A stretch of DNA of 64,000 nucleotides, from positions 22,859 through 86,858 of the forward strand of contig JAYTOE010000067.1 of the NCBI GenBank assembly GCA_043747935.1. The letters run 5' to 3'. The notes below the pieces were generated by a model. The model saw only the letters and a program-made list of their open reading frames with translations. It was not told the DNA's origin and did not search any database. Positions 1-64,000 of this stretch are shown one piece after another (positions within the stretch are counted from its first letter, which is position 1; the number at the start of each line of letters is the position of its first letter). Source of the stretch: Akkermansiaceae bacterium. Lineage in GTDB: Bacteria; Verrucomicrobiota; Verrucomicrobiia; Verrucomicrobiales; Akkermansiaceae. Position numbers and translations under genes: made by a program.

Positions 1-2
1 TT

Positions 3-695
3 CGCGATATGCCTCCCGGCTTCGACGCCGCTGTCCGCGCTTTCCTCGAGGAATGCGAGGTCGCCATCGTTGAGATCTCCAAGCTCCTCGACAAAAACAA
101 GATCTTCCGCGACCGCATGATCGACATCGGCGTGATCACCCGTGAGTCCGCCATCTCCTTCGGCATGACCGGGCCGAACCTCCGGGCATGCGGCGTGGAT
201 CGTGACCTGCGCAAAAATAGCCCTTACCTGGGCTACGAGAAATACGATTTCGACATCCCCATCACGGACGAGGGTGATTGCTACGCACGCTATCTCATTC
301 GCATGGAGGAGATGCGCCAGTCGATCCGCATCTGCCGCCAGGTGCTCGATACCATGCCATCCGGCCCGGTGAACCTCGCCGATCCCAAGGGCATGCTGCC
401 GGCGAAGGAGCGCGTAATGATGTCCATGGAGGAGCTCATTCACCATTTCATCGTCGCCACCCAAGGCATCGACGCACCAGAGGGCGAGGTCTATTTCGCC
501 GCCGAAAACCCCAAGGGCGAGCTCGGTTTCTACATCCACTCGAAGGGCGGCGGCGTGCCGAACCGACTGAAAATCCGCAGCCCCTCGTTCTGCAATCTCT
601 CCATTGTCTCCAAGCTCCTCCCCGGCCACATGGTCTCGGATATCCCGGCTATCCTGGGATCCCTGGACTTCGTGATGGGCGAGTGCGACCGTTAA
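3..695 (+). CDS. nuoD: NADH-quinone oxidoreductase subunit D, 5'-partial (runs off the window start)
   Basis: GEVYFAAENPKGELGFY, RLKIRSPSF and C-terminal LGSLDFVMGECDR are typical NuoD motifs; the frame is open to the window edge. Confidence 0.95.
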   Translation, partial: RDMPPGFDAAVRAFLEECEVAIVEISKLLDKNKIFRDRMIDIGVITRESAISFGMTGPNLRACGVDRDLRKNSPYLGYEKYDFDIPITDEGDCYARYLIRMEEMRQSIRICRQVLDTMPSGPVNLADPKGMLPAKERVMMSMEELIHHFIVATQGIDAPEGEVYFAAENPKGELGFYIHSKGGGVPNRLKIRSPSFCNLSIVSKLLPGHMVSDIPAILGSLDFVMGECDR

Positions 696-707
696 AAACA
701 AAACAAC

Positions 708-1394
708 ATGAACATGAAAACGACACTATCCATCGCCATCGCGATCTCACTCGTCCTGCCGCTCTCCGCCGCATACGAGAACTGGACGAACAAAGACGGC
801 AAGACCGCCCAACTCGAACTCGTGGAAGTGACCGGCGAAGCCGACGCAAAAGAAGGAGTTTTCAAGATGCGCAACGGCCGCAAGGTCAATATCAAAGCCG
901 TCGATCTCGCGGAGGCCGATGCGAAACGCCTCGCCGAATGGAAGCCTGCCGCGCCCGAAGCGGCGGCCGGTGAACCGAGCGTCTTCGACGAAGTCCTCGA
1001 CGGAAATCTCGTGATCCTGGATGGCCAGAAGTTCTCGAAGCACGAACTCGCCGCCAAGCCCAAGAAATACTACGTATTTTACTACACGGCTTCCTGGTGC
1101 GGCCCTTGCCAACAGTTCACGCCCAGCCTTGTGGACTTCTACAATACGAATAAGAACGAAAACTTCGAGCTCGTGCTGATCACCAGCGACGACAACGAGG
1201 ATGCCATGGAAGGCTACGCCAAGGCCAAAAAAATGCCTTGGCCGCAGCTCAAGCAATCCAAGGTCGCAACCTTCGAGAAGGAATTCAAACACGGAGTCAG
1301 CGGCATCCCCTCAGTGATCGTTTGCGACCTTGAAGGCAAGATCGTCAGCACCAACGGCCGAGATCTCGCCGAACTCGAAAAACTCGTAAAATAA
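708..1394 (+). CDS. Exported thioredoxin-like protein (SHD1-like N-terminal domain plus nucleoredoxin/tryparedoxin-like domain)
   Basis: Signal peptide; WTNKDGK...SHD1-like segment; active site ASWCGPC; FELVLITSD and GIPSVIV motifs. Confidence 0.85.
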   Translation: MNMKTTLSIAIAISLVLPLSAAYENWTNKDGKTAQLELVEVTGEADAKEGVFKMRNGRKVNIKAVDLAEADAKRLAEWKPAAPEAAAGEPSVFDEVLDGNLVILDGQKFSKHELAAKPKKYYVFYYTASWCGPCQQFTPSLVDFYNTNKNENFELVLITSDDNEDAMEGYAKAKKMPWPQLKQSKVATFEKEFKHGVSGIPSVIVCDLEGKIVSTNGRDLAELEKLVK

Positions 1395-1397
1395 CCG

Positions 1398-1958
1398 ATG
1401 TCATCCGCCTCACCCGCCGATCTGGTCGCCCCGCAGGTATCGCCCGGCAGCCGCCACTTCCCGCCTTTTGCCGTCACCCCGGAGCTTGATTCCGAGGCCG
1501 ACGGGCGCATCTCCCATTACCCGGAAAACAAGCGCTCGGCCGTCCTGCCTTTGCTCCACATCGTGCAGCATAAACACGGTTTCATCTCCTCGGAGGCCAT
1601 CGATTGGGTCGCCGCGAAGCTGGGTCTGGAGCCGATTAAGGTGCTGGAGGTCGTGACTTTCTATCCTGGCTTCCGCCAATACGCGCCGGGCAAATACCAC
1701 ATCCGCGTCTGCCGCACGCTCTCCTGCGCCCTCGGCGGCAGCTACGAGCTCATGGAGGATCTCTGCAAGGAATTCAGCATCGACCGCGCCTCCGCCGATC
1801 CCCATCACCACCCGATCAGCGTCTCGCCCTGCGGGAATTACTCGGTCGAGTTCGCCGAATGCCTCGCCTCCTGCGGCACCGCCCCCGTCTGCCTCGTCAA
1901 CGACGATTTCTACGAGGGCGTGGACGTCGGGATGATGAAGAAGGCCTGCGCGGAGTGA
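1398..1958 (+). CDS. nuoE: NADH-quinone oxidoreductase subunit E (2Fe-2S)
   Basis: RSAVLPLLH, EVVTFYP, CRTLSC and CLASC (four Cys ligands). Confidence 0.92.
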   Translation: MSSASPADLVAPQVSPGSRHFPPFAVTPELDSEADGRISHYPENKRSAVLPLLHIVQHKHGFISSEAIDWVAAKLGLEPIKVLEVVTFYPGFRQYAPGKYHIRVCRTLSCALGGSYELMEDLCKEFSIDRASADPHHHPISVSPCGNYSVEFAECLASCGTAPVCLVNDDFYEGVDVGMMKKACAE

Positions 1959-1961
1959 GTT

Positions 1962-2672
1962 TCACGACCCCGGAGCATCTGTCGTCTTGCTCGGCGGTGA
2001 CTTGATGAACGGCGGTCTCATGCCCGTCCCCGCATCGCCGTTTGCGGCTTGTGCCTTGATCGCTCCGGCGATGGCCTTCGCGAGCCTGTCACGATGCGAT
2101 TCCGATGCGATCAGCCGCGCTTCGGAGGAGTTGCTCAGGTAACCGCCCTCCAGCAGGACGCTGGGGATAGAGGGGTTTCGCGTGAGGCGCAGGCGGCGGC
2201 GGGAAAGGTCGGCGTTTTCCGAGTACGGGGCGACGGATTTCATCGCGCGCTGGCAGCGGACAGCGAGGCCGTGGGAATCGACGCGCCACCAGTAGGTTTC
2301 CGGGCCACGGCGGCTGGAGGAGCCTGAGTTAAAATGGAGGCTGACGAGGATGGCATCGGGATAGCGGTTCGCAAAATTAACGCGATCGTCGAGGTCGATG
2401 AAGCGGTCGTCGGAGCGCATCATCACGGTGCGGATAGAGCCGCTTAGTTCCCGGCGCAGGCGGTTGGCGAGATCGAGGTTCGCGTCCTTTTCCTTCTGTC
2501 CGGTGTAACGGCTGACGGCACCGGAGTCCTTCCCGCCGTGGCCCGCATCGATGATTACCGTCCGGAAACCTTGTGGGCCAGGGCGGTTGCCCCAGTAATC
2601 GCCACCCGAAGAGGAACCGAGCGGTGAACAGGATGGCAGGACAGCGATGAGACAAAGGAGGAGATAACGCAT
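1962..2672 (-). CDS. N-acetylmuramoyl-L-alanine amidase (Amidase_3), predicted lipoprotein
   Basis: IIDAGHGGKDSGA, EKDANL, VSLHFNS, SVLLEGGYLSN; lipobox VLPSC. Confidence 0.92.
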   Translation of the reverse strand: MRYLLLCLIAVLPSCSPLGSSSGGDYWGNRPGPQGFRTVIIDAGHGGKDSGAVSRYTGQKEKDANLDLANRLRRELSGSIRTVMMRSDDRFIDLDDRVNFANRYPDAILVSLHFNSGSSSRRGPETYWWRVDSHGLAVRCQRAMKSVAPYSENADLSRRRLRLTRNPSIPSVLLEGGYLSNSSEARLIASESHRDRLAKAIAGAIKAQAANGDAGTGMRPPFIKSPPSKTTDAPGS

Positions 2673-2677
2673 GGGTG

Positions 2678-2705
2678 AAAAATTAAATTTTAAACTTCAA
2701 ACTTC
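2678..2705. repeat. 4 x 7-bp tandem array (AAAAATT AAATTTT AAACTTC AAACTTC)
   Basis: Read directly; 5 nt upstream of the amidase ATG; similar arrays at 49526 and 50299. Confidence 0.75.
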
Positions 2706-3717
2706 AAGGACGAAGCGGAGGTTTCATGGCTTCTACTTTTTGGAAAAACGTTTCGAAATCACCGCCGGATTCCTCAAGGAGTTTTCGGAAGGTTCCGATC
2801 TCGCTGTTGTAGGTGACAAGGGCGAGCAGGTGGGCGTTGGTGAGGTCGAGACGCAGCCATTCCTCAAGGAGCTTGCCGCCCCAGCGTGCCTGGAGGGAGC
2901 GGGCGCGCGTCTTGAGCTTATCGAGTGTGGCGTGTTTTCGTTTCCTCATTTCCTCCTCAGGCAGTTCCGATGCGTAGAGTGCGCTCAGCTCCAGGCGCGT
3001 GGTCTCGATCTCATGGTAAAAGTCCCGCCGTCGGATCAGGCGTTCCTCGTAGACCTTGAGTTCGGCGCGGCGGCCTTTGGAGTTCAGCCATTTCCGCACG
3101 CCTTCTTCGGCTACCGCGTTTGCCAGCGATTCGTTGAACGTGGTCTCGCCGTTGCGGAAAATCCGGTTATGGGTCAGCTCGTGGAAGATGAGCTCCGCGA
3201 AGTCGATCTCCCGATACCCGGCAAAGGTGTTCAGCACGGGATCGTGGAAAATTCCGAGCGTCGAATAAGCGTCGGTGCCGCCGAGATGGATCTCGTATCC
3301 CTCCGCCTCAAGCTCCTTCGCGCAGGCCTCGGCCTCCTCCTCCTTGAAATATCCGCGGTAATCCAGCTCGCCGACCAAGGGGTAGTGCCAGGTCTTCGGT
3401 TCCAGCGAAAACTCCGGCGCGGCGTGCAACACGAAGACCACATGGTTGCGCCCCAGATCTGCGTATTTTCCATAGGCCGAGTGACCGGGTAGTGCCAGCT
3501 CGCGTCTGGCGAACTCACGCAGCTCTTCCGCAAGACGCAGCCTTTGCCGCAAGGTCTCCGATGTCGATGAATCCGCGATCACCTCCGCGCTCGGACGCGA
3601 TTTCCGCAGGATCTCGAACTGCCCCGCCACGCCCTGCGAATAGAATTGCAGTGTTCCGCATCCGGACAGAAGGAGAAGGGGAAATAAAAGGAAAAGTCGC
3701 GGCACGTCGGAAACCAT
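2704..3717 (-). CDS. Putative zinc-dependent aminopeptidase, lipoprotein
   Basis: Lipobox LLSGC; YRGYF, AYSTLG, ELIFHELTH (HExxH) and FNESLA motifs. Confidence 0.8.
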   Translation of the reverse strand: MVSDVPRLFLLFPLLLLSGCGTLQFYSQGVAGQFEILRKSRPSAEVIADSSTSETLRQRLRLAEELREFARRELALPGHSAYGKYADLGRNHVVFVLHAAPEFSLEPKTWHYPLVGELDYRGYFKEEEAEACAKELEAEGYEIHLGGTDAYSTLGIFHDPVLNTFAGYREIDFAELIFHELTHNRIFRNGETTFNESLANAVAEEGVRKWLNSKGRRAELKVYEERLIRRRDFYHEIETTRLELSALYASELPEEEMRKRKHATLDKLKTRARSLQARWGGKLLEEWLRLDLTNAHLLALVTYNSEIGTFRKLLEESGGDFETFFQKVEAMKPPLRP

Positions 3718-3793
3718 AGGCTGGGAATCTCAAAGGCCAAGGGATCTCGGCATTCACCATTTGATTTCCCCGATAAGCGGCTAGGCTGAGCCC

Positions 3794-4318
3794 ATGAGCA
3801 TCATCACGAAACGCGGCGACGACGGGGAGACCGACCTGATGTTCGGGAAACGGATCGCAAAAACATCCATGCGCATCGCGGCGCTGGGGGCGATCGACGA
3901 GCTGAACTCCGCGCTGGGTTTGGCGCGCGCGGCGGACACCGAAGGGAGGCACACCGCGGTGATCGACCGCGTGCAGAATCTCCTCTTCGGGCTGATGGGC
4001 GAGCTTGCGTGCCTGCCGGAGGATCTGGGGAAATACCGGGAAAAGGGCTATGCCGCGCTCACCGATGCGGATCTCGATTGGCTCACGGATACCGCCAAGG
4101 AGGCGGAGGCGAAGGGCGTCCGCTTCACGCATTGGGCGGTGCCCGGCGCTGAGGGTTCCATGGCGCGCGCGCACCTCGACCACGCCCGCACCGTTTCCCG
4201 CAGAGCCGAGCGGCACCTGCTCATGCTCCACGAAAACGGCGGCGAAGTGCCTCTGACGGTCCGCCTTTTCCTCAATCGCCTTTCCGACGCGCTGTGGATT
4301 CTTGCCAGGGGCGAGTGA
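3794..4318 (+). CDS. Cob(I)alamin adenosyltransferase, PduO type
   Basis: ITKRGDDGETDL, GAIDELNSALG, ARTVSRRAER, FLNRLSDALW. Confidence 0.92.
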   Translation: MSIITKRGDDGETDLMFGKRIAKTSMRIAALGAIDELNSALGLARAADTEGRHTAVIDRVQNLLFGLMGELACLPEDLGKYREKGYAALTDADLDWLTDTAKEAEAKGVRFTHWAVPGAEGSMARAHLDHARTVSRRAERHLLMLHENGGEVPLTVRLFLNRLSDALWILARGE

Positions 4319-4382
4319 GTTTCCCCTTAAATTTTCATTTCCTTCGCATTTCTTAAGGATTAATCTCCGCCAACTTCTTCCG

Positions 4383-5432
4383 ATGGATGAGACCTTGCTA
4401 CAACTGATCCGGGACGCCTTGCGAGGCGTGGCTACCGACGTATTCCTTGTGGAGGATGAGCAGCCGCGCATCCGCCGCGAGGGGAAAGTAGTGCCATTAC
4501 ATCCGGGCCCTGTCCCGCGTTTCGCGATCGAGGGGCTTTGGAAATCCTGCGGGGTCGATCCCGATACCACCAAGGAAGCCGATGTCTCCTGGCAGCTTCC
4601 GGAAGGAAAACGCATGCGCGTGAATCTCTACCATACACTCGGGCGGCTCGCGGCGGTGATGCGGCCCATCCGCGAGGATATCCCGAGCCTGCACAAGCTC
4701 GCGATGCCAGGGGATCTTCTGCAATCCTGGATGATCCGCGGCAACGGGCTCATCCTCGTCACCGGGCCGACGGGTTCCGGGAAATCGACTACCGTCGCGG
4801 CTTGCCTGAACTGGATCAACGAAAACCTATCCAAGCACATCGTCACGCTGGAGGATCCCATCGAGTTCCTTTTTCAAAACGACAACTCGCTCTTCTCCCA
4901 GCGCGAGATCCGGCTGGATACGGAGAGCTTCGCAAGGGCGCTGCGTTCTTCGATGCGGCAGAGCCCCGATATCATTTTCCTCGGGGAAATCCGCGATGCC
5001 GAGACCGCGCTCACCGCCCTGCAAGCGGCGGAAACAGGGCACTTGGTCGTCTCGACCATGCACAGCGGCGGCGTGGTGGAAACGATCGAGCGTTTCACAC
5101 ATCTCGTTGGCGAGAGCGGCGAAGGCGCGGTGCAGATGCTCGCCGCGCAACTCATCGGCGTCATTTCCCAGCGCCTGCTTCCCAAGTATGGCGGGGGACT
5201 TTTCCCCGCTCTCGAATACTTCCAGAACGAGGCAGCCACGCGCCGCTGGATTTTGGAAAGGCGGCTGGCCGATCTCCAGGATCACATCAACCGCTCCGAC
5301 GGCACCAAGAACTGCTCGGCGCTCGATTATCTTGTCGCCTCGGTGAAACAGAATTATCTGGAGTTGGAAGTCGCCCGCGCCGCGTGTGCGAAACCGCAAG
5401 ATCTCGATCGCGCGATGCGCGGTATCAGTTAA
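4383..5432 (+). CDS. PilT/PilU-family type IV pilus retraction ATPase
   Basis: Walker A GPTGSGKST, Asp box EDPIE, QREI, Walker B IIFLGE, His box STMH; start taken at ATG 4383 (MDETLL). Confidence 0.88.
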   Translation: MDETLLQLIRDALRGVATDVFLVEDEQPRIRREGKVVPLHPGPVPRFAIEGLWKSCGVDPDTTKEADVSWQLPEGKRMRVNLYHTLGRLAAVMRPIREDIPSLHKLAMPGDLLQSWMIRGNGLILVTGPTGSGKSTTVAACLNWINENLSKHIVTLEDPIEFLFQNDNSLFSQREIRLDTESFARALRSSMRQSPDIIFLGEIRDAETALTALQAAETGHLVVSTMHSGGVVETIERFTHLVGESGEGAVQMLAAQLIGVISQRLLPKYGGGLFPALEYFQNEAATRRWILERRLADLQDHINRSDGTKNCSALDYLVASVKQNYLELEVARAACAKPQDLDRAMRGIS

Positions 5433-5447
5433 AGAACAGAAAATCAC

Positions 5448-6539
5448 ATGCCACGCGAAATCACCGAATATCTGAAAGACACCGTCGCAAGGGGTGGCTC
5501 GGATCTGCATTTGAGCGCATGGGCGCCCGCCTGCGCGCGGGTGAGCGGATCACTTGTTTGCCTGGATGATGAGACGCTCGATCCCGGCACCGTCCGCGAG
5601 CTGATCACCGATACGCTCAGCGAGGCGCAGCGCGCGCGTTTGGAAGAGGATCTGGAGCTGGATTACGCATTGCAAGTGGAGGGTGTGGGGCGTTTCCGCG
5701 GTAACGTTTATATCGCTCGCGGCAATGCGGAGGCGGCGTTCCGTTTCATCAGGGAAGATATCCCGGATCTGAATGATCTGGGTCATCCTTTGGTCGTTCA
5801 CGATTTCTGTGGATTACGAGCCGGACTGGTGCTTGTCACCGGTATCACCGGATCGGGCAAATCCACCACGCTCGCCTCCATGGTGAAAAGGATTTCCGAG
5901 ACACGCAGCGGCGTGATCATCACGCTCGAGGATCCCATCGAATATCTATACCAACATAGCGCCTGCCTCATCAAGCAGCGCGAGATCGGCGGTGATACCC
6001 GCAGCTTCGCTAAAGCACTGCGCCAATCTCTGCGTCAGGATCCTGATGTGATCGTTGTCTCCGAGTTGCGCGATCTGGAGACGATACAAATCGCGATCAC
6101 GGCGGCGGAAACGGGGCACCTTGTGCTCGCCACGCTGCATACCTCGGACGCACCGCAGAGTATCGACCGCCTCGTGGATATTTTCCCGCCGGAGCAACAG
6201 CAGCAGATCATCACTCAGCTAGCCGGTGTGCTCGAGGGCATCGTATCCCAGCGACTTCTGGCTCGTGCCGATGGCGAAGGCCGCGTCCTCGCCACAGAAA
6301 TCCTCCGCCCCAGCTACGCGATTCGAAATTGCATACGCGAGCGCAAGATGGAGCAGGTCGTCGGCCTCATGGAGATCGGCTCCAAAGAGGGCAATCGAAC
6401 CATCGACCAAAGCCTCATCGAACTCTACGAGGCCGGTATCATTTCTCGAGAGGAGGCTTTTTTCAACGCCCGCGAACGCACTATCTTCGCCGACAAGCCC
6501 AAGGCCGCACCAAAACCGAAATCAATCTGGACATCATAA
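5448..6539 (+). CDS. pilT: Type IV pilus twitching motility ATPase PilT
   Basis: GSDLHL, GRFRGNVY, GITGSGKSTTLA, EDPIE, LRQDPDVI, AETGHLVLATLHT. Confidence 0.92.
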   Translation: MPREITEYLKDTVARGGSDLHLSAWAPACARVSGSLVCLDDETLDPGTVRELITDTLSEAQRARLEEDLELDYALQVEGVGRFRGNVYIARGNAEAAFRFIREDIPDLNDLGHPLVVHDFCGLRAGLVLVTGITGSGKSTTLASMVKRISETRSGVIITLEDPIEYLYQHSACLIKQREIGGDTRSFAKALRQSLRQDPDVIVVSELRDLETIQIAITAAETGHLVLATLHTSDAPQSIDRLVDIFPPEQQQQIITQLAGVLEGIVSQRLLARADGEGRVLATEILRPSYAIRNCIRERKMEQVVGLMEIGSKEGNRTIDQSLIELYEAGIISREEAFFNARERTIFADKPKAAPKPKSIWTS

Positions 6540-6542
6540 CCT

Positions 6543-7250
6543 ATGGAACCGCAGCACATCCGCTACATCCTCACACGCGCCGCGACAGCCATCGTGCTGA
6601 TCGTCGCCATCCTCTACGGCGTCGGCATGCTTAAGAAAAAGCAGCGCAAGGACGCGATCATCTCTGATCTGAGATCCGTTTGCAGCGATAGCTCATTCTT
6701 CAGCCAGTTTCACGCGGAGGACGCGAGCAAGGCGCTCGTCCGCGGAGTCGGTCTCATCGCGGAGGCGAAGCAGCTGGGCATCGATCCCGACGAGATCATC
6801 AGCGGCGGGCTGGGCATCGAAGAGAAATACTTTGCGATGGATGAGGATGACGAGGGTGAACCCATCCGCCAGACTATCATCCGCAAATGCCTGAGGGCGA
6901 ACTACGAGAACTTCCTCAAGCTCGGCTACACGCCGGATTACCATACGCTGCAGGGCATGAAAACCGGTGAACTCCCGCCTGTCCGCACCGGCCCCTCGGC
7001 GGGAACTCGCGCGGAGATCGGCACGATCATCGATGCCGGGCTTTCGCCGGGACTCGATCGCGTCGTCGCGAACCTTGAGATCCGCCCGCCCAGGAAGGCG
7101 AACATGCCGATGAATGATGTCGAGATCGCCAAAGCGAAACAACTCGCCAAGGATCTCTCCGACGCCGGTGTGATCGAGGTCGCAGCGGCCACTCGGATCA
7201 CCGAAAGCCTCACGCCGAAGCTGCCGGAGGAAAAACCCAAAAAAAGGTGA
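6543..7250 (+). CDS. Hypothetical protein with N-terminal membrane anchor
   Basis: Starts 3 nt after the pilT stop; hydrophobic helix followed by KKKQRK; genome-typical codon use. Confidence 0.7.
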   Translation: MEPQHIRYILTRAATAIVLIVAILYGVGMLKKKQRKDAIISDLRSVCSDSSFFSQFHAEDASKALVRGVGLIAEAKQLGIDPDEIISGGLGIEEKYFAMDEDDEGEPIRQTIIRKCLRANYENFLKLGYTPDYHTLQGMKTGELPPVRTGPSAGTRAEIGTIIDAGLSPGLDRVVANLEIRPPRKANMPMNDVEIAKAKQLAKDLSDAGVIEVAAATRITESLTPKLPEEKPKKR

Positions 7251-7436
7251 CGCTCCGTCCCCGCGTGCTGGTCTGCTCCATCGTGTATCACCGGAAAAAG
7301 TGACACCCGCAGACCGCAGGCCAATCCAGCCCTGCCTACGATGGGGGAGATGCGCGGTGAAGCCGTGCCGCAGCGACTCGGATGTGTCCCGCTCCGTAGA
7401 GATGAATCGCTGAAAAAGGACGGATATATCCATGTC

Positions 7437-7464
7437 CTTCGCGTTCCTTCGCCTCTTCGTGTTC
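7437..7464. repeat. Short degenerate tandem repeat (CTTCGCGTTC CTTCGCCT CTTCGTGTTC)
   Basis: Read directly in the intergenic region. Confidence 0.45.
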
Positions 7465-7537
7465 CTTTTTTCCTTTCCCCGCCTGCGCGGTTATCGCCAA
7501 CATGCGCCTGCAATCCAACCGCAATCCAACCACCATT

Positions 7538-8581
7538 ATGTCAAGACCTGTCACACTCTTCACCGGCCAATGGGCCGATCTGCCGCTTGAGAAACTCGCG
7601 CCGCTCGCAGCGGAGATGGGATACGACGGCCTAGAGCTCGCCTGCTGGGGCGATCACTTCGATGTCGATCAGGCCGCTTCGAAAAAATCCTACGTGAAGG
7701 AGAAATGGGAGCTGCTTTCCGACCACGGACTCACCTCCTACGCGATCTCCAGCCACCTCGTGGGCCAGGCGATCTGCGATAACATCGACGAGCGCCACAA
7801 GGCGATCCTGCCACCCGCCGTCTGGGGCAACGGTGATCCGGAAGGCGTGCGGAAACGCGCGGCGAAGCAGATGATCAAGACCGGCCAGGCCGCCCGCAAG
7901 TTCTTCGATGCGAAGCCCGGCCGCAAGGGCAAGGACGAGTTCCCCGCCGTGGTCAACGGTTTCACCGGCTCCTCGATCTGGCACGGCCTCTACGCTTTCC
8001 CGCCCACCAACCAGGCCTTCTACGACAAGGGCTTCGAGGACTTTGCAAAACGCTTCACGCCCATCCTCGATGCCTTCGATGCGGTGAACGTGAACTTCGC
8101 CCTTGAGGTGCATCCCACGGAAATCGCGTTCGACATCGCCACGGCGCAACGCGCGCTCAAGGCGGTGAAGAACCACAAGCGTTTCGGTTTCAACTACGAT
8201 CCATCCCACCTCGGCTACCAGGGCGTGGATTATGTGAAATTCATCCGCGACCTCGGCTCCCGCATCTACCACGTCCACATGAAGGACGCGTGGTGGGGTC
8301 ACGGCGACGGTTCGGTCGGCGTTTTCGGCGGCAGCACGGATTTCGGCGATGCCCGCCGCTTCTGGGACTTCCGCTCGCTGGGCCACGGCGATATCGAGTT
8401 CGAGGACATCATCGTCGCACTCAACGACCTCAAATACGCCGGCCCGCTCTCCGTGGAGTGGGAGGACATCCGCATGGATCGCGTCCACGGCGCCACCGAG
8501 GCCGCGGCGTTTGTGCGCAACGTCGATTTCCCTGGCTCCAATGTCGCGTTCGACGCGGCGTTCGATAAGAAGAACCAATAA
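7538..8581 (+). CDS. Sugar phosphate isomerase/epimerase (AP endonuclease 2 TIM barrel)
   Basis: [53 protein letters not shown]. Confidence 0.9.
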
Positions 8582-8593
8582 CCCGTCACGATC

Positions 8594-9676
8594 ATGTCAC
8601 TGAAAGTAGGAGTCATCGGAGCGGGCTGGATGGTGAAATATCACGCGGAGGGATTCCGCAAGGCCGGGGCGGAGATCGTGGCCGTGGCGGATCCCGCGCC
8701 GGGAGCTGCGGAGAAGGCCGCGAAGGATTGGGGGATCGCGGGCGTTTTCACCTCCGTGGAGGAAATGCTGGCCGGAGCGCCGGATATCGATGCCGTCAGC
8801 ATCATCGTGCCGAACAAGTTCCACGCCCCGCTTGCTCTGCAATGCCTGCGCGCCGGGAAGCATGTCTTTTGCGAAAAGCCGCCCGGCCTCAATGCCGGTG
8901 AGGTCGCGGAGATGGTCGCTGTTTCCAAGGAAACGGGGAAAACGCTGATGTTCAATTTCAACAACCGCGCTCGCCCCGAGTCGCAGGCGATGAAGGGTTA
9001 CGTGGATGACGGCACCACCGGGAAAATCAACTCCGCACAGGCGAAGTGGATACGCCGCACCGGCATCCCCGGCTTCGGCGGATGGTTCACCACCAAGGCC
9101 ATGGCCGGCGGCGGAGCGACCATCGATCTGCTTCACATGATCGATCTCGCCCTCTATTTCATGGGCTACCCGGAACCGTCGCACGTGCTTGCGAACACCT
9201 TTGACGACCACATCACCGATCCCGGTTTCAAAGGGCCGTGGGGCATCCCGGATCGCGTCGGCGGCACCACGGATGTGGAGAACGCCGTCCACGGCTTCGT
9301 GACCTTCAAGACCGGCCAAGTGCTCACCCTCCAGGTCTCATGGGCCGAGATGGTGAAGCGCGAGGAAGTGTCCGTTGTTTTCCAAGGCACCAAGGCGGGC
9401 GGCAAGGTCGAGCGCCTCTTTGGTCGCGACGGCCTCGATGACACGGCGATCGACACCTGCGAGCTCTACGTCCAGGAAAACGGCAACAGCGTGAACCGCA
9501 CGATCATCACTGAAGCCTGCGAGGACATGGGCCGGATCAACTCCGCCGCCAATTTTATCGACACGATCAACGGCAAGGCTGCGCCCTTCAACACCCCGGA
9601 GCAGGCGCACAAGCTCATGCTCATCATCGATGCCCTCTACGAGTCCGCTAACACTGGCGCGCCCGTGGCGGTCTGA
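8594..9676 (+). CDS. Gfo/Idh/MocA-family oxidoreductase
   Basis: KVGVIGAGWM Rossmann motif, HVFCEKPP, GGGATIDLLH. Confidence 0.92.
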   Translation: MSLKVGVIGAGWMVKYHAEGFRKAGAEIVAVADPAPGAAEKAAKDWGIAGVFTSVEEMLAGAPDIDAVSIIVPNKFHAPLALQCLRAGKHVFCEKPPGLNAGEVAEMVAVSKETGKTLMFNFNNRARPESQAMKGYVDDGTTGKINSAQAKWIRRTGIPGFGGWFTTKAMAGGGATIDLLHMIDLALYFMGYPEPSHVLANTFDDHITDPGFKGPWGIPDRVGGTTDVENAVHGFVTFKTGQVLTLQVSWAEMVKREEVSVVFQGTKAGGKVERLFGRDGLDDTAIDTCELYVQENGNSVNRTIITEACEDMGRINSAANFIDTINGKAAPFNTPEQAHKLMLIIDALYESANTGAPVAV

Positions 9677-9685
9677 GGAGGAGCC

Positions 9686-10486
9686 ATGCTTGTCGTGTTC
9701 TCCACCTTCCCCGACGAGGCGACGGCGCGGATCATCTGCGCCACCCTCGTTGCGGAAGGTCTCGTGTCCTGTGCGAACATCTTGCCGCAAGTCACCTCGA
9801 TCTACCGCTGGCAGGGATTTACCTCGCTATGGGCAGGCGTTGCCGCATGTTCCGGGACTTTGGAAAATACACACGCGGACGGGCTGGAAAAAATGGTGAA
9901 TGCGATCCGTGAAACCGGGTGGTGCGTATGGCCGGGGTTTCTGCAGGAGGGGCTGGCGGCGGATCTTTCCCGCGAGAGTCTGTGTTCATGGGAAGAAGGC
10001 GCATTCCGCCGTGCGGGTGTGGGGCGCGGCAACACCCTTGCCATCCGCGATGACGTGCGGACGGATCACGTGATGTGGCTGCGTGACGGGGAGGCGACCC
10101 CATGCCAGCGGGCGTATCTGGAATCGCTGGACGGGATCCGGGTGGCGCTGAATCGAAGCCTTTTCCTCGGTCTGGTCGATTTCGAAGGGCACTTCGCGGT
10201 GTATCCGCCGGGAGGTTTCTACAAGCCCCACCTCGACCGCCATCAAGAGACGCAGGATAGGATCGTTTCCGTGATCCTCTACCTCAATCCCGCCTGGCAG
10301 TCCGGCGACGGCGGTGAGCTGCGGATCTGGACGACGCCGGGCGACAAGGAAGGAGAATCCATCACCGTGGAACCGCGCATGGGCACGATGGTGTGTTTCC
10401 TGGCCGGGGATTTCTGGCACGAGGTGCTGCCCGCGAAAAGAACGAGGGCGAGCAACACCGGATGGTTCCGGGGAAGGGCGGTCTAG
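9686..10486 (+). CDS. In-frame chimera: N-terminal ~44 aa of CutA joined to a 2OG-Fe(II) oxygenase (SM-20/EGL-9-like)
   Basis: Residues 1-44 (TFPDEATA...SCANILPQVTSIYRWQG) are the CutA N-terminus; the rest has HLD...HEV and the YLN...GGELR oxygenase motifs; GGAGG RBS before the CutA start. Confidence 0.8.
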   Translation: MLVVFSTFPDEATARIICATLVAEGLVSCANILPQVTSIYRWQGFTSLWAGVAACSGTLENTHADGLEKMVNAIRETGWCVWPGFLQEGLAADLSRESLCSWEEGAFRRAGVGRGNTLAIRDDVRTDHVMWLRDGEATPCQRAYLESLDGIRVALNRSLFLGLVDFEGHFAVYPPGGFYKPHLDRHQETQDRIVSVILYLNPAWQSGDGGELRIWTTPGDKEGESITVEPRMGTMVCFLAGDFWHEVLPAKRTRASNTGWFRGRAV

Positions 10487-10501
10487 ACGGCGCGAAAATA
10501 G

Positions 10502-11215
10502 GTTCGCTTACCCCTTGCGTGGATCGATCCCGATAACGATGACAATCCCTATGCCTACTCCTACTTTCTCGGAGGTAAGGGGGTCTGGTTTTTCGCGGAC
10601 AAGTTCACGGCGCAAGGGGCTTTCGTCGGTGACTATGCCGCAAAGAAAATCTCCGGCGTCGATGTGAGCGTCTCGGTCGATCCGGAGGAAATCAACTACA
10701 TCGACCTCGTCGTCTATGCAGACGGTCCGAACGGCCCGGGCTATTACTATTCGCTGGCAATTTTTCCCGAGGATCTCGGTGATCTGCCTGACTGGTATGA
10801 CCTGCGCTTCTCGTTCAAGACAAGCTGGTTTGCGCTTCGGGACGGGGTCTATACCGCTTTCCAGCCCGATCAGGTCTTCCTTGCATCCATCGAAGAAATC
10901 GGCATCCGCTTTTTTCCATCTGCCGGAGTTGCCGGGAACGGCTTTGTCGGCGTGGATGATTTCATTTTGGTTCCCACTGTCGAAGCCCCAACGCTTTCCA
11001 CCTCGCTTTCGGGCGGTAATTTCGTGCTCAGTTTCACTCCCAATCCGAGCGTCTCCGCAACGATTCAAGCGCTCGTGCCGATGTTCCAATGGCAGAACGT
11101 CTTGGGAAAATTAGATCTCCTCGGGCCGCAGACTTTCACTACACCGGTCGTCCCGGGAGTGGGACTGTTCCGGGTCGCCGCCAAGGAAAAGCTGACGCAG
11201 GTCATCAGCCCGTGA
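10502..11215 (+). pseudogene. N-terminally truncated secreted-type protein
   Basis: The frame reads as plausible protein from 10502, just after an in-frame TAG, with no start codon or signal peptide; C-terminus ends in a LFRV beta-rich segment. Confidence 0.55.
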
Positions 11216-11645
11216 GAGGCAGGGCGATTCGCGCCAGCCGTTTCATGACGCCCTGAACCAGCCCTCGCGACCACAAGCCTCCGCTCAGGCATGCCGTCAG
11301 GTGGTTGCGCACACCAGGTATGACGAAGATCTTTTTTCCGATGCATTTCAGCGCGGTATCGACGACCTCATCGGCGGACATCCATGTGATCGGGAGTTTC
11401 GAGTAATCGACGGGATGAAGATATTTCCCGGGTGTCTCTGTTGCCCCGGGTGCCAGAACCATGACATCGACGCCCTGATCCCTCGTCAGTTGCTGACTTA
11501 CATCGTTTAGGAGATCGATTCGTCTCGCAGCGATCACAAGGTTCATGCCGGAAGCCGCCAATCTTTGAGCGAACACGTAGCCAATGCCGGATGAGGCACC
11601 GGTCACCAAAGCCCAATCGCCGTAGCGTTCACGGAAGTTGTGCAT
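11205..11645 (-). pseudogene. Short-chain dehydrogenase/reductase with the catalytic core deleted in frame
   Basis: ALVTGASSGIG and LVIAARR present, then a direct jump to GVDVMVLAPGATET; NNAG and YxxxK absent; 146 aa. Confidence 0.8.
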
Positions 11646-11728
11646 GAATGATATCGTAATCGTCTTCCGTTCATACATCCAGCTTTAGCGTGGACTATGA
11701 CCTTTGAACCCTCGAGTAGTTACTTCTT

Positions 11729-11974
11729 ATGAAAATCGACTTGGCGGACGCTGTCTTGGAAGGCACAGGAATGACACCGGAGCTTGCGAAGCTTGAAGTC
11801 GCCGTGGCGCTTTACCGCGACCGCAAGGTGAGCATGGGGCGTGCGGCGCGGCTCGTGGATATGCCCCGTCCGCTTTTTCAGCGGGAACTCGGCAAGCGGG
11901 GCGTAACGGTGGATTATGAAGTGGATGATCTCCACGCGGATCTTGAATCCCTCAAAAGCCTTGTTTTCCCGTGA
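11729..11974 (+). CDS. UPF0175-family putative antitoxin
   Basis: KLEVAVALYRDRKVSMGRAARLVD...FQRELGKRGV...DL pattern; its stop overlaps a PIN toxin start. Confidence 0.85.
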   Translation: MKIDLADAVLEGTGMTPELAKLEVAVALYRDRKVSMGRAARLVDMPRPLFQRELGKRGVTVDYEVDDLHADLESLKSLVFP

Positions 11975-12036
11975 TCGTCGTTGCCGATACCTCTGCCATC
12001 AACAATATGGACGGGGCGAGCCGTAATTTCCAGTAG
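11971..12036 (+). pseudogene. 21-codon remnant of a DUF3368-like PIN toxin
   Basis: GTG-IVVADTSAINN matches the MIVVxDTS start of this family; GTGA overlap with the antitoxin stop; stops after 21 codons. Confidence 0.7.
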
Positions 12037-12096
12037 ACGCAGAGCCTCGCAGGCACGGCAAAACGCGCGCTTTGAGAGGGAAAAGCACCGCACTTG

Positions 12097-13010
12097 TCAA
12101 ACCTTTGGCAAATCAGGAGCCTCTATTATTGGGTCACTTGGTGATGCCAGTTTCCACAGAGAACCGTTGATGCTGACGACTCCTATGCCGAATGAGTTGG
12201 TGGGTATGATTCGGGCGGATACAGATTCTCCTTGATTAGGAACCGGCAGACCAAGCGCTTCTGCTATCATGAGGTGCGCCCGGTACTGCCCTAAAATGAT
12301 ATGCCTTCCGGTTTGAGAGTGGTTCTCGCCCCACCGTTTGCTCGCACTCGTTTCATATAGTCATCTTGCTGCGCGACTGTCGCAACCACTGCCCGACCAA
12401 TCCTCATGCCTTGGGTCAATCGGAATAGGTTGTTTATGCGCTTAACTCCGGATCCCGAAATCATGATCTTATCCACAACGTCCTGCGGCAGTTGAAGGAG
12501 CACATTGGGAGGTAATTCGGCATCCCTCCAAATCCAAAGAATGGCGTCTCGGCCAGTTACGTTAAGAGTCGCCTTGGAATCCCTATTCCCGCCAGAGTTA
12601 AGACGTTCGGGCGTAATTCTGACCAGACCCAAGCTCCATTTCGGATGGGAACTGTCTTCGGCCCACACCACCATGCAGACATGCCCCAGTGCTTCCGGTG
12701 GAATCATCCAGCCTCCAAGACGCTGAGAATATTTGCAGTCCACCTCAACCCCTGCGATTTCGTAATCCAACGTCTTTCCGTCATCGAAATCGAAACGCCG
12801 CTGGAGGTTGATCTCCACAAGAGTGCCGCAATGGGTTTTCTCTGTTTTGTAGAGTTGATCCCATTTGTATCGACCGGTTCTCTGTTCATCGTAAAGTTGA
12901 TCGATCGTATCACGAATGACCCGCGCGAACATCCGCCCGGTCGGATCCAACTGCCGTAGCTGAATTGCAACCTTGGCCACCTCCTCGTCTACGGACAATT
13001 CAAGAGCCAT
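12097..13010 (-). pseudogene. NaeI-family type II restriction endonuclease, frameshifted near 12301
   Basis: RDTIDQLYD, KTEKTHCGTLVEINL, VDCKYS, QQDDYMKRVR; the C-terminus IILGQYRAH...LGLPVP...EAPDLPKV continues in another frame after a 1-nt loss. Confidence 0.9.
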
Positions 13011-13260
13011 CTCTTTTGCCTTTCGTAGCAGGTATTTCGCCGACAGCTTCCGAAATCAGGCTGGCCAAGCTCATGTTCAGTGCGACGGCGATTTTGGCAG
13101 CGGCATCCAGGGTGGGGTTGCGCATACCCCGCTCAATCATGCCGATGTAGGTCGGGTGGAGTTTGGATAGCTCAGCCAAGCGTTCCTGTGAAAGTCCGGA
13201 ATTCAGACGTAATCGCTTAACCGCGATTCCAAATTGCTTCGAAACACTGATGGAAACCAC
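13000..13260 (-). CDS. XRE-family HTH controller (C) protein of the R-M system
   Basis: LSQERLAELSKLHPTYIGMIERGMRNPTL; overlaps the endonuclease start; C-box-like site upstream. Confidence 0.88.
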   Translation of the reverse strand: MVSISVSKQFGIAVKRLRLNSGLSQERLAELSKLHPTYIGMIERGMRNPTLDAAAKIAVALNMSLASLISEAVGEIPATKGKRDGS

Positions 13261-13282
13261 TAGTAATTCCTGACAGCGAACC

Positions 13283-13308
13283 CATCAAACGTCCACAGAC
13301 TATAGTCT
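13283..13308 (-). promoter_or_regulatory. C-box-like operator (GACTATAGTC-TGTG-GACGTTTGAT)
   Basis: Perfect palindrome AGACTATAGTCT at 13297-13308, then GTG and a degenerate second half, upstream of the C gene. Confidence 0.7.
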
Positions 13309-13333
13309 TTCCTGTGCGCTAACAGGATGGAGT

Positions 13334-14338
13334 TCAGGAAACGCGTATGCTCTGTCTGCCAGCCTGAGATCCGCGGATGGCCTCTCTTATACGTAGAGCA
13401 ACGGCCTCTGCAACTGGCGGCGGAAAGGCATTGCCGATTTGGCGGTAGGAAGCAGTTTTTCCCCCGGCAAATTGCCAGTCATCGGGGAAACCTTGGATTC
13501 TGGCGGTCATACGGAGAGTGAGACGCGGAATTTCCCTGAAACCTTTTGGTGGAGCTTCATTGGCTAGCGAGATCCCGTTCACGCCGAGAGCAGCCCAGGC
13601 TTTACGGGCGCGGGTTGGCCCGAGGTCGGCTCCGCCATGCTTTTTGGAACCACCCACGAGAGTTGGAGCGATTTCGCTGGCATTTGCCGCCCATTCGAAA
13701 GCTCCTTCCCAGCCATTCTCTGCCATGAGATCAACGAGGGTTTCCCCAACCGTTTTGGTTAGCCTGCTGTCGGTGAGTGGTATCGGAGGGTAAAAATTCG
13801 ATGAAAGGTCTTCACGTATGGCCACCACCACAACTCGCGGGCGAAGCTGTGTTACCCCAAAGTCCGAGGCATTCATCAGGTGCCAACTTGCGTCGTATCC
13901 AAGAACTTTTAGCTGCTTCTTCAGGCTCATGCGGTAGTCGGTAAACACCGCGTCCAGAAAGCCACGGACATTCTCCAGCATGACAGCCTTCGGTTGACAT
14001 TCTTCCACCAAGCGGAGCGCTTCCGGGAAGAGGTCACGTTCATCAGCCTCGCCTAGCTGCTTTCCTGCCTTCGAGAACGGTGGACACGGCACTCCTCCCG
14101 CCAACAAATCTACTCCTTTGTATTCCTTGGCGGAAAATTGCCTCACATCCCCTTCGATCACATTCCACGTCGGTCGGTTCTGCCTTAAGGTTGCACACGC
14201 ATGCCGGTCATATTCGACGTGCGCAAGAGCTTCGAAACCCGCTCTTTCAAGCCCTATCGCTTGCCCACCGGCTCCCGAACATATTTCTACACAGGTAAGT
14301 GGACTATTGCGTATTTTTGCGGCGGTAGAGAGCTTTAT
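13334..14338 (-). CDS. C5 cytosine DNA methyltransferase (NaeI/NgoMIV-like); start uncertain, ATA at 14338 proposed
   Basis: Motif I EICSGAGG, IV GGVPCPPFS, VI ENVRG, VIII QLRPR, IX/X RIQGFPD...GNAFPP; no in-frame ATG/GTG/TTG upstream of motif I. Confidence 0.85.
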   Translation of the reverse strand: MKLSTAAKIRNSPLTCVEICSGAGGQAIGLERAGFEALAHVEYDRHACATLRQNRPTWNVIEGDVRQFSAKEYKGVDLLAGGVPCPPFSKAGKQLGEADERDLFPEALRLVEECQPKAVMLENVRGFLDAVFTDYRMSLKKQLKVLGYDASWHLMNASDFGVTQLRPRVVVVAIREDLSSNFYPPIPLTDSRLTKTVGETLVDLMAENGWEGAFEWAANASEIAPTLVGGSKKHGGADLGPTRARKAWAALGVNGISLANEAPPKGFREIPRLTLRMTARIQGFPDDWQFAGGKTASYRQIGNAFPPPVAEAVALRIREAIRGSQAGRQSIRVS

Positions 14339-14339
14339 G

Positions 14340-14373
14340 GGTTCATTTGAACACTTTATTAACGCGGTGTCAA
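14340..14373 (-). promoter_or_regulatory. Methylase promoter (TTGACA-N17-TCAAAT) overlapped by a LexA-like box TGTTC-AAAT-GAACC
   Basis: -35 at 14373-14368; extended -10 TG-n-TCAAAT ending at 14345; box at 14340-14353. Confidence 0.55.
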
Positions 14374-14392
14374 TTTTTCAGTGAATGTCCCA

Positions 14393-17300
14393 TCACGCAT
14401 CCAGCCTCAGCGCCGCTTTTTGCGCCGCGGATTTGGCTTCGTTCTTGTCTTCGCTGGAAGCGGCGGTGAGGCGCATGCCGACGGGTTTCGAGACGCCGAA
14501 CTCCTCCATGGTGACGCCATACATCACGTCGGCACGGGCCATGGTGCGCTTGGAGTGGGTGACGATGATGAACTGGGAGCGGTCGATGAAGCGGTCGAGC
14601 ACCTTTACGAAACGTCCGATGTTCGATTCGTCGAGCGGGGCGTCGAGTTCGTCGAGCACGCAGAAGGGCGAGGGCTTGATCATGTAGATCGAGAACAGCA
14701 GGGCTACGGCGGTCATCGAGCGCTCACCGCCGGAGAGGAGGGTGATGGACTGGAGTTTTTTGCCGGGCGGTTTCGCGATCACCTCGATGCCGGATTCGAG
14801 CGGGTCGGACTCGTCGATCAGGGTGAGATCGGCCTCGCCTTTTTCACCGAAGAGTTCCTTGAACATTTCGCGGAAGTTGAGGCGCACCTGGGCGAAGGTT
14901 TCCGAGAAACGGCGCTGAGTCTCCTCGTTGATGCGCTCGATGACGGCGAGCAGTTCGGTCTTGGAGTTAACGAGGTCGTCGTGCTGGTTGCGGAGGAAGT
15001 TGTGGCGCTCCTCGAGCTCGTCGTATTCCTCGATGGCATCGACGTTGACGGGACCCATGGATTCGATCTTGCGCTTGAGGTCGTGGACGAGGGACTCGAC
15101 GAAAGACCAGCTTGGCTCGCCGGGGATGTCGGGGAGGGGGTCGATTGATGATTGAGGATTGTTGATTGAGGATTTTTGATCTGCGTTGGCGGCGAGTTCT
15201 TCGGCTACTTCTGGATCTGTTTCATCCGCGCCGGAGGCGTTGCGGGCCTTGCGACTTGCCAGCGTAGCCAGCAACAAATGGGCGTCCGGTTCGAAGGTGG
15301 CGAGGGTGATCTGGTGGCGATCCTCGGTGGCATCCATGAGGTTTTCCATCCGTAGATCGAGCTTGGTGGCGGCGATCTCCTCGCGGCCTTTCTGCTCGTT
15401 GGTGGCGGCGAGCTGTTTGCGAATCGCGGCGAGCTGCACCTCCGCTTCCTCGATGGCCTTGATGAGTTCGCCGCGCCCCTCGGCCTTTTCGGAGAGCACC
15501 TGCTGGAGATCTTCGGACTCGATGCGGTGATCCTCGGCTTGGTTTTTCAGCGAGACGTTTTCCTCGGCGGCGGCTTCGATGCGGTTGGTGAAATTCGCGA
15601 TTTCCGCCTCGCGCCGGATGGCGACTTCGCGGAGTTCGGAAAGGCGGGCTTCCATCGGGCGCTGCTGTTCTTCGGCGGCTTGCTTGGCACGTTTCTCGAC
15701 GGCGAGGCGGGTGCGGAGTTCGTTGAGCGCGGCGCTGAGTTCCTGTTCGGAGGAAAAGGCGGAATCCGATTGTGATTGGAGTGAGCGGCTCTGATCCTCA
15801 ATGGCGGCGAGGCGATCGCGTGAGGAGGCGAGTTCGGACTCAAGCGATTGGCGGGAATCAGTGGCGAGGGTCTCGCGTTTCTCCAGCTCGGAGCGCTCCC
15901 AGCGCACGTTCTCGATGCGGGTGTTGAAATTCTCGACCTCGCGGGTGGCGAGTGAAAGCTGACCCTGGAGAGTGGAAAGCTCGACCTTTTGGCGTTGCAG
16001 GCGTTCGCGGGAGACCTCGACGGCCTCGCGCTGGGACTCGAGTTGCGACTCCAGCGTGGCGACGCGGGTGCGGGCTTCCTCGTCGGTTTGGCGGAGCGCG
16101 GCGACTTCCTTTTCGAGGGAGCGGACTTCGTTCTGCCTCTCCAGCAGGGAAGTGGAGGCACCGGATGTGGCACCGCCCTGGATGGTGCCTTCGGGGGAAA
16201 GCATTTCGCCGGCGAGGGTGACGAAGGTGAGGGTGGCGTAATCGTTGCGGAGCTTCAGCGCCGTGGTGAGATCCGGGACGATGAGGGTTTTCTCAAGAAG
16301 CTGCTCGATGATCGCGGCGACCTGCGGCTCGGACTTCACCTTGTCGAGCGCCCACGCGGTGGCACCGGATGGGAGGGTCTCGATCTGGGTGCCGGAGGCT
16401 TTCGGGATGAGGTTTTTCGGGAGGATGGCGGCTTGGCCGAGTTTCTTTTCGGTAAGGCGCTGGATGAGGGTTTCCGCGACGGCGGAATCCGCGACGAGCA
16501 CGGTTTGGAGCTTCGCACCGAGGGCGGCTTCGATCGCGCGGGCGGCGGAATCATCGGCCTGGATGAAAGAGGCGAGCACGCCATCGATGGACGGCTTGAA
16601 TTCGTCGGGCGCGTCGAGACCTTTGAGGAGGTTCTGGGTGCCTTTCGCGAAGCCCTCGCCGGAAGCGACGAGCTGCTTCACCGCGTCGAGGCGGGCGGAG
16701 CGCTGGGCGAGGATTTTGTTGGAATCCGTGGCGGCGGTGCGGGCGGCATCGAGATCGCCGCGGGTGTGCTGGTAGGCGCGTTCGGCGGCTTGGAAGGCAT
16801 CCTCCAACTCGCTGAGCTGAGCGCCCGTTTCGGAAACGAGAGTGGCGATGTTCGTCTGCTGGGCGATGTGCTCCTCGACGCCGATGCTGAGGCGCTGCTC
16901 CTCTTCGGCGAGCTGGCGGGAGCGCTCGCGGTTGCCTTCGAGCTGGGCGAGCGAGGATTCGATCTTCGCCTGCATCGAGGCGATGAGGGTCTGGCAAGTG
17001 TTCGCTTCGGCACGGGAGGCGCGCAGAGCCGTCTCAAGGTTCGCGCGGGTCTCGCGGGCGGTGACGGTGCGCTCCTCCAGTTTCTGAAGCTCCAGTTCCT
17101 GCTCGGCGATGCGGCGGTTGATCTGGTCGAGTGCTTCGTTGGCGGCGGTGAAATCAAACTCCTGCTGGGCGAGCTTTTCGCGGGTCGTCTGGATGTCGGA
17201 ATGGTTCTGGGAGATGCGGCCTTCGAGCTCCGATTTACGCTCGTTGTTGAACGCGATGCGCGCCTCGGCGGAGGCGAGGGCGTTGCGGTGCTCGTTGAGT

Positions 17301-18166
17301 TGCTGGCGGAGTTCGGCAAGCTCGGACTCGAACACACGAGCTGCGGAGCGGGCTTCGGCGACGGTTTCCTCTTTCTCCGGAAGCTGGCGGGAAAGTTGGG
17401 AATCCTGCGCGTCGAGCGAGCGTATCGAGGTGGTCAGCTCGGCGCGTTCAGCAGTGATCTCGACGTAGCGCTTGTGGGCGAGGTGGGTGTCGAGCACGCG
17501 GTAATCCGTGGAGAGCGATTGGAAGCGGCGGGCTTTGGCGACCTGGCGCTTCAGCGAGTTCATGCGGCGCTCCTGTTCGGCGAGGACGTCGGATACGCGC
17601 AGCAGATTCGCCTCGGTGTATTCGAGTTTGCGCAGCGCGTCCTTTTTTTCACGCTTGAATTTCGTGATGCCTGCCGCCTCTTCGAACACCGCGCGGCGTT
17701 CCTCGGGCTTCGAGGAAAGGATCTGGTCGATCTGACCCTGCGCCATGATCGAGTAGGCGGTGCGGCCGATGCCGGTGTCCATGAACAGATCGTGAATGTC
17801 GCGCAGGCGGCAAAGCGTTCCGTTCAGGCGGTATTCGGAACGCCCGTCACGGAAGACCCGGCGGGTGATGGCCACCTCGTTGAAATCGACTTTCAGCGAC
17901 TCCTCGCAATCCGCCATCGTCAGCGTCACCTCAGCCATGCCGAGCGGCTTGCGCTTTTCCGTGCCGTTGAAAATGACATCCGCCATCTCGCCGCCGCGCA
18001 GGGCTTTCGCGGAGGTCTCGCCGAGCACCCAGCGGATCGCGTCGACGACGTTCGATTTTCCGCAACCGTTCGGACCGACGATGCCGGTGACGCCTTCGGC
18101 GAATTCGAACACGGTCTTGTCGGCGAAGGATTTGAAGCCTAGGATTTCGAGAGTCTTGAGATACAT
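14393..18166 (-). CDS. smc: Chromosome segregation protein SMC
   Basis: MYLKTLEILGFKSF, Walker A GPNGCGKSN, long coiled coils with hinge, LSGGE signature, VLDELDAPLD; start at ATG 18166. Confidence 0.98.
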   Translation of the reverse strand: MYLKTLEILGFKSFADKTVFEFAEGVTGIVGPNGCGKSNVVDAIRWVLGETSAKALRGGEMADVIFNGTEKRKPLGMAEVTLTMADCEESLKVDFNEVAITRRVFRDGRSEYRLNGTLCRLRDIHDLFMDTGIGRTAYSIMAQGQIDQILSSKPEERRAVFEEAAGITKFKREKKDALRKLEYTEANLLRVSDVLAEQERRMNSLKRQVAKARRFQSLSTDYRVLDTHLAHKRYVEITAERAELTTSIRSLDAQDSQLSRQLPEKEETVAEARSAARVFESELAELRQQLNEHRNALASAEARIAFNNERKSELEGRISQNHSDIQTTREKLAQQEFDFTAANEALDQINRRIAEQELELQKLEERTVTARETRANLETALRASRAEANTCQTLIASMQAKIESSLAQLEGNRERSRQLAEEEQRLSIGVEEHIAQQTNIATLVSETGAQLSELEDAFQAAERAYQHTRGDLDAARTAATDSNKILAQRSARLDAVKQLVASGEGFAKGTQNLLKGLDAPDEFKPSIDGVLASFIQADDSAARAIEAALGAKLQTVLVADSAVAETLIQRLTEKKLGQAAILPKNLIPKASGTQIETLPSGATAWALDKVKSEPQVAAIIEQLLEKTLIVPDLTTALKLRNDYATLTFVTLAGEMLSPEGTIQGGATSGASTSLLERQNEVRSLEKEVAALRQTDEEARTRVATLESQLESQREAVEVSRERLQRQKVELSTLQGQLSLATREVENFNTRIENVRWERSELEKRETLATDSRQSLESELASSRDRLAAIEDQSRSLQSQSDSAFSSEQELSAALNELRTRLAVEKRAKQAAEEQQRPMEARLSELREVAIRREAEIANFTNRIEAAAEENVSLKNQAEDHRIESEDLQQVLSEKAEGRGELIKAIEEAEVQLAAIRKQLAATNEQKGREEIAATKLDLRMENLMDATEDRHQITLATFEPDAHLLLATLASRKARNASGADETDPEVAEELAANADQKSSINNPQSSIDPLPDIPGEPSWSFVESLVHDLKRKIESMGPVNVDAIEEYDELEERHNFLRNQHDDLVNSKTELLAVIERINEETQRRFSETFAQVRLNFREMFKELFGEKGEADLTLIDESDPLESGIEVIAKPPGKKLQSITLLSGGERSMTAVALLFSIYMIKPSPFCVLDELDAPLDESNIGRFVKVLDRFIDRSQFIIVTHSKRTMARADVMYGVTMEEFGVSKPVGMRLTAASSEDKNEAKSAAQKAALRLDA
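15143..15180. repeat. 5 x 7-bp GATTGAN-type array inside smc (encodes QKSSINNPQSSI)
   Basis: GATTGAT GATTGAG GATTGTT GATTGAG GATTTTT GAT, read directly. Confidence 0.75.
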
Positions 18167-18269
18167 GGAGTGGGTGTGTTGGGGTGGGAAAGCGACGATT
18201 CGGATGGGATCAGGTATTGGGTAGAGGCTAGGGAATGAATCCGGCGAAGCAAGATGAGAATGCCGAGAA

Positions 18270-18317
18270 GCACAGTATGCGGTGTTAAAAATCCGAACCA
18301 CATACTAGATATTGTGT
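18270..18317. promoter_or_regulatory. Tandem NrdR-box-like sites between smc and the divergent TPR gene
   Basis: ATACTAGATATTGTGT (18302-18317, 14/16 to ACACWATATATWGTGT) and GCACAGTATGCGGTGT (18270-18285, 11/16), 32 bp apart. Confidence 0.6.
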
Positions 18318-18418
18318 ATAAGGGTAATTTGGGAAACCTAAGGATTTTGTCGGTGATGTCTTCTTTCCGGGGAAAATGGGCTTGCGGAGTAAGGGTTCGG
18401 TGATACACACAAGGTCTG

Positions 18419-20857
18419 ATGCAAGAAGCCTTTACGCGAACCCAAGCGCGTTTCAGATGGGTGATGATGGCAGGCTTAGCGGCTTTCACGCTCTGCCGTG
18501 TCATGGCGCAAGCTCCCGAGGATCCGCAATTCGATCCCTCGGATGTCTATTTCCAAGCGTATCTGGAGGTGAGAGCCGCCGAACAGCTTGAGAAGGATGG
18601 CGATTTTCTAGGTGCTCTCAAAAAATACGAGCAGGCAGGGAAACTGTTTGAATCTGTGGGGAAATTTTATCCGGATTGGAAAGCGGGGATGGTGGGCAAC
18701 CGGCGCGACCTTACGACGAAGGCGATCGAGGTGGTGCGCGGGAAAGCGGGGGAACAGTTTAAAAAGGAAAGGGGCGTGATCGCTGAACTGGAGGGTGGGG
18801 TGAAGGTCGGCGCGACGCCCGATCAGGAGACGGCGATGATACCGCAGCCTGCCAATCCCGGTGCTGCGCCTAAGCCGCCGACGAGAACCGAGCCGAACAT
18901 TCCGGAAGTCCCTTCGCGTGGAATCCTTGAGGTGAATCCGCTTCAGGATCGCAGGCTGAAAGATGCGGAGGCCGAATTGGCTCGGCTCAGGAAAATGATT
19001 TCCGAGGCAGATGCGAGGAGCAACGATGCGATGCGCAACGCGACACGCCTGCAGGACATTCAGCGACAGAACGAGGCCTTGGCGCGGCAACTCAAGGAGG
19101 CTGAGGCAAAGGCGCAGGCGAATGCCGGAGCAAATGAAGCGCAGGCCGAGGTGGCGCGCCTGAAGAAAATGATTTCGCAGGCCGACGCGAGCAGCAACGA
19201 GGCGATGCGGAACGCGGCGCGTGTAGAGGACATGCGCAAACAGAATGACACCCTGTCCCGTCAGCTTCAGGCGGCAGAGGGCACCGTCCAGTCGCTGCGG
19301 GCGCAGATGGCCGCCGCGCCTGTCCAGAGCGAGATGGAAGCGCTGAACAAACAGATCGAGGATCTGGAGCAGGAGCGCGAGGCGATGGGGATGGCCCTGA
19401 GAACCAGTCGCGGCCAACAGACGGAGGCGCTTTCCAAGATCGAGATCCTTGCCGCGGACATGGAGATCATGAAGAAGCAGGCTGAGGAGCTGCGACAGGC
19501 CGAGGCGAACCTAAACCGCAACCTGAAGAAGGAACGCGAGGTGGCGAACGATGTCGTGAAGGGGCAGCGCAAACAGATGGATATGCTTGAGAAAGCGCTC
19601 GGGGAGAAATCCAAGGAACTCGAGGACGCGCAAGGTCAGATCGCCTCGTTGAAGAACGAGTTGGAGGAAAGCCGCGACGCCTTCGACGAGCTGCGCGAGG
19701 AACGTGACGGCCTGCTGCGCGAGCGCGACCAGATGGCGGCTTTGCTGAAACTGAGCGAAGCCGACCGCACCCAGGAACTCATCGAGCAGAACATGGGCTT
19801 GGCGAAAGACCTGCGTGAGGCCAACGAGAAGGTGGAACGCCTCAACAAGGATAGCAATTCGGCCAAGGATGACATCGTGGATGCACTGCGTGACCTCGCG
19901 ATTGCGAAAAGCCAGATCAACCGACTCCAGACTGAGAACCGCGAGCAAACGAAACGTCTGGAGGATTTGACCGGAAAGCTGAACGGGGAAGAGGCCGCTC
20001 TGGCGAAAGGCGAAGTAAACGCCGATCCTGCGGAAGTGGAGATGCTGCGCGAAGTGATCCGCCGCCAACTCCGTGTGCAGGAGCACAGGAGGCAGGCGAA
20101 AGAGGTGATTGTCGATGCGGCGAAGCAACTCGCCAAAGAGGACGAAACCCTGAACGAAGCGATCGAGCTCTTCGTCGGCGCGGAGATGGCTCTGACCCCT
20201 GAGGAACAGAAACTGGTGGCCGACCAACAGGTTGACGGTGAGTTCGTTTCCCCTTTCGCAAGGGATCGCAATACGGTCGGACGCGCCACATCCGATTTGA
20301 ACCGCGAAATGGAAAGTTATGACCGGGCGGCCACGAAAGCCTACCTGGCCGGCAGGTTGCTACCGACTAGGGAACTCTTCGAACTCATGGTCGAGCAAAA
20401 CCCGGGTCACGTGCCCGCTCTTTGCAAACTCGGTGTCGTGCAACTGAAGCTGGATGATCCCATATCCGCCACAGAGAGTTTCACGAGCGCGGTGGAGCTG
20501 GATGCCAATAACCCCTACGCACATCGGATGTTGGGTTACGCACATCTCAGGGGCGGTGATTTCGCTGCGGCGGAATTGCACGTGAAGCGCTGCGTCGAAC
20601 TCGCGCCCGACGACGCCATAGCCTATCTTTTGCTCGGAACCATCGCATACCGTCTGGGTGAAACCGACGACGCCGAGGGGTATTTCAAATCGGCGATCAC
20701 GGCGGATCCCGTTCCAAGCGAGCCGTATTTCAACCTCGCATTGATCTACGCAAAGAGCGGTCGTCTTCCAGAAGGGAGGGAGCTTTATCACAAAGCCTTG
20801 GAAAGGGGAGCCCTGCCCGACCAGTCACTTGAAATGAAACTGGAGGGCAAGCCATGA
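18419..20857 (+). CDS. Exported coiled-coil protein with C-terminal TPR repeats
   Basis: Signal-like N-terminus, long heptad region, TPR helices (ALCKLGVVQL, AHRMLGYAH, PYFNLALIY); exact start uncertain. Confidence 0.85.
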   Translation: MQEAFTRTQARFRWVMMAGLAAFTLCRVMAQAPEDPQFDPSDVYFQAYLEVRAAEQLEKDGDFLGALKKYEQAGKLFESVGKFYPDWKAGMVGNRRDLTTKAIEVVRGKAGEQFKKERGVIAELEGGVKVGATPDQETAMIPQPANPGAAPKPPTRTEPNIPEVPSRGILEVNPLQDRRLKDAEAELARLRKMISEADARSNDAMRNATRLQDIQRQNEALARQLKEAEAKAQANAGANEAQAEVARLKKMISQADASSNEAMRNAARVEDMRKQNDTLSRQLQAAEGTVQSLRAQMAAAPVQSEMEALNKQIEDLEQEREAMGMALRTSRGQQTEALSKIEILAADMEIMKKQAEELRQAEANLNRNLKKEREVANDVVKGQRKQMDMLEKALGEKSKELEDAQGQIASLKNELEESRDAFDELREERDGLLRERDQMAALLKLSEADRTQELIEQNMGLAKDLREANEKVERLNKDSNSAKDDIVDALRDLAIAKSQINRLQTENREQTKRLEDLTGKLNGEEAALAKGEVNADPAEVEMLREVIRRQLRVQEHRRQAKEVIVDAAKQLAKEDETLNEAIELFVGAEMALTPEEQKLVADQQVDGEFVSPFARDRNTVGRATSDLNREMESYDRAATKAYLAGRLLPTRELFELMVEQNPGHVPALCKLGVVQLKLDDPISATESFTSAVELDANNPYAHRMLGYAHLRGGDFAAAELHVKRCVELAPDDAIAYLLLGTIAYRLGETDDAEGYFKSAITADPVPSEPYFNLALIYAKSGRLPEGRELYHKALERGALPDQSLEMKLEGKP

Positions 20858-21450
20858 CCCAGGGTTGGAAAGCGGTTGTTCTTCTGACAGCTGGGTGCGC
20901 ACTTCTGCCATCCTGCGCAGGAGACAAGGTCGATGACTCGAAGCCCACTGAGGCAGCTAGGCCGGGCTTGCAGGAAAGGCTTTCCGAAAGTGCAGGCTAC
21001 AAGCAGAACGAGAAAGGTGAATGGGTGCCGAAATCCGACAAGCGCAGCACCTATGATGGTCAGCGCGACACGCCTTATTTCAAGGATAAGCTCGAAACCT
21101 TGGAGCGCTACAAGACCGGCGACTACGCGAAGAAATCCTGGTGGGGGAGTAAGGATTACGCAAAGAAATCCTACGCAGGCAATACGGATGGATCGAGGTT
21201 TCAGAAGCAGGCGCGGCAAGACGGACAGGTGGCGCGCGACAGCGGGAAGGCCGCGAGAACGACCGATCCTTTCAAGACGAATACCCTGCCGCGCGAAACG
21301 GCTCGGGAGAGCAAAAATCCCGCGGTCGACAGACCAACGAACGCGCTGATCGAAAGCCAGCGAAAAACCTACAAGGCTCCTTCTGTGATCGACTGGAAAG
21401 AGCAGCGCTCGATGGACATGGATCAGTCCAAGAGTATTCTTGGGAGGTGA
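20854..21450 (+). CDS. Hypothetical lipoprotein
   Basis: ATGA overlap with the upstream stop; lipobox LLPSC. Confidence 0.8.
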   Translation: MTQGWKAVVLLTAGCALLPSCAGDKVDDSKPTEAARPGLQERLSESAGYKQNEKGEWVPKSDKRSTYDGQRDTPYFKDKLETLERYKTGDYAKKSWWGSKDYAKKSYAGNTDGSRFQKQARQDGQVARDSGKAARTTDPFKTNTLPRETARESKNPAVDRPTNALIESQRKTYKAPSVIDWKEQRSMDMDQSKSILGR

Positions 21451-21457
21451 ATGAATT

Positions 21458-21531
21458 GTGGCGGCGGATTGCATCCGCCATGCCATTCCTGTCTGCTATT
21501 GTTTGGCATGGCGGATGCAATCCGCCGCCAC
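21458..21531. repeat. REP-like doublet: perfect 28-bp inverted repeat with an 18-nt spacer
   Basis: GTGGCGGCGGATTGCATCCGCCATGCCA (21458-21485) and its exact reverse complement (21504-21531); each arm is internally palindromic; lies between convergent genes. Confidence 0.85.
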
Positions 21532-21538
21532 GCTCGCG

Positions 21539-22450
21539 TTATGAACCGGGCAGTTGCACGACCTTGGAATACTGGTAGGAGTGCTCCGCGATGAATTCGG
21601 CGAGTTCCGTGCCGCTGAACGAGCGCCTGCGCATCTGTTGGACGCCGAAGTCGCTTAGTACGGTGATGGAAATCTCCGCAGCGGAGAGTCGCCCGGCTTT
21701 GAGTTGTGCGTTGGTTGCTCCAGAGGGAACGAAGGTGGTTTCAATGCCGCTTCCGGTGATCCTGAATTCCTCCACCGATTTCGCACCCTTTCCGACGGGG
21801 ACGGTGACGGATTTTAAACCGGTGCCAACCGTCGTGCTCACATGGAAAGTGACCGTGAACTGATAGACGTTCTCGCAGATGAAGTTTTCCTCCTTTTCGA
21901 TGTTAGTGCCGCCCGCCGTGTCGAACGGAGCCTTGATGCTTGTTTTTCCAAGGAGTTTGTCGAAGGTCTCTTTCGGATCCACCAGCTTGCGATAGAGAAC
22001 GAAAGTTTTGTATTGATCCTGCGCCGCCCCGGCGATGGGATCCTTGTAGGTGAGCTTATATCCGACGGTGGATACATCGCCGCCCAAGTCGGTGGCGGAG
22101 CCGATCTGGCCATTATAACGATCTGTGGCCGCCGAGAAAAAGACGAGATCGATCGCGTTCGGGCTGGCGGTGCCTTTCGGCCCATCGGAGGAAGGGTTCG
22201 ATTTCGCATAAAGCCACTCGAAGGTGTTGCCCTTGCGGGATACGAAGGATTCGAAGTCGCGCGCCATCGTGTCGATCATCGACTTAGCTTGGCGCGCGGC
22301 TCTGATTTCCGCGCGGCTGCGGTTCCATGTATCCAGTGCCATCGCTGTGACCGACACGAGAACGGTGATGATGATCGTGGTGATCGCCATCGCCACCAGG
22401 AGTTCGATGAGGGTGAAACCGCGCAGGGATTTTTTGGATCGGATTTTCAT
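21539..22450 (-). CDS. Prepilin-type N-terminal cleavage/methylation protein (PulJ/Verru_Chthon C-like pseudopilin)
   Basis: RG|FTLIELLVAM class III signal. Confidence 0.88.
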   Translation of the reverse strand: MKIRSKKSLRGFTLIELLVAMAITTIIITVLVSVTAMALDTWNRSRAEIRAARQAKSMIDTMARDFESFVSRKGNTFEWLYAKSNPSSDGPKGTASPNAIDLVFFSAATDRYNGQIGSATDLGGDVSTVGYKLTYKDPIAGAAQDQYKTFVLYRKLVDPKETFDKLLGKTSIKAPFDTAGGTNIEKEENFICENVYQFTVTFHVSTTVGTGLKSVTVPVGKGAKSVEEFRITGSGIETTFVPSGATNAQLKAGRLSAAEISITVLSDFGVQQMRRRSFSGTELAEFIAEHSYQYSKVVQLPGS

Positions 22451-22468
22451 GATGATGGTTCCTGCAGT

Positions 22469-23212
22469 TTAGCGGCGTACGGCTAGGTTACGGGTGAAGA
22501 TGGGCTTGTTGGTGGTGCTGGTGTAACGTGCCGTAAAAGCGGGGCTTTTCAGGTAAGCGATGGATTTGGTGGGGACGTTGTGGAACTCGGCGGAGAATGC
22601 AATCACCGCCTCCTTGTATGCCGCTGCGTCGGTTGCTTCGGTGGCTGGGGTATCCGCGTTCATGATTTTGCCCGGTGTGCCGGGTTTTAATTCGCCGGCG
22701 GCAAAAACGAGCTGAGTGGTCTTCACGAAGAAAACAGACCCTTCAATGGCCTTGAGGTCATTCTCGAGTTGGGGGTCACTGAGGCGCCGTGCCATGGATT
22801 GGACGATGTAGTCTTTGCCTGGCACTCCGGTGATGGTCAACTTAGGAGGTGGGGTACCATCGGCTCGTGGGGTGCCAGCAGGATCGCCACGATATTGGTA
22901 AACGAAGATCGCGGTGGCGGCCGTGTTGCCCTTTTGAATCCAATCGAAAGCCTTGTTGAAACCGGTCGCAGGCTCGGGAGTCTCCTGTCCTATCCTGAGC
23001 GTGGCGAGTTCATTCTCCAGGGTTGTGGTGAGCCGGTCGGCCTGCTCGGAGCTGATCGAGCGGCGGATGCCTTGGGCGGCGGGCGTGAAGACGGCGATGA
23101 AACCGGTCAACAGCACGGCGAGAACACCGATCGCGATGACGGTTTCGGTGAGTGTGAACGCCGCGGACAGGCGGTGTTTGGGAATATCGGATGAATGGAA
23201 AGGGGTTTTCAT
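22469..23212 (-). CDS. Pseudopilin (Verru_Chthon B-like)
   Basis: AA|FTLTETVIAIGV class III-like signal with Glu at +5. Confidence 0.8.
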   Translation of the reverse strand: MKTPFHSSDIPKHRLSAAFTLTETVIAIGVLAVLLTGFIAVFTPAAQGIRRSISSEQADRLTTTLENELATLRIGQETPEPATGFNKAFDWIQKGNTAATAIFVYQYRGDPAGTPRADGTPPPKLTITGVPGKDYIVQSMARRLSDPQLENDLKAIEGSVFFVKTTQLVFAAGELKPGTPGKIMNADTPATEATDAAAYKEAVIAFSAEFHNVPTKSIAYLKSPAFTARYTSTTNKPIFTRNLAVRR

Positions 23213-23218
23213 AATTCT

Positions 23219-23917
23219 CTAAAAAGGAAAGGGTTGATCGCTGTTCGGAAGTTTCGGGATCTGATCCGGAGTGCGGAAAGTGGAAGTCCGCCCATTGCGC
23301 CAGACGACAAATCCCGCGAAATCCCGCGCGGCCCCCTTGGTGGTTTTTGGCTCTTGTCCTTTTGGTCTCACGCCGCTACCGACGACGAAACTCGAGCCTG
23401 CCTCATCGAAGATGCCCTCTGCATTGAATTCGTAGTAGGCGTATTTTCCGTGGTAATTGGCCTTGATGTCCGCACCGCCCAAGGTTTGCTCCTTGATTTT
23501 GCCGCCTGCCTTCAATGCCGAGTATTGGGCGCTGAAAAAGGTTCCCTTGGGCATTTGGTATCCACGGTTGGCCATGATCCAGACTCCGGAATCCACGGTG
23601 CCGTCCGCTTTGATTTTCTCATGAACAATGACGATCCTAGTGAGATAGTTTTCGCTGGCCTTGTCATTGATGTCGATCAGCACCCGGGCCTTGCAACGTT
23701 TCGAGACGGCGATGGTGCGGGCTTCCTCGAAAAGGGATTCGCTGGTGGCCACGGCGCTGGAGACGCCTTTGCCGGCGTTCAGATTGCCGATTCCGATTGC
23801 GCCGGCCGCCATGAGGATGGTGATGATGGCGATGACCGTGAGGATTTCCACGAGGGTGAATCCCTTGCGTCCGCGCGCGCCGGAAAAGGGAGATGCATTC
23901 AAGGTAGGATGGTTCAT
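23219..23917 (-). CDS. Pseudopilin (GspH/FimT, Verru_Chthon D-like)
   Basis: KG|FTLVEILTVIAII; EARTIAVS motif. Confidence 0.88.
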   Translation of the reverse strand: MNHPTLNASPFSGARGRKGFTLVEILTVIAIITILMAAGAIGIGNLNAGKGVSSAVATSESLFEEARTIAVSKRCKARVLIDINDKASENYLTRIVIVHEKIKADGTVDSGVWIMANRGYQMPKGTFFSAQYSALKAGGKIKEQTLGGADIKANYHGKYAYYEFNAEGIFDEAGSSFVVGSGVRPKGQEPKTTKGAARDFAGFVVWRNGRTSTFRTPDQIPKLPNSDQPFPF

Positions 23918-24052
23918 GGAGCCTGGGTTGGGTTTGCTGGCTAGCTTTCGATTAATTTGGACTTTTCGTGCCGAACCGCAAGATTTTTTGTCAATACATC
24001 GCAGATACCGTTTTTGGGTACGCTCGGAGCATATTGTCGGTATCGGATCGTC

Positions 24053-25057
24053 CTATCCGGGATAGCGTCCCTTCCTTGCGCCGTCCATCCACGCCCAGGC
24101 CGAACCGACGATTTCCAAAACGTCGCGGTGCTTCGCGACCCATCCGAGGGTCTCGCGGGCGAGTGTGGGATCGGCGACGAGTTCCGGCGGATCTCCCGCG
24201 CGGCGCGGGCCGTAGCGGACGGGAACGGTTTTTCCGGTGACCTTCTCAGCGGCGGAGATGATTTCCTTTACGGAAATGCCCTGCCCGGTGCCGAGGTTGC
24301 AGCGCAGCGATTCCTTGCCGGAAAGCAGATGGTCGAGCGCGAGCGCATGGGCCTCGGCGAGATCCTCGACGTGGATGTAGTCGCGGATGCAAGTCCCGTC
24401 CGGCGTGGGGTAATCCGTGCCGTAAACTTCCAGGGCATCGATTTCGCCGGTGATGGCCATGAGGACGCGGGGAATGAGGTGAGTCTCGGGGTCATGATCT
24501 TCCCCGATCAGGCCGTCGGCGGAGCAGCCGCTGGCATTGAAGTAGCGCAGGCAGGCGGAGCGAAGACCCCATGCGTGATCGCAATCCCGCAGGATCCGCT
24601 CGACCATCAGTTTGCTGTGGCCGTAGGGATTGATCGGGTTCTGCGGGTTCGATTCGTCGATGGGGATTTTCGCCGGTGTGCCGTAGGTGGCGCAGGTGGA
24701 GGAGAAAACGAAAGCCTTGCAGCCGAATTCCTGCATCACCTGGAGCAGTGCGATGGGCTCGGCGGTGTTGTTCCAATAGTATTTCAGCGGATCGGTCACG
24801 GACTCTCCGACGTAGGCGAAGGCGGCGAAATGGATCACGGCACCGAAGCGGTGTTTTTCGAAAAGCGAGCGGACAAGATTGCGATCGCCGGTGTCGCCGA
24901 TCACCAGCTCCACCCCATCGTCCACGATCGCTTCGGGGTGCCCGTAGGCGAGGTTGTCGAGGACGACGACCTTGATGCCTTGGGAAACGAGGTGGCGGAC
25001 GGTGTGAGAGCCGATGTAGCCGGCACCGCCGGTGATAAGAACGGGTTGGGAAGTCAT
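24053..25057 (-). CDS. galE: UDP-glucose 4-epimerase
   Basis: VLITGGAGYIGSH, HFAAFAYVGES, SSTCATYG, YGHSK, RYFNASG, CIRDYIHV. Confidence 0.96.
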   Translation of the reverse strand: MTSQPVLITGGAGYIGSHTVRHLVSQGIKVVVLDNLAYGHPEAIVDDGVELVIGDTGDRNLVRSLFEKHRFGAVIHFAAFAYVGESVTDPLKYYWNNTAEPIALLQVMQEFGCKAFVFSSTCATYGTPAKIPIDESNPQNPINPYGHSKLMVERILRDCDHAWGLRSACLRYFNASGCSADGLIGEDHDPETHLIPRVLMAITGEIDALEVYGTDYPTPDGTCIRDYIHVEDLAEAHALALDHLLSGKESLRCNLGTGQGISVKEIISAAEKVTGKTVPVRYGPRRAGDPPELVADPTLARETLGWVAKHRDVLEIVGSAWAWMDGARKGRYPG

Positions 25058-25171
25058 TTGTGTGGGATGAGAAAAGCGGGAAACGGCCTCCTGCGCAAGG
25101 CTGGGCTTCATGTTTGGCTCCGCCGAAAAAACATGAATGGACGGATCAGATGTGCAGTCTAATTTTCCGTT

Positions 25172-26014
25172 ATGAAAATGAAACGCCTCATCTTGTCCGG
25201 TTTGCTTGTGGGTTCTGCGGCTCTTGCGGTCTCGTCCTGCGCCTACGATCCTTATTACTCCTCGTCCTCCTATTCCGGTGGATACGGAAGCGGATATGGG
25301 AGTTCGAGCTTCTCCACTTCCGTTTTCGTAAGCACTGGCAATCCTCGCTGGGGCTATGATCCCAACGCGGGCTGTTATTACGACTACACGCGCAGGTCGT
25401 ATTATGATCCGTATCTATGCGGCTACTACCCCGTCGGTTATCGTCCTCGCTACGTTTATGGTGCGCCCCATCCCCACGGCTGGTCGCGTGGCAGCGGCTA
25501 CTGCCCGCCGCCGACAAGGATCAGCAGCCACACGATCGTAAATTGTGACAACCGCGCCGAGAGCTACCGTTCGTTGGGCAGGGAGTGGTCCGACAATGTC
25601 AGAGTCAGTGCGCCCAATGGCCATGGGTCTCATAGTTACGGTGACAGCAACCAGAATGGTTGGAGCGGAGAGCGGATTCGTCCTAGTGAGGTAAACCCGC
25701 AATCACCGAGCATCCCGTATTTTAACAATGATGGAAATGGTCGGGGTTCATCCGGTAGGGGCGATGCAGGTGGCGGGGGCTTTGATCGCGGCAATAGGCC
25801 GCAGCCAACCATGCCGAATCCGAGAGCCTCGCGCAATGACTCGCCGCCGCCCGCGCCAACGTTCGAAGCACCTCCACGGATCGAGTCGCCAGCCGCGCCT
25901 CCACGGATCGAGATGCCTGCCGCACCTCCACGGATCGAGATGCCTGCCCCGCGCCGGGAACCTCAGGCACCGGGCGAGAATTCAGAAGGTATCAGATCGC
26001 TGGGCGAAGGCTGA
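25172..26014 (+). CDS. Hypothetical Tyr/Gly/Pro-rich lipoprotein
   Basis: Lipobox VSSC; Tyr-rich N-terminal region; low-complexity Pro-rich tail. Confidence 0.75.
   Translation: MKMKRLILSGLLVGSAALAVSSCAYDPYYSSSSYSGGYGSGYGSSSFSTSVFVSTGNPRWGYDPNAGCYYDYTRRSYYDPYLCGYYPVGYRPRYVYGAPHPHGWSRGSGYCPPPTRISSHTIVNCDNRAESYRSLGREWSDNVRVSAPNGHGSHSYGDSNQNGWSGERIRPSEVNPQSPSIPYFNNDGNGRGSSGRGDAGGGGFDRGNRPQPTMPNPRASRNDSPPPAPTFEAPPRIESPAAPPRIEMPAAPPRIEMPAPRREPQAPGENSEGIRSLGEG
25868..25948 (+). repeat. 3 x 27-bp in-frame tandem repeat (APPRIE[S/M]PA)
   Basis: GCACCTCCACGGATCGAGATGCCTGCC-type units, read directly. Confidence 0.9.
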
Positions 26015-26032
26015 TCACCGCACCGAAAGATT

Positions 26033-27052
26033 TCAGCGCCCGCTTGCTTCGGCCAGCGGGCGATTTTCGTTCGGGGTGATCAGGAACCAACGGAAAACAA
26101 GGGCGAGCAGGATGGCCGCGAGGCCGACGTGCAGCACCTGCACCCACGAATAGATGTGGATCTGCGCCATCACCAAACCGAGAATCATCTGCGCAAACAT
26201 GATTACCAGCACTCCGATCTGTGATGAAGTGACTCCATCCGGTTGGTGCTTTTTCGCCAGAGTGAAGGCAAAGACCGTCGTAAGCAGGAGCAGCCAGGAA
26301 AAACTGCGGTGAATGAAATAGGTCATGCTTTGTTCCAGTTCGCCGATCCAGGTTTCCCTTGGCGCATCGAGATGCGCCTTGGCGAGTTCGTCGGTCATTT
26401 CGCGGATTTGCGTCCCCATGATGCCCTCGATGACCACTAGGATCAGCAGGGTGAGGACGATCATCCTCATCATTTTGGGGTTGCCGGCGGATTTCACTTT
26501 GAGCGGGCGTTCTGCTCCCGCCCATACGCAATACGCGAGCACGCCGATCAGAGTCATGGCGAGCGCCAAGTGGGTGCTGAGCACGCCGGGAGCGATCCCG
26601 CTATAGACGACTCTCGCGCCCATCCACGCATTGGCCAGAACCAGCAAGAGTCCGGAGAAAGAGAGCCAGAACAAGTGGGGGCGGCTGTTCCTGAAACGGA
26701 ATGAGGCGATGAATGTAGCGAGCGAGAAGAACCCCACGGGAAGAGCGAAAAGGCGGTTGATGAATTCCGTCCAAACATGGCGTGGATTGAACTCCGCACG
26801 CAGCGACTCGCGCGAAATGGACGAAGGATCACGCCCCATACGTTTTGCCTTGTCCTGGAATTTTTCGATGTCGAGTTTGTCAAAATCAACCTCCTCCACA
26901 TGGGTCGGAGGGATCAGCATTCCCCAGCAAGTGGGCCAGTCGGGACAGCCCATCCCAGCGCCGGTAACCCTGACGATCGCACCCACGAAAATGAGCGTGA
27001 GAACGGAGATCAGAGCGGCGTTGGCCAGCTTGGTGTAGGTTTTGTAATTCAT
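26033..27052 (-). CDS. Heme A synthase (COX15/CtaA family)
   Basis: GAGMGCPDWPTCWG, WTEFINRL, STHLALA, multiple TM helices, VLHVGLA; start taken at MNYKTY. Confidence 0.92.
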   Translation of the reverse strand: MNYKTYTKLANAALISVLTLIFVGAIVRVTGAGMGCPDWPTCWGMLIPPTHVEEVDFDKLDIEKFQDKAKRMGRDPSSISRESLRAEFNPRHVWTEFINRLFALPVGFFSLATFIASFRFRNSRPHLFWLSFSGLLLVLANAWMGARVVYSGIAPGVLSTHLALAMTLIGVLAYCVWAGAERPLKVKSAGNPKMMRMIVLTLLILVVIEGIMGTQIREMTDELAKAHLDAPRETWIGELEQSMTYFIHRSFSWLLLLTTVFAFTLAKKHQPDGVTSSQIGVLVIMFAQMILGLVMAQIHIYSWVQVLHVGLAAILLALVFRWFLITPNENRPLAEASGR

Positions 27053-27139
27053 CCGTTTTGCAATAAATCCGCGCCGGACTATGGCCGCAACTGATTTCAT
27101 GACGAATCTCCGTGAAAGCGTTCGGCGGGCACTTTGCAT

Positions 27140-27367
27140 CTAAGGCTGCTTCATCAGGAAAAAAATGCCCGTGAGGACGATGGCGAGAAGTGAGAAGCCG
27201 ATGGCGCACCATTTCATGAGACGGTAGCGATTCCTGCGCCGCAGGAGTTCAATATCGCGCCTTGATTTGGAATCGATGGCGGTGGGGGTCTGGGTTGCCC
27301 TATGGTGATGGCGTGAGTAGGTCTTTTTCGGACTTCCCCCTGGTTGGGTTGGGGATGTGGATTGCAT
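27140..27367 (-). CDS. Small hypothetical protein with C-terminal TM helix
   Basis: Basic N-terminal region and a hydrophobic C-terminal helix (WCAIGFSLLAIVLTGIFFL); stop abuts the ctaA region. Confidence 0.5.
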   Translation of the reverse strand: MQSTSPTQPGGSPKKTYSRHHHRATQTPTAIDSKSRRDIELLRRRNRYRLMKWCAIGFSLLAIVLTGIFFLMKQP

Positions 27368-27489
27368 TTTTTCTGTTTCCCTATCGCTGCCGGAAATCAT
27401 GGATCGCGGCAGAAGACTTTTCCATACAAAAATCACGCACCGGTTGCGAGGAAATTTATGGGATCAATCGGGCACCGCGTCCGTACACG

Positions 27490-27532
27490 AAAAAGCAGGC
27501 CTGGGCTTGTTGAAAGCCTCAGACCTGCTTTT
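27490..27532 (-). terminator. Intrinsic terminator after the 54-aa lipoprotein gene (possibly bidirectional)
   Basis: AAAAAGCAGGCCTGGGCT...AGCCTCAGACCTGCTTTT hairpin with A/T tracts on both sides. Confidence 0.75.
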
Positions 27533-27553
27533 GAAAGATTCTAACGGCGCGCC

Positions 27554-27718
27554 TTACTTGGAGTATTCCACCTGCACGGGGGCGGGGGTAGTCGGGATCT
27601 CCTTGAAATTGGGCATGGGACGGAGAGGCGGTGCGGCCGAATCGCTGGTGCAGCAGCCGCAGGATGAGGATAGGACAGCAATGACGCTGACGGAGATGGC
27701 AAGGAAGAAACGAATCAT
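27554..27718 (-). CDS. 54-aa Cys-rich lipoprotein (not in the ORF track)
   Basis: MIRFFLAISVSVIAVLSSS-CGCCTSDSAAPPLRPMPNFKEIPTTPAPVQVEYSK; signal peptide, lipobox-like SSSC, A/C-rich leader, own terminator. Confidence 0.8.
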   Translation of the reverse strand: MIRFFLAISVSVIAVLSSSCGCCTSDSAAPPLRPMPNFKEIPTTPAPVQVEYSK

Positions 27719-27778
27719 GGTGGGCTTGGTTTAGCTTAGGTGTTTTATTTGGAAAGAGTTTTTTGATCACGGGGATCA

Positions 27779-27820
27779 GAAAAAAGCCCCGCCCGATTCC
27801 GGAGAAGCGGGCGGGGCGGG
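27779..27820 (-). terminator. Intrinsic terminator after the 35-aa lipoprotein gene
   Basis: Minus strand GCCCCGCCCG...CGGGCGGGGC followed by a T tract. Confidence 0.85.
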
Positions 27821-27828
27821 AGCCGGAC

Positions 27829-27936
27829 TTACTTAGCTGGAGCTTGGTAAGCAGGAGCTGCAGGAGCGCTCGGGCAGCACGAAGCTGCGAAGAAGGCTGC
27901 GACAGTGGCAACGATGGCAAGTTTGATCATGTTCAT
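27829..27936 (-). CDS. 35-aa lipoprotein (not in the ORF track)
   Basis: MNMIKLAIVATVAAFFAAS-CCPSAPAAPAYQAPAK; clear lipobox, GCT/GCA/TTC/TAC-rich codons, A/C-rich leader, own promoter and terminator. Confidence 0.85.
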   Translation of the reverse strand: MNMIKLAIVATVAAFFAASCCPSAPAAPAYQAPAK

Positions 27937-27999
27937 ATCAGTTGTGTTGTTTGTTGGTTGCTGAAATCACCTGCCCGTCTTGGGCTGATGATGTGGGCG

Positions 28000-28027
28000 A
28001 GACTAGCGACAGCAGATGGGTCTGCAA
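28000..28027 (-). promoter_or_regulatory. Putative sigma70-type promoter of the 35-aa lipoprotein gene
   Basis: TTGCAG-N16-TAGTCT about 60 nt upstream of the ATG. Confidence 0.5.
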
Positions 28028-28059
28028 GGTAAAAGGTCGTTTTGCCTTGCCGAACAGCA

Positions 28060-29358
28060 TCACGCGGAGCGGGCGCTCCTGCTCCTGCCATTGCCGAAGC
28101 CGCCTCCACGACGGTTTCCACCGCCTCCACCTCCATTTTGCCCGCCCCTGCCGCCTTGCTTGACGGCGGGCGGTCGGAATCCGCGGATGTGCTTCTCGTT
28201 GAGCGCCTCGCTGTGCCATGGGTGGTCGGTAAGACGTGGAATGGCGTTCTTGATGGTCTTTTCGATTTCTCGCAGGAAATCGATTTCGTCCTCGGCGCAG
28301 AAAGAAACGGCCATGCCATCGGCTCCCGCCCGCCCGGTGCGCCCGATCCGGTGGACATAGGCTTCCGGTTCGTTCGGCAGATCGTAGTTCACGACGAGCC
28401 CGACATCCTTCACGTCCACGCCACGCGCGGCGACATCGGTGGCGACGAGGACGGGTACGAGTCCCTGTTTGAATCGGGCGAGCGCCTTCTCGCGCTGCGC
28501 CTGCGATTTGTTGCCGTGGATCGCCTCCGAGGCGTATCCGGCGGCGGAGAGCGCCTTGGCGATCTTGTTCGCGCCGTGCTTGGTGCGGTTGAAGACGATA
28601 GTGAGCTTCGAGGACTCCGCCTTCGCCTGCTTGTCGAGGAGCTGTTCCAGCAGATACATCTTGTTACCGCGATCCACGAAGCAGAGCCGCTGCTCGATGC
28701 GCTCGGCGGTCGTGACCTCCGGAGTGATGGAGACCCGCGCCGGATCACGCAGGATCGTTTTTGCGAGTTCCACGATGTTCGGGGCGAGCGTGGCGGAAAA
28801 GAACAGGGACTGCTTTTTCTGCGGGAGCATCGCGACAATGCGTTTCACATCGCGCAGGAAGCCCATGTCGAGCATGCGATCCACCTCATCGAGGACGAAA
28901 AACTCGACGGCCGTGAGATCAACGTGCCGTTGCTCGATCAGATCCAGGAGCCTCCCGGGGGTGGCGACGAGGACATCGACGCCGGCACGCATGGCTGAGA
29001 CCTGCGGGTTCTGGCCGACGCCGCCGTAGATGAGCGTCTGGCGGAAACGGATTTTTTGACCGTAGGTGGAGAAACTTTTCCCCACCTGGATCGCGAGTTC
29101 CCGTGTCGGCGCGAGGACGAGGCAGCGGCACTGCTTCGGGCGAAGGGTGCGTGGATCATTGTGGATCGCATTGAGGATGGGCAGCGCGAAGCTGGCGGTT
29201 TTTCCCGTTCCCGTCTGCGCGCAGCCGAGCAGATCGCGGCCTTCGAGAAGGAGCGGGATCGCCTGTGCCTGGACAGGGGAGGGAGTGGTGTATTCAAGTT
29301 CGTTGAGAACCTGTTTCAGGGGCGCGGCAAGAGCCATCGCTTCGAATGTAGCGGTCAT
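28060..29358 (-). CDS. DEAD-box RNA helicase (RhlE-like)
   Basis: AQTGTGKT, PTRELA, LDEVDRMLDMGF, FSAT, HGNKSQ, ARGVD, YVHRIGRTGRAG, Gly/Arg tail. Confidence 0.95.
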   Translation of the reverse strand: MTATFEAMALAAPLKQVLNELEYTTPSPVQAQAIPLLLEGRDLLGCAQTGTGKTASFALPILNAIHNDPRTLRPKQCRCLVLAPTRELAIQVGKSFSTYGQKIRFRQTLIYGGVGQNPQVSAMRAGVDVLVATPGRLLDLIEQRHVDLTAVEFFVLDEVDRMLDMGFLRDVKRIVAMLPQKKQSLFFSATLAPNIVELAKTILRDPARVSITPEVTTAERIEQRLCFVDRGNKMYLLEQLLDKQAKAESSKLTIVFNRTKHGANKIAKALSAAGYASEAIHGNKSQAQREKALARFKQGLVPVLVATDVAARGVDVKDVGLVVNYDLPNEPEAYVHRIGRTGRAGADGMAVSFCAEDEIDFLREIEKTIKNAIPRLTDHPWHSEALNEKHIRGFRPPAVKQGGRGGQNGGGGGGNRRGGGFGNGRSRSARSA

Positions 29359-29647
29359 GTGTTTTCAAATTCGCCAGACCGGCCGGGAATCGGCGTCTGG
29401 CGGTGTCGATGATTTGTGGGGTTGAACCTCTTGCAATCCCTCATCGAACGAAGACCGGAAAAAGCGTCGCCTGACGGCGCGGACGCGGCAAGCGGGGCGG
29501 GTGATACTCCGGATCGGACGAATGGCAAGATTTATGTGACAGGCTCATTGAACGAAAGGCGATGCTTGCCAACGCGGACTTCAGCAGCCAATTTGCGGTA
29601 GCGTTAGCCGCACACGCTATACCTTCCCCGAAAAAAAACAATCAGCC

Positions 29648-31039
29648 ATGGCAGAAATTACAGAAAACGAACTCTCTCCCGCCCTCAGGCCGCTCTGGCT
29701 AAAAGCCCTGAGCGCCGTCCAGATGAATAACCTAGAATATGCCGTAAGCCTCCTCCAAGCCGTGCTTAAGGACGAGCCCGCTTTTCTTGAGGGACGTATG
29801 ATTCTTCGCAAGTGCGAGATTCAGATCCATTCGAAAGTTGAGAAGAAAAAGAGCCTCTTTACCATGTCCGGCGGCGGCATGGGCATCATGAAACTGGCAA
29901 GCCAAGCAAAGAAGGATCCCGCAGGCACCCTTCCCCTGATCGAGAAAGAGTTGGAGAAAGATCCCGTCAACGACGCCGCCAACGAAGTCCTTTTCGACAC
30001 CGCCCTCAAGCTTGAGCTTTACGAGACGGCCGCCTACGCGCTGGAAACCATACGCAAATACAAACCCGAGAACGTCAAGCTGCTCCATAGGCTGGCCGAG
30101 CACTACCTTTCGCGTGAGCTGCCTTCCAAGGCGACGGAGGTTTATAACGATATCATCAAGCAGGCACCCACCGATTCTTCCGCGATCAAGGGTGCCAAGG
30201 ATGCCTCCGCCCGCGCTTCCATGAAGAAACAGCGGTGGGACGAGAACACCAGTATGCGCGACCTGATGCGGGACGCTGAAGGGAACGAGGAGCTTGAAAA
30301 AGCGGCTCGCTCCGGCCTCACCAACGAGCAGTTGCTGTCAAGGCGCGACAAAGTGATCGAGAAATACAACTCCGATCCGAACAACATCGCCACGGCAAAG
30401 GAACTCGGTGCGCTCTACGAGCAGCTCGAAGACTGGTCGAACGCCTATACCTTTTTCCATTGGGCGCACTCTCTCAGTAACGGAGACATCGCCCTCTCCA
30501 CAAAATCCGCTCAAATGCGCGATCGTGCATTGGAGGCCGAGCTCAAGGCGCTTGAAGCCGCCGTGGCCGCCGATGCGGATAACCTTGAACTTGCGGCGCA
30601 GCTCGCACAGAAGCGTTCCCTGCGGCTTGCCGAGCAGGTTGCCGAAGCGAGAGCCCGGGTTGACCAGAATCCGACGGATCCCCAGCTCCGCTTCGAACTC
30701 GGTTACGCCCTTTACCGCAGCGGCGACAATACCGCTGCCATCCCGCATCTCCAGCAGGCGACCCGCAATCCGCACATCCGCACCAAGGTGCTACTCCTCC
30801 TTGGTCGTACCTTCCGGGCGAAGAATATGTTCGACCTTGCCATCAAGCAGCTCAGTGACGCCCTCGCCGATCTCCATGCGATGGACGGCACCAAGAAGGA
30901 GGTCCTTTATGAAAAAGGGCTGATTCACCACGATATGGGCGACAAGGCTGCTGCATTGGACGCCTTCAAGCAAATCTACGAGGTTGATTATGGCTATCGC
31001 GATGTGGCGGAGCGTGTGGAATCTTCTTATTCGAATTAA
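29648..31039 (+). CDS. Tetratricopeptide repeat protein
   Basis: Repeated TPR-like helices (LRFELGYALY, KEVLYEKGLI); C-terminal DYGYRDVAERVE. Confidence 0.85.
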   Translation: MAEITENELSPALRPLWLKALSAVQMNNLEYAVSLLQAVLKDEPAFLEGRMILRKCEIQIHSKVEKKKSLFTMSGGGMGIMKLASQAKKDPAGTLPLIEKELEKDPVNDAANEVLFDTALKLELYETAAYALETIRKYKPENVKLLHRLAEHYLSRELPSKATEVYNDIIKQAPTDSSAIKGAKDASARASMKKQRWDENTSMRDLMRDAEGNEELEKAARSGLTNEQLLSRRDKVIEKYNSDPNNIATAKELGALYEQLEDWSNAYTFFHWAHSLSNGDIALSTKSAQMRDRALEAELKALEAAVAADADNLELAAQLAQKRSLRLAEQVAEARARVDQNPTDPQLRFELGYALYRSGDNTAAIPHLQQATRNPHIRTKVLLLLGRTFRAKNMFDLAIKQLSDALADLHAMDGTKKEVLYEKGLIHHDMGDKAAALDAFKQIYEVDYGYRDVAERVESSYSN

Positions 31040-31081
31040 TTTTTCCATTCCATGGGGGCGGATTCCCGCTAACTTGCGCCC

Positions 31082-32182
31082 ATGCACGACCCGCGAATCG
31101 ACGCCCTAGCCTCTCAACTTGTTGGATACTCCACCGCCCTGAAAAAAGGCGAGAAAGTCCTCATCGACCTCTACGATGTGCCGGACTCCATCGGTATCGC
31201 ACTGATACGCGAGACTCGGAAACGGAAGGCGTTTCCCTTCATCCGCATCCACCAGGCCCGCATCACCCGTGAGATGCTGAAGGGAGCCGAGGACGAGCAA
31301 TACCAGATCATCGCCAAACACCTGTTGGCCGAGATGAAGGACATGGACGCCTATATCGCGGTTCGTGGCAGCCACAATATCTCCGAAACATCGGATGTCT
31401 CCGCAGACTCCATGCAGCTCGCCATGAAAAAACTGCGCGGCGTGATGGATCACCGTGTGAAGAAAACGAAATGGTGTGTCCTGCGCTGGCCTACGCCCGC
31501 CATGGCGCAGCAGGCGAACATGAGCACCGAGGCCTTCGAGGATTTCTTCTTCAAGGTATGCCTGCTCGATTACAAGGCGCTCGCCCCCGCGATGAACGCC
31601 CTCGTCCGCCTTATGAACAAAACCGACCAGGTGCACATCACCGGGCCGGGCACCGACCTGAAGTTTTCCATCAAGGACATACCGGCCGTCGCATCCGGCG
31701 GAAACTACAACATTCCGGACGGCGAGGTGTTCACATCGCCCGTCAAGGATTCGGTTAACGGTGTCATCACCTACAACGCGCCGACGATTTACCAAGGCAT
31801 CGCCTTCGATGCGATCCGCCTCGAATTCAGCGAGGGGAAAATCACCAAGGCCGAGGCGGGCGCGAAGACGAAGGAAATCAACCGCATTCTCGATTCCGAT
31901 CCGGGCGCACGCTACATCGGCGAGTTCGCGCTGGGCTTTCATCCGCACATCCGCCAGCCGATGCGCGACATTCTTTTCGACGAGAAAATCGCAGGCTCCT
32001 TCCACTTCACACCCGGCCAGGCCTATGAGATCGCCGACAACGGCAACCGCTCGCAGGTTCACTGGGACATGGTCAGCATCCAGCGCAAGGACTACGGCGG
32101 CGGCGAGATCCGCTTTGATGGGAAACTGATCCGCAAGGACGGCGTCTTCCTGCCGAAGGAACTCGCGAAACTCAATTTCTGA
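31082..32182 (+). CDS. Aminopeptidase, M29 (AmpS/PepS) family
   Basis: [39 protein letters not shown]. Confidence 0.92.
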
Positions 32183-32185
32183 GGA

Positions 32186-32860
32186 TCATCCGTTCCTCCA
32201 TGCCTCGATCATCGCTTGCAGATCCGAGGGATGGGTCGTTTCCCTCATCACACACATACCATCCAAGGACGTTTCGCCGATCACCCGTCCGCCGCGCAGG
32301 CCGCCTCCGGCCAGTAAGCAGGTGAACGCCGCCGGATGATGTTCGCGTCCGCCGAAGGCGTTGAGTTTCGCGCTGCGCCCGAATTCTGTGGTCACTACCA
32401 TGAGTGTTTCCGAAAGGGTTCCGCGCGCTGCCAGATCATCCAGCAAACCGCTGAGCGTGCGGTCGAGCATCGCACATGGACGTGCGATCCTTGCGTGGAT
32501 GTCCGTATGTGTGTCCCAGCCGTCGATGATGATTTCCTCCGCAAATTGAAATGTGTCCCGCGCCGCGCCGTGGCTCCGTTGTTCGTGGCTCATCGAACGG
32601 ATCAGCGTGATCCTGTCCATCCGCCTTGCGAGCAGCGGCAGGTGCTCGCTGATATGAACGCCGTCCACATTCGTCGGAATCGTGCGGATGCCGGGCTTGG
32701 GATCGAAGGTGTCGATGTGACTCATCCCACCGGCCATAAAAAGGTGGATCACACGTTTCGTTTTCGCTGCCTTGTGCGTCTCGGCGGGCAACAAGCCAGC
32801 GCCGAGCGCCGAAGCCGCGGCAGTCGAGAGGAAACGGCGTCGTGTGATTTCTCCTGACAT
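32186..32860 (-). CDS. Shortened DUF1501-like protein with Tat signal (possibly a pseudogene)
   Basis: TRRRFL, HLFMAGGMSHIDTFDPKP, GWDTH, EFGRS, GGLRGGRVIG; 224 aa with the middle region missing. Confidence 0.75.
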   Translation of the reverse strand: MSGEITRRRFLSTAAASALGAGLLPAETHKAAKTKRVIHLFMAGGMSHIDTFDPKPGIRTIPTNVDGVHISEHLPLLARRMDRITLIRSMSHEQRSHGAARDTFQFAEEIIIDGWDTHTDIHARIARPCAMLDRTLSGLLDDLAARGTLSETLMVVTTEFGRSAKLNAFGGREHHPAAFTCLLAGGGLRGGRVIGETSLDGMCVMRETTHPSDLQAMIEAWRNG

Positions 32861-32864
32861 GCGA

Positions 32865-34412
32865 TCAGTCTGCCTTCAGGAAATCCAAAAGGGAAGCGGC
32901 GAACTTTTCGGAGATGCCGGGGATTTCCGCGATTTCCGCTGGCTTCGCTTTCCGCAGTCGCTTGATGGAGCCGAAGGCTTTCAGTAGCAGTGCTTTCTTG
33001 CGCGGCGACATGCCGGGGCAATCGTCGAGCTTGCTTTCCCTCATGCGGCGGCGGTAGAGCAGCTCGTTGTAACCGTTCGCGAAGCGGTGCGCCTCGTCGC
33101 GGATGCGCTGGAGGAGCTTGAGCGCGCCGCGGTCGTGGGGGATGAGCAGTGGCTCCGACTCGCCGGGAAAAAAAACCTCCTCCCGCTGTTTGGCCAGTCC
33201 GATGATGGGAAGCTCCTGCAAGCCGAGCGTCCTGAGTTGCTTGAACGCGCTGGAAAGCTGGCCTTTTCCTCCGTCCACGATGACGAGATCCGGCAGGATA
33301 ATTTTTGCTTTGCCCTCCTTCGCGAGACGACGCTGCGCCTCGATCAGCGGTTCCTGAGAGTGCTCCGTATCCTCGCTCAGGTTCTCCTTCAGGATTCGCG
33401 AGTAGCGGCGGAAAACGACCTCCGCCATCGACGCAAAATCGTCCTGCCCTTCCACCGTCCGTATCCGGTATTTTCGGTAATTCCCGTTGTCCGGCAGTCC
33501 GTCCGTAAAACGCACCATCGAGGCCACGATGTGGTTCGAGGAAACGTTGGAGATGTCGAAACACTCCATCACCCGCGGCGGGCCATTGAGTCCCAGCGCC
33601 TCTCCAAGATCCGCGAGATCCTCCTTCGGCTTCACGGTGGTGGGAACGCCCCGGCCGCGCGAAAACTGCCGGGTGGGGGATAGGGTTTTCCGCAGGTTGT
33701 CGAGGATGTCACGGAATGTCGCGGCCTTCTCAAAATCCAGAGCCTCGGCAGCCACCTGCATTTCCTCCCTCAGCTCGTCGAAAATGACCTTCCTGCCTTT
33801 GCCTTCCAGGATCAGGCAGGCGTCCTCCGCTTTCGCAAGGTAGTCCTCGCGGGAAATGCGTCCGATGCAGGGCGCGGAGCAGTTGCGGATGATATCGGCG
33901 TTGCAGTGGCGGTAATCGGCTTCGCCGGGGGTTGCCGGACGGCAGACACGAAGCCCAAGTCGGCGGTTCAGCCAATCCAGCGTGTCAAGAAGTGCGCTCG
34001 AATGCGGGAAGGGGCCGAAGTATCTCGCCCCGTCATCCTTCTTGGCCCGCACCGCGCTGAATTTCGGAAACGCATCGGTCATCTTTATCTTGGCGTGCAT
34101 GAAGCGCTTGTCGTCGCGGAAAGCCACGTTGTAGCGGGGGCGGTAGTCCTTGATCAGTTTGCCCTCCAGCAGCAGGGATTCCTCCTCATTACGCACCTCG
34201 TGAATCTCGAAGTCATGGATCGAATCCATCAGGGCGCGCGTCTTCAGGCTGGCTCGGGTTTTCCGCGCAGGCGTGAAGTAGGAGGACAGCCGCTTCTTCA
34301 GATCCAGCGCCTTACCCACGTAGATGATCGATCCGAGGCGGTCTTTCATCAGATACACGCCGGGCTTATGCGGCACGTCGCGGAGCTTGGTCTTGAGTTC
34401 TTGGGAAACCAT
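32865..34412 (-). CDS. uvrC: Excinuclease ABC subunit C
   Basis: GIY-YIG (PGVYLM...IYVGKA), UVR domain, CFDISN, DGGKGQ, RDEAHRFA, HhH. Confidence 0.97.
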   Translation of the reverse strand: MVSQELKTKLRDVPHKPGVYLMKDRLGSIIYVGKALDLKKRLSSYFTPARKTRASLKTRALMDSIHDFEIHEVRNEEESLLLEGKLIKDYRPRYNVAFRDDKRFMHAKIKMTDAFPKFSAVRAKKDDGARYFGPFPHSSALLDTLDWLNRRLGLRVCRPATPGEADYRHCNADIIRNCSAPCIGRISREDYLAKAEDACLILEGKGRKVIFDELREEMQVAAEALDFEKAATFRDILDNLRKTLSPTRQFSRGRGVPTTVKPKEDLADLGEALGLNGPPRVMECFDISNVSSNHIVASMVRFTDGLPDNGNYRKYRIRTVEGQDDFASMAEVVFRRYSRILKENLSEDTEHSQEPLIEAQRRLAKEGKAKIILPDLVIVDGGKGQLSSAFKQLRTLGLQELPIIGLAKQREEVFFPGESEPLLIPHDRGALKLLQRIRDEAHRFANGYNELLYRRRMRESKLDDCPGMSPRKKALLLKAFGSIKRLRKAKPAEIAEIPGISEKFAASLLDFLKAD

Positions 34413-34516
34413 TATCTTTGGGCGGGACGAAATCCTTGCCTAATTTGGAGCGGATTAGAAAGGTTGCAATGGTGCGGAATATGCTCTACCTGTCCGCCCG
34501 GACAAGCCCTACATAG

Positions 34517-35155
34517 ATGTTCTTAAAATCATTCATCCTACTACTCGCCGGTGCCACCGCTCTTCTGCTTTCAAGCTGCGCCATCAAGCCCGAACCCACT
34601 CTCTCCAAGTCGGACGAGAAATATGTGAACCCTTACGAGCCCGGCAGCTACGATCATTTCAAGGCGGAAAAGGATTACCCGAAGACCCACAATGTCTGGA
34701 AAAATATCCAACTGCTTCCGGAGACGAATTCCTCCAATGCATGGGTGAAGATCAGCCTGAAAGATCAGCGCGGCTTTCTCATGAACGGCGAAGAGGTGAT
34801 CATGGACTACCCGATCTGTTCCGGGATCAAGAGCCGACCCACTCCTCCGGGCGACTACAAGGTGCTGGAAAAAATCGTGGATAAGAGCTCGAACACCTAC
34901 GGAAAAATCTACGACGCAGAAGGCAGCATGATCAACGGTGACGCCGATGCCACCTCGGACACCATTCCCGAGGGCGGCAAGTTTGTCGGCGCACCGATGC
35001 GATACTGGATGCGCCTCACATGGGATGGGGTCGGCCATCACATCGGCCCCATCCGCCGTTATCCCGCCTCCCATGCCTGCATCCGCGGCCCAAGCGGCAC
35101 GATGCCTACCGTCTATTCGAAGATGGCCGTCGGCTCCCGCGTGCTCGTGGAGTGA
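34517..35155 (+). CDS. L,D-transpeptidase family (YkuD) lipoprotein
   Basis: Lipobox LSSC; PTPPG, MRYWMRL, catalytic HH...SHACIR. Confidence 0.9.
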   Translation: MFLKSFILLLAGATALLLSSCAIKPEPTLSKSDEKYVNPYEPGSYDHFKAEKDYPKTHNVWKNIQLLPETNSSNAWVKISLKDQRGFLMNGEEVIMDYPICSGIKSRPTPPGDYKVLEKIVDKSSNTYGKIYDAEGSMINGDADATSDTIPEGGKFVGAPMRYWMRLTWDGVGHHIGPIRRYPASHACIRGPSGTMPTVYSKMAVGSRVLVE

Positions 35156-35173
35156 GGCGATTTCTTACCAAGG

Positions 35174-35204
35174 AAAAAGCCCGGCGGAGGATCTCCGGCG
35201 GGCT
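35174..35204 (-). terminator. Intrinsic terminator between convergent genes
   Basis: Minus strand AGCCCGCCGGAGATCCTCCGCCGGGCTTTTT. Confidence 0.75.
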
Positions 35205-35237
35205 CTCGTGTGATTGGAAACGGAGTTCAGGTGAAAA

Positions 35238-35654
35238 TCACTCGTCCTCTTCCTCCATGAACTTGTCGTGGCCTGTCTTCTTCATGTCGCGCATGGCCTC
35301 GACGATCTCCTTCACCTTCGCGGTGTCATTGCTCAGGAACGCGAGTTCCAGGTCGGCGAGGGTGGAGATGAGGGAGCCCATCATCTTGCGGTATTCGGCG
35401 GAGGCCTTCGCCTTTTCGGGGCCGTCGGGCATGTCCTTGACCAATGCGGGCAGTTCCACGATGCCCTTCACAATCGCGTCCTGCGCCTCACGGGCAAGGG
35501 CGGCACCCTTGGCGGGATCGGTCTCGCGGCGCATCGCCTTGTAGGCGTCGTACATGGCTTCCATCTGTTTGCCGAGCGGGGTGTCATCGCCATCAGCCAA
35601 GCACGGTTGGACGAACATCAGTGTCGCGGCGAAGCCGCAAAGGATCAATTTCAT
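35238..35654 (-). CDS. Cytochrome b562-family protein
   Basis: Signal peptide; helical mature domain with an N-terminal Met (KQMEAM) and C-terminal GHDKF His as likely heme ligands. Confidence 0.75.
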   Translation of the reverse strand: MKLILCGFAATLMFVQPCLADGDDTPLGKQMEAMYDAYKAMRRETDPAKGAALAREAQDAIVKGIVELPALVKDMPDGPEKAKASAEYRKMMGSLISTLADLELAFLSNDTAKVKEIVEAMRDMKKTGHDKFMEEEDE

Positions 35655-35757
35655 GGTGGCCATATTACGCATCCATCACCCCGTTTCTTCCAAGGCAAAA
35701 AATCCGATTCCGCTTTTGCGGAATAAACCTGCAAGTATGCGCAGCTCAGTCTAAACG

Positions 35758-38031
35758 TTGCGTGTGGATTCCGAGGAACCCGAGACCAAACCCCGCCGCC
35801 GACTCCGGTTCCTTGCTCGCTTGTTCGTCATCGGGGTTCTCGCAGCGGCCCTTGTCTGGTTCGTCCTGCCTTTCGCGTTCCAACTCCCGCCGGGCTTGGC
35901 CGTACGCCCGGTCGCCTCGCCGGTTCTGCTCGACCGCCACGGCGAGCCGATCCGTCACCTTACCTCCGAGGACTTCACTCGCGCCGCTCCGATCAGGCTT
36001 TCCGAAATTCCGCCCCGCTTGCTCGATTGCACCCTCGCCGCCGAGGACAAGCGCTTCTTCTCCCACCACGGCATCGACATTTTCGCTACCTTCCGCTCCG
36101 CCACCGATTTTCTCCGGCACCGCCGCGTGGTTTCCGGCGCATCGACCATCACCCAGCAGCTCGCGAAAATCTCCGCCCCGCCCGCGCCGCGCAAACTCGC
36201 CTCGAAATTCCGCGAAGCGATGATCGCCCGTCGCCTTGAAATGACGTGGGAGAAAGACCGCATTCTGGAGGCATATTTCGCGAGGCTCGATTACGGGAAT
36301 CTCCGCATCAGTCCCACGGAGGCGGCGCGGTTCTATTTCCAGAAACCCCTGGCCGATCTCTCGCTCGGCGAGGCAGCCCTGCTCGCCGGGCTACCGCAGG
36401 CACCCTCGCGGCTCAATCCCATCCGCCACCCGGAGCGCGCGAAGAATCGCCGGCTTATGGTTCTCGATCGTCTTGCTCAGACCGGGAAATACCCGCAAGC
36501 AGCCATCGCCCTCGCCCGCGAGGAACCGCTGCGCCTCCGGCCGCTCACGGAGACGCAGAGCGCCCCCTGGCTCAACCGCTCGCCGGGCTTCACCATCCAC
36601 GCCCGCTCCACCCTCGACCTTTCCCTTCAGGAAGACATCGAGCGCATCGTCCGCGAGGAGACTGCGAAGCTGAAGGAATCGAACCTCCGCCACGCCGCCG
36701 TGGTTGTGATTGATAACGCCAGCGGCGACATCCTCGCCATGGTATCCTCGGCCGATTGGGACGATCCGCGCGGCGGCCAGCTCCACGGCGCGATGACCCC
36801 GCGCTCGCCCGGCTCCACGTTGAAGCCGTTCACCTACCTCCTCTCCTTCCGCCACCTCGGTCATCTGCCGTGCACCGTCATCGCGGACATCCCCACGCCG
36901 CTCCGCACCGCGCAGGGCTTGCAGCTTCCGGAAAACTACGACCGCCGTTACCGCGGGCCGGTCACCATCCGTCACGCCCTCGCCTGCTCGCTCAACGTCC
37001 CCGCCCTCCGCGAGCTCGACGCCCTCGGCGGCCCGCAAAAACTCCAGTCGTTTCTCCAAATCCTCGGTATCTCCACCCTCGGCGGCAGTGCCACCGAATA
37101 CGGCCTCGGCCTCACCCTCGGCAACGCCCCCGTCCGCCTGCTGGAGCTCACCAACGCCTACGCAGCCATCGCCCGGCTCGGCATGTTCCTTCCCACCCGG
37201 CTCTTCATGGATCACGAAATCCCCGCCGGGAAAAAGCTCATCGACGCCACCCACTGCTGGCTCATCGCCGACATCCTTTCCGACAAAGCCGCCCGAGCGC
37301 CCTCCTTTTCCACCGGCGGTGCGCTCGATCTGCCTTTCACCTGCGCCGTGAAAACCGGCACCTCCTCCGACTTTCGGGACAACTGGTGCGTCGGTTTTAC
37401 CCCGGAGTTCACGGTCGGCGTCTGGGCAGGGAACTTCGAGAACCAGCCGATGAAAAACATTTCCGGAGTCTCCGGCGCGGGCCCTATTTTCCACCGCGCC
37501 CTCGTCCGCGCCCACCGCGATACGCCGCCCACCTGGTTCGCGCGACCGGATGGTTGTGAATGGGTGGAAGCCGACACCCGCACCGGTAAGCGACTCACCC
37601 CCGGGGATCATCCGACGTTCTCCGTAAAGGAATGGCTCCCGCCCGGCACGGGAATCCCCGGCGCGTCCCCAACCGATTACGACGAATCAGGCCGCGCCAA
37701 GCTCCCGCCCGTTTACGCCGACTGGTATGCCTCGGCGCAAAACCTGCGCCGCCACGAACTTTTCCTCGATCCCACCGCGCAAAACCTCACGCCCCTTGAG
37801 ATCCTCCGCCCCCGCCACAACACCACCATCCTCCTCGACCCCGAACTCCCCGGCAGCAACTCCTCGCTGAAACTCCTCACCAACCTCCCCGAGTTCACCA
37901 CCTGGGCCTGCGGAACCCTCGTGATCAAGGGCGATACCGCCAAGCTCATCGCCGGCACCCACACCCTCACCGCCACGGACACCCGCGATGGCAAGGAACA
38001 CCACATCACCATCACCGTGCAGCCCTTATGA
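35758..38031 (+). CDS. pbpC: Penicillin-binding protein 1C
   Basis: EDKRFFSHHGID, GASTITQQLAK, SPGSTLKPF (SxxK), SLN, KTGTS. Confidence 0.9.
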   Translation: MRVDSEEPETKPRRRLRFLARLFVIGVLAAALVWFVLPFAFQLPPGLAVRPVASPVLLDRHGEPIRHLTSEDFTRAAPIRLSEIPPRLLDCTLAAEDKRFFSHHGIDIFATFRSATDFLRHRRVVSGASTITQQLAKISAPPAPRKLASKFREAMIARRLEMTWEKDRILEAYFARLDYGNLRISPTEAARFYFQKPLADLSLGEAALLAGLPQAPSRLNPIRHPERAKNRRLMVLDRLAQTGKYPQAAIALAREEPLRLRPLTETQSAPWLNRSPGFTIHARSTLDLSLQEDIERIVREETAKLKESNLRHAAVVVIDNASGDILAMVSSADWDDPRGGQLHGAMTPRSPGSTLKPFTYLLSFRHLGHLPCTVIADIPTPLRTAQGLQLPENYDRRYRGPVTIRHALACSLNVPALRELDALGGPQKLQSFLQILGISTLGGSATEYGLGLTLGNAPVRLLELTNAYAAIARLGMFLPTRLFMDHEIPAGKKLIDATHCWLIADILSDKAARAPSFSTGGALDLPFTCAVKTGTSSDFRDNWCVGFTPEFTVGVWAGNFENQPMKNISGVSGAGPIFHRALVRAHRDTPPTWFARPDGCEWVEADTRTGKRLTPGDHPTFSVKEWLPPGTGIPGASPTDYDESGRAKLPPVYADWYASAQNLRRHELFLDPTAQNLTPLEILRPRHNTTILLDPELPGSNSSLKLLTNLPEFTTWACGTLVIKGDTAKLIAGTHTLTATDTRDGKEHHITITVQPL

Positions 38032-38178
38032 GGGGCAGACGTTTGGGTCTAGCACGTGTAGCGAGGGGTGAAACGGGTCAGCCTTCAAAAGCTGGAAATT
38101 TTCGTCCGCGACGCGTTGGACGCGTAAAGGCAGCTTGTCGTAAGCGTTCCAAAACTTCTTGGTAGCGTGATGGATCAA
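38026..38178 (-). pseudogene. Truncated RelE/ParE-superfamily toxin
   Basis: TTG-IHHATKKFWNAYDKLP...FQLLKADPFHPSLH, then unrelated residues and a stop at 50 aa. Confidence 0.75.
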
Positions 38179-38183
38179 TTGAT

Positions 38184-38387
38184 TCAGAGACTACGGGTTC
38201 TTCCAGCCATAAACTCCTCGATCCCCTCAGCGGCGAGCTTATCGAGCTTCCCAGCGGAAATGTCGCGTTCAATCTGCGCATCCCACTCGGCGGCCTCGAA
38301 CGATGAGAACCATTCGCGGAAGACAGCCAAGTCGTCGCGCCCCAATTGCTCCACGGCATTTTCCAGCGATGCTACAGCCCGATTCAT
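38184..38387 (-). CDS. Putative antitoxin upstream of the RelE-like remnant
   Basis: LENAVEQL...FREWF...WDAQIERDISAGKLDKLAAE pattern; clear promoter. Confidence 0.8.
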   Translation of the reverse strand: MNRAVASLENAVEQLGRDDLAVFREWFSSFEAAEWDAQIERDISAGKLDKLAAEGIEEFMAGRTRSL

Positions 38388-38393
38388 GCGGGT

Positions 38394-38422
38394 ATCATAG
38401 TATCTGGATGCTGCACGATCAA
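38394..38422 (-). promoter_or_regulatory. Promoter TTGATC-N17-TATGAT, 6 nt before the ATG (leaderless)
   Basis: Read directly. Confidence 0.7.
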
Positions 38423-38575
38423 TGCTGTTTTATTTGCAACGTTTGATGTGCGGGAAGCGGATATGTGGTTCTCACAGATATCACGTTCCCGTGGGGAGGA
38501 TTTGGAACGTGGAACAGTCGGTAATGCATAGAGGGTTCCTACTAGGGAGAGAGGCTGAAGTTTGGAGCTTTTAAC

Positions 38576-38601
38576 TACGGATTTCACGGATTTGCACGGA
38601 T
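38576..38601. repeat. (C/T)ACGGATTT short tandem repeat, 3 units
   Basis: TACGGATTT CACGGATTTG CACGGAT. Confidence 0.6.
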
Positions 38602-38618
38602 GGTGCCTCCACTTGAAG

Positions 38619-38954
38619 CTATCTTTGGGATTCGCTGTCGAGCTCCATCGCATAACGCAGTGCTGCTCGCACGTCATCCATCGCCTTCCCGTAAAATACT
38701 CCGATGGGTCCCTGTAGTTCGTGATGCTGCACAGCTTGCAAGCCCTGAACATTCGCATAGCTCTTCACCCGCAGAAAGGGTCGTGATGGTAATTCCACCT
38801 CATATGGCGATCCTCGATAGGCCGAAGTGATCGGGACACACAGGCAAAGTGTCCTCGGTGGATTTGAATCTTCGCGCGATATGGCCAACATCATCCGCAC
38901 CTTGCCACCTGCACCAAGATCGACCCGATAAACTTCACCAGGCTTAGTCGTCAT
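38619..38954 (-). CDS. PemK/MazF-family toxin
   Basis: PGEVYRVDLG...KVR..LAISR...VPITS...YEVEL; overlaps the antitoxin stop. Confidence 0.85.
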   Translation of the reverse strand: MTTKPGEVYRVDLGAGGKVRMMLAISREDSNPPRTLCLCVPITSAYRGSPYEVELPSRPFLRVKSYANVQGLQAVQHHELQGPIGVFYGKAMDDVRAALRYAMELDSESQR

Positions 38955-39171
38955 AGCATGTATCGAGTGCAGATTGTCTTGCTGTGGCCGAAAGCAAAAC
39001 ATCCGAATCAGATGGGATCTCTACCGCGAAGGGCAACCCACGCCGCATCTTGACCTGGGTAAGAAACATCCGAATGGCCTCGGTGGTCGAAATACCTAGA
39101 CATTCAAATATGGTCTCCGCTTCCTGCTTGAGGCGCGGTTCTACTCTAGCGCGGACAATAGCTTCTTTCAT
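38944..39171 (-). CDS. RelB/DinJ-family antitoxin
   Basis: IVRARVEPRLKQEAETIFECLGISTTEAIRMFLTQV...GLPFAV. Confidence 0.9.
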   Translation of the reverse strand: MKEAIVRARVEPRLKQEAETIFECLGISTTEAIRMFLTQVKMRRGLPFAVEIPSDSDVLLSATARQSALDTCYDD

Positions 39172-39177
39172 AGCTCG

Positions 39178-39205
39178 AATGTGGCACTTTCGTGCTACAG
39201 ATCAA
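39178..39205 (-). promoter_or_regulatory. TA promoter TTGATC-N16-CACATT with operator palindrome TGTAGCAC-N4-GTGCCACA
   Basis: Inverted repeat (7/8) at 39180-39199 between -35 and -10; -10 lies 6 nt before the ATG. Confidence 0.65.
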
Positions 39206-39275
39206 TGTTTATTTTGGCGCAGCATGTTCGCTTTGATCCACCGCTAGGGGCAATAGTGGAAGCAATCTCTGAAAC

Positions 39276-42251
39276 TCACTTCAGCGAGTGCAGGTATGCG
39301 ATCACATCGGCGAACTGCGGCATCGTGAGCGCATCAAGGAGATGCGGCCCCATGACAGTGGAGGCGGAGGTTTTCACCTGCGTGACATCTGCTGCCTTGA
39401 GCGTGTGTGAAATGCCGGCGATATCGCGAATGATCACCTGCGTTTCCGATTTCTCGACCAGGGTGCCCTGCGTGACGGTTCCATCTTTTAGGGTAACATC
39501 AACCCATGAGACCGCGATGCCGGCATCCGGCTTGAGGATGGCTTCGGCGATGGCTTCCCGATCCAGATGCCCGCCGATTTGGTTGAGATCCGGGCCGCGT
39601 TTCGGATCGCCTTCTCGGACGCTATGGCAAGCGATGCATGCTTGGGTTTTCATGATCTCGCCGCCCTTCGCCGGATTACCCTTCATCTTGTCGAGGTCGA
39701 GCATAATATTTTCGATGGAGATCTGGCCTATGGTTTTCTCCTTGGAACCCTCCATCTTCTCGACTTCGCCGATGCCTTCCAGACTCATTCGGTTGAGATT
39801 GGCGAGGGCGGTGATGCGGGCTTTGCCGGCTTGATCAGAGTTTTCGAAAGCGGCACGGAAAACCTTTTCGATTTCGGCGGATTTCTCCCATGACTCCGGC
39901 TTGTAGTAGGGACCGCGCGTGTCCGGCTGGGTGCCCCACCACCATGAGCCGTCGTAAGGCGCCTCGCGGGTGTAAAGCCGCGCGAGCACGGCGAGGATCT
40001 GGTTCTTTAGGTTCGCGTCGCCGGTGGAGGCGAGTTTCGCGAGCAGGCCATCGACTGCGGCGGGTTCGTGCATGTGCTTGAGTGCCATGAGGGCACCGGG
40101 ACGCTGCTCGCCATCGATCGCAGCGAGGCAGGCATCGACTGCTTTCAGGCGAACCAAAGCGTGCACTGCGAGATGAGGGATGATGGTTGGTGAGTTCGGC
40201 GTGGCATGGAGTGCGATATCAGGGTTTGCTCCCGGAGGTGGCTCGGAAAGCAGTTTGAACGAGACGACCGAATCGGCGTTCTTGGTGGCGCAGAGTGCGG
40301 CCGTAACGGTGAGGCTCTGCATGGCACCGGGAATCACGTAGTGGATGATGGAGCGCGAATGCGTGCCGATTCCCTGCGTGAACGGCTGGCCGTCGGCGCG
40401 CGTGAGCGGACTGCCGTTGGGAGCCTTGTTCACCTCTGTCTTGCCCCATCCTTGGCTTGCGGATTTCCATTTCAGTTGGGTGAGAGGGACTGCTTTTCCA
40501 TCACGGTTGGTGAGGATCGGATCGAACCAACCTGCGTGATCCCCACCGTTTCCGTTACCGCCTTCTTCGACGACCAAGTAAAGGTTGTTGACGCCAACCA
40601 GGCTGACATTGATCGCCGCAGTCTGGTTGCCGGTGATGTTGCCGCTCTCGAAAAGCGGCGGCTTGGGTGCCGATGCCGCATCTTTCGGCAGGCCGGGAGG
40701 GTTGGCCACGGCGAGGAGTGCCCCAGCGGCTTCCATTTTTCCGAGGCGTCCCAGCGAAACCGCAGCGACGGCCTTGACGCGCGGGGTTCCGCTTTTCAGA
40801 GCGTCGAGGAAGGGCGCGGGCGGGACTTCATCGAGTTCCGTGAGGCGGTCGGTGAGGGCTCGCAGGGCGAATTCCTTCACGGCATCGTCCTTGGCGAGAT
40901 CGAGCAGCGCGGGGCTGGCCTTCGCGCCGAGCAGTTGCTTGTAGGTGAAAATGGCGGCGATTCTATGATAGAGAGGCTTGCTTGCATCTTTTGCCAAGGC
41001 GAGCGCCTGAACGGCCGCATCCTTGTCGCCGCGAGTTAGGATTTCCTGCTGGCTCGCGAGTCGTGCCGTCGCGCTCGGCGAGTCCAATCCCTTCGCAAGC
41101 GCCGCGACATCCAGCTTCGTCAGATCTGGAAACGCTTTGTAGCTCCAGCCCTGCGGAACCACGCGCTGGACGAATCCACGAGCCGGATTGCCCTTGTATC
41201 CGGCACCTTCCCAAGCGGCGATGTAGATCCTGCCGGAGCCATCGACATCCAGATCGGTCGGCTGCGAGAGTCCGATGAAATCCTCAGGCTTCTGCGTGAA
41301 CGACGGGCCGTCCGGGGTCAGGCGGTGGATGAAAATCTGGTTCCGACCCCAATCCACCATCATCGGCTGGCGGTTGTATTTTTCCGGCCAACCGGGTTCA
41401 TCCAGGAAAAGGGAACCCGTTCCGGAGCCGCCGCCGAGGTCTTCGAGCGCCGGGAGAATCTCATCGGTGAAATTCTTGAAAAGAATGGGATAGCCATACT
41501 CACCGGACTGGATGTGGTGGGAGAAGCGGACGTTCCAGCCGCCGCCGTCATTCGTGTTTTCACGGGTGAAGAGATTGAGCTGCGGGTCGATCGCGACATC
41601 GTAGATGTTCCGGGTGCCATGGGTGTAAATCTCCATCCCCGAACCATCGGGACGGACACGCACCACGCCTCCGCCGAGCATGGTCAATATTTTCCCATCG
41701 GTTCCTGTGGCATTCACGAAACCGAAATCGCCGACTGCGATATAGATCCAGCCGTCGATGCCCATGCTGATCCCGTTTGTCGTGTGGTCTGCTCCGCGAT
41801 CCTGGTTGTGCTTCGCAACCGAGATGTCCTTGATGAGAATTTTCGGCGGGCCATCGGCCACCCCGTCGCGGTTCTTGTCTTCGAGGACGGAGAGATGCAT
41901 GCCGCTGAGTATCCCCGTTTCGGCGGGAATCACGGTGTGGAGGACGTAGAGTTTATCGCCCAAGGAGATCAGCCCGCGCGGGTTGTCGATTATCGCGTAA
42001 ACGGTGTGTGAATCGGCTTTCCCGTCATGGTCGGAATCGACCAGTCGCACGATGCTGCCCTTGCCGGCGCCCTTGCCGAGTGATCCGAGCAGGTCAACTC
42101 CCACATAAACCTCACCCGTCGCGGCGGCGGCGAGGCAGGCGGGTGAGGGTGTCAGATCGCTACCGGAGAATTTCGAGAAACTCAGATCGGCGGGATTGGC
42201 GACGGCGCAGGCCGCTAGCGCGATCCAGAGAAAGGGGATGGGATTTTTCAT
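39276..42251 (-). CDS. PVC-type heme-binding protein: beta-propeller dehydrogenase-like domain, HEAT repeats, NPCBM-like domain, C-terminal cytochrome c
   Basis: Signal peptide MKNPIPF; GIDGWIYIAVGD; GTRNIYD; GIGTHS; CIACH; start at ATG 42251. Confidence 0.85.
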   Translation of the reverse strand: MKNPIPFLWIALAACAVANPADLSFSKFSGSDLTPSPACLAAAATGEVYVGVDLLGSLGKGAGKGSIVRLVDSDHDGKADSHTVYAIIDNPRGLISLGDKLYVLHTVIPAETGILSGMHLSVLEDKNRDGVADGPPKILIKDISVAKHNQDRGADHTTNGISMGIDGWIYIAVGDFGFVNATGTDGKILTMLGGGVVRVRPDGSGMEIYTHGTRNIYDVAIDPQLNLFTRENTNDGGGWNVRFSHHIQSGEYGYPILFKNFTDEILPALEDLGGGSGTGSLFLDEPGWPEKYNRQPMMVDWGRNQIFIHRLTPDGPSFTQKPEDFIGLSQPTDLDVDGSGRIYIAAWEGAGYKGNPARGFVQRVVPQGWSYKAFPDLTKLDVAALAKGLDSPSATARLASQQEILTRGDKDAAVQALALAKDASKPLYHRIAAIFTYKQLLGAKASPALLDLAKDDAVKEFALRALTDRLTELDEVPPAPFLDALKSGTPRVKAVAAVSLGRLGKMEAAGALLAVANPPGLPKDAASAPKPPLFESGNITGNQTAAINVSLVGVNNLYLVVEEGGNGNGGDHAGWFDPILTNRDGKAVPLTQLKWKSASQGWGKTEVNKAPNGSPLTRADGQPFTQGIGTHSRSIIHYVIPGAMQSLTVTAALCATKNADSVVSFKLLSEPPPGANPDIALHATPNSPTIIPHLAVHALVRLKAVDACLAAIDGEQRPGALMALKHMHEPAAVDGLLAKLASTGDANLKNQILAVLARLYTREAPYDGSWWWGTQPDTRGPYYKPESWEKSAEIEKVFRAAFENSDQAGKARITALANLNRMSLEGIGEVEKMEGSKEKTIGQISIENIMLDLDKMKGNPAKGGEIMKTQACIACHSVREGDPKRGPDLNQIGGHLDREAIAEAILKPDAGIAVSWVDVTLKDGTVTQGTLVEKSETQVIIRDIAGISHTLKAADVTQVKTSASTVMGPHLLDALTMPQFADVIAYLHSLK

Positions 42252-42421
42252 GAATGGTGAAGGCTTAGATCGGCCACAGGGATAGGAATGATCCCACGCA
42301 ACCGCAAGCGCCGAATCTCCAATCGAATCTGCCCTTGCGGAGACGAAAGCTTGGCGCACGTTCCGCCCAGACACACTCTCGAACAGACCCAGCTTCTGCC
42401 CATCACCTTGAAGGAGAGTAG

Positions 42422-42574
42422 AAGGAAGGAGGTGTGATGATGAAAGACCTTGTTCACTACGCGCTGCCGCTGTGGCCCTTCGGCGATGTCGGGAACGGCA
42501 TCTTCGTCCGGCCGAAGCTGGAGAGGATTTTCGCCCACCGGAAAGCGGTGCTAGAGAAGCGGTTTGCGAGGTGA
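42422..42574 (+). pseudogene. C-terminal remnant of an SRPBCC-family gene
   Basis: EGGVMMKDLVHYALPLWPFG...FVRPKLERIFAHRKAVL after an in-frame TAG. Confidence 0.6.
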
Positions 42575-42645
42575 CTGCGCATTTCTGATAAACGTTTTGA
42601 CCGGGAGGCGTAGCAAAGGCAGATTTACTCACATAAACACAACTT

Positions 42646-44556
42646 ATGCCCCGTCTTTCCTTTTCCATACTGCCGCTCCTAGCGCTATCCGCTCCTCTTC
42701 ACGCGGCGGTGGATTTCGCCCACGAGGTGGTGCCGATTCTTGAGAAAAACTGCGTGGAGTGCCATAGCGGGCCGAAGGCCAAGGGCGGGCTTTCCATGGA
42801 AACCCGGGCGCTGCTGCTCGAGGCGGATGTGCTCGAGCTTGGCAAGCCGCATGATTCTCTCCTGATCGAGGTGCTCACCGCCGAGGATCCGGACGACAAG
42901 ATGCCGCCGCCGGGGAAGAAAAAGGCTCCGCTCAAGCCCGCCGAGATTGAAGTCCTGAATCGCTGGATCGCCGAGGGCGTGCCATGGACGGAAGGCTTCA
43001 CCTTTGCCAAGGAACGCTACGAGCCGCCGCTGAAACCAAGGGTCGTGAAACTGCCGTCCGGTGCCTCCGGCACGAACCCGATTGATCTTATCGTCGCCGC
43101 GCATCTTAAAAAAGAGGCCATCGAAGCGCCGCAACCCATCGATGACCGCACGTTCCTCCGCAAGGTCACGCTGGATCTGACCGGCATGCCGCCCACCCCG
43201 GAGATTCTTTCCCAACTGCCATCCGAGGGGAAACTCGACCGCGCCGCAGTGGTGGATCGCCTGTTGGCCGATAATCAGGCCTACTCGGAGCATTGGATGA
43301 CTTTCTGGAACGACCTCTTGCGCAACGAATATGTCGGCACCGGTTACATCGAGGGCGGCCGGCAGCAGGTGACGGGTTGGCTCTACCGCTCGCTGGTGGA
43401 AAACAAGCCCTTCGATGCGTTCATCCGAGAGCTGGTCGCACCGACCCCGCAATCGACCGGTTTCGTCAAGGGCATCCAGTGGCGCGGCCAGGTCAACGCA
43501 AGCCAGACGACGGAGATCCAGTTTTCCCAGAACGTCTCCCAGGTTTTTCTCGGGATCAATATGAAGTGCGCCTCCTGCCACGACAGCTTCGTGGATCGGT
43601 GGACTCTGCGCGAGGCATACGGCCTTGCCGCGATCTACTCGGAGAAACCGCTGGAGCTCACGCGTTGCGACAAGCCGACGGGTGAGATGGCCGTGGCATC
43701 GTGGATCTACCCGGAGCTGGGAAATGTCGATCCCGCCAAGCCGCGCGATGAGCGCCTCAAGCAGTTGGCAGCGCTCATCACCCACCCCGAAAACGGCCGC
43801 ACCCAGCGCACCATCGTGAACCGCCTCTGGAACCAGATGATGGGACGCGGCATCGTCCATCCCGTCGACGCGATGAACACGCCGCCCTGGAACGAAGATC
43901 TGCTCGACCTGCTCGCGAACCATCTCGTCGCCTCGAAGTATGATCTGAAAGCGGTGATGCGGCTGATCGCCACCTCGCGCACCTACCAGTCCCGCACAGA
44001 GATTCGAGGCGAGGAGGATGGCCCCTACGTGTTCCATGGCCCGGTGCGGAAACGCATGACCGCCGAGCAGTTCCTCGACTCGATCCGCGGCGTGACCGGT
44101 GTCTGGCCGGAGCCGGACAAGGACGCGTTTGCGAAAGGCCTCACCGGCGGACAGCTCGCGGTGGTGATGGATGTGCACGGCCTGGAGAAATGGGACGGCA
44201 GGCCGGTGCGCGCTGTGTTCGCGAAACGCGATGAGCTGCAGGCCGCGCTGGGTCGGCCGAACCGCGAGCAGATCGTTTCATCCCGCCCCGATATCCTCAC
44301 CACCCTGGAGGCGATCAATCTTGCCAACGGCCCGGAACTCGCCGGGCTTCTCAAAACCGGAGCTGCAAAGCTCCAAGGCGGTTTGCCGCCCCGCGATCTG
44401 ATCGAGAACACCTATGAGGCCGCGCTCTCGCGCAAGCCCTCGGATTCCGAAGTCCGCATAGCCACCGAAATCCTCGGCGCAACACCCAACGCGGAGGCGA
44501 CGGAGGATTTCCTCTGGTCCGTCTTCATGCTCCCCGAATTCATCTACATCAATTGA
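42646..44556 (+). CDS. Planctomycete cytochrome c plus DUF1549/DUF1553 (PSD1) protein
   Basis: CVECHSG, NPIDLIV, FWNDLL, CASCHD, VNRLWNQMMGRG, RKRMTAEQ. Confidence 0.9.
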   Translation: MPRLSFSILPLLALSAPLHAAVDFAHEVVPILEKNCVECHSGPKAKGGLSMETRALLLEADVLELGKPHDSLLIEVLTAEDPDDKMPPPGKKKAPLKPAEIEVLNRWIAEGVPWTEGFTFAKERYEPPLKPRVVKLPSGASGTNPIDLIVAAHLKKEAIEAPQPIDDRTFLRKVTLDLTGMPPTPEILSQLPSEGKLDRAAVVDRLLADNQAYSEHWMTFWNDLLRNEYVGTGYIEGGRQQVTGWLYRSLVENKPFDAFIRELVAPTPQSTGFVKGIQWRGQVNASQTTEIQFSQNVSQVFLGINMKCASCHDSFVDRWTLREAYGLAAIYSEKPLELTRCDKPTGEMAVASWIYPELGNVDPAKPRDERLKQLAALITHPENGRTQRTIVNRLWNQMMGRGIVHPVDAMNTPPWNEDLLDLLANHLVASKYDLKAVMRLIATSRTYQSRTEIRGEEDGPYVFHGPVRKRMTAEQFLDSIRGVTGVWPEPDKDAFAKGLTGGQLAVVMDVHGLEKWDGRPVRAVFAKRDELQAALGRPNREQIVSSRPDILTTLEAINLANGPELAGLLKTGAAKLQGGLPPRDLIENTYEAALSRKPSDSEVRIATEILGATPNAEATEDFLWSVFMLPEFIYIN

Positions 44557-44560
44557 AGCC

Positions 44561-46009
44561 ATGACACAGGAAAACTGGTACGACGAATCACATCCGGAAC
44601 TCACCCGCCGCCGTTTCATCGGCGCGCTGGGTGCCACCGCGGCAGCAACCTTCCTCGGCGGAGCGCCCCGCGCCTCGGCGAGTTCCTTGAAACATCCCAC
44701 CGCCACTGCGGATTCCTGCATCCTGATCTGGATGGCGGGAGGCATGGCCGCGCCGGAGACCTTCGATCCGAAACGCTACAAGCCCTACGAGGTCGGCACG
44801 CCGGTCGAGCAGATCATCAGCACCTTTCCCGCCATCGATACGGCGGTGGACAACATCAAGATCTGCCAGGGTCTTGAGAACATCGCCGGTGTGATGGATC
44901 GCGCCACGCTGATCCGCTCCCATTTCCAGCAGGATCTCGGTAGCATCCTGCACTCCCGCCACCAATACCATTGGCACACCGGATACGTCCCGCCGCAGAC
45001 CGTCGCCGCCCCGCACATCGGCGCATGGATGGCGAAGGTGCTCGGCGGGCGCAACGATGTCATGCCGCCCTTCATCAACATCGGCCAGCGCCTCGAAGGC
45101 CACGGCGAGAGCGAGGAATTGAAAGCCTTCACCACCGGCGGCTTTTTCGGCAGCGAGTTCGGCCCGATGAACCTGCCTTTCCCCGAGCTAGCCTCGCAGG
45201 CCGTGAAGCCGCCCGGCGGCATGTCGCCCGATCGTTTCGCGAAACGCTACAAGGCTTTGGAAAGCCTCCTCAAAAACTCACCGAAATCCGAGCAACTCAG
45301 CGATTACCACCAGGAATCCATGCTCCGCTCCATCGATAACGCACACCGCTTGCTCGGTTCCAAGGAGCGCGATGCCTTTGATCTCACCAAGGAGAAAAAG
45401 GAAACCTACGACGAATACAACACCGGCCAGTTCGGCCAAGGCTGCCTGCTCGCCCGGCGGCTTGTGGAGAACGGCGCGCGCTTCGTCGAAGTCACCACGG
45501 AATACATCCCGTTCTACCACTGGGACACCCACGAGAACGGCCACACCACCGCCGAGCGGATGAAGAAGGAGATCGACCGACCCATCGCCCGCCTGATCAA
45601 GGATCTGGAGGAGCGCGGTTTGCTCGACCGGACGCTCGTCGTCATCGCCAGCGAGTTCAGCCGCGACATGATGATCGAGGGCGTGCCCGGCTCCACCGCG
45701 AAGGATCAGTCACGCGCGGCGACCGATGTGATCAAGGAGATGAAACACTACGGATTGCACCGCCATTTCACCGGAGGCTCCTCCGTGGTCATGTTCGGCG
45801 GCGGTATGAAAAAGGGTCACCTCCACGGGGCGACCGCCGACGAGCGCCCCTGCTTGGTCGTCGACAAGCCCGTCGGCATCGAGGATCTCCACGCCACCAT
45901 CTTCACCGCTATGGGCATCAGCCCGAAAACGGAGTTCGACATCGAGGGCAGGCCTTTCTACGCCACGAAAGACGGGATTGGAAAAGCGGTGCGCGAGGTC
46001 TTCGTGTAG
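44561..46009 (+). CDS. DUF1501 domain protein with Tat signal
   Basis: TRRRFIG, WMAGGMAAPETFDPK, CLLARRLVE, WDTHEN, SEFSR. Confidence 0.92.
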   Translation: MTQENWYDESHPELTRRRFIGALGATAAATFLGGAPRASASSLKHPTATADSCILIWMAGGMAAPETFDPKRYKPYEVGTPVEQIISTFPAIDTAVDNIKICQGLENIAGVMDRATLIRSHFQQDLGSILHSRHQYHWHTGYVPPQTVAAPHIGAWMAKVLGGRNDVMPPFINIGQRLEGHGESEELKAFTTGGFFGSEFGPMNLPFPELASQAVKPPGGMSPDRFAKRYKALESLLKNSPKSEQLSDYHQESMLRSIDNAHRLLGSKERDAFDLTKEKKETYDEYNTGQFGQGCLLARRLVENGARFVEVTTEYIPFYHWDTHENGHTTAERMKKEIDRPIARLIKDLEERGLLDRTLVVIASEFSRDMMIEGVPGSTAKDQSRAATDVIKEMKHYGLHRHFTGGSSVVMFGGGMKKGHLHGATADERPCLVVDKPVGIEDLHATIFTAMGISPKTEFDIEGRPFYATKDGIGKAVREVFV

Positions 46010-46124
46010 CTCACGTTTCCCCGCGGTCTTCGTTCCATTACTTCGGGTTTTCTCGGATGAAATCCTCCATTCTTCAGAAGGGTGTACAAAAATATATACG
46101 ACCATGCCCCTGATGCCAGGGCCA

Positions 46125-46508
46125 TCAGCGACGGCGGCGGATCAACAGAGAGACCACGCCGAAGGCCAGCATACCGGCGGAGCTCGGCTCGGGGATCGGT
46201 ACGGTCGGAGTCCAGTTGTTGTCAGCCCTCGTGCCGAATCCGGCGATAGGGAGATCGGAAAACGCTTCGCCATTGAGGTTGAAGGACGCATCCACGTTGC
46301 CGAGCCAGAAGGAGACATCCAAATCGAACGTATTGCCGCTCGGACTGATCTGCACCTGGTTGATATCCACTTTCTGACTGAACACAAAGAGCATGAAATC
46401 GTAATGGTCTTCATTGTCCACATAGAAGGGAACATAGGGCGTGCCTGCAATGAATTCCGAAGCCTGCTTCACTCCGAGACCGGGACCCCACTGGATTAAT
46501 AATGACAA
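46125..46508 (-). CDS. PEP-CTERM sorting domain protein lacking a signal peptide (probably 5'-degraded)
   Basis: C-terminal IPEPSSAGMLAFGVVSLLIRRRR; in-frame TGA immediately before the TTG. Confidence 0.7.
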   Translation of the reverse strand: MSLLIQWGPGLGVKQASEFIAGTPYVPFYVDNEDHYDFMLFVFSQKVDINQVQISPSGNTFDLDVSFWLGNVDASFNLNGEAFSDLPIAGFGTRADNNWTPTVPIPEPSSAGMLAFGVVSLLIRRRR

Positions 46509-46676
46509 TCAGACCCAATCAATAACAAACTACTCCGAAATACTTACGTAATCGCGTAGGGTTTTCCGCGGGCGGAAAGACAAGAATAGGCTGGAAGAAA
46601 TGAACAGGCTGCTGCAAAGAATCTACGAGCATTGAGCACAAACTGATGGTAACTACCAAAAAAAATCAATCCGAAA

Positions 46677-46716
46677 GGACTGACCCCACTACGAGGACTG
46701 ACCCCACTACCACTAC
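46677..46716. repeat. Direct repeat GGACTGACCCCACTAC x2 plus CACTAC
   Basis: Identical 16-mers at 46677-46692 and 46695-46710. Confidence 0.8.
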
Positions 46717-46755
46717 CGTGGCGAACGTGAAACGCGAAATCGAAAGGTGGAAATC

Positions 46756-47874
46756 ATGCCTGTGATCTATCCGCCGTTCGATCACTGGATCTGGCTGATT
46801 CCGGCGTTCATGATCGGTGGCTGCATCGGCTCGTTTCTGAATGTTGTCATCTACCGCCTGCCGCTCGGTATGTCGGTGAACAAGCCGAACCGTTCCTTCT
46901 GCCCGATCTGCAAGAACCAGCTCTCCCTGTGGCAGAATCTGCCCATCGTGAGTTGGCTTTGCCTACGGGGGAAATGCGGCCATTGCGCCGCGCCGATCCC
47001 GTTCCGCTACATCGCCGTCGAGATCGTCAGCGCCGCGCTGTTCGTCCTCGTATGGTGGATGTTTCCGCCACAGGTCGCCGTTTTTCTCTGGGTATTGATG
47101 GCTCTACTCGTCGCGATCACTTGGATTGACGCCGCTCACCTCATCATCCCGACGAACCTGACTTGGGCGGGATCGGTGGTCGGGCTTGTTGCTTGCGCCG
47201 TGTGGCCGTCTTTGTCATCGCTCGCGGGTTATGGCGGGGTGTGGTGGGAGGGGCTTCTGCAAGGAGCCATCGGCTGGATCGCCGGCTTCTTTGGGCTGTG
47301 GGCCGTCGTGGAGTTGGGGAAAAAGGCCTTCGGGAAGAAGTCGATGAAGTTCGACAAGGAGGTCGAGTGGGCGATCCGCGAACCTGTCGGCGATGAGGAT
47401 CCCATGCTCTTCGTGATCGGCGGCGAGGAAGTCCCTTGGTGGGATATCTTTTCCCGCAAGACCGACCGCCTGATCGTCGATGCCACCGAGGTGATCGTGG
47501 ACGGTGAGGAAACGGGTCCCGGCCAGCTGATCATCCGGGAGACCGGCATCGAGCTGGCGGACGGGCGCGTCTTCGAGTTGGAAAAAATGAAATCCCTCAG
47601 CGGCCGCGCGCGCGGTGCCATCATCCCCCGCGAGGCGATGGGCATGGGTGACGTCCACCTGCTCGGCATGATCGGCGCGTTCTTCGGCTGGAGCGGGGTG
47701 TTCTTCTCGCTCTTCGCAGCCTCACTTTTCGCCATCCTCGCCGCGCTGATCGGGCGCATCGGCTTCGGCAAGCAGCTTCCCTTCGGCCCCTTCCTCGCGA
47801 TGGGTGCCGCTGTTTGGATGTTTGGAGGCTGGCGGCTCTGGCAGTGGTATTTGGGCTTGGTCGGATTTTGGTAG
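46756..47874 (+). CDS. pilD: Prepilin peptidase
   Basis: GSFLNVVIYRLP, SFCPIC, GKCGHC, WID, MGMGDVHL, LPFGPFLA. Confidence 0.93.
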   Translation: MPVIYPPFDHWIWLIPAFMIGGCIGSFLNVVIYRLPLGMSVNKPNRSFCPICKNQLSLWQNLPIVSWLCLRGKCGHCAAPIPFRYIAVEIVSAALFVLVWWMFPPQVAVFLWVLMALLVAITWIDAAHLIIPTNLTWAGSVVGLVACAVWPSLSSLAGYGGVWWEGLLQGAIGWIAGFFGLWAVVELGKKAFGKKSMKFDKEVEWAIREPVGDEDPMLFVIGGEEVPWWDIFSRKTDRLIVDATEVIVDGEETGPGQLIIRETGIELADGRVFELEKMKSLSGRARGAIIPREAMGMGDVHLLGMIGAFFGWSGVFFSLFAASLFAILAALIGRIGFGKQLPFGPFLAMGAAVWMFGGWRLWQWYLGLVGFW

Positions 47875-48009
47875 ATCAAGGAGCGGCGGATCGGAACCCG
47901 CCGATGACCATGAAGAGCCCGATGATTGGTGCGTTCGCGCTTGCCATCGTCACTTCATCGGCAAGGGCAGCCGGAGGCAGCCCCTCCTTGCGCTGCGCGG
48001 ACTCCAGCC

Positions 48010-49098
48010 TCAGCGCACGGAATCGAGGACTTCGAGAGCCCTCTGATTTTCGCGCGGAGTGCCGATGGAAATGCGCACCCAGCCGGGGAGCTTGTAGCCG
48101 GACATGGCGCGGATAATAACGCCTTGCTTGAGCATATCCCTGAAGACGCGGTCGCCCTCGCCGACCTCGACGAGGATGAAGTTGGCCACGGAGGGAACGA
48201 ATTTCAGGCCGCGCTCCGCAAAGGCGGCTTCGTAAAAGGCGAGACCCTCGCGGTTCACGGCGCGGGTTTTCTCGATGTGATCCGCGTCATCAAGGGCGGC
48301 GAGCGCGGCGGCTTGGGCCATGGCGTTCGTGTTGAAAGGCTGGCGCGCTTTCTGGAGGAGATCGGCGATGGGTTTCGGCGCGATGCCGTATCCGATCCGC
48401 AAAGCCGCGAGGCCGTGGATCTTCGAGCAGGTGCGCAGAACGGCGACGTTTTTCCCGGCGTGGACGTGCTTGAGGACATTCGGCGGGGTGTCGAGAAATT
48501 CGAAATACGCCTCATCGAACACCGCGATCACATGCGGAGGCAGGCGATCGATGAAGCGGTCGATGGCCTCCTGGGTGACCTGGGTGCCGGTCGGGTTGTT
48601 CGGGTTCGCGACGAAAACGAGCCGGGTGCGATCCGTGATCGCATCCGCCATGGCATCGAGGTCGTGAATGAAATCCGGATCATCCACCTCGACGTATTTC
48701 GCGCCGAAGAGGGTGGCCATGAGCTTGTAAACGACGAAGGCGTGTTTCGCGGCGATCAGCTCCGCGTCGCGGTTCAGGAAGGTGTGGCAGAGCAGCTCGA
48801 TGATCTCGTTGGAGCCGTTGCCGAGGACGATGTTCGAGATGTCGAAGCCGAGCTTTTCCGAGATGGCTTTCCGGAGCTTGTAGCCGCCGCCGTCCGGATA
48901 GATGTGCGCCTGCTCGATGGCTTCCGTCATGGCTTTCTTCGCAAGAGGCGAGGGGCCGAGCGGGTTCTCGTTCGACGCGACCTTGATGATGGAGGCGGGG
49001 TCGAGCCCGAGTTCGCGGGCGGTTTCCTCGATGGGTTTGCCGGGTTCGTAGGCGACGAGGTCACAGACGAAAGCATTGGCGAAATCGGAGATGGGCAT
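48010..49098 (-). CDS. hisC: Histidinol-phosphate aminotransferase
   Basis: KVASNENPLGPSP, YPDG, GNGSNEII, ANPNNPTG, DEAY, RTCSKIHGLAALRIGY. Confidence 0.95.
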   Translation of the reverse strand: MPISDFANAFVCDLVAYEPGKPIEETARELGLDPASIIKVASNENPLGPSPLAKKAMTEAIEQAHIYPDGGGYKLRKAISEKLGFDISNIVLGNGSNEIIELLCHTFLNRDAELIAAKHAFVVYKLMATLFGAKYVEVDDPDFIHDLDAMADAITDRTRLVFVANPNNPTGTQVTQEAIDRFIDRLPPHVIAVFDEAYFEFLDTPPNVLKHVHAGKNVAVLRTCSKIHGLAALRIGYGIAPKPIADLLQKARQPFNTNAMAQAAALAALDDADHIEKTRAVNREGLAFYEAAFAERGLKFVPSVANFILVEVGEGDRVFRDMLKQGVIIRAMSGYKLPGWVRISIGTPRENQRALEVLDSVR

Positions 49099-49117
49099 GG
49101 CGGGAAGGTGGGTGAAC

Positions 49118-49149
49118 GCTGAAAGGCTGAAAAGCTGAAATGCTGAGAG
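49118..49149. repeat. 4 x 8-bp GCTGAAAN array
   Basis: GCTGAAAG GCTGAAAA GCTGAAAT GCTGAGAG, 19 nt upstream of the hisC start. Confidence 0.7.
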
Positions 49150-49174
49150 AAGAGATACGTTAAAGAAAGAAGCG

Positions 49175-49525
49175 CTAGGGAAAATTTTCCGTCCAGGTGC
49201 TTTCGTTGAAACCGACAAGCGTGGTGGCCTCGTGGACAAGGAAGGGGCGTTTGATGAGATTGCCGTTGGAGGCGAGGAGCTTGAGCGCCTCGGCTTCCGG
49301 CATAGTGGGGAGGGTTTCTTTGAGATTGAGCGCGCGATAGTCCTGGCTTGAGGTGTTGAAAAGTTTGCGGATGTCGCCTCCTGCGTTGAACAGGGCGAGG
49401 CGGAGTTCGGCGAGAGTGGGGGGCTGCTCGCGGATGGGGATCTCCTTGAAGCTCATGCCGTTTTCGCGAAGCCATTTCACGGCCTTGCGGCAGGTGTCGC
49501 AGGTTTTCAGGGTGTAAATGGTCAC
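49175..49525 (-). CDS. ArsC/Spx/MgsR-family protein
   Basis: TCDTCRKAVKWL, LFNTSSQDYR, NGNLIKRPFL. Confidence 0.88.
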   Translation of the reverse strand: MTIYTLKTCDTCRKAVKWLRENGMSFKEIPIREQPPTLAELRLALFNAGGDIRKLFNTSSQDYRALNLKETLPTMPEAEALKLLASNGNLIKRPFLVHEATTLVGFNESTWTENFP

Positions 49526-49553
49526 AAACTTTAAACTTTAAATTCTAAACTAC
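49526..49553. repeat. 4 x 7-bp AAACTTT-type array abutting the ArsC-family start codon
   Basis: AAACTTT AAACTTT AAATTCT AAACTAC. Confidence 0.8.
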
Positions 49554-49599
49554 AATGAAGAGGAAGAGGAAGAGGTTCCGCTGCGGATTAAAGTCCGCG

Positions 49600-50292
49600 T
49601 TACAGCCCCCAAGCACCGGCTTTCTTGGATTTCGAGGCACGCTGGAGGTCTAACAGGCGATCCTCTTGCTTGCGTTCCGTCGTTCCGTCGGGGAGGGGGG
49701 CACCTTTCGTATGGATACGGGCGAGGCCTTTCTCGACGAGGAGTTCATCGAGGAAGCGTGTTTTGCCGTCGTAGGCGACTTCCACGAACGCGTGATAGCG
49801 GCTGTCGCCGAAGGGATCATCCCATTCCGTGTGCAGGGTGAAAGGGGCTTTGCCGAGAATCCCGAGCGTGAAGGCCTTCGCCTGTTTCCCGATCTCCACC
49901 GCCTGCTGCGAGGTGATGCCGCCCATATCCGCCGCCTGCTGGGCGATGCGTTTGTGGTTGTTCTGCCCGCCGCCGTAAGATTTGAAGGCGCTCTCTGGCG
50001 AGTCGACGAAGTAGAGCCGGATGATCTCCGTCCGTCCGCCTGGCAGTTTCACGCGGAAGCTGTCGCCGTCGTTGCCCTTGTCGTTCGCCAAGGTGCAGCC
50101 CTGGAAGACTTCGTAGCGGCCGGATGGGGTGGTGGGTTTATCAGAAGTCGCCGGGGGTTTCTCTGAGCTCGATGATCCGGATTTCGGCGCAGCGGGGGCG
50201 ACACCTCGATAGACATCCAGCGCCCAGATCGCGACGGCAGCTAAGAGGATTAGGAATGGGATAACGGCGGATCGGGAAGGGCGGCGGGACAT
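49600..50292 (-). CDS. Thermonuclease (SNase-like) family protein, membrane-anchored
   Basis: DGDSF, IRLYFVDSPES, SRYHAFV, LVEKGLARI, GAWG. Confidence 0.85.
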   Translation of the reverse strand: MSRRPSRSAVIPFLILLAAVAIWALDVYRGVAPAAPKSGSSSSEKPPATSDKPTTPSGRYEVFQGCTLANDKGNDGDSFRVKLPGGRTEIIRLYFVDSPESAFKSYGGGQNNHKRIAQQAADMGGITSQQAVEIGKQAKAFTLGILGKAPFTLHTEWDDPFGDSRYHAFVEVAYDGKTRFLDELLVEKGLARIHTKGAPLPDGTTERKQEDRLLDLQRASKSKKAGAWGL

Positions 50293-50298
50293 GGGGGA

Positions 50299-50326
50299 AA
50301 ACTCTAAACTTTAAACTTTAAACCCT
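50299..50326. repeat. 4 x 7-bp AAACTTT-type array 6 nt upstream of the nuclease ATG
   Basis: AAACTCT AAACTTT AAACTTT AAACCCT. Confidence 0.8.
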
Positions 50327-50372
50327 AAGGAAAAATCCCCTTTGGACTGGCTGCTCCCTTACGTGGTGGATT

Positions 50373-51041
50373 TTAGAGCCCTTTGAAACCGGCGTATTCG
50401 TTGTAGGTTCCCGTTGGGACGGCTACGCCGCGCCACTCACGCTTGAGGCGGCGGTATTTGGTGATGAACTGCGTGGGATCCGCCCAATTCACCATGTCGG
50501 AGGGGACTCCGTTGCGAGCCATGCCGATGGTGATGTTGTGGCGCATCTCGAAGTGGAGATGGGCCGGATACATGCCGAAATTGCTGCCGATGGTTCCCAC
50601 CTGCTGGCCGCGCTTCACGCCCTGTCCGGTTTTCACCATGATCTTGTCGAGATGGCCGTAGAGGGAGTCGATGAATTTTACCTGTCCGCTGGCGGGGTCG
50701 CGGTATGCATGGCGGATGAGGACGACATTGCCCCAGCCCTGGTGGACGTTGTAGGCGAAGGTGACGACACCGTCGGCACACGAATAGACGGGATCACCGA
50801 GGTCGCTGTCGCCGCCAGCGCGTCCGTTCCAATCCTCACCGTAGTGCTTCGGCGAGCGCAAACGCATGCCGCGCGCCTTGTAGTAACCGGCGGCATCCGG
50901 CTTGCCGACGGGGAAATCGAAGCCGTCGGCGACGTTCACCTTTACCGCCCCGTCCGCCGGCTGGGTGAATAGCAGGGCGCAGAGAAACACCAAGACCGCG
51001 GCCAGCGACTTGAAAACTTGTTCTCCCGCAGATTTTTCCAT
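50373..51041 (-). CDS. M23-family metallopeptidase
   Basis: HYGED (HxxxD), SLYGHL, VKRGQQVG, AHLHFE. Confidence 0.9.
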   Translation of the reverse strand: MEKSAGEQVFKSLAAVLVFLCALLFTQPADGAVKVNVADGFDFPVGKPDAAGYYKARGMRLRSPKHYGEDWNGRAGGDSDLGDPVYSCADGVVTFAYNVHQGWGNVVLIRHAYRDPASGQVKFIDSLYGHLDKIMVKTGQGVKRGQQVGTIGSNFGMYPAHLHFEMRHNITIGMARNGVPSDMVNWADPTQFITKYRRLKREWRGVAVPTGTYNEYAGFKGL

Positions 51042-51088
51042 CCGCCCTGATTCCAGCCCCGGAGACCATGATGGGGCAAGAGAAAAGA

Positions 51089-51120
51089 AAAACGGCGCAC
51101 CGTTTCGGGTGCGCCGTTTT
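51089..51120 (-). terminator. Intrinsic terminator after the MFS gene (bidirectional shape)
   Basis: AAAACGGCGCACC-GTTTCG-GGTGCGCCGTTTT perfect hairpin. Confidence 0.85.
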
Positions 51121-51149
51121 GTGAGGATTAGAAAATCCGTTGGAAGAAA

Positions 51150-52769
51150 TCAGGCCTTGCCCGAGGACTCCTCGACCGTGAGTGGTTTGTAGCCGCCGAC
51201 TGATTTGAAGTAGAGAAGCAGAAGAATGTAGATAAGAGCCATACCACAAGGAAGGATTGCGTCGTATTTCAGAGTCTTACGGCTGCCAGCGATTTCAGCA
51301 TCGACCAATGCTTGTTGGTCTGCGGTGCGCTTGTCTTTAGCAGTTTCTTTGGCTTCGGTGAGTTTTTTGCCGTCCAAAGCGGTAACTTCCTTGAAGCCGA
51401 TCCATTTACTCGTTTTTTCAGCCTTGTTTGCTTCAAGAACCTCGGTTTTACCACCTTCGGTCAAGGCTTCAGCGGTGAATCGATCTTTTCCATAGCCAAG
51501 ACCAGGGCCGCCAAGCTGACCAACGGATAGCATCGCGATTCCTCCCATGATGCTCATGGCAACCGCACCGGTGTGTGGGAATCGGTCACCGACAACTGCG
51601 AGCATGGTGGGCCAGAAGAAGGTTTTACCAATGCTGTAAAGGAACATTGCGGTAATGGCAGTGGAGAGGCCGGTTGCTCCTGCTGCAAGGAACAGACCGC
51701 AGATAGCGAACAAGGAGCAAACGAAGAGAATGCCAATCGGCGAGAGTTTCAATTTGCTCTCGATCCAATGTGAGCAGAAACGTAAACCGAACATCATCGC
51801 GCTGGCGAAGATGAACAGCATCTTACCTACTTCAGGAGTAAAGATGGTTCCATTGATGTTTTCGATCCAGGAATCGGTTCCGAGTTCCAGGGAGCCGATG
51901 ATTGTGTGAGCGAGGAAGAGAAGGAACAGGATGATGTGACCCATTGCGAAGCGGGTGATAACGGCTACCCAGAGCACGAATCCTGCGCCTACCGCCATGG
52001 AGATGTAGTTCCATGAATCACTGACGAAGAATTTGGAACCGGTGAGACCGGCGAGAATGTTACCACCGAGAGCATCACGGGTGAAGAGATAGAGTAGGAC
52101 GCCAGCAATGGATGATCCCAAGATACCGATGTCTTTCATCATCTCTCCAAGCTTCAGACCTTTTGCGGATGCTTCCGATTGTGGGAAGCTTTGGCGGAAG
52201 AACATCAGTCCGTAAATTACGGTTGGGATGAGGTAGAGACCGAGTTGGGCTTTCCAACTCCAGGAATTTCCAACTGCCAGGGTAATCAGCGCACCGAGAA
52301 TCATGCCAAGAGGCCATGATGCGTGAAGAATGTTGAGGTAATGAGTGCGGTTTTTTGGGAATAGCGTTGAAACAAGCGGGTTGGCGACAGCCTCGAGAGT
52401 TCCGTTGGCCAGTGCAAAAATGAATGTTCCAGTGAAAAGCAGCATGAATCCTGTTTCCTGGCCCATGGCTGCAGTGGGCAAAAGGGTCACCACGGCCGAA
52501 ACAACGTGCATCAAAAAGGCGGCGATGATCAGTTTACCGTAACCGATCTTATCAACGATGATACCGCCAATGATAATGCCGAAGCAGAATCCGGAGAATC
52601 CTGCACCGCCAATCAGGCCGTTCTGGAGGTTTGAAAAGCCAAACTCTTTGGCCCATGCGGCGCCAATTCCGTTGCGGATGGCGAAACCGACTCCGGCTGC
52701 CAGAATGGCGGTGAATCCGGCCCATAGGAGCCGCTTGGCGTTTGGTGCAATTGCGTCTGTGTTGTTCAT
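51150..52769 (-). CDS. MFS transporter
   Basis: About 12 or more TM helices; GGIIVDKIGYG motif A-like; EAVANPL; WPTML; start at MNNTDA. Confidence 0.88.
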   Translation of the reverse strand: MNNTDAIAPNAKRLLWAGFTAILAAGVGFAIRNGIGAAWAKEFGFSNLQNGLIGGAGFSGFCFGIIIGGIIVDKIGYGKLIIAAFLMHVVSAVVTLLPTAAMGQETGFMLLFTGTFIFALANGTLEAVANPLVSTLFPKNRTHYLNILHASWPLGMILGALITLAVGNSWSWKAQLGLYLIPTVIYGLMFFRQSFPQSEASAKGLKLGEMMKDIGILGSSIAGVLLYLFTRDALGGNILAGLTGSKFFVSDSWNYISMAVGAGFVLWVAVITRFAMGHIILFLLFLAHTIIGSLELGTDSWIENINGTIFTPEVGKMLFIFASAMMFGLRFCSHWIESKLKLSPIGILFVCSLFAICGLFLAAGATGLSTAITAMFLYSIGKTFFWPTMLAVVGDRFPHTGAVAMSIMGGIAMLSVGQLGGPGLGYGKDRFTAEALTEGGKTEVLEANKAEKTSKWIGFKEVTALDGKKLTEAKETAKDKRTADQQALVDAEIAGSRKTLKYDAILPCGMALIYILLLLYFKSVGGYKPLTVEESSGKA

Positions 52770-52913
52770 TGGGTTAGCGAATGGTTTGAGGGGATTATCG
52801 GCTCGGAGAGGACTTGGCAAGCATTCGGGTGGGAAAATCTCCGATTTTTTGTGGGGATGTTGTGTGTTTTACGCGAAGAGTGCGCCGAAACGACGCGATT
52901 ACAGCGAGATTCG

Positions 52914-53360
52914 TTACCACCGCGATGCAGAGCCGATGAAAAAGGCGGCCGTGTAGCTGACGCCCAATAGTTTGGTCCGGGTGGGTGGGTAATCCGTGTA
53001 GATCCCGAAAACGGTCGCACCGAAAATCACCGCGCAGCCAGCGAGGCCCGCCAAGGAATTCATTCCATAGAAAAATATGATCAAGGGAGAAGCCATCCCG
53101 TGAATTCCGCCGCCGGCCGAGCCGATCGTGCTCCCGATACAAATCGCGGAATAATTGAGGACGAGAAATCCAAAAACACCGAACGGGATACGATAAAGAA
53201 TTTCCACGGAGTCCCAGGCTTCCCTTGAGCCATCGCGGGAAAATCGCCCACGCAGCCGGGAGGCGATGAATAGGACGAGGTGGTATAGCCCGTAGATCAA
53301 GGCGAAGGTCACGCCGAGGCGCAGGAAGCTTTCGAATGCGATTTCCAGATGCTCCGGCAT
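52914..53360 (-). CDS. Hypothetical membrane protein
   Basis: About four hydrophobic helices; start taken at MPEHLE, just inside the IS left flank. Confidence 0.55.
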   Translation of the reverse strand: MPEHLEIAFESFLRLGVTFALIYGLYHLVLFIASRLRGRFSRDGSREAWDSVEILYRIPFGVFGFLVLNYSAICIGSTIGSAGGGIHGMASPLIIFFYGMNSLAGLAGCAVIFGATVFGIYTDYPPTRTKLLGVSYTAAFFIGSASRW

Positions 53361-53415
53361 GATTCCGAGTATGCCTAGCGGTGCAGCAATGGCTCCGAAA
53401 GGAGAATTGTTGGCA

Positions 53416-54558
53416 GGTGTGATTTTTTTCGGTGTTTTTGCGAAAAACTGAATTTTGTTCTGACCCGTACATACCCATGTGCACAATCAGACAGCGATGG
53501 ACACGAACAAACCACGCACCACCGAAGTCACCCAAGCCGAGCTCGAATTGTTGGAAGCCTGCCGGCGCGCGCCCCACCTGGCCGGCAACCTCACCTATCT
53601 GCTCGACCGATACCAAGCCGAGACCAACACCGGCATGGATGCCAATCAGGCCGAGATGAGCATCGTCGATATCGTGCGCGCCATGGGCAGCCGTCTTCTG
53701 ACCCAATGGGGCGAACAGACCCATGCGGAGATCGCCGCCAAGCACTTCTCCAACCCCGACCTTATAGGCAACGGAAAAAAAACTCCGCTGGCACAGCACC
53801 TACGGGAACATCGCAATCCGCCAGCAGGTCTTCCGCTCAAAAGCCGACGGAAAAACCCGCAGTCCCTTCCTCGCGCAGGCGAAAGTAACCGCCTGCGGCT
53901 GCTCTCTCCTGTTGCGCCGCAGGTTGGTCGATTTCAGCTCCGAGCGCAGCATGGAGGGCTCCGCCCAAGCCCTCAAGGAACACTACGGCATCAGCCTGAG
54001 CGCGAGCGTCATCAACAAAGTCACACAAGAGACAGGCCTCGCAGCAAAGGCTTTCAACGCCGAAGTCCCCGCCCCGGCGAAATCCGCGGATCTGATTGTT
54101 GTGCAAATCGACGGCTCGATGGTTCCCATCGTCGAGTATGGCGAGGCTGGTGCGGAGCAAAGAGCGGAGGGCATGAAACGCAAGCGCGAGTGCTTCTGGA
54201 AAGAGTTCAGGACAAGCTGCTTGCCGACAAGGCGGAGGAAGTCATTGCGGAACTCGGTGAGCTGCGCCAGGAACACCCGCAAAAAGAAGCGGTTGAAGCC
54301 TGCCATCGCTACCTTGGCAACCGCACCGCCCACCTGCGCTATGCGGAAGCGCTCGCAGCAGGCTTGCCGATAGGCTCGGGGGAAGTGGAAAGCGGACACC
54401 GTAGCGTGCTACAGAAGCGGCTGAAGAAACCCGGAGCATGGTGGCGCAAGCCGAACGCCGAAAGCATGGGACAGATCAAAACCCTACAAGCCAACGGCCA
54501 CGGGGAAAATCTCTGGCAAAAACTAGCCGCATGAAAAACACCGAAAAAAATCACACCC
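53416..54558 (+). mobile_element. ISKra4-like insertion sequence, internally deleted
   Basis: Perfect 24-bp TIRs GGTGTGATTTTTTTCGGTGTTTTT (53416-53439 and 54534-54557); flanking direct repeat ATTGTTGGCA (53406-53415 and 54559-54568). Confidence 0.9.
53497..54534 (+). pseudogene. ISKra4/UPF0236-like transposase in three frame segments, central part deleted
   Basis: Segment 1 to GKK at an A8 run; +1 frame LRWHSTYG...QIDGSMVP...WKEFR; return to frame 1 at QDKLL...PIGSGEVESGHRSVLQKRLKKPGAWW; no GDGA-type motif. Confidence 0.85.
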
Positions 54559-54563
54559 ATTGT

Positions 54564-54591
54564 TGGCAGGGCGGATGCCATACGCCGCCAC
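54564..54591. repeat. Single REP-like unit, 25/28 identical to the arms at 21458-21531
   Basis: TGGCAGGGCGGATGCCATACGCCGCCAC. Confidence 0.8.
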
Positions 54592-54595
54592 GTTC

Positions 54596-55018
54596 TCACG
54601 CGAACGGGTTGACGATTTTGAGATCACCGAAGCTGCGGCCGTGCTGTAAATCCTCCGAATAAAGGATTTTCGCGCCACTCTCTAGCGCCGCTGCCAAGAT
54701 CAGGCAATCGTAGAAGCGGTATTGGGTTTCACGGTGAAGATGAATGGCTTTCAGGTAGAGCGATGGGCTGGGCATCACCTGACAAAGGGGATGAAGAACG
54801 TGGTCTATGTAATCAAGTAGGATGGCGGGTGGAACCGAAGCGGTGGGTTTGTGGACGGCCACATTGATGAACTCCTGAACCACCTGGGAACTGATGACGC
54901 CTGCGCAATCAGAGAGCGCGATCCTGATGAGTGAGGCGGCTCGCGCCTTCTTGACCGGTTCATGCGGACTGAAGGCGTAGATGAACACGTTTGTGTCCAT
55001 GAAGTATTCAGCGCTCAT
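54596..55018 (-). CDS. PIN-domain (VapC-like) toxin
   Basis: FMDTNVFIYA, SSQVVQEF, FYDCLILAAA, LYSEDL. Confidence 0.93.
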   Translation of the reverse strand: MSAEYFMDTNVFIYAFSPHEPVKKARAASLIRIALSDCAGVISSQVVQEFINVAVHKPTASVPPAILLDYIDHVLHPLCQVMPSPSLYLKAIHLHRETQYRFYDCLILAAALESGAKILYSEDLQHGRSFGDLKIVNPFA

Positions 55019-55229
55019 TCATCTCGTCCCGTGTGAATTTACGGTCGAAGCTCAGATGCCGGGAAAGGTTGTTGATGATCTCGTCGGCGCGTTTGCGGGC
55101 TTCGTCGCGACGTGCGATTTCGCTGAGCCACTGGCGGAAGAGCGCGTTGAGCGTCGTTTTCCGTGCGCGGGCCTCGGCTCGGGCCAACTCGATGAGGTTC
55201 TCATCCGCACTGAGGGTGATATTTTTCAT
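55008..55229 (-). CDS. VapB-like antitoxin (RHH-type N-terminus)
   Basis: MKNITLSADENLIELAR...TLNALFRQWL...FTRDEMNER; overlaps the toxin start. Confidence 0.9.
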   Translation of the reverse strand: MKNITLSADENLIELARAEARARKTTLNALFRQWLSEIARRDEARKRADEIINNLSRHLSFDRKFTRDEMNER

Positions 55230-55235
55230 GGCACG

Positions 55236-55264
55236 AAACTAGTGTGCACTGCTTTCGTGTGCAA
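55236..55264 (-). promoter_or_regulatory. Promoter TTGCAC-N17-TAGTTT, 6 nt before the ATG, with CACGAAA/TTTCGTG inverted repeat
   Basis: Read directly. Confidence 0.65.
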
Positions 55265-55276
55265 GCATCCATTTTC

Positions 55277-56023
55277 TCACAGCGCCCCGAACCTGCGGTG
55301 GCGGCTATTGAATTCCTCGACGGCGGCGAAGAGGTCGCCCTGCCGGAAGTCGGGCCACATTTTTTTCACGATGACGATTTCCGAGTAGGAGATCTGCCAG
55401 AGCAGGAAATTGGAGATGCGCATTTCGCCGGAGGTGCGGATCAGGAGATCGGGATCGGGGATGTCGGCGGTGTAGAGGTGGCGGGCGAAAAGCTGCGGTG
55501 TGATCTCGTCCGGGGAAATTTTCCCGGCGATGGCGGCCTCGGCGATGGAGCGCGCGGCGGCGGTGATCTCCTCGCGAGCTCCGTAGGAAAGGGCGAGGAC
55601 GAGGGTCATGGAGTCGTTGCCCTTGGTGTGCTCCTGGATGCGGGTGAGGCGGTCTCGGGTAGAGGCGGGGAGTCGATCGATCTGGCCGATGGCTTGGAGG
55701 CGGACGTTTTGCTTGTCGAGTTCCACCGCCTTCTCATCCAGGAAACGGTCGAGCAGAGCCATCAGCGCCTCGATCTCGGCCTCGGGGCGGTTCCAGTTTT
55801 CCGAGGAGAAGGCGTAGAGCGTCAGGTATTTCACGCCCAGCTCCTTGCAGGCGTCCATCACCTCACGCACGGATTCCGCACCCGCGCGATGACCCTCGGC
55901 GCGGGGCAGGCCGCGCTGTTTCGCCCAACGGCCGTTGCCGTCCATGATGATCGCGATATGGTTCAAGTTTTTCGAGGGGTCTTTCTGCACGGGGATAGTC
56001 AACAGAGCTGTCGAGACAGTCAA
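55277..56023 (-). CDS. uppS: Undecaprenyl diphosphate synthase (isoprenyl transferase)
   Basis: HIAIIMDGNGRWA, YAFSSENWNRP, LSYGAREEI, DLLIRTSGEMRISNFLLWQ. Confidence 0.97.
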   Translation of the reverse strand: MTVSTALLTIPVQKDPSKNLNHIAIIMDGNGRWAKQRGLPRAEGHRAGAESVREVMDACKELGVKYLTLYAFSSENWNRPEAEIEALMALLDRFLDEKAVELDKQNVRLQAIGQIDRLPASTRDRLTRIQEHTKGNDSMTLVLALSYGAREEITAAARSIAEAAIAGKISPDEITPQLFARHLYTADIPDPDLLIRTSGEMRISNFLLWQISYSEIVIVKKMWPDFRQGDLFAAVEEFNSRHRRFGAL

Positions 56024-56191
56024 TCACTTGCGAGTGGAGTAGGCTGTAACTACAGATGGTAGGAAGAATTTGAACCGCCAAGGAAGAGAAGTTCGCTAAG
56101 CAAGACTCTCGAACCGATCTATGGGATAGCGACCAAATGAATCGGAAACGGGCTTGCGCCCATGCTTTCCGGAAGCCAAATTATCGGCATT

Positions 56192-56803
56192 ATGAGTGTA
56201 GGAATTGGCGGACTTGGGATTTTGGTGATTGTCGTGATCGGGCTTGTTGCCCTGATCGGGATTTACGCGATGGGCGTTTACAACGGTCTCGTGAAGCTGC
56301 GGAACATGTTCAAGAACGCGTTCTCGCAGATCGACGTGCAGCTGAAGCGCCGCCACGACCTGATCCCGAACCTTGTGGAAACCGCGAAGGCCTATATGGC
56401 GCACGAAAGCGGGACGCTGGAGGCGGTGATCGCGGCGCGAAACGGAGCGGAGAGCGCCCGGCAGGCAGCCGCTGCGAATCCCGGCGATGTGGCTGCTTTG
56501 CAGAAACTGGGCGCGGCGGAAGCGGGGCTGGGCGGTGTGCTCGGCAGGCTTTTCGCGGTGTCCGAGGCTTATCCTGACCTGAAGGCGAACCAGAACATGA
56601 TGCAGTTGACCGAGGAGCTGACGACCACCGAGAACAAGGTCGCCTTCGCGAGGCAGGCCTACAACGACTCGGTGCTCGCGTATAACAACAAGCGCGAGGT
56701 TTTTCCGAACAACATCTTCGCGGGCGTCTTCGGCTTCTCCGAGGCGGCGCTCTTCGAGATCGAGTCGCCCGCCGAGCGCGAGGCACCGAAGGTTCAGTTC
56801 TGA
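56192..56803 (+). CDS. lemA: LemA family protein
   Basis: YNGLV, IDVQLKRRHDLIPNLV, EAYPDLKA, ENKVAFARQAYND; start may be 56162 or 56192. Confidence 0.93.
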   Translation: MSVGIGGLGILVIVVIGLVALIGIYAMGVYNGLVKLRNMFKNAFSQIDVQLKRRHDLIPNLVETAKAYMAHESGTLEAVIAARNGAESARQAAAANPGDVAALQKLGAAEAGLGGVLGRLFAVSEAYPDLKANQNMMQLTEELTTTENKVAFARQAYNDSVLAYNNKREVFPNNIFAGVFGFSEAALFEIESPAEREAPKVQF

Positions 56804-56822
56804 TCTACCACGTTTCCCGTAG

Positions 56823-58727
56823 ATGAACTTCTTCGAGGCACAGGAGCGGGCGAGGAAATCGAGCCGCAACTTGGTGTGGTGGTTCATCCTTTCCGTGATC
56901 GGGGTGATCGTGGTGATGTATCTTGCGGGGGTCGGCCTCTGGCAGCTCAGTTCCTCGAACCCGAAGGGCATCTACCACGCCACGGACACCGCGCAGCTCG
57001 TGTGGTGGGATCCGCAAATGTTTGCTTGGGTCAGCACCCTCGTCGGCGGGGTGATCATGACGGGGAGCTGGGTAAAACTGGCGCAGCTTTCGGCGGGCGG
57101 AAAAGTCGTCGCGCAAAGCCTCGGCGGGAGAGCGGTGGAGCCGACGACGACGGTTCTGCCCGAGCGGCGCTTGCTCAACGTGGTGGAGGAAATGGCGATC
57201 GCATCCGGGGTGCCGGTGCCTGAGGTTTGGATCATGGATGAGGAGCAGGGCATCAACGCCTTCGCCGCCGGAACCGATCCGAGCAACGCGGTGATCGGTG
57301 TCACACGCGGGACTTTGGACAGGCTGACCCGCACCGAACTGCAGGGCGTGGTGGCGCACGAGTTCAGCCACATCCTCAACGGCGACATGAAGCTGAACAT
57401 GCGGCTGATGGGCTGGATCTTCGGGCTGGTGATGCTCTCCATGCTCGGGCGAATCATGATGGAGTCCGTGCGGTTCGTGCGAGGTTCGTCGCGCGATTCG
57501 AAGGCTGGCGGGATTATCCTGGCCCTTGTCGTGGCCGGGTTGGCGGTGTGGCTGGTGGGTTCGATCGGTGTGCTTTTCGCGCGGATGCTGCAGGCCGCGA
57601 TTTCCCGGCAGCGGGAGTTTCTGGCGGATGCCTCGGCGGTGCAGTTCACAAGGCAAACCGAGGGCATCGCCGGGGCGCTGAAGAAGATCGGCGGCTTCTC
57701 GGGGCACGGCACGATCCAATCGCCGAAGGCGATGGAGGCGCGGCACATGTTTTTCGCGGGCAGCGGATTCAGCTCGCTGATGGCGACGCATCCGCCTTTG
57801 GAAAAAAGGATCCTTGCGATCGATCCACAGTGGAAGGGCGAGATGCTACAAGGCATGGCCGATCCGGTGCGGGCGGAGGAGTTCACTGGCGCGATGGGTT
57901 TCTCGGGTTCGCTGGAGCAAACGGCTTCAAAAGTCAGTGTCGATTCGCTGGGTGAAAGCATAAGGCTCGATAGTCATGTGGGCGCGGCGATCCGTGAGGA
58001 TCTGAGGGCGGGGAAGGTGACCGCATTTTCAAAACAGGAGGCGAAGACTCTTTTGCTCGGTTTACTGGTTGCAGCGGATCACGGCTGGCGGGAGACGGCG
58101 AAGCGGATCCTGGAGGAAAATGGTTTGGACGCGGAAACGGCCGCGCAGGCGATCGCGTGGAGTGTGGATCTTGAGGGATACGATTCCTCGAAGAAACTCG
58201 CGCTCGTCGATCTTTCCCTTTCGTGGCTGCGGAAGATGAGCCAGCCGGAGGCGCGGGATTTTGTGAAAGCCAGCCAAGCCCTGATCGAGGCGGACGGTGA
58301 GGTGAACCTGTTCGAGTTTATGCTTCAAAAAGTGATCGAGCGCCACGTGCTCATCGGTCTGGGACTGAAGCCGGTGCCCGCGATGCGATACCGGAAAATC
58401 GAGGATCTGGAGCGCGAGATGGCCGATCTGCTGGGAGTTTTCGCCTCGCTGGCTGGAGGTGGCACAGCGATCGAGAAGGCGGTGGCGGAATACCGGGAGC
58501 ATACCGGGAGGGAATTGCCGCGTCCTGCGGCGGGCTTGGCCGAGGTTTCGAGAGCGCTTGTGGAAATGGATGCCGCCACCCCGATGGTGAAGCAGCGGAT
58601 CCTGCGTTTGTGCGGCCTGGTGGTGACGGACGACGGGCTTGTGGCGGATCAGGAAATGGAACTGCTGCGCGCGACGGCGGAGGCGATCGGGGCGCCGATC
58701 CCGCCCTTGGTTCGGAAAGCGGTGTAA
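56823..58727 (+). CDS. M48-family (HtpX-like) membrane metallopeptidase with extended C-terminal domain
   Basis: VVEEMAIA, INAFAAG, HEFSH, REFLADA, THPP; follows lemA. Confidence 0.9.
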   Translation: MNFFEAQERARKSSRNLVWWFILSVIGVIVVMYLAGVGLWQLSSSNPKGIYHATDTAQLVWWDPQMFAWVSTLVGGVIMTGSWVKLAQLSAGGKVVAQSLGGRAVEPTTTVLPERRLLNVVEEMAIASGVPVPEVWIMDEEQGINAFAAGTDPSNAVIGVTRGTLDRLTRTELQGVVAHEFSHILNGDMKLNMRLMGWIFGLVMLSMLGRIMMESVRFVRGSSRDSKAGGIILALVVAGLAVWLVGSIGVLFARMLQAAISRQREFLADASAVQFTRQTEGIAGALKKIGGFSGHGTIQSPKAMEARHMFFAGSGFSSLMATHPPLEKRILAIDPQWKGEMLQGMADPVRAEEFTGAMGFSGSLEQTASKVSVDSLGESIRLDSHVGAAIREDLRAGKVTAFSKQEAKTLLLGLLVAADHGWRETAKRILEENGLDAETAAQAIAWSVDLEGYDSSKKLALVDLSLSWLRKMSQPEARDFVKASQALIEADGEVNLFEFMLQKVIERHVLIGLGLKPVPAMRYRKIEDLEREMADLLGVFASLAGGGTAIEKAVAEYREHTGRELPRPAAGLAEVSRALVEMDAATPMVKQRILRLCGLVVTDDGLVADQEMELLRATAEAIGAPIPPLVRKAV

Positions 58728-58729
58728 AC

Positions 58730-58793
58730 TTGGACGGCTACAGCCTGCTTGTTCGCTGAAACTTCGGCGGACAAGCAGGATGTAGCTGTCCAA
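58730..58793. repeat. 27-bp imperfect inverted repeat (24/27) with a 10-nt loop
   Basis: TTGGACGGCTACAGCCTGCTTGTTCGC / GCGGACAAGCAGGATGTAGCTGTCCAA. Confidence 0.75.
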
Positions 58794-58841
58794 GGCAGTC
58801 GGCGCTTGCGTTCGGGGTGTTGCGTGGGGAAGGATTCGCTT

Positions 58842-59729
58842 GTGGAGAAGGAGCGCAGGCCATGGTGGCTTTATCTGAATTTGTTGGGCATGGATGCACC
58901 GCTCATTGCGGTGATGTGGCTGTTCCTTTTCGCGCGGACATGGCGGGTGAATTATCATCCGTGGCAGGCTTATGCGGCGCTTGGTTTCGCTGTCTGGACG
59001 ATCCGTATCGCGATGAAATTGCTGCAGGGATCGATGACCTCCGACGAGGCTTCCTTCGCGATGAAGCATAGGAAACGGCTCAAAGTCGCGGCGCTGGTCA
59101 CAGGTGTTCTGTCACTCACGCTCACCGTCATGACCTTTCCGCTTTCGATTTACACCTACCTATTTGTGGGGGCGATATTCCTGGCCGGATATTTCGCGCT
59201 GACCCATTTTTCTCCACAGGAGGGGAACGAGATCGCATACGGGAGGCACGCCATAGGCGGGATTACCTTCGCCTATGGGGTCACGCTAACGGCTTACGTC
59301 TATCTGCCCGGCCTTGAACTCCATGAATCCATCTTCAGTTTCGCGGAAAGGATATTACCCCGGGAAGTCATATTCATGCTTTCCCGCGAGTTCATCTGCT
59401 TCGCGTTGCTTTGCATGCTGGCCTCGTCCGCGATTGAACTCTGGTCACGCGCCGGCAAGCCCGCCGCCGACGGTGAGGTTGGATCCCTAGACGAAATAGC
59501 GCTTTCCCTGCCATTGACCCTACTCGGAGCCGCCGCACTGGTGTTCGCGGTTCAGGACGATTTGATGGGCACGCGGCCATTTTATTACGCCATCCTGACA
59601 GGAGCTGCGCTGCTACAGGTGTTGAACAGGACGAGAGGACGCTTTGAGCTGGAAACCTTGCGGGTGCTCATCGCGCTATGCCTGCTGGTGCCGGGAGTCA
59701 TTTTCAAAAGCTATCCTGTGGGAGGATAG
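58842..59729 (+). CDS. Hypothetical polytopic membrane protein
   Basis: About 9-10 hydrophobic helices; GTG 58842 chosen because the upstream ORF extension runs through the hairpin; start uncertain. Confidence 0.7.
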   Translation: MEKERRPWWLYLNLLGMDAPLIAVMWLFLFARTWRVNYHPWQAYAALGFAVWTIRIAMKLLQGSMTSDEASFAMKHRKRLKVAALVTGVLSLTLTVMTFPLSIYTYLFVGAIFLAGYFALTHFSPQEGNEIAYGRHAIGGITFAYGVTLTAYVYLPGLELHESIFSFAERILPREVIFMLSREFICFALLCMLASSAIELWSRAGKPAADGEVGSLDEIALSLPLTLLGAAALVFAVQDDLMGTRPFYYAILTGAALLQVLNRTRGRFELETLRVLIALCLLVPGVIFKSYPVGG

Positions 59730-59740
59730 GGATTACTTCG

Positions 59741-62164
59741 TTACTTGCGGTGCATCGGACCGATCTTCCGGCGCTCCGCAGGCTCATTCGCGACAGGAAC
59801 AGCGGCGGGTGCGATGCTGGGGTTCGCGGAGGAACCTTTTTCATCGATCTCTCCCAGCGGAGGCAGGACGGAACCATCGGAGAACTTGCGGGCCGGACTG
59901 GACACATCGTAGCGCGAGTCCATATTCGACTGGACGTAGTCGAGGGAGTTGTCGCTGTTCACGATGGAGGGCTGGATGAAAATCATCAACTCGTCGCGAT
60001 TCACGCCTTTCGTTTTCGTCGAGAATAGGCGGCCCAGCCCGGGGATGTCACTGAGGAGAGGGATGCCGGTGACGGTCTCCGTGTCATTGGTGGTGATGAG
60101 GCCGCCGAGAACGATGGTCTGATTGTTGGGGACGGTGACGGTGGTCAGAAGCTCCCGGGTGCCAATGATGGGAACCCTTCCAATGCCTTCAATATTATCC
60201 GACTGCCCGATCACATCGTCGCTGATCAGAGCAATTTGTAGGGTGATTTCCTTATCCGAGTTCACAAGCGGGATGACTTCGAGTTTCAGCACCACATCGC
60301 GGTATTCGATGTTGGTGGAGACCCCGCCGCCGCTGAACTGGTTCGAGTTCGTGGGGATCGCGATTCTGCGGCCTGAGGATATGGTGCCGATCTGGTTGTT
60401 TTTCACAAAGATCGAAGGACGTGAGAGGACGGTGAAGTCGCTCGTGGTAGCGAGGAAGTTTGCATAAACTCCCAGTTCTTCCCCGATTCTGCCGTATAAG
60501 GAAAGCCCTGTGCGGCTGGGGAAGGCACCAGCAGCGAGGAGGCCGGTGATGGGGTTGACGATGCTGCGCGGATCGGTGTTGTTGGTCGGCGAGGTCGGGC
60601 CACCGCCAATGATGGAACCAGCCAATCCTCCGTTTTCATTGCTGTCGTAGGCACGCAGCCAATCGACACCGGTTGAGGTGGAGTTCCCGAGAGAAAGCTG
60701 GCCGAAGACGGTGGAAATCATGACCTGATCCGCCTTCACATCGACCTGGTCGAGGAGGTTCTCGATGATTTCTACAGCGGTCGGTGGTCCTTGGACGACG
60801 ATGGAATTGGTGATGTTGTCTGCGACGAGGAGGGTGCGGCCGATCAGGAGGGACTGGGGCGCGGTATCGACGTCGGGAGCGGTAAGCGAACTGCCGCCGC
60901 TGCCTGAGGAACCGCTGCCGCCGCTCTGGCTGCTGCCTTGAGAGCCGCTGTTGTTGAACAGGTTGTTGTTGTTTTGTTGGGTGCGGTTGTTTTGCGTGGC
61001 CTGCCTGTTCCCACCGCCCGTGGTTTGCGTCTGGGTGGCACCGCCGCCTTCTGCAGCGGCACTCCCGGTGCCATTGAAAGCGCGGGTGAGGGCGTCGCCC
61101 GCGATGGGGAGGAAATCCCCGACGGAAAGGAATTCGAGTTTGCGGCGGAGGAAATTGCGCTGGTCGGTGGCGATGTCGAACTCGCGAACCAGGCCTTCGA
61201 CGAAAAGCAGATCCACAGGGCGACCCATCGCGAAGATACGGTTCGTGCGCGGATCGGGGATGATCTGGACGGGGGTGTCCACACTGGAGGGCGTGCTCCC
61301 GGCCACGTTTGATGCCAGAGCGGCGTCAATGCTATTGCGGTCGACGGCTTGATCCCCGGTTCTCTGGATTCCCGCCGTGTTGGTGGTGCTCTGCTCCTGG
61401 CCGAGTAGTTCGTTGAGGGTGGTGGCGAGTTCCGTTACATCCGCGTATTTCACGGAGACAAAACGGGAAGTGACCTGTGAAGAAGGCTTGTCGATCTGGA
61501 CTTTCAGATCGATGAGCTTGCGGATCAGGGAGGTGTTTTCCGTGATGACGACGGAGGCGGCGTTGGGTACGGCGGCGATGGAGCCGAAGGCACCGAACTG
61601 GCCGATGATCTGGGTGAAGGTGCGGACGGCCTCGTCGGGTTTGATGTATTGGAGAGGCATGACATAGGAAATGACGGCATCGCCCTCGGGCAGCGGGTCG
61701 TTTTCCGTATAGACTTTCACGCCGCGTCCGGTGGGCTTGAGTCCGGCGGTGGCGAGGGTGAGGATGTCGAGGTTCGCGTCGATGGCATCCGGGACGAAAA
61801 CGAAGTTCTCGATGGTGGCGGCCTTTTTCAGAAGCTCGGCGGCTTCGCGGTAGGTGAGGGGATCCTGCGGAGAGGCAGGCTGGACAAAGCGAAACTCGGC
61901 GGCTGCGGCGGTGGAATGAACGATCACGCGGCGACCGGTGTATGACCGGTATAGGTCGGCGAGGTCGTCACCGGAAAGCTTGAGTTTTTCGATGCTCTCC
62001 TGAATGAGCGTGTCGCCGAGAGCTGCTGTTGCGGCGTCGGCTGGGATCGGGACATCAACGTCGGCGGGGGGTTGGGGGACTCCGGGGATGGCGGGAACTT
62101 CCTCGTTTTGGGCAAGGAGCGGGAGGGCGAGTAAGGGGATGAGGAGGAAAGGGAGAGTTCGCAT
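59741..62164 (-). CDS. gspD: Type II secretion system secretin GspD
   Basis: N-domain repeats (DPRTNRIF, DNITNSIVV), Gly/Ser spacer, SRPSI, GVVLKL-like DVVLKLEVIP, LGGLI, IPLLSDIPGLGRLF. Confidence 0.92.
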   Translation of the reverse strand: MRTLPFLLIPLLALPLLAQNEEVPAIPGVPQPPADVDVPIPADAATAALGDTLIQESIEKLKLSGDDLADLYRSYTGRRVIVHSTAAAAEFRFVQPASPQDPLTYREAAELLKKAATIENFVFVPDAIDANLDILTLATAGLKPTGRGVKVYTENDPLPEGDAVISYVMPLQYIKPDEAVRTFTQIIGQFGAFGSIAAVPNAASVVITENTSLIRKLIDLKVQIDKPSSQVTSRFVSVKYADVTELATTLNELLGQEQSTTNTAGIQRTGDQAVDRNSIDAALASNVAGSTPSSVDTPVQIIPDPRTNRIFAMGRPVDLLFVEGLVREFDIATDQRNFLRRKLEFLSVGDFLPIAGDALTRAFNGTGSAAAEGGGATQTQTTGGGNRQATQNNRTQQNNNNLFNNSGSQGSSQSGGSGSSGSGGSSLTAPDVDTAPQSLLIGRTLLVADNITNSIVVQGPPTAVEIIENLLDQVDVKADQVMISTVFGQLSLGNSTSTGVDWLRAYDSNENGGLAGSIIGGGPTSPTNNTDPRSIVNPITGLLAAGAFPSRTGLSLYGRIGEELGVYANFLATTSDFTVLSRPSIFVKNNQIGTISSGRRIAIPTNSNQFSGGGVSTNIEYRDVVLKLEVIPLVNSDKEITLQIALISDDVIGQSDNIEGIGRVPIIGTRELLTTVTVPNNQTIVLGGLITTNDTETVTGIPLLSDIPGLGRLFSTKTKGVNRDELMIFIQPSIVNSDNSLDYVQSNMDSRYDVSSPARKFSDGSVLPPLGEIDEKGSSANPSIAPAAVPVANEPAERRKIGPMHRK

Positions 62165-62208
62165 GTTACAACGGGGTGTCGGGAGTTGGGAAAAGTGATG
62201 GGTAGGTT

Positions 62209-62802
62209 TTAGCGGCGGCGGCTATCCCGGCGTTCTCCGGAAGGTTGATTCTGTTGCTGTTGATTGGCGGCTGGGGTGGGAGGGGGCACGATGCGCGGGC
62301 GGGGTGCGCGTTGGCCGGTTTGCGCTGCGGGATCCTGGTTCGGCGGTGCGGGCGGATCGTTGGGATTATTCTGCGGAATTTCGAGTGGGGCGGGCGCGGC
62401 CACGAGGGTGATGAGTTCCGGCTCAAAGGTGACCGTGCCCTGGATGGAGCCGGCTGATAGAACGACGGTCGTGCCTAGGGCTTTTTCCGGATTTCGGTTC
62501 ACGGAGACGACCCTGAAGCCTTTCTTATTTGTCACACCCGGCGTTAAAACCTCTTTCACATCCGGATTTTTTTTACTCATGATCGTAATGTGATAACCAC
62601 CCGGAACCGGGGCGATACCGGTGAGGGTGAAATCCGCGAAAGGGTCCGCGGCTGGGCCCGGCCCGACTTCGGGAGGCTTGGAGGTGAAGGGGCTGTTTGT
62701 CCAAAGCCCGGTGTATTTTACAAGAGGTTGCTTCTTCGGGGTGTTCGCATGGGTTGGCAAACAGGCGAAGGCGGCGAGGAGCAGGACGGTGAACGTTTTC
62801 AT
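62209..62802 (-). CDS. Hypothetical exported protein (GspC-like position)
   Basis: Signal peptide; SPF motif; Pro/Gln-rich tail; ATGA coupling to the upstream stop supports start 62802. Confidence 0.7.
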   Translation of the reverse strand: MKTFTVLLLAAFACLPTHANTPKKQPLVKYTGLWTNSPFTSKPPEVGPGPAADPFADFTLTGIAPVPGGYHITIMSKKNPDVKEVLTPGVTNKKGFRVVSVNRNPEKALGTTVVLSAGSIQGTVTFEPELITLVAAPAPLEIPQNNPNDPPAPPNQDPAAQTGQRAPRPRIVPPPTPAANQQQQNQPSGERRDSRRR

Positions 62803-63323
62803 AGCGCGGGCGGGAACCATTGGGAAAGGGTGGCGGAGCAGTCGATCAGGGTATCATCCTGAGTATTGGGCGACATGCGGATCTGGTAGGTGGTGCGGAA
62901 AACGTCGGGGTCGTTGATGGCATCGAACCATTGGTAAAGGGCTTTCTCCTGCCCGGAGAGGTTGATTTTCACCTGCGCCCGATGGAAGTGGATGCCGGTT
63001 TCGTCGGTAGGTAGCGGCTCTCGGCTCTTGACGTTGAGTCCTAGGTTCTGAGCTTGAGTCACTGCGAAGAGTTCGAGAGCGCTCTGGGTTTCCTCATAAG
63101 TTGCTGGTGCAGGTTCGTTTTCCGCAAGCCAGGTCATCTGCTCGGCGAACTCGCTTGAACTTTCACGAAACGTGATCGCCTGCTGTAGCTGTGATTTTGC
63201 GGATTCGAGGTCGCTGGCGTATAGGCTCTTTTTCTCCACGTAGAGGGAGTAGAGGAAAAAATTCACGATCAGGAACCCCGCGATCAGGAACAGTGCCAGG
63301 AGTTTCTTTTCGCGGTCGGACAT
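62799..63323 (-). CDS. GspM/PilO-like inner membrane platform protein
   Basis: MSDREKKLL plus TM helix, coiled coil, ferredoxin-like C-terminus; position upstream of gspD. Confidence 0.7.
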   Translation of the reverse strand: MSDREKKLLALFLIAGFLIVNFFLYSLYVEKKSLYASDLESAKSQLQQAITFRESSSEFAEQMTWLAENEPAPATYEETQSALELFAVTQAQNLGLNVKSREPLPTDETGIHFHRAQVKINLSGQEKALYQWFDAINDPDVFRTTYQIRMSPNTQDDTLIDCSATLSQWFPPAL

Positions 63324-63417
63324 GGATGAGTTACGGGGATGAAATGCCGGTGAATAATGGATTTGTCAGCAGTGAGGGAATGTTAAGCAGGAAAAGCCCA
63401 AACGGCCAAAGCAGATT

Positions 63418-64000
63418 TCACGGAGTGGCGGTGGGCGGGGCACCGGCGAAGACAAACTCCCAGCCACGGCTGGTTTGCCGGGGAGCGGGGGTCTGCCATT
63501 CGAAGGCGGCGAGGTCGTTGTTGTTCTTGAGGTTCAGCGAGAACTGATTCACCGGCTGCAACTGGGCAGCTTCGCCGCGTAGGTTGATTTCGTTGGCGGA
63601 GATCTCCGCACTGGTAAGGCGCAGGCCGGAATTGGCCGGGATGGAGCGGGCGATGCGGTTGAGGATATCGACGGTGTTGTAGTTCACGTCGATGCCGTAT
63701 TCGAGTTCGTCCCATTTCGCGATGTGGAGGGCGAAGGCCTCGCCTTCAGGGGCGATGGCTTTGACCTGATCGAGGAGCTTGGTGGTGGTGGTGCGGGTTT
63801 TCCATAGCTCGAAGCCAAGGTAACCGGCCGTGCCGAGGTAAATGACGGCGAGGGCGGCGATGGCTAGGATGGTGTTCTGGCGTTTCCGGGCGGCACGGCG
63901 GGCGGCGCGGACATCGGCGGGCAGGAGCTTGCTGAGCGGATCGGGTAGGACGGGTGCCGGGCGGGGTGCGAGCTCCGTCCGGAGGGAAAGGGAACGGGAA
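63418..64000 (-). CDS. GspL/PilN-like protein, 5'-partial (runs off the window end)
   Basis: Frame open from the window edge: LLPADVRAARR...TM helix...LRLTSAEIS...LRGEA. Confidence 0.7.
   Translation of the reverse strand, partial: SRSLSLRTELAPRPAPVLPDPLSKLLPADVRAARRAARKRQNTILAIAALAVIYLGTAGYLGFELWKTRTTTTKLLDQVKAIAPEGEAFALHIAKWDELEYGIDVNYNTVDILNRIARSIPANSGLRLTSAEISANEINLRGEAAQLQPVNQFSLNLKNNNDLAAFEWQTPAPRQTSRGWEFVFAGAPPTATP

Follow-up and report, generated by a model that had tools for sequence, protein, structure and literature searches.

A probable paired NrdR operator upstream of smc is conserved among the Verrucomicrobiales

Why would a pair of boxes of the type recognized by NrdR, a zinc-ribbon plus ATP-cone repressor that senses dNTP levels, stand upstream of smc rather than of a ribonucleotide reductase (RNR) gene? 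About three quarters of bacteria have NrdR, which is being studied as an antibacterial target, and the E. coli and S. coelicolor proteins bind heterologous boxes. The paired operators of RNR genes consist of two partly palindromic 16-bp boxes, both of which are needed for binding, and the NrdR tetramer binds them when loaded with ATP and dATP but not in other nucleotide states (PMC13584703; PMC9110341). A recent study of E. coli and P. aeruginosa concluded that NrdR controls essentially RNR genes only; box pairs separated by whole helical turns were found only at reductase operons, with no non-RNR gene having more than one box, and the oligomerization mechanism of NrdR has been suggested to be specific for reductase genes (bioRxiv 10.1101/2025.03.28.645925). 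A sequence-only reading of a 64,000-nucleotide stretch of DNA from an Akkermansiaceae bacterium (the whole stretch is referred to here as the window) had noted two 16-mers, matching the NrdR consensus at 14/16 and 11/16 positions and starting exactly 32 bp apart, in the divergent region between smc and a TPR gene, and had proposed that one of these two genes belongs to the NrdR regulon. Our literature search found no paper that links NrdR to smc or describes a NrdR regulon in Verrucomicrobia. The analysis described here reproduced the sequence and scores of the two 16-mers, and the comparative evidence largely supports membership of smc in the NrdR regulon. We consider it likely that the 48 bp at 18270-18317 form a true paired NrdR operator of the smc promoter, and we infer NrdR binding, repression rather than activation, and a nucleotide signal acting at smc.

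Table 1. Features of the smc upstream region and its flanking genes (positions in the window)
Feature	Position	Strand	Remarks
smc, chromosome segregation/condensation ATPase, 1257 aa	14393..18166	-	TIGR02168 SMC_prok_B
Predicted smc 5' untranslated leader	18167..18224	-	hairpin at 18197-18211, GATCCcatccGAATC
Predicted smc -10 hexamer	18225..18230	-	TAGCCT; 16 nt after -35
Predicted smc -35 hexamer	18247..18252	-	TTGCTT; conserved spacing after box B; MAFFT peak TTGC
Putative NrdR box B, proximal to smc	18270..18285	-	16-mer GCACAGTATGCGGTGT; ACACCGCATACTGTGC in smc orientation; 11/16 to consensus ACACWATATATWGTGT
Linker between boxes	18286..18301	.	16 bp; sequence not conserved among relatives, length fixed at 15-16 bp
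Putative NrdR box A, distal to smc	18302..18317	-	16-mer ATACTAGATATTGTGT; ACACAATATCTAGTAT in smc orientation; 14/16 to consensus ACACWATATATWGTGT
Conserved element of about 26 nt upstream of box A	18322..18347	-	here AAATCCTTAGGTTTCCCAAATTACCC; order-wide consensus GCAAAtTnnTTnAGnnnnCCtAAAtACC
Divergent coiled-coil/TPR gene	18419..20857	+	adjoins smc in few relatives

The two boxes lie 104-151 nt upstream of the smc start, inside the 252-bp gap between smc on the minus strand and the divergent coiled-coil/TPR gene on the plus strand (Table 1). Their starts are separated by 32 bp, or three helical turns, and the linker between them fits the published spacing of 15-16 bp (or 26-27 bp) that keeps the two boxes on one side of the DNA helix (PMC13584703). 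A mutational study from 2026 identified six critical positions in the NrdR box, C4, A6, A8, T9, T11 and G13 (PMC13584703), and box A has all six. In its arrangement the site resembles the operators of E. coli nrdAB, nrdHIEF and nrdDG and of S. coelicolor nrdAB and nrdRJ, which likewise combine a box pair with an unconstrained linker of 15-16 bp. It differs from these operators in its target, which is smc and not an RNR gene, and in its proximal box, which retains four of the six critical positions and deviates at positions 6 and 11 (G6 and C11).

Genome scans for NrdR boxes yield many false positives (bioRxiv 10.1101/2025.03.28.645925), raising the question of whether the smc match arose by chance, or whether another regulator, with a site resembling a NrdR box, acts there. 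For a single box this objection holds, since one match of at least 14/16 per genome is expected; one was found in this genome, compared to a mean of about 1.25 in locally shuffled genomes, which is not significant. A pair with matches of at least 14/16 and at least 11/16 at a distance of 31-32 bp, in contrast, occurred once in the genome and not at all in 20 shuffled genomes.

An independent matrix led to the same site. Box 1 was cut from 68 nrdB promoters of relatives (54 unique sites) after being located by the conserved linker anchor TGTGAATAATTTG, not by the NrdR consensus, and the resulting matrix reproduced the six published critical positions. A scan of both strands of the 4.35-Mb genome with this matrix returned only two paired loci of at least 14 bits. 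The smc site ranked first (27.4 bits), just above the genome's own nrdB promoter (C202:3073, 26.2 bits), and box A was the best single box genome-wide (23.7 bits).

Phylogenetic footprinting of smc upstream regions, gathered from 30 related genomes and 80 public contigs, revealed that the pair is widely conserved. With the nrdB matrix, 84 of the 106 Verrucomicrobiales regions had a pair of at least 14 bits before smc, nearly always at about -150/-118 from the smc start, whereas none of 207 control regions of equal size from the same loci (0/106 coding and 0/101 far-upstream) contained one, the best scoring 0.1 bits. All 84 sites above the threshold had a linker of 15 or 16 bp; four further regions had strong pairs at a spacing of 30 or 33 bp, about ten regions fell slightly below the 14-bit threshold at the same position, and in about six relatives (L014, L033, L093, L111, L129 and L132) the boxes were absent altogether. 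A MAFFT alignment made blind to the motif showed peaks of conservation at the core positions of the boxes and at the downstream TTGC, with none in the linker. Other families and classes of the phylum were represented by 40 genomes, eight of which also had pairs of 19-31 bits upstream of smc. Given this conservation, the result with shuffled genomes, and the presence of the same motif and spacing at the nrdBA, nrdJ, nrdD and nrdR promoters of the clade, it is very improbable that the smc pair arose by chance or belongs to a different regulator.

Because the boxes are about equidistant from the two start codons, 104 nt from that of smc and 101 nt from that of the TPR gene, their position could equally point to control of the divergent gene. 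The smc assignment is firm, with a score of 1020.9 bits against TIGR02168 over residues 2-1232 (cut-off 567.35) and with both SMC_N and SMC_hinge domains in the product. A homologue of the TPR gene adjoins smc in only about 10 close relatives, and among 80 box-bearing loci with a callable upstream gene, crudely called as the longest open frame within 700 bp, this gene was the TPR gene in nine, another divergent gene in 35 and a co-directional gene in 36. Another gene therefore lies upstream at 71 of the 80 loci, and it is clear from these gene orders that the operator accompanies smc whatever lies upstream, the TPR gene not being its conserved partner. We favor smc as the target since the boxes stay with it irrespective of the upstream gene, and the conserved -35/-10 pair, as predicted, is also directed towards smc. 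Of the two candidate targets initially proposed we thus retained smc and rejected the TPR gene, whose control by the boxes we regard as highly unlikely.

The layout of the region is shared across the order. Read towards smc, it consists of the conserved upstream element, 4-6 nt, box A, the 15-16-nt linker, box B, 16-17 nt, TTGnnn, 16-17 nt, TAnnnT, a leader of about 45 nt that contains a small hairpin, and the ATG. Of 83 unique smc operators, 62 have a promoter-like TTGnnn/TAnnnT pair; box B and TTGnnn are separated by 16-17 nt in 60 of them, and the TAnnnT follows the TTGnnn at 16-17 nt in 57. Relative to the promoter predicted in the window, whose transcription start would lie at about 18218 on the minus strand, 7 nt past TAGCCT, the box centers fall at about -60 and -92. 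The -35 and -10 hexamers of smc are predicted from conservation alone, and a strict σ70 consensus scan called no promoter in the smc upstream region. Three metatranscriptomes matched the window, with a few short contigs of low depth that lay within coding regions and none that were intergenic.

A hairpin occurs at the same position of the leader in relatives with a different stem sequence (e.g. GCCCActtccctcTCGGGC and CGATCCcgttcGGATCG), suggesting that the smc leader hairpin is a conserved structure; an Rfam scan of the intergenic region, including this hairpin, gave no match. The element upstream of box A keeps its fixed distance of 4-6 nt from the box throughout the order, whatever the upstream gene; it might be bound by a second regulator or act as an upstream promoter element.

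The position of the boxes bears on the direction of regulation. The characterized RNR operators lie over or after the core promoter, unlike the smc operator, which is placed 16-17 nt before the predicted -35 and neither overlaps nor follows the core promoter. Box centers 5' of the -35 are unusual for a repressor, and the center near -60 resembles the position of a class I activator, raising the possibility that the operator is real but that NrdR activates or fine-tunes smc. A precedent might be the NrdR box of P. aeruginosa topA, which was reported to act positively (PMC4409342), although RNA-seq did not bear this out (bioRxiv 10.1101/2025.03.28.645925). The nrdB operator of the clade, which is expected to be repressed, is likewise located upstream of its -35-like element, with the same layout one helical turn closer: the gap from the box to the TTG was 6-7 nt in 49 of 64 nrdB promoters. 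Because the nrdB operator shares this phase-locked layout, we argue that NrdR would act in the same way at smc and at nrdB. We also know of no activation surface on NrdR, a further point against activation, which we therefore consider unlikely.

The weakness of box B could be taken as a sign that the operator is ancestral and still works in relatives but is decaying here, with no useful NrdR binding to a box B that lacks A6 and T11. Box B scores only 6.5 bits with the nrdB-derived matrix, its orthologues are usually stronger, and the proximal boxes of the two closest relatives are also weakened (L006, CCACCACATCATGTGC; L007, ACACCGCATAATGTGG). Both A6 and T11 are important for NrdR binding, and an A6G change in both boxes weakened binding of the E. 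coli and S. coelicolor proteins 4-10 fold (PMC13584703). However, the second box of the genome's own nrdB operator (C202:3073-3120) is even weaker (3.3 or 9.1 bits) and lacks G13, and this weak half-box is conserved across the family. As a poor second box has been kept at nrdB, the NrdR of this clade appears to tolerate one poor box, which suggests that the weak box B reflects tolerance rather than decay. With the best box of the genome at position A, and with spacing and promoter geometry intact, we judge decay of the operator to be distinctly unlikely, and a working paired operator remains our preferred reading.

The proposal called for nrdR in the same genome, which is a 94%-complete bin of 320 contigs. 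Family searches with TIGR00244 (NrdR) and an ATP-cone model found no match in the assembly, an absence that at first appeared to refute the proposal but turned out to be an artefact of the assembly. Contig C310 begins inside nrdR and has the first 25 codons of the gene on its minus strand (C310:1-77, MRCVQCGSLKDKVLDSRSSKDGTTI), explaining why the family searches missed it. These 25 residues are identical to the NrdR N-terminus of a relative (L287), and two other relatives differ at one residue; nrdR is thus present in the genome and truncated by a contig end. Full-length nrdR was found in 37 of 41 relatives and in 78 of 81 Verrucomicrobiota genomes, and since the gene is nearly universal, comparing its presence with that of smc boxes across the phylum is uninformative.

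The reductase genes are similarly affected by a contig end. A family search for the reductase large subunit had no match in the assembly, and nrdB lies on the 4.9-kb contig C202, the end of which interrupts the operon before a complete nrdA. In relatives the operon order is nrdB-nrdA, and the promoter upstream of nrdB has two boxes 32 bp apart; no boxes were found directly upstream of nrdA, as expected from this order, in which the boxes precede nrdB. Between nrdB and the expected position of nrdA, C202 carries a gene of the 23S rRNA intervening-sequence, four-helix-bundle type (C202:4370-4897) and, where the contig ends, short tandem repeats, which together probably explain the break in the assembly. 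The same insert between nrdB and nrdA was observed in a relative (G015, locus L037).

The smc site resembles this nrdB-nrdA promoter in its motif, in its 32-bp spacing and in its orientation towards a TTG -35-like element, and the two scores given above are similar. The nrdB operator differs from that of smc in having a highly conserved linker (TGTGAATAATTTGTGG), which resembles two DnaA boxes, in having a half-box as its second box, and in its shorter gap to the -35 (6-7 nt compared to 16-17 nt).

On these grounds the following mechanism can be proposed. A NrdR tetramer loaded with ATP and dATP would occupy both boxes, three helical turns apart, just 5' of a σ70-type promoter (TTGCTT-N16-TAGCCT). 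When dATP is plentiful, NrdR would lower smc transcription, and when DNA synthesis drains the dATP pool, smc would be released together with nrdBA, such that SMC would be made together with ribonucleotide reductase. That NrdR lowers smc expression at high dATP is the likeliest reading because only the ATP/dATP tetramer binds paired boxes.

To determine which other promoters share the arrangement, 40 relatives and this genome were screened for exact occurrences of the pattern CNANATNTNG-N21/22-CNANATNTNG. Judged by their positions and annotations, the 25 loci found comprised nine RNR operons (nrdBA, nrdJ and nrdD), four nrdR promoters, five smc promoters and seven singletons, whereas the reversed control pattern had no matches in the same genomes. 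The pattern has no match in this genome, where the proximal smc box deviates from it. The singletons were located upstream of a HD-domain gene, upstream of a PIN-PhoH gene, inside a permease gene and next to a transposase, with three of unknown context. Apart from RNR genes and nrdR itself, smc was the only recurrent target. The perfect paired boxes directly 5' of nrdR (G011:C22:28042-28083, G029:C1:1544124-1544165, G039:C9:39394-39435 and G040:C271:2266-2306) imply that nrdR may be autoregulated in parts of the order.

A broader and more tentative interpretation, which we think possible but would not expect to hold, is that NrdR in Verrucomicrobiota is a regulator of the replication cycle beyond RNR, with the paired operator controlling SMC and thereby coupling the capacity for chromosome compaction and segregation to the ATP/dATP ratio. 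The same interpretation would draw on the single or paired boxes that precede dnaN, a HD-domain gene and nrdR in some lineages, and the phase-locked position 5' of the -35 would indicate that repression works otherwise than by the promoter occlusion of E. coli, perhaps by blocking upstream contacts of RNA polymerase or by wrapping of the DNA. NrdR boxes have been proposed at topA in Pseudomonas aeruginosa and at dnaA in Shewanella (Rodionov and Gelfand 2005, as described in PMC4409342 and bioRxiv 10.1101/2025.03.28.645925). Like the smc site, these are NrdR-type boxes that precede genes concerned with DNA topology or replication, suggesting a regulon that reaches beyond dNTP synthesis. They differ from it in being single boxes, each in one genus and with disputed effects, whereas the smc site is a canonical pair conserved throughout the order and beyond. 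As an operator the smc site is typical of the NrdR-box family, and its novelty lies in its target and in the breadth of its conservation. If our reading is correct, smc would be a new member of the NrdR regulon and its operator the first well-supported paired NrdR operator outside RNR genes, providing a direct transcriptional link from nucleotide supply to the machinery of chromosome organization and segregation.

Several additional observations concern other genes and genomes. The third best box in this genome (contig C62:10728-10743, CCACCATATCTTGTGT, 20.5 bits) is a single NrdR-type box about 108 nt upstream of dnaN, with only a weak half-site 31 bp further upstream. Within a sub-clade of eight genomes that includes this one (L255-L262), seven have the box at -107 to -113, and the other members of the genus lack it. 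The DnaN query used for this comparison contained only the first 47 residues from the genome, with an approximate tail; its matches are still true DnaN proteins, with 91% identity to the genome's copy. In L093 (CAZREM010000001.1), smc is directly preceded by dnaN; the 102 nt between them contain no boxes, and the two genes may form an operon. The HD-domain gene with perfect paired boxes (L292:1501-1542, genome G025) possibly encodes a dNTP hydrolase; this locus and that before the PIN-PhoH gene (L296:1501-1542, genome G039) are each single occurrences.

Six small, complete genomes of 1.9-3.2 Mb (G055, G070, G082, G091, G103 and G118) represent a sister genus (g15) in the same family. The SMC N-terminus had no match in any of the six, TIGR02168 had none at E values of at most 1e-5 in the four that were searched (G055, G091, G103 and G118), and nrdR is kept in all six.

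Finally, the linker of the nrdB operator (TGTGAATAATTTGTGGATAC; C202:3089-3108 in this genome and loci L135-L214) is almost invariant across the family. It resembles two tandem DnaA boxes (TGTGAATAA and TGTGGATAC, compared to TGTGGATAA), suggesting that nrdBA may be under the joint control of DnaA and NrdR.

Follow-up and report, generated by a model that had tools for sequence, protein, structure and literature searches.

Gene 2, the subject of this analysis, is a 54-codon open reading frame (ORF) at 27554–27718 on the minus strand of the window (the whole 64,000-nucleotide stretch of DNA analysed), with an ATG start and with the TAA stop included in the coordinates of the ORF listing. Its product, MIRFFLAISVSVIAVLSSS|CGCCTSDSAAPPLRPMPNFKEIPTTPAPVQVEYSK, is a 54-aa prolipoprotein with a 35-residue mature peptide, the C-terminal tryptic peptide of which is EIPTTPAPVQVEYSK. 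The signal peptide (residues 1–19, 27662–27718, minus strand) consists of M-I-R, a hydrophobic core and the lipobox L-S-S-S ahead of Cys20, as assigned by a PROSITE-type lipobox rule. It is followed on the same strand by C-G-C-C (residues 20–23, 27650–27661), which family conservation resolves into the lipidated Cys and an invariant vicinal Cys-Cys, and by the linear motif P-P-L-R-P-M-P-N-F-K-E-I (residues 30–41, 27596–27631), delimited by column conservation. The remainder is a variable Pro/Thr/Ala/Val spacer (residues 42–53, 27560–27595, minus strand), recognized by its high column entropy and by indels in multiples of three, and a C-terminal Lys encoded by AAG (27557–27559, minus strand), a residue that is last in nearly all orthologues. 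Seven of the 35 mature residues are Pro (20%), and the C-terminus reads VEYSK. Beyond the stop codon, a long hairpin and U-run at approximately 27490–27532 (minus strand) form a predicted intrinsic terminator (ΔG −29.5 kcal/mol, z = −3.85; 0/200 shuffles as stable). The 5′ leader (27719–27764, minus strand) is A/C-rich, G-depleted and without a Shine-Dalgarno (SD) site. RNA contigs reach 27763/27764, but no transcription start was placed there, since they derive from related strains and end wherever the similarity ends; a sigma-70 promoter scan at the locus returned no site.

Gene 2 lies 110 nt downstream of gene 1, a 35-aa prolipoprotein ORF at 27829–27936 (minus strand; ORF listing and RNA contigs), which is its partner in the pair described here. 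The gene 1 product is MNMIKLAIVATVAAFFAAS|CCPSAPAAPAYQAPAK; its mature part, CCPSAPAAPAYQAPAK, ends in ...YQAPAK, and the product carries a second Cys. The lipobox rule (PROSITE PS51257-type) is passed by both products, with the Cys at position 20 in each. 'SSC' lipoboxes are also present in two larger lipoproteins of the window, among them the YkuD enzyme at 34517. Between the two genes, after gene 1, there is a further hairpin, GC-rich and with a U-run (27780–27817, minus strand; ΔG −29.3 kcal/mol, z −2.68). Within the window, 39 of 2150 ORF starts of ≤80 aa give a product ending in Lys. The elements listed in an earlier note on this DNA (a 54-aa ORF with SSS|CGCC, a Pro-rich linker, a VEYSK end and its own terminator, in tandem with a first tiny lipoprotein gene) were all found at the locus.

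Gene 2 is a real, coding, transcribed and lipoprotein-like gene. Two pattern scans of species-representative genomes yielded 122 loci, all from Verrucomicrobiales (labelled Akkermansiaceae, Luteolibacter, Verrucomicrobiaceae and similar), and the gene 2 ORF is present in 121 of these, as 109 unique sequences. More than 100 species genomes of Verrucomicrobiales (Akkermansiaceae in the GTDB sense, comprising Luteolibacter and relatives) retain the gene, the carriers including four cultured strains: L. algae KCTC 22040, L. pohnpeiensis KCTC 22041, L. marinus NBU1238 and Luteolibacter sp. AS25. Pairwise differences at the three codon positions (13371/7953/22407) are dominated by the third position, and indels comprise whole codons; gene 1 gives 4572/1845/9945, likewise with whole-codon indels. 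The earlier note had left conservation of the ORF as a point to be checked, and with such substitutions across the 121 orthologous loci it lies far above chance.

The family is new to annotation, with no Pfam or NCBIfam model and with database entries that are nearly all unnamed. Using a word-indexed search, nine close gene 2 homologues were retrieved (71–91% identity), one of which is named, as a 'hypothetical protein'. A profile of gene 2 searched against 1.84 billion representative proteins matched 66 clusters at E ≤ 1e-3, one of which, the 672-aa P0065, is a false positive and was rejected as a family member, being an unrelated repetitive sequence. Scans against Pfam and NCBIfam gave no match for either small protein or for any of 106 orthologues, with no Pfam family at E ≤ 10 for the gene 2 product; a profile search of the PDB with the gene 2 family gave nothing meaningful, and no account of the family turned up in the literature consulted.

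Transcription is documented by contigs from three freshwater metatranscriptomes that span 27571–27764 for gene 2, and from four that span 27822–27971 for gene 1. The flanking helicase and ctaA genes are missing from these contigs, such that the two small genes alone are covered in a 1.2-kb stretch; the contigs report transcription in nature, and their depth is no measure of expression level. The 25-nt leaders are poor in G (7% for gene 2 and 5% for gene 1, versus 23% for the large ORFs of the window), and an SD-like core is found in 0/106 gene 2 relatives and 0/84 gene 1 relatives, versus 11/44 of the large ORFs of the window. As judged from leader composition, the G-poor bias is a conserved signature of a putatively unstructured, SD-independent and efficiently translated leader, in a host that appears to use SD sites rarely. 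Rfam covariance models run on the region gave only sub-threshold matches (17–21 bits, versus gathering thresholds of 42–82), all of which fell on the terminator hairpins.

Alignment of 106 sequences divides the family into four parts: the lipobox Cys; Cys-Cys-Thr; the motif P-x-L-R-P-L-P-x-F-x-E-I, near-invariant across the family; and, up to the final Lys, a variable spacer rich in Pro/Glu/Gln/Ala. In the signal peptide, Arg3 and Ser19 are each conserved in 97% of sequences and Cys20 in 100%; Cys20, Cys22, Cys23 and Thr24 are invariant. Between zero and four residues separate Cys20 from the invariant C-C-T, which is then usually followed by [SG]-[DE], and the Cys cluster of the wider family takes the forms CGCC, CCC, CxCC, CGGCC (CxxCC) and, rarely, CGC. 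Every member has acidic residues (T-S-D or T-G-E) beyond the region of the lipidated Cys, which would fit a surface-exposed or released lipopeptide with some other role, for instance in envelope charge, signalling or adhesion, for which T-[SG]-[DE] would serve as a Bacteroidota-like export signal; the peptide is also tiny and unfolded, and the host is SD-poor, as are Bacteroidota. Such an explanation would, however, account neither for the terminal Lys nor for the PxLRPLPxF motif, nothing near the locus hints at secretion, and we know of no Bacteroidota-type lipoprotein export system in Verrucomicrobia; we consider it improbable.

Conservation within the linear motif is high throughout (Pro30 91%, Leu32 98%, Arg33 96%, Pro34 92%, Leu/Met35 92%, Pro36 100%, Phe38 100%, Glu40 96% and Ile41 92%). 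The spacer past the PxFxx[I] motif varies both in sequence and in length (8–40 residues, median 13), and leads to a tail with the pattern hydrophobic residue, any residue, Tyr or other, small or acidic residue, Lys. Lys is the last residue in 106/109 unique orthologues and in 70/72 protein-library representatives, the exceptions being a truncation (L035), a sequence ending ...HYST (L060), and frameshifted or run-on sequences. Because the terminal Lys is encoded by both AAG (84 cases) and AAA (24 cases), the constraint acts on the amino acid. Positions −1 to −3 ahead of it vary freely (entropy 1.7–2.7 bits), with Tyr at −3 in 58/109 gene 2 orthologues and Pro, Ser, Arg, His or Ala otherwise; a freshwater Luteolibacter clade ends in ...ERTK, ...EPTK or ...EHTK, without the Tyr. 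On the evidence of the alignment, strong constraint acts on the gene 2 motifs and on the terminal Lys alike. The Y-x-K ending that the earlier note had pointed out therefore stands with respect to its Lys, whereas its Tyr is kept in only about half of the orthologues; similarly, free variation of the C-terminal residues, which had been named as an outcome that would count against the proposal, is seen at positions −1 to −3 and not at the Lys itself. The strongest conserved features, CC-T and P-x-L-R-P-L-P-x-F-x-E-I, do not figure in that earlier account.

AlphaFold2, supplied with the 106-sequence alignment, predicts a helix at residues 2–19 only and a mature peptide that is all coil (mean pLDDT 77.6); the block comprising residues 31–40 has a mean of 82, i.e. 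moderate confidence, with no secondary structure. CC-T and P-x-L-R-P-L-P-x-F-x-E-I would not be needed by a plain tether, and their conservation suggests a specific protein partner, through docking or oligomerization. The main rival to a tether is accordingly a non-covalent accessory lipoprotein, in which CC and P-x-L-R-P-L-P-x-F-x-E-I would plug into an outer-membrane machine or a periplasmic protein in the manner of LptM, and the terminal Lys with its carboxylate would be a binding epitope rather than a cross-link site. LptM (YifL) of Enterobacteria is a small, disordered, Pro-rich outer-membrane lipoprotein that binds LptD/E, and its conserved residues, directly after the lipidated Cys, act as a docking peptide. 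The gene 2 product has a comparable arrangement of an N-proximal motif and a disordered Pro-rich tail: its conservation peaks in the first 22 mature residues and not in the tail, it has no fold of its own, and the prediction for residues 31–40 is as expected of a docking peptide. In contrast, gene 2 has no sequence match to LptM, and LptM has neither a conserved C-terminal Lys nor vicinal cysteines. An accessory role would also leave unexplained why Lys is the last residue in 97% of sequences when neither the residues ahead of it nor the length of the spacer is fixed, and why the neighbouring mini-lipoprotein ends in Lys; there is no match to a Pfam or NCBIfam small-lipoprotein family at E ≤ 10, and no conserved neighbouring gene hints at a partner. 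Taken together, we regard a non-covalent accessory function as unlikely, albeit worth weighing seriously.

The partnership of the two genes extends well beyond the window. In approximately 93 of 109 unique loci (~85%), gene 2 is preceded by a tiny lipoprotein ORF at a distance of 42–134 nt (median 102), and this ORF ends in Lys in 87 of these ~93 cases. The two most divergent family members that could be located on contigs (L123 and L124) likewise have a Lys-ended mini-lipoprotein directly upstream, in agreement with the proposal that the two genes are partners. The proposal of a longer spacer in gene 2 also holds, with mature lengths of 30–41 residues (median 35) for gene 2 and 16–20 (median 18) for gene 1. 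The tail of gene 1 is Y-[QV]-[AT]-P-[AST]-K, with the Tyr in 75/80 sequences. Profile-profile comparison of gene 1 with gene 2 using hhalign produced an 18-column alignment (probability 90%) that does not extend past the signal peptide and S-C-C. Paralogy of the two, which had been raised as an alternative to partnership, is not demonstrable from a match so confined and is not claimed here.

Conservation of the pair is not complete. Approximately 13 lineages have no gene 1 adjoining gene 2, and in approximately six others the gene-1-like ORF has lost its Lys and ends in ...PPVV, ...PPAM, ...VVAG, ...TPSM or ...APR; the check on conservation of the gene pair thus came out positive for most loci and negative for this minority. 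Gene 2 retains its Lys in nearly all lineages in which gene 1 is absent or Lys-less (L035 and L060 being exceptions) and is therefore the more constant Lys-bearing member. By the same token, a picture of two tethers is not obligatory, since the Lys of gene 1 is lost in some lineages and gene 1 itself is absent from others. A hairpin with a T-run follows gene 2 in 87/107 relatives and lies between the genes in 33/86. Hence the observation that each gene has a terminator of its own applies to the window, where both are present, and for the intergenic one to only a minority of relatives. Because the intergenic terminator is seen so infrequently, the pair is probably one transcription unit in many relatives, with what would be an internal attenuator-like hairpin in the clade of the window.

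The genomic surroundings of the pair differ between clades. In the window, a DEAD-box helicase gene lies upstream of the pair, and a 98-aa ORF and then the heme A synthase gene ctaA (PF02628) lie downstream of gene 2 on the same strand. ctaA is found within 3 kb in 27/42 loci of the first set; in the second scan (80 loci with 1.5-kb flanks) only six had it, each from an assembly that the first set already contained, and leuC was the commonest downstream gene. Only loci of the CGCC clade show synteny with ctaA; in the CCC clade, leuC takes the downstream place. Because the context shifts in this way, the pair is best described as an autonomous unit and not as part of a pathway operon, and no envelope gene consistently adjoins it among the fetched loci. 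A family-wide link to ctaA or cytochrome oxidase was considered and rejected, as the synteny is limited to one clade. These data bear directly on a further explanation, that the product is a thiol or metal lipopeptide whose vicinal Cys-Cys, beside the lipid anchor, would bind Cu(I) or serve as a redox relay on a membrane surface, perhaps for cytochrome oxidase assembly, with a function that would be reminiscent of small Cys-rich copper chaperones. Cys22 and Cys23 are indeed invariant, gene 1 has a second Cys too, and ctaA follows gene 2 in the window, on the same strand, as it does in most loci of the first set. However, outside the CGCC clade the neighbourhood is a different one, gene 2 and ctaA are parted by a gap of varying length and by a strong terminator, and the terminal Lys and Pro-rich motif would be left unexplained; we judge this explanation highly improbable.

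The earlier note had likened the product to Braun's lipoprotein (Lpp), which ties the E. coli outer membrane to the cell wall. Lpp is a 58-residue trimeric coiled coil that ends in Y-R-K, and LdtA/B/C bond its Lys to peptidoglycan. Similarities are evident: gene 2 encodes a small, probably abundant lipoprotein with a lipobox and a constrained C-terminal Lys, with a Tyr two residues ahead of the Lys in about half of its members, and, as a compact unit followed by a strong intrinsic terminator, the gene sits in a genome that has a YkuD L,D-transpeptidase. By analogy, its expression hallmarks (the strong terminator, the G-depleted, SD-less leader and the short RNA contigs confined to the two genes) also resemble those of lpp. 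The differences are equally clear. Neither the gene 2 product nor any of the 106 orthologues matches the LPP profile (PF04728); the mature peptide, at 35 residues, is Pro-rich and predicted to be all coil, with no coiled-coil rod; gene 2 adds the invariant Cys-Cys and P-x-L-R-P-L-P-x-F-x-E-I; and it is found in Verrucomicrobiales. Lpp, for its part, occurs only in some Gammaproteobacteria (10.1101/2021.05.31.446380). Although the lipobox and terminal Lys are as in Lpp, homology and the coiled coil are both lacking, and gene 2 is consequently not a member of the Lpp family.

Two other systems are informative. LppA and LppB of Salmonella are Lys-ended murein lipoproteins in which a Cys carried by one of the two gives rise to disulfide dimers and mixed trimers and tunes attachment (PMC12681736; 10.1101/2025.11.13.688167). 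The pair described here is similar in that one organism has two small Lys-ended lipoproteins, and the logic is that of the earlier proposal of two tethers or a disulfide-linked pair. However, LppA and LppB are true Lpp paralogues with coiled coils, whereas no paralogy of genes 1 and 2 is detectable outside the signal peptide, and the Cys of LppA/LppB adjoins the C-terminal Lys, whereas the cysteines of genes 1 and 2 adjoin the lipid anchor. Closer in phylogeny is WP_009060351 of Methylacidiphilum fumariolicum SolV, a very highly expressed lipoprotein of 139 aa with a conserved N-terminal Cys, a C-terminal Tyr and Lys, and a 53-residue C-terminal domain, which forms dimers and tetramers, was found in the peptidoglycan fraction and was proposed by its authors as an Lpp-like tether (PMC10260701). 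Gene 2 resembles it in being a verrucomicrobial lipoprotein with a conserved terminal Lys and, in 58/109 orthologues, a Tyr; no match of 139 aa, the length of WP_009060351, is listed for the gene 2 profile against the 1.84 billion representatives, a comparison made by length only.

A candidate attaching enzyme is encoded in the window at 34517–35155 (plus strand), approximately 7 kb from the pair and unlinked to it. This 212-aa YkuD protein (Pfam PF03734, E 3e-13) is a lipoprotein L,D-transpeptidase with the lipobox LLSS|C and the motif S-H-A-C-I-R containing the catalytic Cys, and its PDB relatives are L,D-transpeptidases of the ErfK/YbiS/YcfS/YnhG type. Orthologues occur in at least 25 pair-carrying assemblies, among which are those of three of the four cultured Luteolibacter strains (as found by reading two lists against each other), and also in Haloferula, Oceaniferula and Roseibacillus. 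The sequence of the enzyme and its distribution are compatible with a role in attachment; since YkuD enzymes are common, however, their co-occurrence does not discriminate between explanations.

We tentatively propose that gene 2 is a non-homologous, unstructured, Lpp-like tether that a YkuD L,D-transpeptidase would attach through the terminal Lys, a reading that we consider quite possible, if short of probable. In its favour, the lipobox rule is passed and the positive n-region is conserved, the last-residue Lys is near-invariant in gene 2, through both of its codons, and usual in neighbouring gene 1, the lipoprotein YkuD enzyme is conserved in the same assemblies, and the extended mature peptide would, by our own estimate, measure ~100 Å, enough to span to the wall. 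The predicted lack of a fold, the lpp-like expression hallmarks, the autonomous setting of the pair and the Methylacidiphilum and Salmonella precedents also speak for it. Against it, there is no homology to Lpp and no coiled coil in the gene 2 family, and the Tyr of Y-x-K is missing in ~45% of orthologues. The tether suggested by the earlier note is thereby strengthened in its Lys and its enzyme and weakened in its Y-x-K signature.

According to the tether proposal, gene 2 would encode a highly expressed outer-membrane mini-lipoprotein. Its signal peptide would be cut off and Cys20 lipidated, as the lipobox implies, and the 35-residue mature peptide would remain unfolded and extended. Cys-Cys and P-x-L-R-P-L-P-x-F-x-E-I would then dock on, or oligomerize with, a partner on the periplasmic side of the outer membrane; this partner may be the 16-residue gene 1 lipopeptide, joined by a disulfide. 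The variable Pro-rich spacer would bring the C-terminal Lys to the peptidoglycan, where a YkuD L,D-transpeptidase would bond the Lys ε-amine to meso-diaminopimelate (mDAP), as E. coli LdtA/B/C do for Lpp. The outer-membrane location is assumed, as we know of no established rules for lipoprotein sorting in Verrucomicrobia; like disulfide pairing, docking and every step of attachment to peptidoglycan, it is something we infer. In its most complete form, the proposal would have the Verrucomicrobiales outer membrane tied covalently to peptidoglycan by unstructured lipopeptides of 16–18 and 30–41 residues, disulfide-joined beside the membrane by their vicinal cysteines, positioned by PxLRPLPxFxEI and both bonded to mDAP by the lipoprotein L,D-transpeptidase; in all its parts together, we consider this elaboration rather doubtful. 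That genes 1 and 2 are a verrucomicrobial counterpart of the E. coli Braun lipoprotein is credible but unproven.

Genes as small as genes 1 and 2 slip past gene callers and family databases, and gene 2 is itself unannotated. Should the tether prove wrong, the invariant CC and PxLRPLPxFxEI still mark an envelope interaction as yet undescribed, and the cultured Luteolibacter species that carry the genes make the tether idea directly testable. Textbooks describe how lipoproteins covalently tether the outer membrane, but by homology such tethering is known from only a part of the Gammaproteobacteria; to our knowledge, other phyla are generally considered to depend on Pal, OmpA or OmpM. If the gene 1 and gene 2 products are tethers, Lpp-type tethering would have evolved convergently in the PVC superphylum, independently of Proteobacteria. 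The pair would then be the shortest, and the only intrinsically disordered, covalent tether known, and a tether would need no fold at all, its minimum requirements being a lipid, a spacer and a lysine.

In one clade, represented by the loci L035 (2772-3132), L010, and L024, the ORF resembling gene 1 (the 35-aa mini-lipoprotein gene) terminates in ...PPVV or ...PPAM instead of Lys, and in L035 gene 2 (the 54-aa mini-lipoprotein gene) is also truncated, after ...REIPT. At L060 (1289-1441), the gene 2 product ends in ...HYST, with a stop codon replacing the final Lys of its close relatives L065 and L067. These variants may reflect either natural loss of function of the system or errors in MAG assembly. 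Several lake MAGs with this Luteolibacter-type locus (L004, L005, L006, L022, L028, and others) have records bearing the name 'Akkermansia muciniphila' or 'Prosthecobacter debontii'. These titles look like mislabels, given that the MAGs share 87-98% identity with the window in the helicase and ctaA genes.

The candidate attaching enzyme, a YkuD L,D-transpeptidase that is itself a lipoprotein (34517-35155, forward strand), carries the motif S-H-A-C-I-R, in which Ala occupies the position of the usual Gly. Approximately 600 nt downstream on the same strand lies a class A PBP gene (35758-38031) encoding transglycosylase and transpeptidase functions.

Between gene 2 and ctaA (heme A synthase) is a 98-aa ORF (27140-27436, reverse strand) with a basic, Ser/Thr/Pro-rich N-terminal part and one C-terminal transmembrane helix. 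Its NCBIfam match to MacP, a phosphoprotein that acts as an accessory to a cell-wall synthase, is weak and sub-threshold (E 0.0022, 18 bits versus a cut-off of 45), and tblastn detected it in only three relatives (L002, L008, and L011). A 280-aa lipoprotein gene (25172-26014, forward strand; lipobox AVSS|C) is convergent with ctaA in many relatives; its product has no Pfam match, is rich in Tyr/Gly/Ser/Pro (YDPYY.., YYDPY..), and bears a repeated Pro-rich tail (APPRIE, three times).

Both mini-lipoprotein genes are preceded by G-poor leaders (27719-27764 and 27937-27975, reverse strand), found at equivalent positions in >80 relatives. Across the window and these relatives, G accounts for 5-7% of the 25-nt leaders of genes 1 and 2, versus 23% in other genes, and an SD-like core is never present in them. 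Such leaders, depleted in G and devoid of an SD, may more generally characterise strongly translated mRNAs of this SD-poor lineage.

Follow-up and report, generated by a model that had tools for sequence, protein, structure and literature searches.

[quoted passage not shown]

ORF1, a reading frame encoding 35 amino acids in the window (the whole 64,000-nucleotide stretch of Akkermansiaceae DNA that was analysed), is a real coding gene that forms a separate transcription unit and that is transcribed in natural samples. Together with its tandem partner ORF2, a second small lipoprotein gene, it constitutes a pair that is conserved in freshwater Verrucomicrobia. Both are members of unannotated families, and ORF1 is almost never annotated. 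[quoted passage not shown]

ORF1 is located on the minus strand at positions 27829 to 27936 and is predicted to encode a prolipoprotein (MNMIKLAIVATVAAFFAASCCPSAPAAPAYQAPAK) composed of a signal peptide (MNMIKLAIVATVAAFFAAS, 27936-27880) and a mature peptide of 16 amino acids (CCPSAPAAPAYQAPAK, 27879-27832), followed by the stop codon at 27831-27829. The lipobox, FAAS|C, satisfies the PROSITE PS51257 rule, and its cysteine, the predicted site of lipidation, is the first mature residue; a preliminary description of this locus had reported this lipobox and a 16-residue mature peptide ending in lysine, and both are readily read in the sequence. The mature part (1.6 kDa, two cysteines, ∼30% proline) is rich in proline and alanine and was predicted by AlphaFold2 to be coil, with no coiled coil. 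Among all small ORFs of the window, only ORF1 and ORF2 combine an intergenic position with a lipoprotein signal. Codon usage in ORF1 departs from the genome norm, as had been claimed: six of the 12 alanine codons are GCT and none is GCG, compared to 11% and 30%, respectively, in the long genes of the window.

When 13 diverged loci were compared, only the ORF1 frame was open in all of them, with the other five frames acquiring stop codons. Substitutions are concentrated at third codon positions, and the spacer contains in-frame indels, giving mature peptides of 16 to 20 amino acids. An antisense ORF of 89 amino acids (27763-28032, plus strand) was considered and rejected; it overlaps the terminator and the promoter, and other loci do not preserve its frame. 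An exact-sequence look-up of the ORF1 product found no called gene on record, and in contigs L004 to L015 ORF1 is present yet uncalled, with only the downstream ORF2 having been called, which bears out the earlier remark that the ORF track had missed this gene. Neither ORF1 nor ORF2 matched Pfam or NCBIfam at an E value of ≤1, and an Rfam search returned nothing above noise.

The interval 27829-28027 has the ORF1 stop codon at one end and the initial base of the −35 promoter hexamer at the other. The promoter (28000-28034, minus strand) consists of TTTTACC, TTGCAG (−35, 28027-28022), 16 nucleotides (nt), and TAGTCT (−10, 28005-28000). Although a scan with the generic sigma-70 consensus detected no promoter at ORF1, the layout TTTTnCC-TTG[CT][AC][GC]-N16-TA[GA][TC][CA]T is found at a constant distance from the ATG in all 13 diverged loci, in agreement with the promoter proposed before. 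Judged from this sequence, transcription probably starts at about position 27993. The predicted mRNA has a 5′-terminal stem-loop (27966-27992, minus strand), and the whole leader of 57 nt folds at −14.3 kcal/mol (z −3.8). A hairpin begins 1 to 4 nt from the predicted start in all 13 loci, formed by differing sequences (mean z −3.5), and it might have a role in mRNA stability, for which the mRNA-stabilizing 5′ hairpin of ompA is an analogue. The remainder of the leader (27937-27965, minus strand) is rich in A and C, again as previously described, and poor in G: the 26 nt immediately preceding the ATG contain 14 A, 8 C, 2 G, and 2 T, no Shine-Dalgarno site was found in them, and the corresponding segment contains zero to two G residues at every locus compared. 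The strong terminator that had also been attributed to ORF1 lies just outside the interval given above (27780-27817, minus strand; stem 27817-27786, T-run 27785-27780; −28.9 kcal/mol, z −3.6), and a terminator hairpin is present in 13 of 13 loci, with compensatory base changes.

The RNA evidence comes from runs stored as assembled contigs. RNA contigs span positions 27822-27971 (ORF1) in runs X21, X22, X23, and X25, and no other gene in 20 kb of the window gives a full-length contig, at ∼95% identity or more, in four unrelated metatranscriptomes; for ORF2, contigs span 27591-27764 at >99% identity in X17 and X20. The 461-nt stretch comprising ORF1 and ORF2 was found in at least 24 RNA runs, compared to a single run for an equal stretch of the neighboring ctaA gene. 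At the DNA level, conservation of the ORF1 unit is no greater than that of the adjoining helicase or TPR genes. In X17 and X20, which represent this very organism, contig depth is ∼1.5 to 4 over ORF1 and ORF2 versus 2 to 12 over their neighbors, contig depth being a poor measure of expression and DNA being possibly present in these runs. Support for very high expression of ORF1 is only indirect. With its conserved frame, its promoter and terminator, and RNA contigs in several metatranscriptomes, ORF1 is the genuine, separately transcribed small lipoprotein gene that it had been taken to be.

ORF2 (27554-27718, minus strand) begins 110 nt downstream of ORF1 and encodes a prolipoprotein of 54 amino acids (MIRFFLAISVSVIAVLSSS|CGCCTSDSAAPPLRPMPNFKEIPTTPAPVQVEYSK), which reads SSS|CGCCTSD...VEYSK around the lipobox and at the C terminus. 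An intrinsic terminator follows (27491-27532, minus strand; −27.6 kcal/mol, z −6.8, then UUUUU). The tandem arrangement of ORF1 and ORF2 is found in most loci. A profile search for ORF2 yielded 66 representative clusters, and nearly all of these representatives have a Cys-Cys pair 0 to 4 residues past the lipidated cysteine. The mature part (28 to 54 residues in the family) is rich in proline and alanine, is predicted to be coil, and contains a strongly conserved internal motif, AP.LRPLP.F.EI. ORF2 C termini are EYSK or EYTK, with a tyrosine at position −3 that is common but not invariant (35 of 73 members). A profile-profile comparison between ORF1 and ORF2 gave a probability of only 54% over the signal peptide and the Cys-Cys region. 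The preliminary description contained neither the tandem ORF2 nor the precedent from Methylacidiphilum (PMC10260701) that is discussed below.

Homologues of the ORF1 protein were sought with the peptide padded by nine upstream in-frame codons and later with a profile, and dozens of contigs were found to encode a conserved ORF1 protein; a scan of contigs by signal-peptide patterns gave nine loci, an approach that limits the taxonomic reach. The named members of both families all belong to Luteolibacter or Akkermansiaceae, among them Luteolibacter sp. SL250, which is in culture and has a complete genome (CP113054.1); ORF1 is OVA24_00395 there, and ORF2 is the gene that follows it. Across 18 distinct ORF1 sequences, the only invariant columns are M1, K5, AASCC, and the last lysine. 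This terminal lysine is found in 24 of 24 database members of the ORF1 family and in 71 of 73 of the ORF2 family, with positions −2 to −4 varying in both. In some ORF1 members, the tail before the lysine is replaced outright (PVSAK, VTSSK, or VAASAK) and the lysine is retained; the tyrosine of the ORF1 studied here, which ends in ..YQAPAK, is absent from the PVSAK-type members. The preliminary description had made its case depend on conservation of the cysteines at +1 and +2 and of the terminal lysine. Both are borne out, with one exception for the lysine, an ORF1 lineage found among the DNA-level matches in two samples (L043/L044) that ends in ...YVPPVVAG.

We tentatively propose, with a confidence that falls somewhat short of even, that ORF1 and ORF2 are outer membrane lipopeptides whose C-terminal lysine an L,D-transpeptidase attaches to peptidoglycan and whose extra cysteines engage in disulfides. 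Both proteins would be exported by the Sec pathway, the lipobox cysteine (AAS|C) would be lipidated, and the signal peptide would be removed, leaving an extended Pro/Ala-rich spacer of 16 residues for ORF1 and of 28 to 54 residues for ORF2 with a free C-terminal lysine. A periplasmic L,D-transpeptidase would then link the epsilon-amino group of this lysine to the meso-diaminopimelate (mDAP) of a peptidoglycan stem peptide, which is how Lys58 of Escherichia coli Lpp is joined to peptidoglycan. The wall-bound lipopeptides would staple the outer membrane to the peptidoglycan, and the extra cysteines (Cys+2 in ORF1 and Cys-Cys in ORF2) would form intermolecular disulfides that bundle several lipid anchors, replacing the trimerizing coiled coil that ORF1 and ORF2 lack. 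Lipidation, outer membrane location, peptidoglycan linkage, disulfides, and the responsible enzyme are all elements that we infer. The Pro/Ala-rich coil predicted for the mature parts is as expected for a spacer. A more specific version, in which Luteolibacter and Akkermansiaceae use the shortest known Braun-type tethers in the form of two disulfide-bridged, non-helical lipopeptides of 16 to 20 and ∼35 residues linked from lysine to mDAP, appears possible but distinctly doubtful.

A candidate enzyme for the lysine-to-peptidoglycan link is encoded 6.6 kb from ORF1 (34517-35155, plus strand), followed downstream by a class A penicillin-binding protein (PBP) gene (PBP1a, 35758-38031). The L,D-transpeptidase lipoprotein noted earlier at position 34517 is confirmed as such by a match to Pfam YkuD (PF03734; E = 3e-13, 146 of 146 profile positions), the lipobox LLSS|C, and a His/Cys catalytic-type motif, HHIG...SHACIRG; compared to solved structures in the PDB, the product has only distant matches, to Enterococcus-type L,D-transpeptidases. 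Its association with ORF1 and ORF2 is putative, and the restriction of its synteny with the pair to close relatives weighs against the tether. In other lineages, the pair adjoins a PBP1a, murD-ftsW, skp-lpxD, or Omp85 gene, a setting that speaks for the tether.

Several observations weigh against the tether. The L043/L044 lineage lacks the terminal lysine. A single membrane-to-wall distance set by both peptides sits poorly with the approximately two-fold difference in length between ORF1 and ORF2. The AP.LRPLP.F.EI motif conserved in ORF2 counts against a pure spacer, which needs no such motif, and the contig depth over ORF1 and ORF2 in X17 and X20, itself a poor measure, does not exceed that over their neighbors. 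In addition, more than 20% of the periplasmic proteins and lipoproteins of E. coli have a C-terminal lysine (PMC12274547), so that only the family-wide conservation of this residue carries weight. Of the earlier suggestion of a minimal tether or disulfide-linked envelope peptide, the gene, the cysteine pair, the lysine, and the nearby YkuD protein stand; a kinship with Lpp or OmcA finds no Pfam or NCBIfam match, and the mature peptide is predicted to be coil, not a coiled coil.

The cysteines might alternatively be the functional core of these peptides. ORF1 and ORF2 would then be disulfide-linked envelope lipopeptides similar to OmcA, cross-linked to one another or to outer membrane proteins, with no covalent link to the wall and with a lysine that acts only ionically. 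The cysteine beside the lipidated cysteine is as invariant as the lipobox in ORF1, and the pair is kept in nearly all of the ORF2 representatives; moreover, the Chlamydiae are a sister phylum and possess OmcA in a disulfide-linked complex (PMC2811131). However, each peptide has only one or two free cysteines compared to the many of OmcA, no Pfam OmcA match was obtained, and the near-invariant C-terminal lysine amid varying neighbors is left without a reason. We regard this explanation as unlikely on its own; it partly overlaps with the tether, and the two are not exclusive.

Somewhat less likely still, the two peptides could act on an envelope machine as adaptors or regulators, binding a partner across the periplasm noncovalently through short linear motifs, the binding parts being the TYQAPAK tail of ORF1 and the AP.LRPLP.F.EI motif of ORF2 and the candidate partners a class A PBP, an L,D-transpeptidase or hydrolase, or the Lpt/Bam machinery. 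Lpo proteins act in this way on class A PBPs, and the small lipoprotein LptM acts on the Lpt/Bam machinery. The strong conservation of the internal ORF2 motif would fit, and the JGI pipeline labels one member (P0014) "LpoB". The gene pair also has envelope genes as neighbors: it directly follows a class A PBP gene in L018 and L024, follows murD-ftsW in L026, and lies beside skp-lpxD in L025. These neighbors differ between lineages, however, which implies no single partner; gene neighborhood was accordingly rejected as a decisive functional clue (DEAD helicase, MoxR/DUF58, PBP1a, murD-ftsW, and skp-lpxD all occur). No LpoB, LptM, or other match was found in NCBIfam or Pfam, and the mature part of ORF1, at only 16 residues, is at odds with the globular PBP1b-binding domain of LpoB. 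The ORF1 tail is swapped in some members while the lysine stays, and being the sole gene in 20 kb of the window seen in metatranscriptomes would be unexpected for a regulator.

A thiol function, with lipid-anchored vicinal-cysteine peptides binding soft metals (Cu, Hg) or buffering periplasmic redox, is very improbable; it would account for the invariant CC, CGCC, or CCC motifs and for the ctaA gene (haem A synthase) downstream in several loci, but other lineages have lost the linkage with ctaA, there are no adjacent metal-handling genes, and the terminal lysine and Pro/Ala spacer would be unexplained. That ORF1 is noncoding, a chance ORF within a small RNA or intergenic region, as its extreme shortness, its omission by gene callers, and the lack of a family match might suggest, is scarcely credible, being already contradicted by the comparative data (a frame kept in at least 13 loci as the other five gain stops, third-position bias, in-frame indels, an invariant lipobox, and no Rfam match).

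Covalent tethering of the outer membrane by lipoproteins is regarded as a specialty of a few gammaproteobacterial orders, and a tether in Verrucomicrobia would be relevant to the way in which the outer membrane is held in place in other diderm phyla. If ORF1 and ORF2 are tethers, the Lpp principle of a lipid anchor, a spacer, and a terminal lysine would have evolved independently in the PVC group, an invention of its own outside the Proteobacteria, and it would work without a coiled coil and with a spacer of only ∼14 residues, which would be relevant to what determines periplasmic width. Such a tether would have been hidden until now because gene callers skip ORF1, and the cultured Luteolibacter sp. 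SL250, with its complete genome, would offer an easily tested system. ORF1 in any case clearly illustrates that a gene can be conserved and transcribed and yet usually be overlooked by annotation pipelines.

Among known systems, the H.8 antigen "Lip" of Neisseria resembles ORF1 in being a small lipoprotein with a mature part that is almost wholly Ala/Pro-rich and of low complexity; it consists of AAEAP pentapeptide repeats, is acidic and surface exposed, and has no Cys-Cys and no terminal-lysine signature. OmcA of Chlamydiae has a cysteine directly after the lipidated cysteine, ∼70 mature residues (∼9 kDa), and many cysteines, and it is not known to have a conserved terminal lysine. It is a cysteine-rich outer membrane lipoprotein of the disulfide-linked chlamydial complex (PMC2811131) and shares with ORF1 and ORF2 the PVC superphylum and, as proposed for them, the character of a small outer membrane lipoprotein; ORF1 differs in having no Pfam match to OmcA and only two cysteines in a mature peptide of 1.6 kDa.

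[quoted passage not shown] OutB is an inner membrane secretion-system protein of a gammaproteobacterium with a basic tail, VRTTKK (PMC12274547), whereas ORF1 has a Pro/Ala-rich tail that makes up nearly the whole of the mature protein. E. coli Lpp itself is likewise a small lipoprotein with an N-terminal lipobox cysteine and a conserved C-terminal lysine, encoded by a monocistronic gene with its own promoter and a strong terminator, and the EYSK or EYTK ends of ORF2 resemble those of Lpp orthologues, which end in YRK or, in Vibrio and Photobacterium, in S/RYTK (PMC12274547). ORF1 and ORF2 nevertheless have no sequence homology to Lpp and no Pfam LPP match; Lpp is a 58-residue trimeric coiled coil of heptad repeats, in contrast to the 16-residue Pro-rich predicted coil of mature ORF1 with its extra invariant cysteine. 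Lpp occurs in only four gammaproteobacterial orders (bioRxiv 10.1101/2021.05.31.446380), and the occurrence of ORF1 and ORF2 in Verrucomicrobia is outside this range.

A further parallel comes from the same phylum. Methylacidiphilum fumariolicum SolV possesses an abundant, highly expressed lipoprotein of 139 amino acids, WP_009060351 (Liu et al. 2023, PMC10260701), with a conserved cysteine, a C-terminal tyrosine, a terminal lysine, and a Verrucomicrobia-specific C-terminal domain of 53 amino acids, and its authors, having immunodetected it in the peptidoglycan fraction, proposed it as an Lpp-like tether (PMC10260701). Compared by its published description, its mature N terminus, CSNK, differs in lacking Cys-Cys, and no protein of its size was present among the 66 ORF2 profile matches. 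It shares with ORF1 (..YQAPAK) and ORF2 (..EYSK) the combination of a lipobox cysteine with a C-terminal tyrosine and lysine and serves, by analogy, as a precedent within the phylum for reading the two peptides as tethers.

ORF1 (window 27936..27829, minus strand) is a 35-amino-acid open reading frame, MNMIKLAIVATVAAFFAASCCPSAPAAPAYQAPAK (ATG AAC ATG ATC AAA ... GCT AAG TAA), whose N terminus combines one basic residue (K5) with a hydrophobic core of 13 residues and an FAAS|C lipobox, giving a predicted mature 16-mer, CCPSAPAAPAYQAPAK. ORF1 and a second gene downstream, ORF2, are the only small ORFs in the 64-kb window that combine an intergenic position with a lipoprotein signal. Copies of ORF1 were found among metagenome proteins (P0001-P0003 and P0013-P0033) and in contigs (L001-L015), species-representative genomes (L016-L024), the cultured isolate Luteolibacter sp. 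SL250 (L025; CP113054.1), and JGI metagenomes (L030-L046). Four of the freshwater metagenome-assembled genomes (MAGs) with the pair (L016, L020, L021, and L022) are titled 'Prosthecobacter debontii' or 'Akkermansia muciniphila' yet cluster with Luteolibacter/Akkermansiaceae MAGs, and the ORF1 homologue P0014 bears the JGI auto-name 'LpoB'; these titles and this label look unreliable. SL250, with its complete genome, is suitable for experiments.

Across 13 diverged loci, the ORF1 sense frame was the only one of six open throughout. Variable sites in two codon-alignable blocks numbered 8/6/15 and 4/2/7 at codon positions 1/2/3, and the spacer changed in length by whole codons, yielding mature peptides of 16 to 20 amino acids. 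Of six polymorphisms in RNA contigs (codon positions calculated from coordinates), five were at third positions, and the sixth was Ala29Thr, a variant also present in relatives. Judged by this pattern of sequence change, ORF1 is a real protein-coding gene. It is mostly missed by gene callers: as with the ORF track, from which it had been reported missing, an exact-sequence look-up found no called gene on record with its product, and in L004-L015 it is intact yet uncalled, with ORF2 alone called.

The predicted promoter (28027-28022 for the −35 and 28005-28000 for the −10 element, minus strand) reads TTTTnCC-TTGCAG, 16 nt, TA(G/A)(T/C)CT and is common to 13/13 loci, although a generic sigma-70 scan did not flag it. 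A stem-loop (27992-27966, minus strand) begins 1 to 4 nt past the predicted transcription start site at all 13 loci; its sequence varies (mean z versus shuffles, −3.5), and the leader contains a ∼26-nt stretch with 0 to 2 G and without a Shine-Dalgarno site (13/13). The terminator (27817-27780, minus strand; −28.9 kcal/mol) is a GC-rich hairpin at every one of these loci, with compensatory stem substitutions and, in most, a following T-run. The 5′-terminal hairpin and unstructured leader would fit a stable, efficiently translated mRNA, for which ompA and lpp are the analogues. Alanine codons are biased (GCT 6/12 and GCG 0/12, versus 11% and 30% in the window's long genes). The preliminary description had recognized a small lipoprotein gene with its own promoter, A/C-rich leader, lipobox, biased codons, and strong terminator; all of these hold up, and ORF2 extends the observation.

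ORF1 is transcribed in nature, and its transcript is probably abundant. In freshwater sediment, freshwater, estuary, and plant metatranscriptomes (X21, X22, X23, and X25), the ORF1 transcript (27822/27832-27971) was the sole full-length contig on 20 kb of the window (∼95% identity or more), and the remaining matches were 35- to 110-nt parts of contigs running on into unrelated sequence. In a sequence index, the 461-nt ORF1-ORF2 stretch occurred in at least 24 RNA runs from many studies, versus one run for an equal-length stretch of the neighboring ctaA. Greater DNA conservation does not account for this excess: relative to contig L012, the helicase (88%) and a TPR gene (87.5%) are as conserved as the ORF1 unit (87.5%). 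Counting against very high expression, in X17 and X20, RNA datasets of the window organism (>99% identity), the depth of ORF1/ORF2 contigs was ∼1.5 to 4, no higher than the 2 to 12 of other genes, although depth is unreliable since all runs were assembled contigs.

ORF2 (27718..27554, minus strand), absent from the preliminary description, lies 110 nt downstream of ORF1 and encodes 54 amino acids, MIRFFLAISVSVIAVLSSS|CGCCTSDSAAPPLRPMPNFKEIPTTPAPVQVEYSK (SSS|CGCCTSD...VEYSK); a terminator of its own follows (−27.6 kcal/mol, z −6.8). The tandem is present at nearly every locus, including SL250 (ORF1, ...AASCCPSAAPEPSRPTYQAPAK; ORF2, ...SASCCCTSEPKAPPLRPLPQFQEIETTTVSEVHAEK); a few lineages (L028 and L041/L042) have ORF1 without ORF2. 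An ORF2 profile gave 66 matches at E<1e-3 among 1.84 billion representative proteins, 65 of them ∼50- to 60-amino-acid lipoproteins, some with an over-called N terminus; the other, P0089 (672 amino acids, repetitive), was taken as spurious. Members share the design S-C-(0-4 residues)-C-C-T-[SG]-[DE]..AP.LRPLP.F.EI, a variable Pro/Ala stretch, and a terminal K, and those with a named source are all 'hypothetical protein' of Luteolibacter or 'Akkermansiaceae bacterium' genomes. By sequence profile, ORF2 is the first member of a wide family, so far unannotated, with 66 representative clusters; profile-profile comparison with the ORF1 family gave only 54% probability. A weak ORF2 promoter may lie between the ORF1 terminator and ORF2, at 27741-27770 (minus strand), where close relatives conserve GATCAAAAA.TC.TTTCCAAATAAAA. 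An X17 RNA contig (27593-27764) nevertheless passes through this stretch, which points to a degree of read-through past the ORF1 terminator into ORF2.

Among 18 distinct ORF1 sequences, M1, K5, A-A-S-C-C, and the final K are invariant, and P22 is nearly so. Conservation of the terminal Lys had been set beforehand as a test that could refute the Lpp-like reading, which passes it. All ORF1-family proteins (24/24) end in K, as do 71/73 of the ORF2 family, where the two others are over-long ORFs with the appearance of a frameshift or read-through. Positions −2 to −4 are highly variable in both families, and ORF1 tails before the Lys include YQAPA, YVEPA, YTKPA, YVAPS, PVSA, PVTSS, KVAASA, and VVAPA. 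A DNA-level scan anchored on the lipobox rather than the tail found one true exception, in two metagenome samples (L043:1590-1706 and L044:1590-1706), where ORF1 ends ...TYVPPVVAG-stop and the neighboring ORF2 retains ...VEYSK. From these counts and this exception, the terminal Lys is constrained about as strongly as the lipid-attachment Cys, while not being absolutely required in ORF1.

The window's gene content is that of an ordinary verrucomicrobial chromosome (SMC, TPR proteins, pilin-like genes, M29 peptidase, and UvrC), with a DEAD-box helicase upstream of the pair and ctaA downstream. The L,D-transpeptidase lipoprotein noted at 34517 is indeed a YkuD gene (34517-35155, plus strand); a short unassigned ORF (35268-35726) separates it from a class A PBP gene ∼600 bp downstream (35758-38031, plus strand; transglycosylase plus transpeptidase, 757 amino acids), and 34517-38031 is a predicted small peptidoglycan-synthesis cluster. 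This L,D-transpeptidase position is kept in close relatives only (L012). Elsewhere the pair follows PBP1a (L018) or an ORF similar to it in size and position (L024), precedes an Omp85 gene (L017), follows murD-LysM-ftsW-DUF3313 (L026, where an M23 peptidase is also close by), is divergent from skp (OmpH)-lpxD near a TolC-like OEP gene (SL250, L025:9143-10355), or adjoins MoxR/DUF58. Envelope genes are thus recurrent neighbors, which was taken as weak support.

Other features of the window include a PSCyt/PSD1 gene (42646-44556), typical, with DUF1501, of the PVC group, beside a full DUF1501 gene (44561-46009), of which a 224-amino-acid ORF (32186-32860, minus strand; best match, DUF1501 profile positions 248-357 of 390) may be a truncated copy. 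At 12291-14161 (minus strand), a NaeI-family restriction endonuclease (Pfam E=1e-103) adjoins a C-5 cytosine DNA methylase, an arrangement resembling a type II restriction-modification system. A 280-amino-acid predicted lipoprotein (25172-26014, plus strand; AVSS|C, Tyr/Ser/Gly-rich start) and a 98-amino-acid ORF with a C-terminal hydrophobic segment, abutting the ctaA start (27140-27436, minus strand), had no Pfam match.

ORF1 had no significant match in Pfam, NCBIfam, or Rfam, and neither ORF showed homology to Lpp, OmcA, LpoB, or LptM-type families (Pfam and NCBIfam). AlphaFold2 with family alignments predicted only the signal helix, with the mature parts of both as coil. Because of this, and of a mature part that across the ORF1 family is rich in Ala (∼27%) and Pro (∼25%), ORF1 is not an Lpp family member, whatever its function. 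The best-supported model, which we favor tentatively, is that of Lys-tethered, disulfide-bundled lipopeptides: the products would be triacylated in the outer membrane, the Pro/Ala spacer would offer the C-terminal Lys to an L,D-transpeptidase for joining to mDAP, and the extra Cys residues would bundle the anchors via disulfides, substituting for a coiled coil. The Lys-less ORF1 lineage, the two-fold difference in length between ORF1 and ORF2, and the conserved internal motif of ORF2 argue against it. An OmcA-like envelope lattice held by disulfides only, akin to the disulfide-linked envelope peptide that the preliminary description had also proposed, is unlikely; the Cys residues would suit it. 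Slightly less likely still are noncovalent linear-motif adaptors for PBP, Lpt, or Bam machinery, while a thiol or metal function is very improbable. That ORF1, open in one frame across diverged loci, is not a gene is scarcely conceivable.

Lpp is restricted to Aeromonadales, Alteromonadales, Enterobacterales, and Vibrionales, and Gracilicutes elsewhere are thought to depend on Pal and OmpA (bioRxiv 10.1101/2021.05.31.446380). [quoted passage not shown] Our literature search found no description of the ORF1 or ORF2 families. At the phylum level, the pair is partly anticipated by the verrucomicrobium Methylacidiphilum fumariolicum, whose top-expressed lipoprotein (139 amino acids; phylum-specific C-terminal domain, conserved Tyr and Lys) was immunodetected in the peptidoglycan fraction, leading its authors to suggest an Lpp-like role (PMC10260701). 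The Lpp analogy drawn in the preliminary description is plausible through the conserved terminal Lys and not through homology or fold: ORF1 and ORF2 end in Lys like Lpp but are unrelated to it in sequence and predicted to be coil, and they are a new, unannotated family pair that may work in an Lpp-like way without kinship to Lpp.
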